A DNA stretch of 56,317 nucleotides, the filler included, from Platydemus manokwari (lineage: Eukaryota): assembly GCA_037951405.1 (NCBI GenBank). It is 6 parts of 6 records of this genome, joined end to end, with 100 filler letters (N's around TTAATTAATTAA, not from the genome) between each part and the next. Parts side by side here need not be neighbours in the genome. Positions count along the whole stretch, not along the records: positions 37,836 to 47,494 come from JBBMOY011221098.1; 5 more parts are not named here. One strand, given 5' to 3'. Made by a program: the position numbers and the translations under genes. Position 1 is the first letter of the stretch, and every line of letters begins with the position of its first letter. The notes beneath the pieces are model-generated. The model was not told where the DNA came from and searched no databases. It saw nothing but the letters and a program-made list of their open reading frames with translations. Shown one piece after another: positions 1-56,317 of this stretch.

Positions 1-107
1 TGGCAAAATGTCCCGTACCTCGCCTCAGCGATTAACAGGAATCCGGTATCGGATGGAAAATAAAAAAGAGAAATACGTACGCGGACGTTAAATATAATTA
101 GTTAGAT
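1..107 (-). mobile_element. Possible Helitron-like non-autonomous element 5' end
   Basis: The minus strand begins A|TCTAACTAATTATATTTAACGTCCGCGTACG (5' TC after A). A homologous segment lies in opposite orientation at ~334-380. Confidence 0.35.
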
Positions 108-399
108 AATTAATCAAATTCAAAGTTATACAATGGTCGTAATTAATTAGTTGAAAGTTTAAATTAATTATCATGAATACTTATGACCAAAAAATAGAAC
201 GTTACTCACTATTGTTTGTCACGAATATCCTAATCGCTCAAATGTGATAATTTCCCGTCGTTTACGAAAAGCAATGATCTGTTTTCTTCAACTGAAATGT
301 ATTCCTTCACTTCGGGATGATCCTCGGAGTAAACTAGCACAATAATATTAAACGTCCACGTATGATACCGGATTACTTAACGATATTTCTATTATTCTG

Positions 400-540
400 A
401 TTGTCAGTGTTGTGCTCTTCCTATTGTAGTCAGCGCTGTTGTCAGTGTTGTTTTCTGGTTGGCAGTGTTCAGTTTCTTCTCAGTTGTCTCTCGGTGTCAG
501 TGTTCGGTTTTTTCTCAGTTGTTTCTCGGTGTCATGCCAT
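400..540. repeat. Degenerate short tandem repeats (TGTCAGTGTT; TTCTCAGTTGTyTCTCGGTGTCA x2)
   Basis: Directly visible repeats. Confidence 0.7.
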
Positions 541-2296
541 GATCAGCAGTCTCTATTTATACTGACTGATCATGACACCTACGCGCTCAGCTCTTCATGC
601 CAATGCGCGTGTTACTATTTTTGTTTATGCGCTTGGCTGAGTTTTTCACGCTTTATGCGTTTTTTAATTATACCGTTCTCACGGTTAAAAGCACATAATT
701 TTCTTATTTCTTATTATTGATAAGCATTATTTATTAAACTTTTTTGTTTACTATTATTATATTTCTATGCCTATATTGTTAATTATCTTTATTACATTAA
801 TTATCTTTGTTATATTAATTATTTTTATCATATTAATTATCTTTATTAATTATTTATTTATTTTAAACTTTCCGCGTTTTTCTCCTTTTTAATCCTCCAC
901 CGGATTTTTACAACAAAAAATAAAAATTAAAAAATAAAGAATAAAAATATTGAAACACATGATAAAATGTTAATGTTAGACACATAATATTAATATTGTT
1001 ATAACACAAAGCACATAATATCAATATTGTTATGACACAAAGTAAATTGTTTCTTTTTTGGATTGTTGCATTGTTTTGGGATTGTGTTTGGGGCGAACTG
1101 TTGACATCATTTTCACATTTTCATATTCTGGCTTGTTATATTCGAGCTCCTACCAATCCATACTCAAAGATTAACTGGGTTACAATATTTTACTCATACG
1201 GGAATCCTAACTAAATTTATATTTTTGAGATATTTGTACAATTTTATATTTTATATACTAGGTGGGTTAAATGGGGATTTTGTGCTTATGTGCTAGGTGG
1301 GGATCCCAACATATTTATAATTGTTGTATTATTGTAATTATTTATTAGATTTTTTAATTCTTCAATTACTTTTATTTATTATATCTATGCTATTAACACA
1401 CAATAAACGTTTTATTTACTGCTAAACCCCAGATATTAGTGAAATAACTTCGTCTATAAATCATGATTTTTATCTGCAATATTAAATTATTATTCAAATT
1501 ATCGATAATTAAAGTTTGAATTATCATTTGAATCACTTATTTTATCAAATAAAAATTCCACCAAAAATCAGTAAATTAAAAATTTTATTTCAAGACCTCT
1601 TGCTTAACTTAAGCCACCTGAACCGATCTATTTATTTTAAATAAATTCGGAACTGCTTAATGACCACCACGACTCAGATGAAACATTAAATAACAGATAT
1701 TTTGATATTACATAATTAGAGCATTGAACCTCAATAAGAATAATCTCTTACTCTTAAAATCCATTGAAAATTTTTAAAATTCAAATTCTTTTCGCAATAA
1801 AATTATAAATTCGACTTTATAATAAAAAAGTTTATAATTCATTTTATTCTTAATAATCCTACTTGTGTTAGTATACTTTAATTATTATATTATTCCATGT
1901 AAGATACTAATATGCATAAGTATTTTTATGTATGGATAGAACTGTTATTTTGATGTGTAGTGATCTCATGAGTAATACATTATTTTGTAGAAAATTGATA
2001 AAAATTTCCTTATTCGGTGTCTAGAAATATTTGAATTAATAATATTATGATGACTGTATTTTTAATGTGAACATTATAAGAAGCGTCTTTTTTATTATTC
2101 CACGCTGAGTGATAACAATCCATGAAAACAATTGTATCAGTGTTGTGTAAGAACTATTTGGTGATCACTACCAATTTTATTCACTCAGTTCTATAATAAA
2201 ATTTTAGTAATAATAATAACAGATAGTCATTAAATCATGCGACCATTATAGAATTACCTATATAAGTCTATCTACTGAAGTTGTTCATTGTATCTG

Positions 2297-2753
2297 ATGT
2301 TTCTGTTCACTTTCAGCGCCATCTCATTGATAGTTCTCGGTTAGAACAGATATTTATTGATAAGATTAATGCAATTCTACTTTTTAAAATAGGAAGTATC
2401 ATTGAAACAAATGGGATATCGTGCAAAGCCACCGGGGTAAGTCCAGATCCAACGAATTGCACAGTTTGTGGGGTAAGATTTCGAAAAATTATTTTATTAT
2501 AAGATTTATGATAACTGATTAGAGAATGCTGTATGTTTCAAAAGGGGAATCAACACTGACTCAAGGCTGCATTACATCAAGTGCTTCTAATGCTTGCTTT
2601 TCGGGTCAATTGACTTCTTATGATCAGACCATAACAATTTATAGCTCATGCTGTTTGACAAATCTGTGTAATGCCGGCCTACACATCTTTTATTCCAGAA
2701 CAGTTGGCATAATTTCATTCATAATATGCCTATATTGGATTAATTGGTTCTAA
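2297..2753 (+). CDS. Ly6/uPAR (three-finger) family protein, secreted and probably GPI-anchored; exons 2297-2339, 2393-2472, 2523-2753
   Basis: GT-AG splicing keeps one frame: MFLFTFSAISLIVLGSIIETNG-ISCKATGVSPDPTNCTVCGRMLYVSKGESTLTQGCITSSASNACFSGQLTSYDQTITIYSSCCLTNLCN-AGLHIFYSRTVGIISFIICLYWINWF*. It has a hydrophobic signal peptide, the CCxxxxCN LU-domain terminus and a hydrophobic C-terminal tail. Confidence 0.85.
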
Positions 2754-5276
2754 TATCATAAAATGATTTCATTTCATTCTCTTCATTTTATTCGCAACTC
2801 AAATCCTCATTAGATTTCTATTTTGTTTTTTATTAATATTTTTGTATATCATTGATTGTATCGGTATTTTATTTCTTCTAACTTTAATTCATCTGTGAAA
2901 TTGTTGAACATTATTATTCATATCGGAATTATTTTATGATCATCCTTGTATTTGAAATAATTTTTAGAATAAAAAATTTTCGTTATTCAAAGCGCGATTT
3001 AATTACACTTAAACGCTTATTGTGTTAGCTTTTATTTCAAAGAAAAACTTCCTGATTCAAGACCAGGAGTTTTGAATATAACTTCTATTAACTGCACACT
3101 ACTATATGAAGGAGTTTGAGCTTAAAATTCTTTTTATCATTGCTAATTAATATAATCGAAAGACTAATGTGAATTCGCTGATAAGATTTTTGACAAACAT
3201 CTAACTCGTAGACCAGTTTTCAACTGATCAGAATATAATAGTCTTATATTGTTCAGTGATGAATAAGAACCTATGGAGGATTTCATTATCACTTTCCAAA
3301 GAGCCACTGGTTCTCGTAACAACTGTACTTTTGTTCCCTTTCAGCATATGCTTCACATTAATACACATACATACATACATATAAGTTCTGTGTGATTATT
3401 CTGATAACCATTGTTTTGTAGTCGGCAATTTCTTATGATCATAAATGACTTTGTTACTAAGTGATTTTTGAGTACAATTTTGAGTTGAAAACATCAGTGA
3501 TTTTATTTAAAGTGTACGAAACTTTATCGACATTTAATACATAATCTAACCCGAACGTCATATACACATGTACATCAACCCATTGATGGTGAAATAAATT
3601 TAAAATATTTAGAGTTAATATACACACTAACGAACAAATCTATCAACGACATACGAAATACAAATGATAATTTTTGTATAAATAAGTTTCAAAAAATCAC
3701 CAACGGAAATGTCACATGCTGTGTACACATTTCTAAAATCATTATAAATCAGAGTGTTCTTACCAGTCGATGTTTGTGTTTCTTGGCAGAGATAAGTTGT
3801 TACGACTTTCAAATAAGGAAACTGCAGCTATTTAGTTTTCAATTTTAAATTATTCTGATCAAAACGGGCATTTTTTTAAACAAATCTAAAATAATTATTT
3901 AATGAGTAGAAAATTAGTCTAAATAATCAGCATTGGTATTTGAAATCCTAGTTGAATTCTAATAATTTCTAGTTGAATTTTAATAACACGAACTTTAGAA
4001 ATTATGTGCAAAAATTCATCGCCAGTAAGGGATTTATTAGTTGATCACAACCATAGAGGAAACTTGATTTCACAAGTTATCTATATCTTTCAAGACTTAG
4101 CTCGCTATCAAATCATTTTTGTAGTAGAATCGATATTATTTTCAAATACGCTCGTATTTTCCTTAAAAACACTCTTTAGCGTATGATAGCTTGAACATTG
4201 AAATGACTAGTGTTACACCCAAATTGTTAATGTGATACTATTGTTCTATTATTATAACTATTTAATAACTATGTACTATTAATAGTACTTATTCTTTCAT
4301 TCTTATTGATTTATACACCCAACCTACAATTTGAAGGAATCTTCTGAAGGATTATTTGGGTGCACATCTCCATCTATAATTCAACGTTCCATTATAGGGA
4401 ACTTGTGATCAATATCATATATTAAATCCCATTAAGTATTCTTATTAGAAATATATTCTACTGGATTTCTTAATGACTAAATAATTCGAGGTCGGGGTTT
4501 AGCGACTATCAAAAACTAGATATTACTGAAAGAGAATAACTTAATATTGTTGTAAACTCTGATTTCTATAGAGAAATTTATTGATGTATAAATATCGATT
4601 TTTTGTTGATAATTAATTAATATTATTTTAAACTGAGGAAAAAATGTGATGTTTTTATGTTGATGAAAAATAATTTTAGTTATTCCAAAATAAAATCTTG
4701 TTAAAATAAATTTCTCCATTAGAATAAAATTCCATCAATAAATTGAATATTCAATGAAATCAGAATGATAAAAATGATTCTGATAAAAGTATCCGTCAAA
4801 TAAACAATCACCTCAAGCTAATCCTAAAATTTTCCTTCATAAAAATAATCTTGCCAAATACAAAATTACATTCTGAATTCAAGCACAGAGAAAAATAACG
4901 AGCATTAAAAATAATCCCAGATAATTTTTCTTTTCTAATAACTGACCAAATCATTTCCTATATAAGGTCAGACAAAATGAGTCAAGGTCTACAATTTGAC
5001 TTTTTTGTCAGACAGAAAACTTACAGAAGAGAGAATTCGATCCCACGGAAATTTATTCCTTTCAATAGATAAACAATTTGTATGCCTAGATTAATTACTG
5101 TAAGATCAAACAACAAATTCATATTCTATAACCAATGATATTCATATTTATATTATATAGAACAATTGACCAGCTCTAAGTAACGAGAGACAATATATCG
5201 ACAATCTTTTCTGGAATTGATAAGATCAGAATTAATCTATATCTCAAGATAAAATTTAATTAATTATTGTTGGTAT

Positions 5277-5282
5277 TTATTA

Positions 5283-5318
<36 letters not shown>

Positions 5319-5322
5319 TATT
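5277..5322. repeat. (TAT)n microsatellite
   Basis: Directly visible. Confidence 0.9.
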
Positions 5323-6300
5323 AATTGATTTTGTAAATATTCATTGCGAAGACGAAGTTTTAATAACTTTCAAATAAGTAATAAATACATAGCGGGATTA
5401 GCTCTCGAAAGTAGGACTGCGACAAAGATAGCATCTCTAGAGATTAGTTGCTGGAAAATCACGATTAAGTCACACAGACATTAGATATTTCTCACTCCTT
5501 TGATATGCTTATCATATGTTTGCCTGATATATCAAGGCTGTACTTATCATTTCACGTCGGTATTTTATCAAATTTTCTTGTATCTCTCGTACCATTTACG
5601 TATCTCGATGACTGATGCTTATTATTTGTGTGCGCCAATTGATTATCGAATTCTGCATATGAATTAATATATAGATTTCATCCGATTAAGTATTGGCACA
5701 CATACTAGTGAAAGATATGTATATCAATCATTTGAGAGCTATTTCCAAGGTTTCAAACATTAAGTATAATATATCATATAAGGTCCACATATATTAGTTA
5801 TATACTGTTTACAACCAGTAGGAGACAAATATGGGTATTTAATGATGACCTTGTTCTGATATTCAATATATATCAATAGTATTATGGATTTGAGACATAT
5901 AAAAGTAAAGAAAATTGTAAAATAAGTTTTTGATTGCAAATCAAAATTTTGTCAATAAGAAATTAAAGTCGTCGGAAACTAATAGTCATAATAATGTCGC
6001 TTAACATGTAGATGGTAGCAGTAGGAAATTATTAGAGACAGTTTTTAAAATAAAATATCAAGATAAATTTCTTAGAATTCACAAATTAATTTTAAATTTT
6101 TTATAAATGCTCATTGATATGCCTGATATTTTATTAAATTTAATTCAGAAACATTTCATCAAAAATATTTTGAAAACAGAGTTATTAATTTTCTCGTAGT
6201 TTACGATAATTTTAATATATTTTTAGTATCCATTCAACTAAAATAATACATTGTTTAAATATTTCCTTTATTCTGTTAAAAATCAAATCTAAATTTAAGA

Positions 6301-8391
6301 ATGTTAAACGGTTAATTTTTTTTAAATATTCCAAATGTAAAATATTATTCAGAAGAAAATAAACCATCTCTTAATTTACGAAAGTCAAGTTTCAGGAAGC
6401 CTAAGAGTAGTTTTGATAATTGGATCCACTGGATTTAAAATGCTAATAATTAAATAATTAATATTTGTTTAATATTTAAATTTATTTGAAATAAATTTAT
6501 TTAAATACTTTTAAAACTCATTTCGATTTTTAAATAGTTAAGTAAATCTTAGATTTGTATTTATAAAATATGTTGATAGTAATATTTATCTACTTAATAT
6601 GATTTATTTTAAATTGTTCTCCTAATTCACAAAGAATTTTTATGGATATAAATTAATGATTCTAAGGTCCTAACACCAGGAAGCCTGTTACTCGAGCAAG
6701 TTCGACGAGAAAGAAGGATGGTGTTTTACCAAATGAATCGAAAGATATGACAACTAAAAGTATCGTTTTTAGAGCTAGCATCTTATTTATTAAATTGTTT
6801 TGCAGTGAGTAATATTGATAATAAAAGTGTAGAAGACTTAGAAAATGTATTCCAAGAGAAAATAAGTCTAGTAATAATAATTATTGATCCATTATTCTTT
6901 CAATAATAATTGTTTAGAAATGTATGACTGACCAATATTTCCATCAAAATTTTGATAAAACGAAAGTTGTCTCATCGAAAAAAACTCTAGCAAATCTTGG
7001 AAACAACAGATTGACAGCTGACCAAGCTGCTAAATTAATGTCAAAGCTACCCGATTTGAATTGTTTACAAGAAATACATGAGCGAATAAATAATATAGAG
7101 CTCAATATTTTTCCTAAATTGATTATCGAATTGAAGTGTGTAAATTTATTATTTTGCAATCTCTGATTGGTCAATATGTCTCATGACGTCATCAATCAGA
7201 ATCAAAAATTTTTTATTAACAATTAATAAGACGTTGTCATTAAGAAATCATTATAATATTCTTCTTCATGGATTTGGATCCAAATTGAAATTGATGGAAT
7301 CATTTGTGAGAATGTATCTTTGTGAAGAGAATTGCTTGGTAATCCCCGGTTTTCTGTCAAATATTACAATAACCCAAGTAAGATTGATCTGACAATTGAT
7401 TCAGTTGATTAAACATTTCCAAGTAGATATTGAACAAAATTATAGAGAGTTACAATATTAATATGAATATTTCTTCAAAATCCCCATCAATATTAGCTGC
7501 TGCAATTCGAGATCATTTCAATGAAAAATGCAATGATGATCTTTATCTGGTAATACATAATATCGATGGACCAGCAACAATTAACAATTTGGACATCATT
7601 TTCATTTTGTCCCAAGCGAGGTCTATTCATATTATCGCTAGTGTTGATCATCTTTATTCTGATCGTTGTAAGTTTTGACAAATTTGATTGGTCAATTAGA
7701 TTTTCGTTGCTAACCTATGTAAATCTACTGATTAAAAATTATGAATAGTATATAATTATTAATTTTTAAATAGTTTTATTTAACAATATGTCATTATTAA
7801 TTTCGAAAATAGTCTTGTAACGATGACAAGGTTCTGCTACATAAAAATTAATCAAATAATTTATTTAAATTCAATATAAAAAATATTTACTGATATTAAA
7901 CATTAAACTTCATTCTTCAGTATGGGCCAAACACGATCCAAACTGGGTGTGGCACGATTGTACAACTTGTTTGCCCTATTCTGTCGAGACATGTGAAGGA
8001 AATTCGCGTTTGATGTCAGAAAATAGCGCAGCCGGTCTTGATTCGTTGAAAGCTGTAACTGCTTCACTACACGACAATGCCAAACAAGTTTTCCTTTTAG
8101 TCGCCAAACATCAAATCGAGAACAAAGGTCCAAAATACGATGGAATGCCGGTGGACATTTTGCTGCGCAAATGTCGAGACTCGTTTCTTGTTACCAATGA
8201 GATAGCTTTGAGAAATCTGTTGACGGAATTCAAGGATCACAAATTGATCCAATTCAAATTCGTTGGTTTTCTTTCATTTGGATTGCTTATAAAATTTTGT
8301 CTTACAGGGCTACGATCGATCGGAATATGTGAGCATCAGTTTGGACAACCATTCTGTCCAGGAGTTCGTTGATAATTTCAGCAAATTTTAA
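6301..8391 (+). CDS. ORC2: Origin recognition complex subunit 2; exons 6301-6310, 6353-6406, 6667-6759, 6806-6870, 6918-7135, 7245-7377, 7427-7667, 7921-8261, 8308-8391 (412 aa)
   Basis: All introns are GT-AG and the join stays in frame to TAA. ORC2 motifs: YNILLHGFGSK, LYLVIHNIDG, IHIIASVDH, WHDCTT..PYSVET, CRDSFLVTNEIALRNLLTEFKDHKLI. The 5'-most exons are less certain than the core. Confidence 0.93.
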
Positions 8392-9837
8392 CACTGACTA
8401 CCGAGTTAAATTCATATTTCATCATTATTCAATAATTAGCTGCCATGTTAATAATAATTAAATACATAAATATTCCATTTCATTATCATTTAATCGATAA
8501 TTCAATACTAATAATGATTTCGGTTATTTGACAATTTATTCATTCATATTAACCTATGAGATATTTGATGACTAAACATCAATTTGTTTTGTCTGAGTTT
8601 ATAATGTCTATCCAGATAATATTATTGATTGTGTGTGCATTGAAGATTTAGGATTGGCTGATCAATTACATGTGTGCTCGATAAACATTTAAAATGAGTT
8701 TTGAAATTTATTTGAAACATTTCCAATTGCTGGTGTTTCGTGTTAATTAATTAGTCTATGTTTTGTGATTATCAAGTAGTTTATTAATATCTAATTATTA
8801 GTTTGTAAGTAATATATGATTATATATTATTAATATATAATTGTTTATTCAATGAACAGTAAATATTTATTGTTTTATGAATTCTAATTTAAATTTATTT
8901 GTAAGAAATATAAATTGTTGAACAACAAGTTGTTATCCATCATTATGAGGATAATTAATTAATTTATTCGATAATGAAAATATTTTAATAGAAAATGATT
9001 CAACAAATTTGCTTCGTATTGAATAAATTATTGCAAAATATTTTTTATGTTTTTTGCGACTGAAAAAATTGGAAATTACATGAGAATGAATACTTGTTAA
9101 CATGTGCTCATCATTAAGTATTACAATAAATATTTATAAAGACGGTGAAATAAGTTTTATTTTGTGAATAAGATTTATCTTTATTTATTATTATGATTAC
9201 TGATATTTGATTTATATATTGCTCGAAATTATTATTCAAATCAAATCCAGTGTAGTGAAGAGCAAAAAATATGCACTATAATTGTTGAGTTCTCTTATCA
9301 GAATGTTGGTGATTGGATTTAACATGAAATCTGATGATAGAATGCTTATTTATAAATATTTATATATTAATGACTTTTGATTAAATAATGGGTATGGATT
9401 TATGGTTTTCTTTAAATGATACATCGCACAAAAAATAAGGCTTGCGTGTGGATAAATAGTAAAAAGTCGACATACAATTACTTATTATCAATATTTAAGA
9501 TGTAATAGTTAAAAGTGTGAGATACTGATGCTCGGTATCGTAAATGACAACATTAACAAAATTTTTGTATTTCCAAATTGACTTTTGTCCATTTCTAAAT
9601 TAAATTTTATCATCAATGAATACCAGTAGTAGGAAACGTCACTTGTTTTTTGTTAACATTATTTAGGGTATTTTGTGCTAATATGGCACCACAATTTTAA
9701 TCAAAAATCAATTATCACAGACCATATTTTAAACATAATATATCTAATAATAAAGGTAATAGTATTTATTTATCACAAAGTTGGTTTGATTTACCTAAGA
9801 AAACAATTAGAAATAATTCCAACTTTATTATTTTGTT

Positions 9838-9937
9838 NNNNNNNNNNNNNNNNNNNNNNNNNNNNNNNNNNNNNNNNNNNNTTAATTAATTAANNNNNNN
9901 NNNNNNNNNNNNNNNNNNNNNNNNNNNNNNNNNNNNN
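9838..9937. other. Artificial contig spacer N44-TTAATTAATTAA-N44 (also at 18757-18856, 28172-28271, 37736-37835, 47495-47594)
   Basis: Five identical 100-nt blocks. The 12-mer places stop codons in all six frames. Confidence 0.95.
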
Positions 9938-10036
9938 ATAACAAATTATTCAAAATTTAAGATTATCAATTTAGAATATATTAAAAGTGAAATCTAAGAA
10001 AAATTACCTCTGTCAGGAGTGCTAATAATTCAATCA

Positions 10037-10636
10037 GGCTAAAGTTAAAAAAAGGGTCCTAAAATGAAATTTTAAATTTGCTGAGTGTATTGCAAAATCC
10101 TATATAGTTTATTTAATTATATTCTTTAAAAACATTTTGAATTTCTTATTTAAGATATTAAGAGGTATTTTAGTTGTTTGAAATCAAATATTAAATACAC
10201 CAAAGCTTCAAAATCTCTTAAAGTGTGATTATTTGAAAAAGTGATAAAAATAGGTCGAATTGCAATTTATTGAAAATTAACGAGTGCCTTTTTTAACATT
10301 AGAAGCCAATTGAGAGATATTCTCAATTTTACAATTATTTTATAAAAATGACCAATGATATTATTAAACATATCTGTAATTTACTAACTCGATTTATAAT
10401 TATAAAAATTTAAAAACTCAAATATTCATGTATAGAAGTGTTGTGATTAGAATAGGAATTTGGTTTTAAAACTGTTTTTTCACTATTAGACATCTTAAAA
10501 AATGAGATATTAACTGAATTATACGAATAAATCTAACATAGCAGTTATATATAAAATTAAGTTATAGCATTATCTCATTCGAGAAAATTCATCATAACGA
10601 AAGTAGGCCAAAGCACCCTTTTTCTTAACTTAAGCC
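10037..10636 (+). mobile_element. ~600-bp MITE, family A copy 1
   Basis: TIRs GGCTAAAGTTAAAAAAAGGGT...ACCCTTTTTCTTAACTTAAGCC, non-coding, and collinear with four other copies in the window. Confidence 0.85.
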
Positions 10637-13600
10637 TGTTTAGTGATTATAAATAGATTTGAATTTAAAATTATTTACAGCATTTAAATATTTTAAAACA
10701 AATTTATTTGTATTTATTTAAATTATATATAATTTAAATTATATAATTATTTATAATTACAAAAGCATTTAAATTATTTCGATCAATACGCACCTCTCTT
10801 GAATATATTTTAATGAGTAAAATATTAGTTTAAATCATTTGTTTGTAAGAAATATATATGCTAGGGGATTTCTTAATGAATGATAAATAATTTAAAAAAC
10901 TATGTTGCTATAGTTACCGCTAACAACTCCAATGATAATCAAAATTAATATGGTGATGAGAATTATGTTGATGGGAGTCACTAATGTGTCCTCATCTTTA
11001 TAATACCCATTGTCAAATTCATGAGTAAATAACAGAATAAACTATTTGAAAATTAATTGACTTAAATTTTTATTGACAAGTGCTAAGAATTTTGGAGAAT
11101 CTTGTTGATTTAGTCAAGATTTTCAACATTTTGAGAACAACCTGAACACCTATTGTACATGGAAACAAATGTTTAAATCAGTGTTGAGCTAAGCCATATG
11201 TAAGGGCTATAAACCAAATATTTCCGCAATTGTATATAATCACGTTTAATCTTATACTAACGGACAGTCAGATCGAAAACTTATCGACGCTTTTTCCAAT
11301 GAAAATAAGTTACCGATATAAATAACCGATTAGATAGACGTGAACCTGGGTATCAATTTAATAGAACTTGTGAGAATATCAAATTAGTATAGAATTTAAT
11401 TCATATTGAATTTAATTTGGTATTAATTTTTTTTATTTGTTTAAATAATTGTCTATAAAATAGAATTGAATATCGAGTGTTTTCAGTTCGTTTTCGATGC
11501 GTTTTTTATAAAATAGTAGCGGCTTACAGAACTCATGAGTCGTTAGTGATTATGAAGGATGATAAGATAACAGAATAAATTCATTTAAGAGATTTTAATC
11601 AGGCGACTCTTGACCTTCCAATAATAAGTCTGATTTTTTGGAGAAAAAATGAAAAATATCGTCCACCCAATCAGACGAGTAAATTTAAAATTCTTTTTAT
11701 ACTTTGAATTTCTTTCGCGATTTTAATTAATCTTAATACAAGCACAATAGCAATATCGATTACAGTAGTTATTAAACTATATTGATTAAAATAATGATGA
11801 TAATAATAGTAATTATAATATTGATAATAATAATGATAATAATAGCAATAATGATAATAATAATGATAATAATAATAAAAATAATTATAATGATAAAAAT
11901 ATTAATAATATCATATTTTCATACATGTTACCCGAACTGTATAAAACTATTTTATTAACTTTTTCTGTATATATAACCTGAACATGTTACGTTGCAATAC
12001 ATTTATAATTGAGCTCTCGACGATAGATCGTTAACTAAACATGCTCACACATGGCTGATGAGAAATAGCTCATCTTTATCAATTAGAGTGCACGATATGT
12101 ATGGCTGATATAATCAATATAATATCTTCTATGATTTGTACTATCTAGTTGTTTCCCGGCTGTGAATCCTCACACGAAATGGTCATTATTATCCTTTTTA
12201 TTTATGTGATGACATTTTATTATCATTTCAAAGACTCAATAATTTAAAACTAAAATAATTTTATAATTTTCATCAAATCCGTTTTATACCGATAAGGCTT
12301 CAGTTAACGTTAACACTTAACAATCTATAAGTTCATGTTTTACTTAAAACAAACGAATTAAAGTAAGCAATTCAGCAACGCAATTTCTTGTTTACTTTAT
12401 CTTGTTTATTTTACTGAGGCAAACCGCTTTTGTTTCAAAGAAAAATATTTGGAATATCTGAAATCTGTTGAGTGGAAGAATTTATATTAATATAATGAAT
12501 CAATATTTATTCCGATAATATCATCATCTTTTTCCAGTGCCGGGTGTCAATTACACTTCTAAATTCAAGAGATTATATTCGTGCAATGGTTTTTATTCAT
12601 CGAATTATTGTTATAAACATAAAAGAATTTCTCGTTTGAAATTAAATTTTGTTTTAATCATATTATCAATAGCGATTGTATTGAATAACGATAACGGGAT
12701 AATATTTGTTTATCATAGGTAAATCAAGATGTAAATCAAAATGTAAAAATTGTTGTATCGAAAATGTTCAAACCACTAACGGCATTTATAATGGTGAATA
12801 TATTATTAATGCCATCATAATTGTGAAGAATAACTGACTGCTCACAGTTTGTGTTTTTGAGAATGAGCTGATTTGGTGTTTAAGTTGCTTTGATATCGAT
12901 GATGATATTGCAATGATGAGTTTGTGAGATCGGCTGTTAAATTTTTGACAATGAATTGTTCTGGTAAAAATTTGGCTGGAAACTGTGTCGTTACAAATTG
13001 CATTCAGTTTGAGTTCGAAATAGCTAATGCTAGAAATAGTTAATGTTAGAAATAGCTCAAAAGAATATAGAAAAATACTCAGACTTCAAAATGCCATCAA
13101 AAGAAAGCGGTTCGACTGGACTGTGGAACTGCTTACTTTTGTTGTAGGGGTTCTCGATACTTGGCAAACACAGACAAACTTCATAGTTCTAAAGAAACCG
13201 GGGATGAATAAGAAAATGATAAACAAAATAGGTTTTGCTTGCATAAAGACGAATATGAATGCTGCTCTCACACGGAAAAGACGACAATAACAAAGACATC
13301 TTTAAAAATAGAAGATGGCGCAGCAGTGATTGGATGGCGGAGACAGAATTGAATGTATGATTGAGCTAGCGAACTGTGATTCATGGAACGCGATTCATGA
13401 AAAGAATCGTGAACATTCCTTATTTTAATGTATGGGTTTCTCGAATGTCAATGTTTATGAATAAATATTGGTACTATTTTAGATCACATACATGGGTAAG
13501 GGGGAATTATCAATTAGAGTATGTAATGGATATCAGGTTATTTGTGAAAACTATTTAGCTGTGGTTAAATCTTTGTCATAAAAGAAAAATTAATGTCTAA

Positions 13601-15792
13601 AATTGTCCGATGATAAGGCTTAATAAAAAACCTTCCTCAACGATTGTAGGTGTAAATGCTTCACTGCATATTAGTCTTAATACATGTCTAGAAAGAAACT
13701 ATTGGAAGATTTGAAATGTTAGATATTTTCCAAGGATACAAGCCAAGTGCAAAATCCTCAAATTCAATTTCATCAGCAGCATCAAAATTGCATTGTCATA
13801 TTTGCCCATCATCATCAACGAAAAAACCAAAAATACTTGAAAAGCGACAATTTTTGGAACAGCCAACAAGAACTTATTAGGAAATTATTTATTTATTTTA
13901 GATGAATGAATATATCGATTAAAAATCAATGTCGAAATCAATTTGGTCTATATGAGTGATTTTCTAACCATGTCGTGAAGCTGGCATTTTTATAATAAAT
14001 AAATATTGATTTTTTAGACATTCTTGATAAAGACAAGTAGGCTGATTTTACAACCAGTCATGAAATCGATAGAATAAATTTACTAACAAATTTAATTGTT
14101 TTCTGGGTTAATTTTGCTGTTTTTACGCTAAGAAACTTGTTGGAAACATTTTTTGTTTATCGGGATTGCCTACATTGCTGAAACCTACCATTCGTGAATC
14201 CAAGCATATAATTGTAACGATCGTCATTAGTTACCAAGAATAACATTTTTCATTGAATGGAAACAATTTAGTCTTTTTTCACACATATGAATTCAAAAAG
14301 TTATTTGTGAATAATAACTGATAGTCCGCTTCATTCAATACCGGTCCGGATATTAAGCTTAGTCGTGGAATCTTTTCATTTGGTTATGATCCATGGGTGA
14401 GAGTTACGATATTATCTTTCCAATCAGAAAATGTTTGTCTATTATATTTATAGTTTCAAGTATTTATATTTTTTATTTAATTCAATGTTTTTCTCTTTGG
14501 ATGTTCTTGTTTCGCTTAAATCGTGCTTTATTCAATAATATTGGTTATTATTGTGACGGTATTTTTCAGTTTAAATAAACTATTATTGAAGTTATTTTTG
14601 TTGTAATATGAGCGTGTTTCTATTGTAGGTGGCACGGGAAATCGGAATTTCATGTTTTCTTAATTGACAGTGGAATATGATCCTGGCACCATGATAGAAC
14701 ATCTGTAAAACACATGATTGACTGAATCCTAAGTTTGATTGAGTTTTCTAAAAAAAAACCAGCAGCAGAAAATATTTATAAACTTGCATTCGGAATAGAC
14801 AAATTTTTTCAAGAATAAACATGAAAAGTTTCGACAATTCAGCGATTTCAAATCGATAAAAATGCGATTGTTTTCTTCATGTATTTCTCAATATTTAGAT
14901 AAAATTAATTTTTCAGTAGTTATTGATTTTAGGGATTTTTGAAAAATTTCGCTGGGGTTTGAATGATACTTATAATAAAACAAATTGCAAAGATTATTTT
15001 TAAAAAACAATAACTTAAAATTAAAACAAGGATATCTTTTCATTACAAATTATCAGTATTTTCATCCAATAAAATCACTATAAAATTAAAACATTTGTTT
15101 GATATGGATTGTGATCAAATAAATAAACGACATCAAATGGTCCTGTTGCTCAACGAATCGGATTCTCAACAATCAGACCTGGGCGCCTGCAGACGTATAG
15201 TGCAGATCAGTCATCCAACTGAGGAAATGACTGTCTATCAAGAAACATTTGAATGACTGAAAAACAATTTTGATCTTGCCTGTGCTCTACAGCCAAGCCT
15301 TATTTTGGCTGTATGTGTATTATAAATATAAATTAATCTCTACTTGCATTTATGACTTACGATTTAAAACATACACACAAAATAAATAAAATTAAACCTA
15401 GAGGCGATGTAGTCATTGCATTGGCCAGCACATAGCTTATTGTATTGATAAATGTTTCTGTGATCAAAACGCCATCAATATGAACTAGATTCTGAGATGA
15501 ATTTTTTAAAAGAATTTTTAAAGATGAAGAAATTGCTTCACCAATTAATTATCTTATAAAACAAAGTTTTTCAAGAACTGAAATGAAGAAAATATCAATA
15601 TAAACTTAATAAATAAATAAATTATTAATACCAATAATATTAATAGTAAATTATTATTATAATGATAATATAAGTAATATTAATTTTGAGTAATCAATAA
15701 TTATTATTTCTAGATCTGTCATACAATATATAACGGTTCAGGGTTAATAAATTTTAGTTGGTTTAGCAGGTAATAAAAATTGTTGACAGACG

Positions 15793-15846
15793 GAGCCCAG
15801 TATTCACATGAATCCCAGTATTCACATGGAGCCCAGTATTCACATG
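15793..15846. repeat. 18-bp tandem repeat x3 (GAGCCCAGTATTCACATG)
   Basis: Three adjacent near-identical units. Confidence 0.9.
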
Positions 15847-16839
15847 ATAGGAAATGAATAATTTCCACACCACTTTGTCTATTATTAAGTGCAATCAATA
15901 GATAAATTGTAACCATTGTAGACAATTTCTTTTTCTAAATATTCGACTATAAACACTAGATAAAAGAAATAAGAGTAACACGATCATATAATCAATAAAG
16001 CATCATCTCACCTCACTGGAATTTTCTCTTTTATACGACTGCAAACAACATTGACAATATTTAGAAAATTTTCTCTTTTTTGATATCTCTATTTAGCTAC
16101 ATGAGTTTGTTGATGTTCGAAACTTGAAATCGAAATACTCACATATTCCTGTAATCGGATAGTACAAATCCATTGACATTCCTGATTTGATTGCAAGGCC
16201 TTAAATGAAAGATCTGAGAAAACGGGTTTCTTAATTCGAAACATGGGAAAAATTCTGGACACGTTACATGGATCGAAATTAAAAACATATAAGATTAAGA
16301 ATAACATGTATTATCAAGCAGAACTATGACGAATCAAAGCTATAAAAGCTTTGTTGATGGTTGGACCTTTAAGTGCGAGCAGCCACGCAGTTTATATTTA
16401 ATTTTTCGCTGACTTTTATAATTTAATTATTAATTGAACTGAGTCCAAGCCAAGAAATTTATTGACGTTCAAAATATTCTTCAAAATCATTATAATCATT
16501 TATTTTTTTCAGAATTATCAATACAATCAAAGAATATAAATAAATTAATTTACTTTGTTTCCTCGCAGAATATTGCCCTGGGTCAACTAATAAGATGTTG
16601 AAACTATCGGTACTTTATACTATTTTCGTTTATAAATAAACTTTATTAACTGATTTAATATTTGAGGGTGAGTTTTACTTTATTGTTATGATATAAATAT
16701 AAGGGCAGGCGAAAAAATTTCGTTTTTCTAAGGTGATGAAATCTTATCAAAATCTAAAAAAATACAAAATTAAAACATTTATTCGTGAAAATCGCATGTG
16801 CAATTATACTAAAAGTGTCAGCAGACCATAACAGATACT

Positions 16840-17720
16840 AAACATAGTCTCCATCTGCTTCAATGACACTCTGAAGGTGACGTGTAAAAATTTGAAATTC
16901 GCTTGTGAACTTGGCATCCGATGTTGACTCCAAATATTGGCGAAAATCATTGCTGACCTCTCCTGAATTACTGAAGTGATTTTCACGTCGTTAGCACTCG
17001 TACATCCTGAAGATCAAGCTGTAATTTTAATAAGATTACGATCAATAATTAAAAAATATTTTTAATTGATTATATTAAAAATATTTAATATTTGTATTTA
17101 TCTTGCTTAAACTATTACTGTAACCTCTCAAAATAAATATGTTAAAAAATCATTTATAAAATTTAAAATTGAAGTGTGTGCATTTTAATTTTAATTTTAA
17201 ATTGTAATTTTTATTCTTAAAGAATGTTGAAAATAATCGAACATTTTTTTAAAAAGATTGTAATATATTATATGGTATGATAGAAGAATGTCTTCCGAAT
17301 TAAACATGAAACTTGAAGAAGTGTTAACTGATGACAAAAGCGATTCGTGATTTTTGTGTCGGCTGAGTAGCCTGGCTGCTTTAAAAAAAACACGCAATGT
17401 TCTTCAAGCCAAAGTCGAATTAACTGTGCTGTGTGATGTCAGACATTGTCATGCTGAATGACCATTTCCCAAACAAGTAGTCTTGTTTGAAAGTTTAAAA
17501 TCATATTCCACAGGAATTTTTAGGTATCTCTAAGTGTTGATGGATGCGTGAGTGTTCGTTGTTCTCCTGCACACTTTTTGGTAATCTGTTGTACTCTCCA
17601 AAGGCTGAAGACATTATTTGCTCCTCCACTTTCGACAAGAAAGCGATAAATATCGTTAGCCAAAAAGTTGTTTCGAGTAAAAATTGCAACGATAGTGAGG
17701 AAACAATGAGCAGGATCAAG
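16840..17720 (-). pseudogene. Decayed mariner/Tc1 transposase
   Basis: The minus strand reads VIQHDNV*HHTAQLIRLWLEEH then (frameshift) QPGYSAD, i.e. HDNA.PH...PYSPD-like. The C-terminus reads ...TRHLQSVIEADGDYV*. Stops and frameshifts are present and boundaries are approximate. Confidence 0.7.
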
Positions 17721-18686
17721 ATTTCTTACTTTTATGTAATTATTTATGAGACTTTTTACTGTATCTGTTAATATATTTACGTTGTGTTTTAAATATAAGA
17801 TTGTATAATCCCATAATGCTTTACAGTTAAATTTATTCCAATCATTTTGAGCTCGTTGATATTCTTCATTTTATATTCCACTTAAATATTATTTAGTATT
17901 AAGGCATTCAATTGATAGGAGAGAAGTTTTATTTAAAATTTCAAAAGATATTATATTATCATATGGATAGATTCCTTTTTCTTTCATGATAGTGTAATTG
18001 CTTTCAAACTCTTTTCTTAACTCAATAAATTAGTCATTTCTCATTGATTTACTTGTCCTATTTTAATAATTTAGAAATAATCTTGATAAATCTGCAAATC
18101 TTATGTAACCATAATTAAATGAAATATAAATCTCATCAGTTAAAAATAATATTGTTATTTCCAAGAAACTGTGTTCGAATATATTTCATTCTTCAACTTT
18201 TTCAGTTAATTCCTTTATTATCAAATGAAAGTCATATTTATAATAGATCAATTATGAAAATTAAATGGAAAATAATTTGGTTTTCTGGCTAATGAGTTAC
18301 AATTTTTACATGCTGGTCCTCTGTAATTATTTTCTTTTAAATAATGTTCATGATATCTGACTTTTCCTGTTTCTGGGCTTTGCTCATCTCCTGAGGTCTT
18401 TGTAAAAAAATTATTACAATAAATATTATTGATTGAATTTTATTAAATGTGATATCACGATTGCAAAACATTTTAATTATTTTTTTTAAATCTGTTTTCA
18501 TTATGTACCGGTCATAATATAAATTTTTCTATACAATTTTCACCTTGAAACAATTTACTTTCATTATTTATTAGATCTGGATATCTTGGGATTAATTTTA
18601 AATAAATGCATAAAGGCATTTGATTACATATAACCTTGGTTTTCCTTTTTGATTTATTGTACGAAGTTCCTTCGATTTCTATATTA

Positions 18687-18756
18687 TTAGGTTGTCCCAT
18701 ATGAAATGTCCGATTTTTATATATTGAACTTTAAATCAAAATTTTTTAAAAACTAC
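18687..18756. mobile_element. Mariner TIR fragment at contig end
   Basis: TA followed by TTAGGTTGTCCCATATGAAAT..., running into the spacer. Confidence 0.5.
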
Positions 18757-20119
18757 NNNNNNNNNNNNNNNNNNNNNNNNNNNNNNNNNNNNNNNNNNNN
18801 TTAATTAATTAANNNNNNNNNNNNNNNNNNNNNNNNNNNNNNNNNNNNNNNNNNNNTTTTAAAACATTTTATATAAAAATATTAAATTTCAAAATGTTTT
18901 AAAAGTTGTTATTTTTAATTATTTTAATTAATCTTCACACACATGAAAAGTTTAAATGAGGCTTATAAATTTTACACCAGTTCCCTGTAACCTGGTGAAA
19001 AACCACGTCAGGTAAATAATATTAAAATAACTTATTATTGTAACAAGGACGTCATAATTTCTCAAGAACTCAAACCACATTTTATTGGGAAAGCCAATTT
19101 GATGTACAACAAGTTTCCAAGCAAGGAAATTAAAATTGTTACCTTTCAACTGTTGATCGTAATCAGCTTAATTTGCCGAATTGACTAAATTAGAATCACG
19201 TTATTTGTTCGATTTTCATAAAATAAATACCCTGCGCCAAATATTTTGTGATAATCTACATTACAAAAGATAAATTAAAGGCGTTTCTGATAATTCCATT
19301 TTGTCATCTTAACAAAAAATCTTACCACCACATGTACCGATGTCGATTAATAACAGGAAGATTCAAAATCAGCGTTTATTTCCACAAGAAGTAATATCAA
19401 AAACCACTTAATAGAAAAGCGTACAGGCATTACAAGTAAATTGATTCTGTAGTTAATAAAAACCCTTGACGAAGTTTTACTAATTAAGTCAAAACGTATA
19501 CATTCCCCCCACCAAAAAAATTACCTTTTATCAGTTTTAAAGCTTTGAAAACATACCATGTCATGTTCAGTAGCACCAAAGTTACTCAAAATGTTAATGG
19601 GAAAGAATCAGAACGAAAAGAATAAAATGTATATCTTGTCCCTTAATTTTATTTTCGAATAGGCTTTTCGCTAAGGCAACTGATAATTGATATTTAAAAC
19701 TGAAAGTATGCTGGTATTGTTGAAAGTATTTAAATTATATATTAAATGGTTCTAAAGAATAAGTTTTGTTATCATAACAAGTTTCAAGGATCTTCCGAGC
19801 TCATCTATTTTAACTTCCTTAAGTCGTATTAAAGTTGCTAAACATCAATTATCACAGACAGTACCGATATTTTTCAACATTTTTAAACTTTTATATTAAA
19901 TCAAGAATAAGAAATAGTGTGATAGCATATACATGTGCGAATACCAAAACTATGTTTCGTTGAAAATATAATATCTGTAATTCAGATGTGTTCTTACATA
20001 ATTGTCATGTAGATAAATAAAAATTTATTTAATTAATCTCCTTTATTATTTTGATATTTGTGCAAATGTTTGTAAATATCAAACAGTAAAAGACAAAAAT
20101 ATATACATTGAAAATGTTT

Positions 20120-20690
20120 GGACTATCGTTCAAAAAAGGGTTCTAAAATGAAATTTCAAATTTTTTGAGTGAATTGCAAATATATATACAGTTTATTTAA
20201 TTATTTTCTTTAAAAACATTTTGAATTTTTTATTTAAATACTTAAGAAGAATTTCAGATGTTTGAAATCAAATATTAAATAGACTAGAACTTAAAAATCT
20301 CCTAAAATTTAACGTTTGAAAAAGTGAAAATGATGTTCGAATTTAACATTAGAAGCAAATTGAGAGATATTTTCAAATTTTACAATTATTTTATAAAAAT
20401 AACCAATGATATTATTAAATATGTCTGTAGTTAACTAACTCGATTAATAATTATAAAAATTTAAATTTAAAAACTCAAATAATCATATAGAAGTGTTGTG
20501 ATTGGAATGGGAGCTTGATTTTAAAACTATTTTTTGTCACTATTAGACATCTTAAAAAAATGATATTGACTGAATTATACGAATAAATCAAACATAGCAG
20601 TTATATATAAAATTAAGTTATAAATTTATCTCGTGCGCGAAAATTCATTATAACGAAAGTAAGTCAAAGGACCCTTTTTTAACTTAAGCC
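20120..20690 (+). mobile_element. MITE family A copy 2
   Basis: Same internal sequence (e.g. TTTGAAATCAAATATTAAATA, TTAACATTAGAAGC) and right TIR; the left TIR is degenerate. Confidence 0.85.
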
Positions 20691-22888
20691 AGAAGAAAAT
20701 TTTAATTTATTTATTTGTACACCCATAAATATAAATGGTGAAAATTTTCAAGATTTTATAAATAATTTTTAATCGTTCCAAAGTACACAAATAATTGAAA
20801 AACCCTTCAAATATTTTTGTTTGAATATTTTGGTTAAATTAACTTTGCTGTTTGAGTTTCCTGAAATCAGTTTTCTATTCATATCTTTTGAAACAGTATC
20901 AGCTAACAGTATAAATTATTATTTTCGCTTGACTGCGTAATTATCGATATTGTCATTTATTTACCGTAAACTCAAAAAATATAAATAAAATGATAATATA
21001 ATTTTAATCATCAACCTTTAAGTAAAAATTGGTTTACCTTTCATAAATGATTCTAATTTAATTTTTTTTAAATATTTTGTTTTCTTAACTCCTGGATTTA
21101 AAGGTTATTGCTGACCCTTTGTTTTCCACTTAAAATCTGATGTTTTTCAGTACGCCAAAATCTATTCTACCGATGTAGTGTATTCAAACTCAATTTCTAT
21201 TATGAAATACTTTCGGTCTCAAGATGATTTATCCGTCATCATTGGCGGCGTTGATTCCATAAAAGATATCGGGTGATGTTTTGAAAACTACATCAATTAG
21301 CGTCGCTAATATTGGTTTTCGATTCATCTCATTTTCGGTAATTACTTTACCACAAGCTGATATTTTGATTATTCGTTCTGCAAGATTCTATTCGAACGAA
21401 TTTATTATTTACTGGATTTCAATATCATCAATGGTTGGGTTGCATATTTTTCACGTGCGCTTTGTTTACAGAAACCGCATTCAATTGATATACGTGTATG
21501 GGCCGGGCTTAGTGATACAAAAAATGCCAAACAATTCGAAATGACTTATAAATATCAGCTGACTACAAAACAAGCTTCCCTCGATTTTTCACCAGGTGAT
21601 TTGAGAATTGATTTGTCAACGTTTTCTTCTCCTTTTTTTCTTTATCTGAAAACACAGTTTCTGTGTAAATTGTGGCATGAATGCTGGCAATTATGAGATT
21701 TATATTCGGAAAATAGATATTTTTAACCATTTAAACAAAGGTGCTTTTATTGATTATAATACTGAATCTAGTTAAACAAAAAAGCTGATACTAATACGGC
21801 CGAAGACATTTTTGCTCTGTTGATTTATTCAGAAGCTCATTCAGTAACATAATGAATCATAAAATCTGTTTTAGCATTTTCAAATCCGACCTATATAATA
21901 GCATTGCAATAAAATTGCTGCTGCTTGTTTTCAAACGGTATCTGTATTATCTAATTATAGCGATCTATAAAATAAAATTTTATACCTTGTGGTAAGAAAT
22001 GAATTGAAAAGTTTCTGATCTTTGAACTCGTCTTGAACATCTCGAGACGTTATAAAAATTTGATCGATTTATTATAATTGGAAATTTATCGTGATTTTAT
22101 TATAAAATTAAATAATTTATTGAAAGCTTTGTTGATTGATTTGGTATAATAATAATTAATTGTAACATCTAATTCGATTTTGATTCACCAAAGACGTATA
22201 TCAAGTTGTCCATTCTCCACCAATTATCCCTTTTAACTTTGTACAGATCATTAAATAGTTAATAATCTATATCATTTGGAATTTATAAAGTAATAATACA
22301 TTAATTATTGATCAACATTATTATTATCCATTATTATAAATGGATTTTTAAAAATTTTCGGTTTATTTTGACTTGAATTTTTGTACTGCTCATATTTCAT
22401 CTACTAAAATACATTTATAAGAATTATTATCAATTTTTATCTGATCATCTTACATTTTTATTGCTACATTTATGGCTTTCTTATTTACATATATCTGTTG
22501 TTCAAAATTGAAGCGGTTGAGATGTATTTCTTTACATTGCCGATTTTTAAAAGTGCATCTTTTCTTTCAATACTGGATAATAGCTGATATCATCAATAAT
22601 TGTATGATGAAAATATTAAAAATTTTAGTTCACAATAAATAATGAAAAATTAAAAGAAAGCCAATGATTTATTTTAATATATTGTTAATATAATGATAAT
22701 CGATAATTTATAAGTATCAATTAATGGTTTTAAATATTTATAATCGGAATAGGAGTAGATTTTTTTTAACTATTTACCGATACCGACTCATATAACACAA
22801 AAACTGTCCAAACTGCAATTCCGCAATATCGCAACACAATTACATCATGCACCCTAACCAATTTAGATAGTCTTTACCAAAGTACTTA

Positions 22889-23033
22889 NNNNNNNNNNNN
22901 NNNNNNNNNNNNNNNNNNNNNNNNNNNNNNNNNNNNNNNNNNNNNNNNNNNNNNNNNNNNNNNNNNNNNNNNNNNNNNNNNNNNNNNNNNNNNNNNNNNN
23001 NNNNNNNNNNNNNNNNNNNNNNNNNNNNNNNNN
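22889..23033. other. Assembly gap (145 N, no linker)
   Basis: Plain N run, distinct from the linker spacers. Confidence 0.95.
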
Positions 23034-24900
23034 ACGCATTGAAATCGAACTGAAAAATGGCGATGCTAAATTATATTTTAATTACCATTATTAAAACAAA
23101 TCATTTATTTATAAAAATAGGATAGATTTTATATTTCTATAATAAGAATAATTAATAATGATAATAATAATTAATAATAATAATTATTATTATTAATAAT
23201 AATAATGATAATAATAATTTAAAAAGTAATAATTGTAATAATAATATCTATAATATTCCTCCTTATATATTGATATATTCTATAGAGTTAATTAGGGATT
23301 TTTTAAATCTTGATTTACTTTCTATTAGTTTTATCATCATTATAAATATTCTCAAAGTTTATGTCCCGATATACATATCCAGACAAGACTATTTATTATT
23401 TGATTAATACATTTATCAAATAACACAAATCCTTGCTCCACCCCCGATTTTCCATTCATGAGACACATTTCTAGACATCATACATTGTGTTGTAAGTTAT
23501 CGAAATAAATCTTTATTTCCCAGCTACTGAAACGTGTTGTATGGTAAATGTTAAGCTGATACATTGACTAATACTAATTTCTATGAGCGAATTTACAACG
23601 AATTCCATCACAGATACAAATCAATTAATTGAATCCCATCAGAACTTTTCATTACGATAACTGAGGGATATTAATTTGTTCTGTTTCTTTTTTCTGATCA
23701 GAAGAGTGTTTTTTTGACTTTGATTATCATTGATATCATCGATATCGCCAGAATTATTTTATCGGTCATTATATTATATCATCAATATATAATAATAATA
23801 ATTATTATTATAATTAATATTACTGTTTATTAAATGAGAACCATCATAATATTTTACAATTAAAACAAATAACATTCTTTAACAACCGACATTAATAGTT
23901 ATTGTTGAATATTATTAATATTATTATGATGATTATTATTATCATCTATAAAACCGAACACAAATTAACTCCCAAATTGCGGCCCTTCATCGACAGTGTG
24001 TCAGAGAAATAATTGAATGCAAGTCAACTAATACAAATACATGGAAGACATTTTAATTAATAAAACTAATTTTTTTATACTTCAGAAAATATATTTATAA
24101 ATATATATGACTAACCCTGTTCCACATAAACAATCGTGATAAAGAAAATTTTTTAATCTGTTTTGATCCAGTTGGATCGTTGCTGTAATTAATTATTTAA
24201 ATGTCAATGGTCGAATGCTTAAAAAAACCAATTCTAATATAATTAATTACAACTCCAATGGGTGTTTTCGATTGTTTGATTTCCTAACAGATTCAGTGGG
24301 ATATTATTTATTTAAATAATTCCACCCATTATTCCTTATTTATGAATGGTTTGGATGGATGAATGGAATATCACTGTTATTTAGTTCACTGCTAAGATTA
24401 TCCAGACATACAGGACTTTATATTTATTGACATTTCTTAGCAGATGGCAATTTAAGGTTTTGAGGAGAAATGTTTGAAAATTCATAAAGCACAGTATGAT
24501 TTTCAGAAAGTGGCAGAGATGTTGAGAACAAGTGTCTATGATTGTTTGAAGACAAAACTATAGGCAGCCAGATAAAGCTTTCAAATAGTTGAGAATAAAT
24601 ACCAAAATAAAAATAAATTACGTCTTGTTAATGAACCCGAGAAAAAAATATAAAACAAAAATAGCAATGAACTCTCAAATTAATGATGGTGAAATGGTAT
24701 GAAAAAGAAAGAAAAGTTTCATTAGAAGTTTCTATTATCGAATAAATCTTTACATAAAATATTCACAGCTTGCTTTTAATAAAAAGGTTCTTATTAAAGA
24801 AAAAATTAGATAAATTTAAGAGAAGAACAAAACAAAACTTGATTTTGTGGACATGGTGATATGAATGGTTACCATATTATCGCCATATATTCTTACCATA

Positions 24901-24970
<70 letters not shown>
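24901..24970. repeat. (TAT)n microsatellite, about 23 units
   Basis: Directly visible. Confidence 0.95.
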
Positions 24971-24972
<2 letters not shown>

Positions 24973-26487
24973 ACTTCGTCGATTTTTATTTCTTTATAAA
25001 ATCAATCCTACTTCATTTTCAATTTAGAAAATAATCGATTATTCTCGATATACGTTATGAACAGCCCGTACGAATAACAATGATATATAAGAAAACACGC
25101 AACACTAAAAATATTGACTACACCAATAAATATCTTCCGGAACAAATTTGAAATCTAAAAACTATCTCTAACTTTCACTGAAACATGAAAGAGTGAACGA
25201 TAAATCGACTTTATTATTAAACGAATTTTAATATACTTGAATGAATTGTTTTACCTTTTTGGTTTGTTACTTGATGATATAAATATGGCGGACAAATTAT
25301 ATTAATAAATATATTAGTTTTAGTGGTCGTTTAGTGGTGATTAAAACAAGAAACCATAGGGACAATGCTTGAATAATTTGAAACACTTTACAGGTTAATC
25401 AATTCACCTACCTGGTATGGATAATAACAGCGACATAATTGTAATGATAATAAATATAATTATAATATTAATTTAAATAATAATAAATAATAATCTCCAT
25501 TAAAAATTATTTTGTCGAAAGAAAAAAGTATTTTCAAAGTTCTTTTATTAATTTTATTATCGATTTTTATCATCACCTTTGTATATTCTTACTGATATAA
25601 AATAGGTAGGCGTTGAATAGAATTCAGGGTTTGATAATAATAATAATAATAATAATACAGTTGAGTTTGACAGAAAAGAATGAATGTTTATATGTAGTCA
25701 CCTTTGAAATTTGACAAACAACAAAACGTGATTAATTTGGTGATAACAAAACAAATTTCAATGTTAATGAATTTATTGATTGGATAACTTCATGCCAAAT
25801 GAGCTACAGCAGAATGTAATGAATAAATATGAAAAATGGATTAAAAAATTTATAAAATAATTGGATAATATTTATTATTATACTTTCTATTGATTTATTA
25901 ACATTATTACTATAAATATTATTATCGATATTATTGTGGTTTAAATGGACCTAAAAATAATTAAAATTAATTACACAACCTGGGTCGATCGTATTTTAAT
26001 ATTAATTACACTGTATCTGATATTTTAAACCGGGGAAATTTCTAACAACCAATCACTCTCATTCCCATACGAGCTTAATAATTTAACAGAAATCCATTAA
26101 AATTTCCTCTCGTTCCATTGTACTTACAGAGTACACTGTCTGAAAATAATTTCGAATAAAACACTAATTTGACATCCCGTTAGAGATCGTATTTTACCAT
26201 TTTTTTTTAATTTTATTCGAACACAATTCACAGTGATTTTGTCATTTTAAATCGATTTTAAATTTATTCATTATTAACGACTTCTATGTGGCAAACGACA
26301 AGTCAATTCAAATTTAAAGAAAAAACACTGGCGGTGAATTGACAAGTGTTATTTGAAAACCGAAAGCTGGGAAGTATTTTTTCCCCACCATTTTTAATTC
26401 TTGACAAGTATTTGAAAACTATTGGTCGATAATATTTTAAATTTGATGATTGTTTAACTAATTGATATAATTGATTATCGTTTAATT

Positions 26488-26715
26488 CAGGGGTCTCCAA
26501 ACTTTTTCAGCAAAGGGCCACATTGCTGATTTTTTAAAATTTGGAGGGCCAAAACTATGATAGATTTACAAAAATTGTGTTTCAAAATGAGTAGTTGAAA
26601 TCATTAATAAGCCATTTAAATGTTCATCAGACAACCGTGACCTGTAGCAAGATTTTTGTCATAATGTTCGTGTGTTTCATTGTAAGCTTGGCGGGCCGTA
26701 CTTTGGAGACCCCTG
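26488..26715. mobile_element. hAT-type MITE
   Basis: Perfect 14-bp TIRs CAGGGGTCTCCAAA / TTTGGAGACCCCTG with GGGCC(G/A) subterminal motifs typical of hAT-Charlie-like MITEs. The 8-bp TSD is degenerate. Confidence 0.85.
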
Positions 26716-28113
26716 GCGTAATGTATGATTTCATTCTGCATTTTAAAATGTGTTTCTTAAATTGATTTTGATATAAGGTTTCTAAACCCGTTCCCTCCTT
26801 CCTAACAATATTATAGGTTTTTTTAACAAAGAATTTTAATTCGAATATTATGATCAAACTATTTATAAATTGCTAATTTGTCAAATAATTTTTACGAACT
26901 TCATATTTTATATTCGATTATTTTTGACAAATCAAATTTAAAATAAATATTTTTTTCTATATTCATTCTAAAATGAACCAAAATTCGTTTATTAGAAAAG
27001 CTGTCGATAAAGGAATAAGCCGAAATATTTGTTAATGATGAAAGTCTTTTTCTTAACAATGATTATATTATAGTAGTGAATCAATTTCTTATTAGAAGTA
27101 ACAGTTTGACTTGATAATATATATAATTTAGAATTTGATAAAAAACGACCTGATTTAGTATATGAGGGTTTTCTCGAAGCACACTGTGATGCTGAAGGAA
27201 ATTGTTGAAATAATTAAAAGATATTAATTTCACGAGAAATAACACAATAGCAACCACCAGGGTAATACTGATATGAAATCAATATGAAATCCCTCGCCTA
27301 TGTAGTAATAAGTGTGGTTTCGAATTTACCAAATGACGAACAGTGAGAATAGTGTCTTCGAATTTATATTTTATTCAATGCAATACCCGCTTGAATTATT
27401 AATGTTGCAGTCAGTGGACTATCCTAACCCTTACAATGATCGGTGTAATGGTGCGTTTAATTTCTCGCATAAATGTTGAGAAGTGAACCTGGGAGCAGAG
27501 TAAAGGTAACTTATTCTTAAATATTTTATAACCTAATCTTTTTAATGGTTTGGAAAAATCGATAAACCACTTATCTAATAATACTTCGAACCTAAATGAC
27601 TAAGCGTTTTAAAACGCTAACGAATAAATCATAAATATAATAACAGTAGAATCCGCGAGAAACTTCACAGTAATCCATTAACTTAAGAATTGTATTCTTC
27701 ATTCAACTGATTTATTAACGAGTTTTGCCAGGATTTTTTACAGCAAATAATAAACAGCTGCTTTGGAATTAAGCGATATAAGAATTTGGAGATTTTAGTA
27801 CACCATAAAAGTAAAATAGATATTCGAATACATAATCAAGAATGAAATGTTCAAATAATCCAAGGAGAAAACAGCTGTATTAACCATAATTTGGAGAGCT
27901 TCTTCAGAAAATAAATGAAATGATACCAAGGGTTTTGTGGAGACAACATAACAAAATTTGACATTTAGATAGTTAGCAAGAATATTGAATCAAATACGGA
28001 GAAATATGGTGTGTGAAAAATCAGTGCCTTTGGAAAACGTGTTTTTTTCTTGAGCATTTAGTTGATTGTTGTTTGTGAAATGATAGAAAGAAGAAAATAT
28101 ATATATATATATA

Positions 28114-28171
28114 TTAGGCTGAGTCAAAAGTTATTCATGTTTTTTAGTTGTTTAAAGTTTTTGTTTTACCA
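28114..28171. mobile_element. Mariner TIR fragment inserted in a (TA)n run at contig end
   Basis: TTAGGCTGAGTCAAAAGTTATTCATGTTTTT resembles the mariner TIR TTAGGTTGGTGCAAAAGTAATTGCGGTTTTT. Confidence 0.55.
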
Positions 28172-29420
28172 NNNNNNNNNNNNNNNNNNNNNNNNNNNNN
28201 NNNNNNNNNNNNNNNTTAATTAATTAANNNNNNNNNNNNNNNNNNNNNNNNNNNNNNNNNNNNNNNNNNNNTGAGAACTTTGATGATAACATTTTATGTA
28301 GTAATAATCCACTTTCGGGCATTATTAACATTAAATTTAAATATGATTATAGATAATAAATAAAATTCACTCATAAGACGAGATCCCTTTTTCTTGTAGG
28401 TAAACTTGGAAAATGCCCAAAACGATATAGCGTATTCTTTGGCTCCAACATAGTAAAACAAACCATAATTCATATGTTGATTCAGAGTTACTTAAATTAG
28501 TCCATGTCAAATAGACTACTGAAATGCGAGTTCTAGGAGAGAACAATCTAAATCACGCAGGCCAGTGTATCCAGATCAAGCGAACATGTATTCTGTGTAA
28601 GGATTTTATTTAAATTTATCAGATTTCATCACCCTTAGAGAAGATAATAGAAATTACATGGAAATTTTTCAAATTTTTCATAACTAATTTACTTAAAGAT
28701 TAAATAAAATTGTAAATAGCTTGCATAAAACAATAATAAAAGATAATAAATAATGAAAGATAAATTATAAATAAAAAGTAGCACGAAATAAAAAAACTGG
28801 AAATAAGATAAAGACTAATATAAAGACTAGATGAAAAACGTCGATAAAATTGTAAATGAAATTCAATATTCTCTTATTTGTAACGAGATGAAATTTCATA
28901 TTTAGAAGCACACATATTATAGCACTTCAGTCGTAAAATTATAGATTTCTAATCGATTCGAAAAATTACTACTGATTCACCAATAACCATTTTTATATCG
29001 TGACTGGATCGACTCTGTAGACAAAAGTATTTTATTTTTATCACCAGACACTTTTGTTTATATTTCCTAATGCAAGTTATAACTAAGAAGATAAATAATA
29101 ATCATTAATTTGTTTGGCTTGGACCTAATCCAACTAAATTATTACTAATAACAAAATTAAATGTGCAAAATCAATTTTCTTGTCTGTTGTGGTTGCAGAA
29201 TTATTAGGTTTCAACTACCAGTAACGCTATTTGCATCTAAGGTCTTACTATTCTCTAATATAAGAGAAAATAATCTTTCACGTAATAATTAATTTAAATA
29301 ATTAATTTAACTAAACAACTCCTGGTTACCTTTTATGAGTAATGTTCACTTGTCATAATTTATCGTTTGTATTTGTTTTACAATTACATTATATTAGAAT
29401 ATTTTTTTATTTATCTAGAA

Positions 29421-30111
29421 CAATGGTTTTCAACCATGGTTCCACCAGTACACTCCCGGGGTTCTGCAATTTCTGAATTTCTAAATTAAAATAACGAGTC
29501 AACATGTTGAATTCAATTTCGATAATCTATTTTATTATTATTTGTATTATTTTTATTATTATTTATTGTTTAAATATAATAAATTTAATATGATTAAACT
29601 CGCTACATTTGAAAGATCACTTTGTTCTACCATTATTAGGTTTGCTTTTATATAATTGGGTTACTGGTCGAAATGGAGTATCCTGCAATTGCCCGGAAAG
29701 CGCAACGACTTCTTGTGCAATTTTCAACCTCATATTTGTGTGAATTTAGATTTTCAGCTCTGACAACCGTCAAACACTGGAAACGAGCACAATTGATGTC
29801 TGTGGAAGATGGATTTCTTGTGTGTTTGTGAAAACACGATCGATTCTTAAAGAGTTGTGCAAGAACCATCATGCTTAAATTTCACACTGAGTTTTTGATA
29901 AGAATAGATTTAGTCTTTTCAAATATGTACAATTTTGTTTTCATTTCATCAACAAACATGTACAATACTCTGAACATAAATACTTTCATTTCATTTTAAA
30001 AAATAAGTGCTATTTTCTGCATAAAACAATTAAATTATTGCACAGTGGTTCCTCTAGCCAGAGGAATGTTTCCGTGGGGTTCCTCTCCAGTAAAAAGGTT
30101 GAAAACCACTG
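29421..30111. mobile_element. Non-autonomous hAT DNA transposon
   Basis: TIRs CAATGGTTTTCAACC / GGTTGAAAACCACTG with a perfect 8-bp target-site duplication ATCTAGAA (29413-29420 and 30112-30119). Confidence 0.9.
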
Positions 30112-30419
30112 ATCTAGAAACCCAACTATCATAATCACGTTATAATCAAATGGTTAGAACTAAAATTACTAATAGATTTTGAATCGTAAAAACTCATTAA
30201 TTTCCAAACATTTTTGAAGTAATCTTGAACTCCTTTAAATACCTTATCTAATCATAATCACAACCCATCCAAAACCGTTGCAAAGATTTTGATCGGAATT
30301 TAAATCAAAAATATAAATTATCATTTGTATTTTTTTAAAGTTATTTGGTTGGACGCACTTTATGTGATTTGACTTTTCAATTGGTTTTCAACGAATCCTT
30401 TATAAAATGGTGACTTACA

Positions 30420-33300
30420 TTGAGCAACAGAATAGTGCAGGATTCGAAAGATGTTAGGCCAACGAATTAGGCATATTGGTAAAATAAGAAGAGAATTACA
30501 CTGGTTTAGGAGACGTGGGAGACAAAGAAGATGCAAAAGATAAGGAAAATATAAAAGATAGAAAATGGAAAATATAAATACATAAATCGATAACTAGAAA
30601 ACTGAAGAAAATCAAAGATTCTAAATAAAGGAGGTTGTCAGGATTTTTAATAATTTGATAAATTAACATTTTATTTTATTAGTTAACTTCTATAAATATT
30701 TTCACTGAAATTTACTTTTGTTTTGACTTTTAAAACTCGTTTTCAATGGCATTTAACGATATCTCGTTAAATGTGCTAATGTGGTCAAACGAAACACTCA
30801 ACAAGTCAATTTAAATGTACCAATTTACAATACCACAAATGTGTTAAAGTAGGTTACGTAGTAATCAATTATCAATACAATAGAAGTAATGAAAGCATTA
30901 TTGACAATGTAAATCAAATTCTCAGATGCAGTCAATTTGTTCATTTAGGACATTCATTTCAAAGCTCACCAGTAGATGATCAAGTGCAACCGAGAGTTTG
31001 TGTAGTGTAACTCCACAGTTGTGAGCAGAAACATGTTCGACCCATACAGTTCGAACGGTTAGTACACTGGTGGAATTTGATGATGTCGGTGATCATTTAT
31101 TAGCTGTGAGATTAAGATAATTCAACCAATATCTTACTCGTCACAGTGCCGAAGCGTGGATTAGGAATCTACTTACATTAAATGCTTATGGTAACTCTAG
31201 CATTTAAGATAAAATAGACTCTATTGCTGTCTTAGTAACAGGCAAAAGATTACAGAAAACTCGGCATAGCAATAAAACACGCGTCGTAATTAATCATAAT
31301 GTTTCTACAAATGCCCTAGTTACCGACCAATCTTACAAAGGTGACAACACTTTACATACTAAACACGATTATCCTAAATTCATACAAAATCAATCAATTA
31401 TTTGAAAAATTTCATAAAAATAACTCAACAACAGGAATAGGAACATCAAGAACATCAAGAAGATTAAGATGAGTAGATATTCAATTATATATCTAATAAA
31501 ATGTCCTAAAAGCATAAAAACGATATATCAAAGACGAAATAGTACGCCAAATTTACAGTAGATTACTATAAGGAAGTTGCTTTAAGGCTTGCTGACTAAA
31601 TTTGCGAACAATTCTGACCATTTGGAACTGCAGTGCCAGGGTGCATAAGTCTCTGTGTATGAGTTATTATAAGTTATGGAATTTTCAAACAACCGATAGC
31701 TGTCTATATGCTATACAAATTCTTTGGATGCCACTAAATCACATAATACATAGAATTACAATTTATTCAAGCTTCACCAAAGAACAACGAAACATAATTA
31801 GTGGGAGTAGATCTACCAAGGATGGCTCTAACATCTATCATGTAGGAAATCAAACTTATTGCAAGAATATACTCAGGACGAGTATAAAATAATTATAAAG
31901 CAACATTCCGGGGAATAACAGCTACACAATCGCGAAGTAGAAACCAAATGAATAAGAGATTCCATCGAAATTCAATGATTGCTCAAATGATCGATTGTGC
32001 TCAATCAGCCGCATAAGAAATCATACATCTAAATGGCCCAACAATTGATATAAATAATCAAAAGACGTCGAAAAATAATCGATACTAACCAATATTGCTT
32101 CGCTGTCGGACATTCAGATATTAGAAGACTTAAACATTTGGGAATTATATAAAGAAATTGTTATGGTAACGATTATAAGATTAAATGTCTATGTATCAAT
32201 TGACACTGGAGCAGAAGGGGTTATTATTAACTCAAAAATCACAGGGGAATTTCCTAAATAATATAAATTAATGTAGATAGAATTGGAATCAGCAGAACTA
32301 CTTCATCATCTAAGAAGAAAACTCAACTATCATATACATTTATGTAATTAAGATATAATAGTTGCAGTTCGTGTAGCGTAAAATTCACCTTATGATTAGG
32401 TAATGCGACAAGAGTCATAATACATTTAAAAGATGTCTTATATTAATGTGATGCAGAGAAATTGATAATAAAAAATACTCAGAATTCTCTACAATCATGT
32501 CAATCATTTCATGTATTGCAACAGCAACTGATGGCAAAATAACAACCCGATAATGAATTCAAAAAATAAACACACAAAAAATAAGGAAACATCTAGAATA
32601 GAGAATACGCCAGTCTTTAACTGACTTATCAAATGTTATGTACCATTACAATCCAACAACAAGGACTTACCAGATCAACTTAATGAGTAAATGTAATCAA
32701 TACTTAATAAATATGAGGAAGATCTCGCAAAGCACGAATATGACTTAGGTCAATGTAATGTCCTCAAACATAAAATTGTGATTATCAATCCAAAACTAGT
32801 CAAAGGCCTCGCCCATACCTTTGGTGTTAGAGAACGAAGTAGAACAATAATTACAGGAATTAATAGACGATGGAAGAGTAAGATTTAGTCAATCTAATAG
32901 TCACCAATGGTTATAGTTAAAAAGAAAGAAGGAACAATGAGGCTCTGAATTGACCATCGTAAATTCAATGAAAAAGCAAAATCAATTGATTAATCGTAAC
33001 CTCTAATAGAAGAGATGTTAAATAAAGGATGAGTGGCACAGATATTTTGTATTCTTGATTCACAAACAGGTTTTAATAATATCATCATGGATGAACAATC
33101 TATGGAAACAGAATTATTAGAATGGACAATAATGAAATTTGAATTAAAGGTGTACCACCTAAATTCCAATACGGAATGTTTCTAATATTCATGGGATTAT
33201 CACGTGGTGTGTTGTACACATGGACAACATCATCATCTTTTCAACCAAGTTTGAAGAACACCTAGATGACCTATAACAAGTCTACTCTAGCAAATGATTT
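30420..33300 (+). mobile_element. Decayed Ty3/Gypsy LTR retrotransposon (protease and RT remnants, putative LTR 30636-31177)
   Basis: IDTGAE protease motif (~32200). RT motifs DLGQCNVLKHKI, SPMVIVKKKEGTMRL*IDHRKFN and MDNIIIFS..FEEHL occur with many stops and frameshifts. The LTR and outer boundaries are tentative. Confidence 0.8.
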
Positions 33301-33891
33301 GTACGAAAGATACAGAAATGTAAAAAAAAAATAAGAGAAATGCCAACGCATTATCCAGAGCCATTCCCCCGATGTATATGAAATCGACCAAGCTAACATA
33401 TGTCAAACTCAACAACAATTACAAAATGACATAGAAATCAGTTCACTTCAAAAAGAGAACAAAGAAATATATGAGATGACAATATGAATTTACTATTGAA
33501 ATAAGAAAATCAATAGCACGGAAACTTATGGAGTGCAGAAATCCGTATATAAAATTTTAAACATAGTCATGACAATGAGGATAAGCATAAAAATATTTTA
33601 TTATCATTACGTAATTTGTTCAAAATAATATTAAAATTAATAAAACGAGCATAAAAATCAATAATATTGTACAATATATGTACTAATACACTTCACCTTC
33701 GTTTGTAAAGAATACTTGAACTTAAATCATTTGAAAAGTTAGTGTTGACTGTGCAAACGCGTCCAATAGAAATTGCCGGACTCTTAAATTGATTTTGAGG
33801 ATACCGATCATGATGGATTATGATGATAGATTATTATAAAATTGATTGCATGAAAGTTACACACACCTACCTACACAAAATCATCCAACAA

Positions 33892-33898
33892 TATAAAA
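33892..33898 (+). promoter_or_regulatory. Putative TATA box of the GST gene
   Basis: TATAAAA about 70 nt upstream of the GST ATG, followed about 25 nt later by a pyrimidine-rich Inr-like TCACTC. Confidence 0.5.
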
Positions 33899-33961
33899 AG
33901 GACTCGCTCGTATTTCACTCATAAGTTATTTATCACATTTCGAGATAAAAACTACGTTATT

Positions 33962-34720
33962 ATGATTGGTAAGAAGGTAATGGATTTCTGTTATTTTAAT
34001 TATATAAATCTGATGATATTTGTATATAGGTTACATATTTCAATGGTAGAGGTTTGGGTGAAATAATCAGGTTGCTCTTACACGCTGCCAATGAGACATT
34101 TGAAGATGAAAGAATCGTATTTGAAACCTGGGAATCATTGAAACCTAAAATCAAGTACGGTCAATTACCAATATTGACATTGGAAAATGGAGTTCAAATG
34201 AACGAGAGTAAAGCCATTGCTAGATATCTAGCGAAGAAATTGAACCTTTACGGTAAAGATGAATGGGAAACTTATCTGATTGATCGAGCTATTGATACTG
34301 TAAATGAGTATATTAAATATCTTAAATGTAACCTTATCATCGACTCTAGATGCAAGATCTACACTTAAAAAGGGTTTTAGCAATACATGAAAAATGTGAG
34401 AAGAAAAAAGAAGAATTAACAAAAGAATTGAATGAGAAACATGTGCCACATTATCTCGAAGTGAATATTTTTTGTTTAATTTTGTGATTATTTTATTTTT
34501 TCTATTTTAGAATCTTACAAAATATCTAGAAGAAGGCAAAGGTGAATTTTTCGGTGGTTCGAGCCCCAGTCTGGCCGATTTAGTTCTGATAACTTTATTG
34601 GATAATTTACCAGAATCCAGGGCACATTTTCCAAAATTAGATAATGCTTATAAAAAGACGGTTGATAACTTTCCAGGAATAAAGAAATATCTCGAAACCA
34701 GACCGGAAACACCGTTCTAG
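33962..34720 (+). CDS. Glutathione S-transferase (sigma-class-like); exons 33962-33976, 34030-34299, 34350-34460, 34511-34720 (201 aa)
   Basis: In-frame GT-AG join gives MIGKKVTYFNGRGLGEIIRLLL...FEDERI...YGQLPIL...ESKAIARYLAKKLNLYGKDEWE...PSLADL...IKKYLETRPETPF*. The N-terminal catalytic Tyr and the sigma-type C-terminus are present. Confidence 0.93.
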
Positions 34721-37137
34721 AGCCTGTTTCAACTTCTGGTTGACATTTTGCTAGTTCTAAAAGAATTTGATAATTAAACATTAATGAGTTACTTTTGATA
34801 TGAAGATTTCATTGTGCTATAACTAATTGTTATCGAATATATGTTAAAGACTCTATTATTAGATATTATTATTATCTTTATTAATATTATTGGCAGAGTA
34901 AATATGTTATAGAATCGATATTTACCTTCTGTTTGATCATAACCTTATTCTCAATTCGATTTTATAAATTTCATTTGAGAGAGAACAAGATTTTTGATAT
35001 GTATTAAAACAGCATAAATGTGTAACAATAAATTGTTGGTTTTTTAGGTGAAACTGTTCACATTTTCAATAATAATGACAATCTTATTTTGAACTCAATA
35101 ACGATTCGTAAATAATTATTTTATCACATTTAATTTAATTTTCATGTTCAAATTCCTCTGGAATCAAGCACTTAAATTATAAAACATAAATTAAATTAAT
35201 CCATGAACTTTTTATGGATAGAAATCCAGGGCACGTCTGATTCAGTTATTTCAGCAACGTAAACACATAACAAAGAAATTGCTTAGTCATATAGTTCAAG
35301 TCAGAAATAGTCTTGCCGTTAAGCATTGTTACTAAAAATAGAAACATACTAAAATAAACAATGTTAATACAATAATGCTGACTAAGGGCATTAAATTAGA
35401 CACGAAGTGCTTAAAGGGAACATAGAGCTCTCAGTTTATAAAAATCCTTATCATTCGCTCGAAGTCGGCTTGAAACATATGAGAGACTTTATTTTAAAAA
35501 TGCTTCCTTTAAAATGAATTGGGTTTGATTAATCCATAGATTGTGAAATATGAAATCCGTATGTGATATATTTTATTAACATAAATGATTTGTACTTTAA
35601 AATCCAAAGATTCATTATCCATTATCAATTGATTAGCGGAACATTAAAAAACCCATTTAAAATCCGAAACTCACTTTATTTCTTTTTATTATCCTTTTTC
35701 CTCAACTTTTTTCTACAATTATTCCGTCATTGTTTTCTTCAGTGGTAAATCTGATTCGATATATGCATTTTCTAACTGAAAGCATCCAATTGCAAGAATT
35801 ATATTTTAAGAATTCAGCAACTTTCTTTATCGAACATCTGCGATTTAAAATAAGAACACCTTTTTATTTTTAAAGTATTTTTAAAACCTGTTTTTCTAAT
35901 ATCTTTTTAAAAATTTTTACAAAATTTCCTTTTTACAATATTTATATATTCATGATAACGAACAAAAATATAATTTTATAAAACTTCACAGTTGATTATA
36001 TTTGATTATAAAATATCACCAAATCTAAGTTTATAAGAGAATATCAAATTAAATCACACAAAGCCACGTTATTAGAATAAAGATCAAATAATCTGAACTG
36101 TCATCCAACATCATATAAGTCAAAGATCATTGGATTAATGTTGGATTGGATTTAAGTATTTTATCATTAATTTGCACTTGGATTGAAACAGATTATTAAA
36201 TTGTGTTCTACTTTCGACTTTAAAGGTCAATTTAACAATTCGTTCATGTTAAACATAGATTTTGCTGTAAAAAACTTTATCTATGTTGTCTATTTTGGGT
36301 TGCGAAATGAAGTCGTAATTAATTTGAAAACATATGATATATAAATAATAATAATAATAACAATATTATTAACAATAATAATTTTAATGGTAATAATAAT
36401 ATTAATAACAATAATCTTCGAATATAATTTTGATTTTAATTTAATAGCTTGATAATATTTTGATGATGATGACAAATATTTATGAAAGTTGTTAATCGAA
36501 ATTATTTATATTATTTTATAGACATGTCAACAATAATGCGGAATTAGGATTAAAATTGGTCGTTTTTTCTCATCAATATCATCGAACATATTTACACGAA
36601 TCACTCTATACATGAGATTTGGAATTAATACAGATTTGATGTAGATGATTGAATGTAATCGAGACATTCAATGAAAATACGATACGTTATTATAACGAAG
36701 TAGACAATCAATATCAATGTACTGGCAATATGATAGTATACATGGATTATTACAATCTAAACTTGTGTAAATATTCACCTTTGTCATGTCCATTCTCAGC
36801 TCATATAAATATTGTTTAATATTAATAAATGAACATCAAACAGACTTGGCAATGTCACTTCAAAATAGTTTTCTATGTGATTTTTCAAAGAATATTGATG
36901 AATAGATTACGGCACTCTGATTTTTTATTAAAAATATGATCAAATATTTTAACAGATATTTTATGTACATCAGTAAATAAATTTCTAATCTTTATAAACT
37001 TAATATTTATTATTTAATATTTCAGTAATTATATAAATGTTATCAGAAATACTTCTTGTTAACATCATTATTTTAGTATTATTTTTATTCAATTTTAATT
37101 GGCTAAGGTTTAAAAAGTGATTCTAAATAAATATTTT

Positions 37138-37730
37138 GGCTAAAGTTAAAAAAGGGTTAAAAATGAAATTTTAAATTTGTTGAGTGTTTTGCAAATTTCT
37201 ATATAGTTTATTTAATTATATTATATAAAAACATTTTCAATTGTTTATTTAAGTACTTAAAAAGGATTTTAGTTGTTTGAAATCAAATATTAAATAGACT
37301 AGAGCTTTAAAATATCTTAAAATTTGATTATTTGAAAAAAATGAAAAGAGCAAGTTGAATTGCAATTTATTGAAAATTAGCGAGGGCCCCTTTATTAACA
37401 TTAGAAGCAAATTGAGAAATATTCTCAATTTTTACAATTATTTTATAAGAATAAGCATAAACATTTCTGTAGTTAACTAACTCGATTTATAATTATAAAA
37501 ATATTAATTAAAAACTCAAATAATCATATAGAAGTGTTGTGAATAGAATCGAAACTCGGTTTTAAAACTGTTTTGTCACTATTAGATATCTTTAAAAACG
37601 AGGTTTTAAATGAATTATACGAATAAATCAAATAGCAGTTATAAATAAAATTAAGTTATAAAATTGTCTTATGCACGAAAATTAATTATAACAGAAGTAG
37701 GTCAAAGAACTACTTTTCTTAAAATAAGCC
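37138..37730 (+). mobile_element. MITE family A copy 3 (preceded by a short duplicate of the left end at 37101-37137)
   Basis: GGCTAAAGTTAAAAAAGGGT start, ...AAAATAAGCC end, collinear interior. Confidence 0.85.
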
Positions 37731-37945
37731 AACAANNNNNNNNNNNNNNNNNNNNNNNNNNNNNNNNNNNNNNNNNNNNTTAATTAATTAANNNNNNNNN
37801 NNNNNNNNNNNNNNNNNNNNNNNNNNNNNNNNNNNATTCATCCCCTACAGGCTATTTCTATATATTTTTAAAATAATAAATTCTTTGATTAACTTGATGA
37901 GAAAACTTATTTTTTTAATCATTTATATAATTAATTTTATTCTAG

Positions 37946-38250
37946 ATAACAATTATTTCAACAACAATTATTGGACTACCGGCAATCAGCATTATAAGTC
38001 CTTCAGTGAAGGAAAATCATCAACCATGTGGAGTGATGATATTTTGAAACCCGTTATCAATGATATTATGACAAACGAAAAGAACATTCAATTATGTGCC
38101 AATTATAGCCATAAAAACCCATTTGATGTGACATGGGTTCGTAACACAACAACAGCAGCAAATAATTATAATAATATTAACAACAACAACAATAATAATA
38201 ATAATAACACAATTATCAATAATCATAACACCAATCCTTTTAAATCCTGA
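37946..38250 (+). CDS. Terminal coding exon of a probable Numb-like endocytic adaptor (upstream exons not in this contig piece)
   Basis: T-rich acceptor (tctag) then an open frame ending ...KNPFDVTW...(Asn-rich)...TNPFKS*, resembling the xPFxxxW ... TNPF C-terminal motifs of Numb. A long 3'UTR-like sequence follows. No PTB domain is visible. Confidence 0.5.
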
Positions 38251-41200
38251 ATCTATCTAATCGTCCGGTTCATTTTCAGTACAAAGAATGTTACGTTATA
38301 ATCATTCCTTATCATCTTTATTTGCCTTTAACCCAAAGCCTTTGGGCACTTTTAATAATAAATCATTATTACAATTATCGATTAATTATTTTATTCATTT
38401 ACACACCTTTCTAATTGTGAAGATTTTTATTAATTTCGATTTTCAAATGTGACAAAAATTGTATACAAAAATTTATATAATATGATAATAAAAATAGTAA
38501 TAATGATATTGATTATCGGTGGAAATTTTCTGTGATTTTTTCCGATTGATTTCAAATATGATTGTGCGAGAGCGTATACAATTTTGTCTTTAGCTGGTAT
38601 TTATAAAAATTTTCGATATACACGCATATGTATAATACATTGCAAATTTCATTTTTATTTCCATTCGTTTCAAGATCATTATATTTTGTTATTTTTATTC
38701 GACCAATTATCTATGGGTGATCGCAGCTGATAGACAGTTTTATATGTTATTGTAATTTCTTGCTCAATGGATTTTATTCTCTTTGTGGTCAAGATATATA
38801 TTATATTGTATTTAGTAGGTTTGTTCGATTATTGTCAAATATTTGCAGACAGATAACGAGAATAAATGTTTAGCAATCATATGAATATACATATATGTGT
38901 GAATGAGATTTTTTTCTGTAACATTTTAAATAGATCATGTGATCTGTGGGTTTTATAAATATAATATTTTTTAGGAGATATTTTTATTTTGATTAAACGT
39001 GTTTGCTTTATGATGTGAAAAAACATTGTATTCGAATAATTATTCACGTTAAATTTTGATAGTAAATTGTTTACGTGTGATTGGTTAATGTTTTATTACT
39101 AGTTTTGTTTGGAATGATGTATTTTCCAAATTTTCGTGACAGTACGTGATAAGATGATGAAATTAATAATGATGATTTTTAGTTTTAGTTCATCTCAATG
39201 ATAAGATGATGTAAGATAAATGATCACCTCATTACACTGTTGGCTTATGTTGTTATTAAGGTTACTTTTTTAGTGGTCAATCTAATTTTAATTAAGTCGC
39301 CGTAGGACATCGAAACCTCAACAATTATTTTGGCCGAATCAGTGGTTTCAAATATGTTTGTCATTGCTGACCTCTTGCTATGTCTTTATTTTTTTAAAGG
39401 ACATTAATATTGGTACTCAATTTCAAATTTATTATTATAAATCTTTAAATAATTTTTTTTAATTATATACTACTTAATTTAAGTAAATAGTATATAATAA
39501 TATTAAAACAAATGTTGGCAATATATTATATTTAGACGTTGTATTAAAAAGTTTATAAGGCTTCAAGTCAATTTTCAACTAACGATACTGTGAATGTAAT
39601 AATTTGAATTGAATAAATGTAAAATTAAAAATATATTGTAGATGTTTTAAAGTTTATTAGAATTGTAAATTCCGGTATTTTACAAAAATCTACAACACCC
39701 GTGATGTTACAAATGTAATAACACTTCATAAGAAGAAAATTTTTAATTCATTATAAAACATTTAAAGAATTTTACGAATCTTGATCACGGGGAGCTTTTT
39801 AAAACCGATGAAAGAGTGCCACGGTAATCTATAATCAATCGGTAAAATTTTGGTGGTTAGTTTTATTTATGTTAACCAATTGTCGAAGTTTAGTTTATTG
39901 CCCCATCTAATTAAGCCGATATTGAAAGACTGGTTTTTTGATGAATAAGACTAGAGTGCTTATTCATATTTCTAGATCCAATATCTAGAATTTTGTATTA
40001 TGTTTTTATTATAATTGAGGTGGCCATCAATTTGACATACTTGATTGAAATTTAATTTTCAAATGAGGTTTGAAAAGCACACATGGTAATACAGTATTGA
40101 AATGTCATCAGATGTGAATTTTTCAAGAATAACGACTATTTTTTGCAGTTGAAGTTTTCTTCTGCAGATTTCTTTTATCATTTGGATTAAATTAAAAGTT
40201 TGTTTATGAACCTTATTGCTACTTGTTCCTGCTACTATCATAAATGTATGGACTTACCACCAAGACTACCTTTTCAAGCTTTTAATGCAAGTCTTAAAGC
40301 GACTCTTGACACATGTTTTGGTTTGACTATGAATATCTCAACTCATTATATTCAAACATCAGTTCTGAGAAGGTATGATCTCGCAATCCAATGAACATCC
40401 ATAAACATTTAGCAAACTATTTAACAGTGTGAATAATTCTGAATATGATTAATGCTTGTTAATGTCTACAGTAGTTTTTATCGCATTTGACTGAATATAG
40501 TGTTTTTGTCTAATATTGATTTAAAAGTTCCATTTTTGTAAATATTTGTAAAAATTTTTAAATAAAGCTCCTTTGTGAGTGGCATTATTCTTATTGTTTA
40601 AATTGAGAATATTTCAAATCTTAATCACACACTTTACAATCCACCAATCAAAATTCCCAAGGGTCAAACAAATAACAATATATCTGTCCAAAATGAATAG
40701 ATAATAAGTAACCATGAGCATTACTTCATAAACATTTACTCTCAATACCAACTAGAAGAATGATTTATTCACATTATATTGAAAATTTTACTTTATTTAG
40801 AGTTTATTTATCTAAATAATAATACAGTGTAATTAAGTTTTCCACTTATAAAAATCAAGGCTTAGCATATGTTACAGTGGAATTACAATTATACAGCTTA
40901 TCTCGATGCTACAAAATATTATTGGAGGGTCGAATAACTTTTAAATATCAATGACTTTCAAAATGGATTTAAGATTTTCATTGAAAATAAATGCATTTTA
41001 TAGCAATATTTTAAACAAATTTAGGAAGCGGGTAATTTGAATTATCGATTATAGATTATTCTCTCAAAGGATATATTTGAATTATCACTTTCTATAAGAT
41101 TACAATATTAGTTTTGAAAAATCATTTAATTTCGTCGTACAATAACAGTTTATGAAGCAAGATTTAAAAATCTGAAGACAGTAACGACAAAATTCTATGA

Positions 41201-43370
41201 GAAAATATTTGAATAACACTGAAACATGACGCTATGAAATTGAAATTCAATATTTCAACTTGATTTTGATTGTTTTCGGTGTATGTATGTTAGTCATTGA
41301 TGCGGCATACTTGTGTTGAATATCAAAAAGATATTTTGCACAGAATCACGATACAATCTAAAATGTGCTCAAAGAAATATGGGCTAAAATTGTATTAGTT
41401 GTATTAAATACAAATTATGAGGTTTTTAAAATGAATTATAAAAAGTCAAAATACAAACACAATTTCGTGTTTTGTAAATTTTCGACTTGATTATAATGTC
41501 TGCTTTTAAAAAATGATAGTGGCCTATACAAATCATTAATGATGATATCTAAAATTAATTTGGATAGTTTATTTATAAATAGTTTTCAGATCTATGATAG
41601 TTAAACGATATTATAATTATAGAAATGTAATAACAAAAGGAAAATTATAAATATGCTAATTTAAGCACTTTCTTATAGAAGATCTGCATACGCTATTAGT
41701 AAGGCATGAAATTCCTGTAATCATTAGTCTAGAGTTGCTTCAAATTCTTCGCATTCTATTCTCGAATTCTGATTCATCTGTTTGACAGGAAGTCATTGTT
41801 ATCTTTCTTTCATGTTTTGTTTAACCGCTATCAATTGTTGCAAAATAAAAATTCATATCACGTGACCATCTTAAATTGCTGTTTTAACGGGCGATATGTT
41901 TTTCATTTTAAATTATTTCTTACAATATAATCTATCATTTATATTTTAAATTTTTTTAAAACGTTTTTGTGTGCATTATTCTCTCCTTGTTTCTCTATGA
42001 CATTTATGCAGTAGTAAATAAGTAGTGATTATATTATTATTTTAATATTTTATTTATTATGTCACACCACTATCGGTTGAAATGCAATATTGACTATCAA
42101 TTGGGTTGAGTTCTCTGAAATTATTGAATGGTTATTTGGACCAATGAGTATCTCTATTCAATTTTAGAAAATAAATAATTAGAGGAAAATAGAAATAAAT
42201 TCCATAAATTATTATAACCGCATATTATTATTATTAAATTATATTCATTCTCGGCTAATGATAATTTAATTTCGTCAATGTTCGGCAAATTGAAAGCATA
42301 AATTTATTGAAAATCGCCTTAAATACATTGAAATACAGTCTACTAAATAAAGTGATGAAGATGTTAAGATTGGAAATAAACCGACGGAAATTTTTATTTT
42401 TAAAATTATTAAATTATTAAAACGACTGAAAACGATTGGAAAAAATTTGTAATTAAAATATTATTTGTAAATAATTGGTGAAAAACAAGTAATCAATATA
42501 TAATCGTTCCTTGTTTTCAAATGTAAAGGCGTCTCTCTAATAATGTCGAAATTATGTATTTAAAAAAGCTTTAATTTTAAAAATGATTATTTTAATCTTC
42601 CAAATTTTTCAGTAATGTTTAATGACTACTGGTATCATTTAACATGGCATTTACAAGGAAAATTACTACAGTGCTATTCAAGAGCCAATTATATTATTTT
42701 ATTTGAGTTATATACGCTGGTTATAATGTAGAAATACAGACTTAAAACAAAGTTTAACAAAAATGTTTATTCTATTAAAACAAATAATTTAAAAATCAGA
42801 ATCGATTAATACTGGGTGGCCTAGTGTGCAGGCGCTTTAACACCCTAAAACATGATAATATTATGTAAAATAAAATATTATCAACATACTCTATATGTAT
42901 ATATATGTGTGTATATGTGTGTCTGTGTGTGTGTCTGTGTGTCTTACTTAAACTATTTCTTATACTATATATAATAAATTTCTAAATTTAAACAAAGTTT
43001 TGTGTTTTTTAATTTAATATTTTTCAACTATTTATACCAGTTGATACTATGTATTTGATATAATAATTATAATTAATTATAATTAATTATTATTTTAAAT
43101 ATTATTTTAAATTAATTATCTGATTGAGCCACGATCATCCTTCATACTCGTAGCTCAAACTGTGAACTATTGTGAAATGGATTTTTCTACTCCAATGGGA
43201 TTTATTCTGACGGCAAAAATGACACAAAATTTATTACCGATCAGCTCTTTAAAATCCCGTCGGGTTTTGCTTGAATTTTTAGCTACAAGTAATTCTAGGT
43301 TTTGAATTACTTGATGAATTCATCTCAAAATTTGCATATAAACGAATAGCTATTCTCTAAATTTCTTTGA

Positions 43371-43429
43371 GTCATATCTGTCTCCGGTCCAAGGCACTGA
43401 TGAGGCCCATTGAAGGCCGAAATAAAGAC
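43371..43429 (+). ncRNA. Hammerhead ribozyme, type III topology (HH1), predicted cleavage after C43378
   Basis: AUC site, stem I UGUCU/AGGCA, core CUGAUGA (43397-43403), stem II GGCC-CAUUGAA-GGCC, GAAA (43419-43422). Stem III is GUC-A-UAU / AUA-AA-GAC (imperfect). Confidence 0.8.
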
Positions 43430-43493
43430 AATATCCATATCATAAAACCACCATTACTATCATTGCAACTATCGCTCCAGAGGCTCCGAGAGA

Positions 43494-43553
43494 TCATCCT
43501 ATATATCTTTGAACCGCGATACTGATGATGGTTATGAAAAACCGAAATAAGAC
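43494..43553 (+). ncRNA. Hammerhead ribozyme, type III topology (HH2), predicted cleavage after A43503
   Basis: AUA site, stem I UAUC/GAUA, core CUGAUGA (43522-43528) plus one extra U, stem II GGUU-AUGAAA-AACC, GAAA (43544-43547). Stem III is UCCUAU/AUAAGA with one mismatch. Confidence 0.7.
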
Positions 43554-44415
43554 TAATTTTTCAATAAAGGTAGTTTATTTACTCATTTATTTTTTTAATA
43601 TTTTGACCACTTAACATTTTGAAAATATTTTAATATTATCGTGTATTAGATAAACGGTTTTTTATAGAAATTGATATCACAAAATCTTCGATTATTCCTC
43701 TTTGAAAATTATTCTAAGAGCTTACTGAATAATGTCACCTAGTTATTTAGAATCAATATTTCGGATTATCAATAATATATTTTCATTATCTTATCCAATT
43801 AAAAAACAAATTCAATCTCTCTTTCAATCAATTATGTTTACATAATCTAATTTTCCAATATTTATTACAATTCGATTTAGAAATTTTCAATATTTTCAAT
43901 CATTATGTGTACAATATCGGAAATTTATAAAATTCAAATACAATATTTTCCAATTTATATTTATTGATATTTACAAAATATAAGTCTCGATTTTTGAATT
44001 TCATTCCTGAAGTTTCAGTATATCTTTTGAAGACATTTTCAGTCAGATATTTTCATTGAGTCTTTGGAGATACACGGAGTACTTACGTTTTACATTGTTT
44101 GAAGGATCCAGGGCATGTATAAATTATTTTGTAAAATATTTCTTTTACATTTTTAACATTAAAATTTTCATAACACTTTGTAAATAAATAAGACAGACTG
44201 AAGTTGAGATATGCCACCACCATGTATATAAGACTAGGACGACGGCCATTTTGATTAGAAATATCGAAGTTTTCTTCTTTGTTTTGAGAATAACTCGTAA
44301 AAGTGACGAAACATAAATTCATATTGTCAATGAAGTCTATTTTTGAAGACCATTTAAATACAGTGGAGTATCGATTAGTCATCTAATCTCAAATTCAGTT
44401 ATATACAGGTCTATA

Positions 44416-44623
44416 CAGTATTTTCCGGACTATAAGATGTACCCTCACTATGAACTGACTGATTAAATTAAAATAAAAATGTACAGCAAAATGTAATGCT
44501 CTTTATCATCTAAAGTGTCACATTCGCTTATATTAACATCACCACAATCTTTTTTAATATTCCTGCCTTAACAAATCCTAAAAATCTCTATTAAAGTGTG
44601 CCTTATAGTCGCTTAAAATACGG
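44416..44623. mobile_element. Tc1/mariner-superfamily (pogo/Tc2-like) MITE
   Basis: TIRs CAGTATTTTCCGGACTATAAG / CTTATAGTCGCTTAAAATACGG, with TA on the left flank. Confidence 0.7.
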
Positions 44624-44892
44624 TGTATATATATATCAACTATTTCATATACGAAGTATGTTTTCTTTGAGATCCTTGTGAAGTATTAGGCTTATTATTT
44701 CTGGGCTGAGTATATTTTTGATAAATTAATATTAACCAAAACTTCAATAATGGTTGTAACAAGCAGTCCGGTGTTATTCTTTGTCGCTTATAGGTTATGA
44801 AGAGTTCTGAATATTTAATTAATTGATAGACTGTATATCCATAAATATATTTCGTTGATTGATACTTCTCATTTTTATCATGGAATTAATAG

Positions 44893-45902
44893 GACGAACC
44901 AGTCAGTGCTCAAAGTCTCGCCTTTTCTCGTGATGGTGTAAAGCTGTATTGTGGATTTGATAAATGTATTCGTGTGTACGATATAACGCGACTTTCCGAT
45001 ATTCCAGAACGCCGACCTCGTATTGGAAGTAATAATGTTATATGAGTTTTATAATTATTTATTTCTAATATCAATTTCCATTTATCGCACCATTTAATGA
45101 TTATCTTCAATGGATTGATAATGAAATATTTTGTCCAATAGATAAATCCGATTTGAGAGGAATCATATCTTGTATCGCTACTAGTTCTGTCAATATTGGC
45201 ATGTATGCATGTGGCTCTTATAGTAAAGATGCGGCAATATTTCACGAGAACTCCAAAGAGGAAATCATGGAATTCTTGAGAGCTGACGATAGAATTGGAG
45301 GAATTACTCACATTGAGTTCTCACCGACTGATATGAACTGTGTTGTTACTGGCAGCCGAATCGATAATGCTCTCCATGTGTGGGATTTGAGAAATCCTGG
45401 ATCACCGTTGTATGCAACAGCAAAGAGAAATGTTCAGACCAATCAAAGGATTTATTTCTCATTCGATCCGTGAGTTTCAATGATGTTCATGGAGATGTGA
45501 TTTGATTTTAATGATATTAGCACTGGCAACTATATCATGACGGGTAATCATGATGGTCAAGTTTCTGTATTCTCCATCAATGGTGGTCATATTGTGGTTG
45601 ATGATGAATATATTCTACCGAAAATTGCTGAATGGTCAGCTCATAATGATGTCTGCAATGGTCTTTCACTTCATCCATATTTGCCATTATTAGCAACATG
45701 TTCCGGTCAAAGGAGAATTGTGCCACCATGGCGTCGACAAGGCATGTTGAATTCGAATGGTAATCAGAATTCGGGAGATGATTCTGATGATTGGTCAACT
45801 GATGAAGATAATGATGTCATGTTCGGTGTTGATGAAAACCAACTGAAAATTTGGTCTTATCCAGTCATTAATGAGGTTTTAAATAGAAATAATGAGTTTT
45901 AA
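44893..45902 (+). CDS. WRAP53: WRAP53/TCAB1 (telomerase Cajal body protein 1, WD40), 3' exons 44893-45028, 45142-45469, 45521-45902; 5' exons not found
   Basis: In-frame join: DEPVSAQSLAFSRDGVKLYCGFDKCIRVYD...RGIISCIA...YACGSY...GGITHIEFSP...WDLRNPG...TNQRIYFSFDPTG...HNDVCNGLSLHPYLPLLATCSGQR. These are hallmark WRAP53 motifs. Confidence 0.92.
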
Positions 45903-47395
45903 CCTTGTTTTATTGGCTTTTTATTTCATATTGTCTTGTATTGATCCAAGCTCGATTGATAGTTTTTGAATTTGTGCAAATATCTTGTTTATATTCACGA
46001 TGTTTAACTCGTTACATTTTAAAAATAATGTATTTCTATATTTTGGTACCAGTTGCCATGGACACCCGCTCAGTGATGGATTAAGAAAATTATTTTGGCT
46101 CATTCACTTATTTTTTATTCAAACTCACTATTACAGTGTCTCTTTCTTCAACAATGAATAAATGATAATTTTAGAAACATTCGATAGTTTATTGAGAACA
46201 ATATTAATAAATAATATTATGGCTACATGTGATGATATGTCTTTCAACATGGTTGGCATAAAGCAAATCTGTGTATGAAAATGAGCGGGTGTGACCGCTT
46301 TAATGTACTTATTTGATTACGAATTATTAAAATTATGAATGAGTGATTCCTGATTAAGAATTAGAAAAATTGCATTTATTTTCTTTGATTACGAATTAGT
46401 CTATGAAATTCTGGTACTGCATTTACCGCGTCGTGGTATGTCATGGAATTTACGGTTTCGGCCGCGGTACTCATTAAATAAATTATTTAGCGTGGGTTGG
46501 TTGGTTGAATTTAAATTTTTTGATTCGAAGGTGCTTCAGTAACTGGTATGAAGACCAAATTGCTGGAAAAATTATCTATTTAAACTAAAGGTCTGTCACA
46601 GAGAGGAACTGTCGTTGCTCTGGGTCTGAAATAATGAATCCCGAGAAAACAGAAAAACACGCTTTATTTTACTAAAATTGACGTAGTAATTAATATTATA
46701 CCGATACGATCAAGAACGCTAGCTGAGGTGATAATATTTATTAATGACAAAACCGAGAAATAACATTTGATATGAAAAACAACAAAAAAACGAGAGTTCA
46801 AATGACCAGTACCTTGCCTATGCAACTAACCGGTAAATCCGTAAGATGAACGAAGCAGAATGTTAATGAATGCAGGAGATGGTGGTTATCGACACCTCGA
46901 ATAGTTATAATTAATTGTTATAAATGGAATATAATTAATACACCGTATACGTAACTTATTAATTAATAATATGTTAATTTAAAATGATAATGATTTCACG
47001 TGAAAAGTCTAATTACTAACAACAAACGAGCCATTATTCTTATGTTTATTCTAGGAATAAAAATGACGAATAATAGGAAAATCAAATATCGGATTTGAAT
47101 AAAAATTAATCAATTCCTTATATTGATAAAAGAAGTTGCTGTCGAATAATTCCAAAATCCAATAAGCGAATTAAAATAAAAATCGATTAATTCGGTGTCG
47201 ATGGCTGCTTCATAAATCATTTGCTCGTCAATGAATAAATTGTGGGTGTACAACTAATTCCAACCACCGTATTTATAGTTGATTAATAGATACTATAAAT
47301 TGATCATCCTAGTTGACCTTATTATGTATTTATTGTTGTTTATTTATTTTATATTTATTCTGACTAGCAGCTCTTTTATATAATCACTTTATATA

Positions 47396-47494
47396 TTAGG
47401 TTGTAAATAAAGTTCGTGGACAAAATTGGAAATAAAAATTTGTTGTACATAAATTTATTTAAAACAACAACTATCCCTCAAAATAAAGTCCGTC
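47396..47494 (-). mobile_element. Mariner 3' end (TIR plus last transposase codons)
   Basis: TA-TTAGGTTG TIR; the minus strand reads DGLYFEG*, a typical mariner C-terminus. Confidence 0.65.
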
Positions 47495-47594
47495 NNNNNN
47501 NNNNNNNNNNNNNNNNNNNNNNNNNNNNNNNNNNNNNNTTAATTAATTAANNNNNNNNNNNNNNNNNNNNNNNNNNNNNNNNNNNNNNNNNNNN

Positions 47595-47730
47595 CACAAA
47601 TTGCCCGAAAGATGGGGAAATGTTGTAACTTCCGATGGACATTACTTTGGATAACAGAATTGTTCAAGATTTTCTTTAATAAACACTCAATTGTTCTAAA
47701 AAAATTCCGGTTTTTAAGTTATAGACCCAA
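47595..47730 (+). mobile_element. Mariner 3' end (transposase C-terminus plus TIR)
   Basis: Reads HKLPERWGNVVTSDGHYFG* (mariner LPERW..VV..DG.YF motif), then a TIR ending ...ACCCAA followed by TA. Confidence 0.8.
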
Positions 47731-49517
47731 TAGTAAATCAATAAATTCTAAATCATAGCAACTCATTAATTTTCACATATTTATCGAGCTCCTTCATAAA
47801 TCTGAAGTAATTTAATTAAGCCCATGAAAACATAGCAATAATAACCCGTGATCAAGAGATGATTAACATTGATTATGAGTTCCAGAGGGTTATAATATTA
47901 TTTATTTCAGTTTTCGTATTCTTGCACTCATTTGCGAGTACCGCTAAAATCAAATAATTTACATCCATTGTAAATCTTTTAACTAATCATCCTAGAGGTC
48001 TTTCTTAACATATTTGTGATAAATGGGTTCATTTCAATGACCTTGAGACGTACTACTTCATAAATAGAGTGAATTCATTTCCTTCAGTCATTCTTTCTTA
48101 AGTAGACAGCACATAAAATACATTGGCGTTAGAATAATCCTTTTTCTCTCGACAATATATTTTATAATCTTGTTTTACTTGATCGATTATCGTATTTACA
48201 TATGTACCATAATAAAAGGATATCGCACACCTACAAATCCAAATTATAATTGGAGTCAGACTCTCATTGATAATCACTCAGAATCGCATGCAAAATTATT
48301 GATACGTGAATTCGATTGAATACCTCTAAAAACCTTTCCCTTGAATGAATCGACCAAACTAAATAACTTAATACCATTGGCCAGACAACCTTTTATGCAA
48401 TCACGCTAATATATTCCTTGTTTATTAAAGAAATCTTTCATAAGTATTTTTTTCCACTTTTCTTTCAGTTTAAGAAATAATTGACATTATTCGCTTGATG
48501 GATTTATCTGTCAGTTGATTGACGAATAGCTGAGCATATTATTATCGATATCGATCTGTTAATTTCTCTCCAAAAAATTGATGTTCACAAATGAATAACC
48601 CTGTATAATTTCACTTATCATTAACCGTGAACTAATAATCTCAACAGGGGAAGTGTAATCAGCTTTTATTGACGGATTAATTATTGATCACAATAGATAA
48701 TTAATCCATTAGCACGGTTGCATCTGTGCAGTAGCCTGACATTGTGAAATACAATTCTGTATCAGTATAATACCAGATCTGTTTCAAGTGAATGGCAAAT
48801 TTGATGAAACTTCTGTTCGGAATTCTATTAAGCCCATGCATTGCCTTCGCTTAATACCTATATGGTGACATTTGTTAATCCAAAGCCTCACATATCATTT
48901 TAGAAAAAAGCTGAGATGAAATCAAAATTTAATTACAATAAGCTCTACAACCGACCAAATGATTTATGTTGTAAACCTACATGGTTAATGGAGTTACATT
49001 GTAGAAAATTTCAACAACTAAAGTAGATGACTATGCCATCGTGTTCTGAATCATTTTCCTAGAGTGACTGGAGTAAGTACCGCAATTTTAATTTACTGAC
49101 AATATGCTTAAATCATTTCTCAATAATTGATACCAGATCTGTTTCAGATACTATCACAGTACAGTGTATGAGTTCACTAATTTGTTTATTTGAGATTTGA
49201 GAGAATTTGTATTTAGGCTTTAATCTTTTAACGCCTGTCATTAATGGGTTTCTTATTCTATATTGCCCTCCCAAGGGGAATAAACTATTCACATGATCTT
49301 GGCGTCAACACGGTTATATTTTCGAAGGGAAAATGTTCAACGGTTTAGGGCGACTGACTTTTAATCTGAAAGTAAAAATTGAAGAAAATACTTAAATTGC
49401 AAATTCTTTTTGAGAGAAGTGAATCAGTTCTGAGTCTTTCAAAACTGTTAGGATGGGGGTACCATTTGTTTTATTATTAAGCTCAGTTAGTGTGATTTCA
49501 TAAAACGTGATGACGTT

Positions 49518-50112
49518 AGCTAAAGTCAGGAAAAGGGATACTAAAATGAAATTTTAAATTTGTTGAGTGTATTGCAAAAATCTATATAGTTTATTTAATT
49601 ATATCCTTTAAAATCATTTTGAATTTTTTATTGAAATGCTTAAGAAGAATTTTAGTTGTTTGAAATCAAATATTAAATACACTACAGCGTCAAAAATTCT
49701 AAAATTTGATTATTTGATAAAGGGGGTCAAAGTAGATCGAGTTGCAATTCATTAAAAATTATCGAGGATCCCTTTTTTAACATTAGAAGCAAAAATTCTG
49801 AATTTTTGCAATTAATTTATAAAAATAAACAATGACATTATTAAACATGTCTGCAGTAAGCTAATTTCTTATTTAAAAAAATAAATTTAAAAACTCAAAT
49901 AATCATATAGAAGTTTTATGGTTAGAATAGGAACTTGGCTGTAAAACCACGGTTTGCATCTATTAGCCATCTTTAAAACTTAGTCATTAACTGAAATATA
50001 CGAATAAATCAAACATCGCAATTATATATATAACCAAGTTATAAAATTATCTCATGCGCGAAAATTCATTATTACTAAGTAGGTCAAAGGACCCATTTTC
50101 TTAACTTTAGCC
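49518..50112 (+). mobile_element. MITE family A copy 4
   Basis: AGCTAAAGTCAGGAAAAGGG...GGACCCATTTTCTTAACTTTAGCC, collinear interior. Confidence 0.85.
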
Positions 50113-53100
50113 CAATATTTAATTATATCAGGATTTTGCACATTGACCGTGGGTTCGCAACTAACAGTAAGCGAATTATTTAATGATAGAACTATACTGC
50201 GCGATATTGGTGAGAAGGATTTTGATTTGTCTATCAGTAGAGTTCTCATAAAACCTTCAAGATACAAACACCACTAGCAGATGATTGTTGCATCTATCTC
50301 ATCAATGTGTTTCCGACAGAAATTATGAATGATAATCGACGTGTGTTAGAAGAACAAGAAAAAGACAAATGATTTGTCACAGAAACATGTGCTTCAATGG
50401 TGTTTGTAGAATTATTGTTCGATTCGACAAAGATAAATCATTAAATTAAACAGCAAAAACTGCATTTTCTGTCGATTTATAATGAAACTCTCTAACACAT
50501 TGATGGAATGAAGTAATTTTAAGCAATCGAAACAATTTATCTTCGAACTTATTAAAATTTTCCACCATTATTTATTGAATTTATAAAGAATATTTTGCTC
50601 ATTAATTCCATCTAGAAATGATTTTTTTCCCAGAGATGCCATTGATTATCGTCGAGCTGTTTTACAATTTTTTTTTATTAATTGTTGAAATTCCTCACAC
50701 AATTTCGCTCACAGCAATAAATAACTTAACAGGGCTAATATTTGGAGATGAGTGATTTGAATATTGATGAAATTTGATGGCTGACAAAGCGATGTGGAGA
50801 ATGGATTAATATCTGATTGGATGTATTGGATTGCAAGCTTTCATTGACCTAGTTTTATAGCGATTATAGGTCATTGAAAAAGTAGAGAAACATTGAGAGA
50901 TAATGTCCATGAAGCTGTTATTTTATTGGAAATATTTTTGTTTATTGGTCATCAATTCCAAGGTCAATATAAATGTCTCCATAACATTATCTATATCTCT
51001 ATATTATTAGGCGTGTAGGATATGAAAAGAAGCAATTAAGGAGAATAAAAAGGCTTTGATTACCATTTTACAGGTTAATAAGCAGTGAACTTTGTATTCA
51101 TCAGTGCCGTAATAAAATCTCGAATTCAGCTTTAATGGCTTATTCATTGGAGAACTGGAACTATCGATCTTTTAATGATGACTCATATTCATTTGCTTGC
51201 TTATTTTGTTTCACACACACACACACATTTTATTAAAATACTCGATTAAGATACAAGAAAGAGGATATATTTTCTGCAAATCGAAATTTTTCTTTAATAA
51301 TAGAAATAACTGGATAATTCCGAAGAGAAGGGTTTAATAGTAACACAAGGACAAAGAAATTTATATTATCTGACAGAAAATTATTAAAATAAAACGTAAT
51401 TACCAAAATGTGAATTGTGTTGATTATTGATTATCTGATTTGTGTGCGTCTTCTCAAAAGACTAAAGAGAGCCTCAATGTTGTAAAGCATTTTTATGAAA
51501 CAGGAAATTTCCTCAAAATTACTCGACCTTCTGTCGAATACTCGATAGATCAATCGATCACAAGCCAGTCTCTTCTTTGATAGTATTATGGTGGACTTTA
51601 CGAAAATAAAATCTGTAAGCGGAAGACTTGATAAACGTAAGCTTGGGTGTTCTTGGTTAGACGCGGTATATACAAACCCATAAAATGTGTTGATACATCT
51701 GTTTCGAGGCCAATATCGTGGTTTGGAATTAAATCACCGATAAACGCTTACAGTGGGCTTTAAAAATCAATGAATTAAAAAATCATGTCGCTGTCACTGT
51801 TAATCGTTAAAAATTCAAGTATAACAAAATATCAGAAAATAAATTATTATTTCGCCTCATTACTCCATCTCAGACGGTACTCTCCCTAGTCAAACGAAAC
51901 TGGCAACAATAAGTAGTTATTAACTTAGTGTTCAATTACGTAGTGGTAATGATTGCAGAAGAGCATTTAAATGTAAATATGCTCTCACACTAACTCAATA
52001 ACCTCATCGTAGCGAAATGTGTCACCAGACCGAACCGACCATACATCAGAGGACAATCAATCAGCTAAACAAATCAACCAGGATTATTGAATAAAAAATA
52101 ATTTAGAGACACTTTAAATATTGTTTTACTCTTGATTTTATCGATGAATTTCTCCGAATTGAAAATTGTAACGATGTTTTCCAATTTCTTTTTCGCCTAT
52201 TTTTTAGAAATGGTAATTAATTGAATCGCTTAAATCTACGGGAAATGGTAATTAAATTTATTAGAAAATCTGGGAAATAATTAAGGATCCGTCATAGTTA
52301 TGATTTAGCTGAGATTTTTAGTTTTTCTACAGGAAATGCATAATCTCGAATAATTGCTTTTTGAGCAAAATACGTTTTATAAAGCACCTAATTCGTCATG
52401 GAATGCTTCTGTAATTTTGGAGATTAATCGATAATTTTTTTTATTTTGATTTAAGATGATAGTGAAATTGATTTCAATACAACTTCCAATACAAACACAG
52501 GTGATGTACTCAATGTAAATAAAAGCTTTCTTGTAGAGGGGCACAGATGAACATCGTCGAGATATGCTGGGTTTTGAGGGAAAGCATAGAAAGTCTAATA
52601 TAATTATTCGAGTTGAGTGTCGTCTTCGAGTACAAAACAAAGAGTTTTGAGAGATTTATAACGTAATTAAATTATTACAATTCATATTGATCAACCATCA
52701 AATAGATATAGATAACACGAATATGAGTTCCAATAAAGAATTTGAAAAAACCAAGTTACTCGAATGGCCTAGGAAGTGTTTAACGATTATCTATTTGATA
52801 GTCATTCGTAATAAATTACTCAGACCATGCTAGAGTATTGGCAAGATAATATATTATGAATTTGAAAGAAAATCGAGCCATTCCGGTTAATGTGAAGTTA
52901 GCTTCAATAATTTAAGCTCACAACTAATTACAGTTACAGTATTGAATTTCCGATGAGAATGATAATGTGACTGTATATGTATGAGAAATTATTGAGTCAT
53001 TGGTAGGAGATAGATTAAATCTAGCGGTCTGGTCTATTCAATAATAATTGATCAGGAAAGCTATGCTTATAAGTTTGATGTCCGCTTCTTTGGTTATTAT

Positions 53101-53138
53101 TATAATGGATATAATAATAATATTAACAATAATAATTT

Positions 53139-53736
53139 GGTCAAAGTTAAGAAAAATAAGGCCTAAATTAAAATTTCAAATTTGCGGAGTGTATTGAAAA
53201 AATCTATATAGGTGATTTAATTATATTTTTTAAAAACAATTTGAATTTTTGATTTCAGTACTTAAGAAGAATTTGAGTTGTTTGACGTTCAAATATGAAA
53301 TACACTGAAGCTTCAAAGTCCTCTAAAATTGGGTTACCTGAAGAACGGATAAAATTAGTTCGAATTGCAATAATTTTGAAGTTAGCTGTGGTCCCTTTTT
53401 AATATTAGAAGCAAATTGAGACAGAGTTTTAATTTTTACAATTATTTGATAAAAAAAACACAAGTAATACGAGCCAATTAAATATGATATGAGCTTTTTA
53501 AGTTCATTTATAATTAAATAAATTATAATTTACGAAATTAAAAATTCCTGTAAATGCGTTGTGATTAAAAAAGGAACTCGATATTAAAACAATATTTTGT
53601 CCATATTCAACATGCTAAAAAGAGAGAAATGAACTGCATTATATGAAAAAATTAAAAATCGCAATTATATATAAAATTATCTATTGAGGGAAAATTCCAA
53701 AAGTAGGTCACGGGACCCTTCTTCTTAATAAAAGCC
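53139..53736 (+). mobile_element. MITE family A copy 5 (most diverged)
   Basis: GGTCAAAGTTAAGAAAA...GGACCCTTCTTCTTAATAAAAGCC, collinear interior. Confidence 0.8.
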
Positions 53737-56190
53737 CAAAATTACAACAAATAATTTTAATAATCATTTTAAATAAATTTTTTTCCTTAATTCGTTAAAT
53801 CCTTGAGACAAAAAGATATTTTTTATGTTGAAATTCTTAAATTAAATTTCAAAGCTTATTTAATGAAATAGCAGCTAATTTAATAGCTTAGAATAATTTG
53901 TTAATAGCTATGTTAATTTATTAAATATAATGATAATTAATCGATATTAAGTAATATTTCTGAGATAAAATCTTTTTTACAGTTTACACCTGCTTATAGT
54001 TATCCCCAGTAATCACTCATTCTCATTTATTCTGTTTCAATAATACCTTCATCAATTGCGAGTACGCGTCACATGGAAAAATAATTCGTAATAATTGCCC
54101 CCAACGATTACTGTCGATTTGATAAATTGCATCCATTATTAATATTGGTATGAAAAAATAAATTATTGATGAATAGTAATCCATCGATAATTCTTCCACC
54201 GAATTATATCACACCGAAAGATATTTATTATTTTATTTGCGTTCTTATTATCATTAATAACCTAATTTCCCCAAATAACATCGGGTGCTAAAACAATTTT
54301 GCTGTCATTTCTTCGTAATTTTCCATCAATTTATTAAAACAAAAATATTAAAATTCTAAATTATTTATTTATTATAATTATAATTATAATTCAGTTTTTG
54401 TGGTATTTTTGACTCGAAATGGAAATTCATTTTTCGTCTGCGTAGTTGATTATCTAGATATCGGTTTTTACGATAAATCTTTATCGATCTTAATCTTTTC
54501 TTTCATTTTTATTTCTTATGTGGAATGGATTTTGATTAAAATCCTTCGACTTTTTTTTACAATTTTCTACAGTTTAAATTGAGTTGAAATTCCATTAATA
54601 TTCTCTCGAGCAAGCTATCATTCCGGGAACCTGTCTCAGTTAACTTCAAGGTCATCATTAGATCTTACTTTCCTATTCCATCACTCAGAATACATTCAAC
54701 GAGAACAACAATATCAATCGAACTCCCATAAATCAATCAGTGGAATTCGATTTAGTCAGTTTTCAGTCAGTAAACAATATTTCCCACCTTTCACATCCCC
54801 TAAACACAGTAAGCAAATATGTCGGAAAGGAAATTATCGAAGCATATTTCTCATAATGCTTAACCAATACAAAAGTTCGAAATTGGTGAAGACAGCTTGT
54901 ACATTTACGATGTACGCTAATGGGGAAAGAAATATTCTTCAACATAAATTGGAGAATTGAATGAAATCGATAAATTATAGAAATGAATCAATACAATTTC
55001 TAAATGAGTAAAAGTCGATATTGTTTTGTAGGAAAATGTCTACGAAATTAGTATATGCCTTAATTGTTGAATCAAATCACTCGGAAAATTTGGTGAATTA
55101 TTTTCCGTGATTTATTAATTAGTGATAAAATGTTTTCATTATTATAATTATTAGTAATTTTTATTAATATTTCTTCTGATATTAATAACTTAATATTTCT
55201 TGACAATAGATTATTGAACATGAAAAATAATAATTAATCACAAAATCCAAAATAATTTTCTCTGTCATTCGATCGTTATACTATATGAACACTCGACTAA
55301 TAAACCTGTTAACGGTATATATTTCATTTAGATGTTCCATAAGATAAGAATGCAAATCAATATATTTTTATGTACCAATATTTAAGCTAATTCAAGAATT
55401 ATATTTAGTATTCTCGAACAAATTTAAATAATTACAGAATCGATCAGAATAATTTTAAATATATTATAGATTTAAAATTCGATAAAAGTAAATATGAATG
55501 TTTGAGTTTTATGATTAATTAGAATTTTTATAAGTTTTTTTTTAAAATGAATATTTTAACAACCCCCACAAGAGCAGTAGAGTTAAATTTTCAAAAATAT
55601 TAGCTAAATTCTCAATGCTGAATATTGATTATTATTTTAATTGATCGGATTATTTCAGTTTCTTGATATTAATGTAGTACCAGGAAGATTAAAGTAGAAG
55701 ATGGATTAGTGCCATCTTATCTGATTTTATTATAATGAGCGATGATATTTTAATTTTACACTTGTTGCCCTTCAATATTTATAAGAATGAATTTTAATAG
55801 GCAGTAATGAACAACAATCATTATCGCAATCAACCATTTTCGTCAAACGTGTTCAGCGACGCACGGTCTGTGTGAGTTTTTATTTCCAGAATAATTGATT
55901 GTAAACGATTCGATATATTTTTTGTTATTGAATATGATCACGTCTTGATATTTGACCTTATTCAGTCTTTTCCCATCATTTCGAAGCTATGGACCAAGGA
56001 AATTGAATGTGATACATCGTGGTGAAATCAACCAGTCATGCAGCATCATTTTATCATTGAAAATTAAAGACAATCAGATTTGATAAATACACCATTCTAC
56101 TATTTGTATTTTCTAGAATCGAAATTTACATTTCTCTAAAACTGTCTACAAATTTAGAGAATAAATATTATTAATACCAATATTAAAGTG

Positions 56191-56245
<55 letters not shown>

Positions 56246-56295
56246 TAATGATAACAATGATAATAATAATAAGAATAATAACATTAATAATAATA
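56191..56295. repeat. (AAT)n microsatellite
   Basis: Directly visible. Confidence 0.9.
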
Positions 56296-56317
56296 AAACA
56301 CAAATGACATTAATAAT

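Follow-up and report, generated by a model that had tools for sequence, protein, structure and literature searches.

Hammerhead ribozymes are known in animal genomes mainly as type I motifs located in repeats. Type III motifs are rare in animal DNA, where isolated copies are known from the genomes of termites and dipterans (PMC7936874). Two motifs of the latter type, close together and on the same strand, occur in a DNA piece of Platydemus manokwari, and this raises the question of whether they are genuine ribozymes, how they are related to each other, and whether they belong to any of the ribozyme-bearing elements described so far. The window is the whole stretch of DNA that was analysed (56,317 nt), and all coordinates refer to it; the piece studied here is its JBBMOY011221098.1 part (positions 37,836-47,494; 9,659 nt, or 9.66 kb).

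Anatomy and non-random occurrence of the two motifs

Inspection of the + strand between 43371 and 43553 reveals two complete type III hammerhead motifs, called HH1 (43371-43429) and HH2 (43496-43553). In both of them three helices surround the core, stems I and II being capped by loops and stem III being open. The core requirements of the type are present in the two motifs, namely the C3-A9 stretch CUGANGA, the GAA at 12-14, the U16.1-A15.1 pair and a residue other than G at position 17, as is the G10.1-C11.1 pair.

In HH1, the 5' strand of stem III is GUCAUAU (43371-77), and pairing occurs in two blocks, 43375-77/43422-24 and 43371-73/43427-29, separated by a 1x2 internal loop. H17 is C43378, and cleavage is predicted after this residue. 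Next comes an 18-nt stem-loop I (43379-43396; UGUCU/AGGCA around CCGGUCCA), whose stem has 4-5 bp (UGUC(U)/(A)GGCA, 43379-83/43392-96), followed by the core CUGAUGA (43397-43403), without any extra base after it, a stem II formed by GGCC/GGCC (43404-07/43415-18) and closed by the loop CAUUGAA, the GAAA box (43419-22), and the tail UAAAGAC, which ends at 43429. The 5' strand of stem III of HH2 (43497-43502) pairs at 43500-02/43547-49 and 43497-98/43551-52, across a C.A mismatch. H17 is A43503, after which cleavage is predicted, and the 18-nt stem-loop I (43504-43521) consists of a 4-bp stem (UAUC/GAUA, 43504-07/43518-21) around a 10-nt loop. The core CUGAUGA (43522-28) is followed by an extra U (U43529) between A9 and G10.1, by stem II (GGUU/AACC, 43530-33/43540-43) with the loop AUGAAA, by GAAA (43544-47), and by the tail UAAGAC, ending at 43553. 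HH1 thus has stems of 5/4/3(+3) bp, and HH2 has stems of 4/4/3(+2) bp.

The initial annotation of this locus had described two CUGAUGA...GAAA cores on the + strand, each with an NUH site, an 18-nt stem-loop I and a 4-bp stem II, all of which are present at the coordinates given above. It had also considered the architecture of both motifs identical; the layout is indeed the same, but U43529 is found only in HH2. Natural phage hammerheads recovered by pattern search also carry an extra U after CUGAUGA. The loop residues said to be common to the two motifs, U..G..CC in loop I and UGAA in loop II, are there as well, and no Watson-Crick pairing between loops I and II common to HH1 and HH2 was found by inspection.

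Could such a pair arise by chance in AT-rich DNA and be picked out by the scanning of many windows? Lenient descriptors do match at random. A descriptor requiring the core, A15.1-U16.1, a non-G at position 17 and at least 3 bp per stem has a background rate of 1.3e-6 per nt-strand, as measured on 40 Mb generated by a first-order Markov model with the composition of the piece; this amounts to hundreds of matches per large genome. On both strands of the 9,659 nt, however, this descriptor matches HH1 and HH2 only, the expectation from dinucleotide shuffles being 0.03 per piece. At the quality of HH1 and HH2 (stems of at least 4/4/3 bp) the background rate falls to 2.5e-7 per nt-strand, and the 40 Mb of Markov sequence contained no descriptor pair within 300 nt. 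For same-strand pairs of equal quality at 300 nt or less, the expectation is about 2e-11 per genome bp with both strands counted, or about 0.04 per Gb. Besides, the two motifs have in common features that the descriptor does not demand: two spacings (the 18-nt stem-loop I and the 15 nt from core to GAAA) and the UAA(A)GAC tail. Allowing one mismatch in the core, as a search for further decayed hammerheads in the piece, added a single match at 42325, which is at chance level.

With respect to covariance models, the Infernal/Rfam check proposed by the initial annotation gave a mixed outcome. The Rfam model RF00008 does see HH1, with 18.2 bits (E = 7.8 in the piece and 0.26 in 321 nt), but this is below the gathering score of 48.5, a point in favour of chance resemblance, and for HH2 no match was reported. 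The same model was calibrated on the phage contig L013, which contains three textbook type III hammerheads (stems of 7-8/4-5/4-6 bp); it gave 21.6 bits to one of them and did not report the other two. Since clean phage type III hammerheads score no better, the low RF00008 scores of HH1 and HH2 weigh little. RF00008 being uninformative here, a covariance model of our own (R1) was built from four phage/metagenome type III hammerheads, HH1 and HH2 being left out, and was run with filters off. R1 gives 25.4 bits to HH2 (E ~1e-5) and 25.1 bits to HH1 (E ~2e-5), these E-values being rough and the model not fully independent in the GAAAUAAGA tail, because two of the four training sequences (L013c and L029) were fetched by a pattern derived from this locus and share that tail by construction. 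Elsewhere in the piece R1 scores reach at most 8.9 bits, so that HH1 and HH2 stand 16 bits above background. No other ribozyme or RNA family comes near its Rfam threshold, the spacer between the motifs included. Taken with the expected frequency of pairs and the common spacings and tail, these scores make a chance resemblance highly improbable. The assignment of both motifs to the type III hammerheads, made from the start, is borne out by their full cores and three helices, by the compensatory changes described below, and by the fact that R1 singles out exactly these two motifs.

Relationship between HH1 and HH2

A gapless alignment of HH1 and HH2 shows identity at 38 of 65 positions (~58%), and their local alignment score is 36, shuffled sequences giving 14.6 +/- 2.9. 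This likeness is confined to the ~58-nt motifs. Flanks and spacers show no similarity (p = 0.47-0.95), and the 66-nt spacer (43430-43495) resembles neither the sequence after HH2 nor that before HH1. The earlier observation that the stems differ in sequence yet keep their pairing holds true: three pairs show compensatory double changes from HH1 to HH2, namely 1.2-2.2 (G-C to A-U), 10.3-11.3 and 10.4-11.4 (both C-G to U-A), and pair 1.3-2.3 shows a one-sided change (U-G in HH1, U-A in HH2). The four core-proximal pairs of stems I and II are unbroken in both motifs.

Stem III has a peculiar organization, which is the same in HH1 and HH2: three A-U/U-A pairs beside the core, an interruption, and then two or three further pairs. 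The interruption, A43374 versus A43425/26 in HH1 and C43499 versus A43550 in HH2, is located at the same position. The initial annotation had regarded both stems III as decayed from a perfect GUCUUAU/AUAAGAC helix, which is doubtful in view of this coincidence. Because it occurs at the same position in both motifs, the interruption is probably a common, ancestral feature, a simpler explanation than two independent hits.

A decaying 125-bp tandem repeat can be ruled out as the origin of the pair. The likeness stops at the motifs, spacer and flanks being unrelated; neither the surrounding island of higher G+C content nor the sequence downstream of it shows an additional decayed copy; and TRF reported no tandem repeat whose period is close to 125 nt. 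There is no long direct repeat around the pair either.

Different collections were searched for relatives of the pair. A family-specific pattern that fits both motifs, stem I included, had no match in metagenome contigs. A looser pattern had 10 matches in metagenome contigs, three in prokaryotic genomes and none in viral contigs. Nine of the 10 metagenome matches look like chance, the exception (L029) being an unrelated phage-type hammerhead, and the three prokaryotic matches, judging by the count alone, are close to what chance would give. With the broadest pattern, a family of phage hammerheads was recovered in which the extra U after CUGAUGA is present in some cases and absent in others; this pattern also led to contig L013. 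In summary, no further copy of the motif was found in the piece or in the metagenome, viral and prokaryotic collections searched. Translated ORFs overlapping the pair gave no candidates in the protein database, and an exact look-up of the ORFs of the stretch returned no recorded match.

We favour, at somewhat better than even chances, the view that HH1 and HH2 are evolutionarily related and genuine type III hammerheads able to cut a transcript of the host strand. Selection, acting at this locus or in an element family from which they came, would have preserved their structure.

Genomic setting and predicted processing of the transcript

The pair lies in the 3' half of an island of higher G+C content (43120-43555; 37% overall) that contains no ORFs. 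The G+C content of the block 43371-43553 is 42%, that of its flanks 9-20%, and that of the piece, which is almost devoid of long ORFs, 23-39% by 500-nt windows. Because the block is richer in G+C and a strongly diverged pair still folds despite the AT bias, this block is presumably either constrained or a recent arrival.

Downstream of the pair, and in the same orientation, three exons of a homologue of the telomerase-cofactor gene TCAB1/WRAP53 were identified on the + strand by sequence features and by tblastn with P0002 and named TCAB1 proteins. The first (44893-45030) follows an acceptor (...aatag|) and precedes a GTAATA donor. The second (45141-45470) matches human TCAB1 in telomerase structures of the PDB with E = 1e-17. 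The third (45521-45902) is the last one and includes the stop codon. They are separated by GT-AG introns of 110 nt and 50 nt (the latter 45471-45520). The best named relatives, with 46-50% identity, come from molluscs, a hemichordate, a horseshoe crab (a chelicerate), amphibians and fishes. The closest ones are a cDNA-like contig (87% identity) and a genomic contig (80% identity) from environmental assemblies, which indicates that a related organism exists; these contigs, of 698 and 973 nt, stop short of the hammerhead region.

HH1 and HH2 are located 1.3 kb upstream of the exon at 44893. The preceding coding exon (P0002 residues 1-40) is undetectable on either strand in the 7,057 nt upstream. 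Given the splice acceptor at the start of the 44893 exon and the failure to detect a preceding coding exon in the upstream part of the piece, the pair is probably located, in sense orientation, in a long intron of TCAB1/WRAP53, provided that the gene is intact. Intronic hammerheads are known in amniotes (PMC3088659), and vertebrate retrozymes have been reported as depleted from introns (PMC7229834; bioRxiv 10.64898/2026.07.22.740005).

An AATAAA had been noticed at 43563; it is present, but this motif occurs at chance frequency in such AT-rich DNA (2.9 per kb), as do an upstream TATAAA (1.3 per kb) and a T5 run (7.2 per kb), and readings of these motifs as promoter, poly(A) signal or Pol III terminator were set aside for this reason. 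A tRNA-like content was also rejected, since no tRNA was found in the spacer or in the piece.

A probable sense-strand intronic location would also suit other small RNAs, such as a C/D-box snoRNA, because CUGAUGA contains the UGAUGA and CUGA boxes: the UGAUGA at 43398 resembles a C box, and the CUGA at 43522 resembles a D box. This interpretation is scarcely credible, since no terminal stem joins the boxes, no snoRNA family of Rfam matches the region, and the GAAA boxes and three helices of both motifs would be left unexplained.

We return to the hammerhead interpretation, which we consider slightly more probable than not: two genuine type III ribozymes, shaped by selection, that would cut a transcript of the host strand at 43378/79 and 43503/04. 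The + strand would be transcribed, most likely together with TCAB1/WRAP53, which has the same orientation and in which the pair would be part of a long intron or of the 5' region. Hairpins I and II of each motif would fold locally, the flanking strands would close stem III, and each motif would cut on the 5' side of its stem I, HH1 after C43378 and HH2 after A43503. These two sites are 125 nt apart, as previously claimed. Cleavage at both would break the transcript and free a 125-nt RNA (43379-43503) composed of the HH1 body, the 66-nt spacer and the 5' strand of HH2 stem III. From the chemistry of hammerheads, its ends would be a 5'-OH and a 2',3'-cyclic phosphate, and it might be ligated to form a circle.

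Nearest-neighbour folding programs, which take no account of tertiary contacts or of folding during transcription, when hairpins I and II would be the first to form, give the hammerhead folds -8.6 kcal/mol versus an MFE of -15.0 kcal/mol for HH1, and -0.4 versus -7.4 kcal/mol for HH2, that is, 6-7 kcal/mol worse than the competing folds. In the competing fold of HH1, loop I pairs with the 3' side of stem II; in that of HH2, AUCAUC (43493-98) pairs with GAUGAU in the core. In natural hammerheads, the MFE fold often differs from the hammerhead fold. HH2 stem-loop I is unstable alone, and the core-proximal part of stem III consists of three A-U pairs. Neither hammerhead appears in the MFE structure of a 190-nt context, where part of the spacer is paired to the HH2 core. 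In these models HH1 looks more competent than HH2, which would be thermodynamically marginal at best.

Concerning the product, the linear 125-mer folds at -19.5 kcal/mol with z = +0.8, so it has no exceptional structure, and a rod-like fold of the viroid type was rejected on this z value. The circular form folds at -14 kcal/mol. The hybrid hammerhead that would be rebuilt across the ligated junction has -5.2 kcal/mol versus an MFE of -15.9 kcal/mol.

If the pair is active, it would define a very small ribozyme-excised RNA, smaller than the retrozyme circles described to date (150 to >1000 nt), and the host gene pre-mRNA would be cut from within; if it is inactive, it adds modestly to the known set of genomic hammerheads. 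A more elaborate version, which we regard as unlikely, would be a single-copy cassette maintained by the host, in which the two non-identical ribozymes excise the 125-nt RNA from the TCAB1/WRAP53 intron, this RNA being possibly circularised by RtcB and acting as a functional small RNA, or the excision serving to tune the pre-mRNA, without any relationship to retrozymes or Penelope-like elements (PLEs).

Comparison with known hammerhead systems

HH1 and HH2 have the same CUGAUGA/GAAA core and NUH site as the type III hammerheads grouped in RF00008 (those of plant viroids, satellites and retrozymes, and those of phages and bacteria), as well as closed stems I and II, an open stem III, a 4-bp stem II starting with G-C and the GAAAU box. 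They differ from canonical type III motifs in the size of stem I (4-5 bp with an 8-10-nt loop, instead of ~6 bp with a 6-8-nt loop) and of loop II (6-7 nt instead of ~4 nt; PMC7936874). Other differences are the interruption of stem III in both motifs, the extra U after A9 in HH2, and scores below the Rfam threshold for both.

The atypical type III motifs of termites and dipterans, which are grouped with those of HDV-like agents, are found, like the pair studied here, in regions of animal DNA genomes without recognisable ORFs. However, their helix I is long, with an internal loop and an additional hairpin, and they form a GCCR/YGGC pseudoknot with loop II (PMC7936874). According to that description, they occur singly and not as close pairs, while helix I of HH1 and HH2 is a simple 18-nt hairpin, for which reason membership of this class was rejected.

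Tandem hammerheads are a hallmark of retrozymes and PLEs (PMC7229834, PMC4918200). Plant LTR retrozymes contain two co-oriented type III hammerheads which, as in this locus, would excise the RNA located between them with ends fit for ligation (PMC4918200). Nevertheless, their ribozymes are near-identical and 600-1000 nt apart, each within one of two near-identical LTRs of ~300-400 bp, and they are plant elements with more than 55% GC (PMC4918200), whereas HH1 and HH2 are ~58% identical, separated by 125 nt, devoid of LTRs and located in AT-rich DNA of an animal host. The missing LTRs, the short interval and the non-identical ribozymes led us to discard a plant-type LTR retrozyme. Metazoan non-LTR retrozymes and PLEs are closer with respect to the animal host, the low GC content and the presence of tandem hammerheads possibly yielding small circRNAs (PMC7229834; bioRxiv 10.64898/2026.07.22.740005). 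In metazoan non-LTR retrozymes, however, the hammerheads are of type I, one in every unit of a homogeneous tandem repeat (150-450 bp; PMC7229834; bioRxiv 10.64898/2026.07.22.740005), while the motifs described here are of type III and have no repeat unit; a metazoan retrozyme was rejected on the type and on the lack of a ~125-nt tandem repeat. PLEs bear minimal type I hammerheads in pLTRs flanking an ORF for a reverse transcriptase (RT) (and GIY-YIG), and were rejected because the motifs are not type I and no RT or endonuclease Pfam match exists in the ORFs tested of the 9.66 kb. The linkage to a PLE or other RT ORF contemplated by the initial annotation thus failed to appear. Pfam searches of these ORFs gave no remnant of any other transposon protein: upstream of the TCAB1 exons, open frames interior to the piece do not exceed 99 aa, and a 137-aa frame (37837-38247) cut by the 5' edge of the piece has no Pfam match. 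The surroundings of the pair were also examined, by eye and by repeat search, for a PBS, a PPT and 4-bp target-site duplications, and nothing obvious stood out, short repeats being impossible to judge in this AT-rich DNA.

Because no tandem repeat, LTR, RT remnant or other copy was found, membership of retrozymes or PLEs is not supported. The expected hallmarks of the small mobile or circRNA unit envisaged by the initial annotation are absent, and such a unit can at most be regarded as possible. That the stems of a close, diverged type III pair covary would point to selection for the ribozyme structure in a context other than that of retrozymes and PLEs.

HH1 and HH2 might also be inactive relics that no longer cut, left behind by a repetitive or mobile element with ribozymes (for instance, a retrozyme-like one with type III motifs); their structure would then have been selected in the element family. 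The weak, interrupted stems III, the marginal fold of HH2, the capacity of the spacer to sequester the HH2 core in the MFE fold, the tandem arrangement itself and a GC-richer island that could be an insertion would all fit such an origin. However, the likeness ends with the ~58-nt motifs, so that neither an LTR nor a repeat unit can be recognised, direct repeats flanking the pair did not stand out, neither protein remnants in the piece nor further copies in the piece or the searched collections accompany the pair, and both cores are perfect, with stems that still pair at only ~58% identity. Inactive relics of an unrecognised element are the main alternative, to which we give well under half of our confidence.

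By analogy, the nearest parallel for the arrangement of the pair is the clustering of differing hammerheads in prophages and phages, multiple hammerheads close together being typical of prophages (PMC3088659). Contig L013 carries a pair of non-identical type III hammerheads at a distance of 139 nt on the same strand, of which one has the extra U seen in HH2, a stem-loop I of 18 nt and, as loop II, AAUUGA, which is similar to the CAUUGAA of HH1; the sizes of the stem-loops are also similar. In contrast to the pair, phage motifs such as those of L013 have strong stems (7-8/5/4-6 bp) and are located between phage genes, and no sequence relationship to the locus was detected. L013 being the closest architectural analogue found, the pair might be foreign phage-like DNA, brought in as a small insertion or an assembly chimera, with a phage-style function in transcript processing. 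This origin is very unlikely: the island lacks ORFs, its sequence (43120-43560) has no blastn match in 50,697 phage records, and the family patterns gave nothing related in the viral, metagenome and prokaryotic collections. Moreover, one DNA sequencing run, the only run found with this locus and probably the source run of the assembly, contains 99% of the words of 43100-43900, and therefore the island and its flanks are contiguous in that run.

Sequence features flanking the hammerhead pair

The hammerhead motifs lie in the 3' half of a GC-richer island (43120-43555), upstream of which simple repeats are found. These comprise a (TG)n / TATATGTGTG microsatellite (42892-42942) and a stretch of tandem repeats composed entirely of A and T (43059-43112), located just upstream of the island, the GC content of positions 43060-43119 being 0%. 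The 5' edge of the island itself is occupied by a hairpin of about 9 bp on the + strand, TGAGCCACGA...TCGTAGCTCA (43126-43158), from which a weak MIR845-like Rfam match on the - strand (E = 0.44) arises. The loop of this hairpin contains GATCATCCTTCATA, which is 86% like GATCATCCTATATA at the cleavage site predicted for the second hammerhead.

Exons and an open frame on the same part of the window

Downstream of the pair, the last three exons of a homologue of TCAB1/WRAP53 (telomerase Cajal body protein 1) are present on the + strand (44893-45902), separated by short GT-AG introns (45031-45140 and 45471-45520). The next exon 5' of that starting at 44893 was not detected in the preceding 7 kb. 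At the edge of this part there is an open frame of 137 aa, stop-to-stop (37837-38250, + strand), that ends in an Asn-rich tract and gave no match in a Pfam search; it may be an exon of an adjacent gene.

Hammerheads on phage-like contigs

The intergenic regions of L013, a phage-like IMG/VR contig (IMGVR_UViG_3300021376_000069), carry three strong type III hammerheads (361-562 and 1523-1584). Two of them, which differ from each other, are separated by 139 nt, and one hammerhead of this contig has an extra U after CUGAUGA. The Rfam model RF00008 reported one of the three (21.6 bits).

Other IMG/VR contigs (L003-L012 and L014-L021) carry a phage hammerhead family with the pattern aggttaACTGATGA[T]GGCTT...AGCCGAAATAA, behind which lies a G+C hairpin; some members have an additional T inserted downstream of the core, and others lack it.
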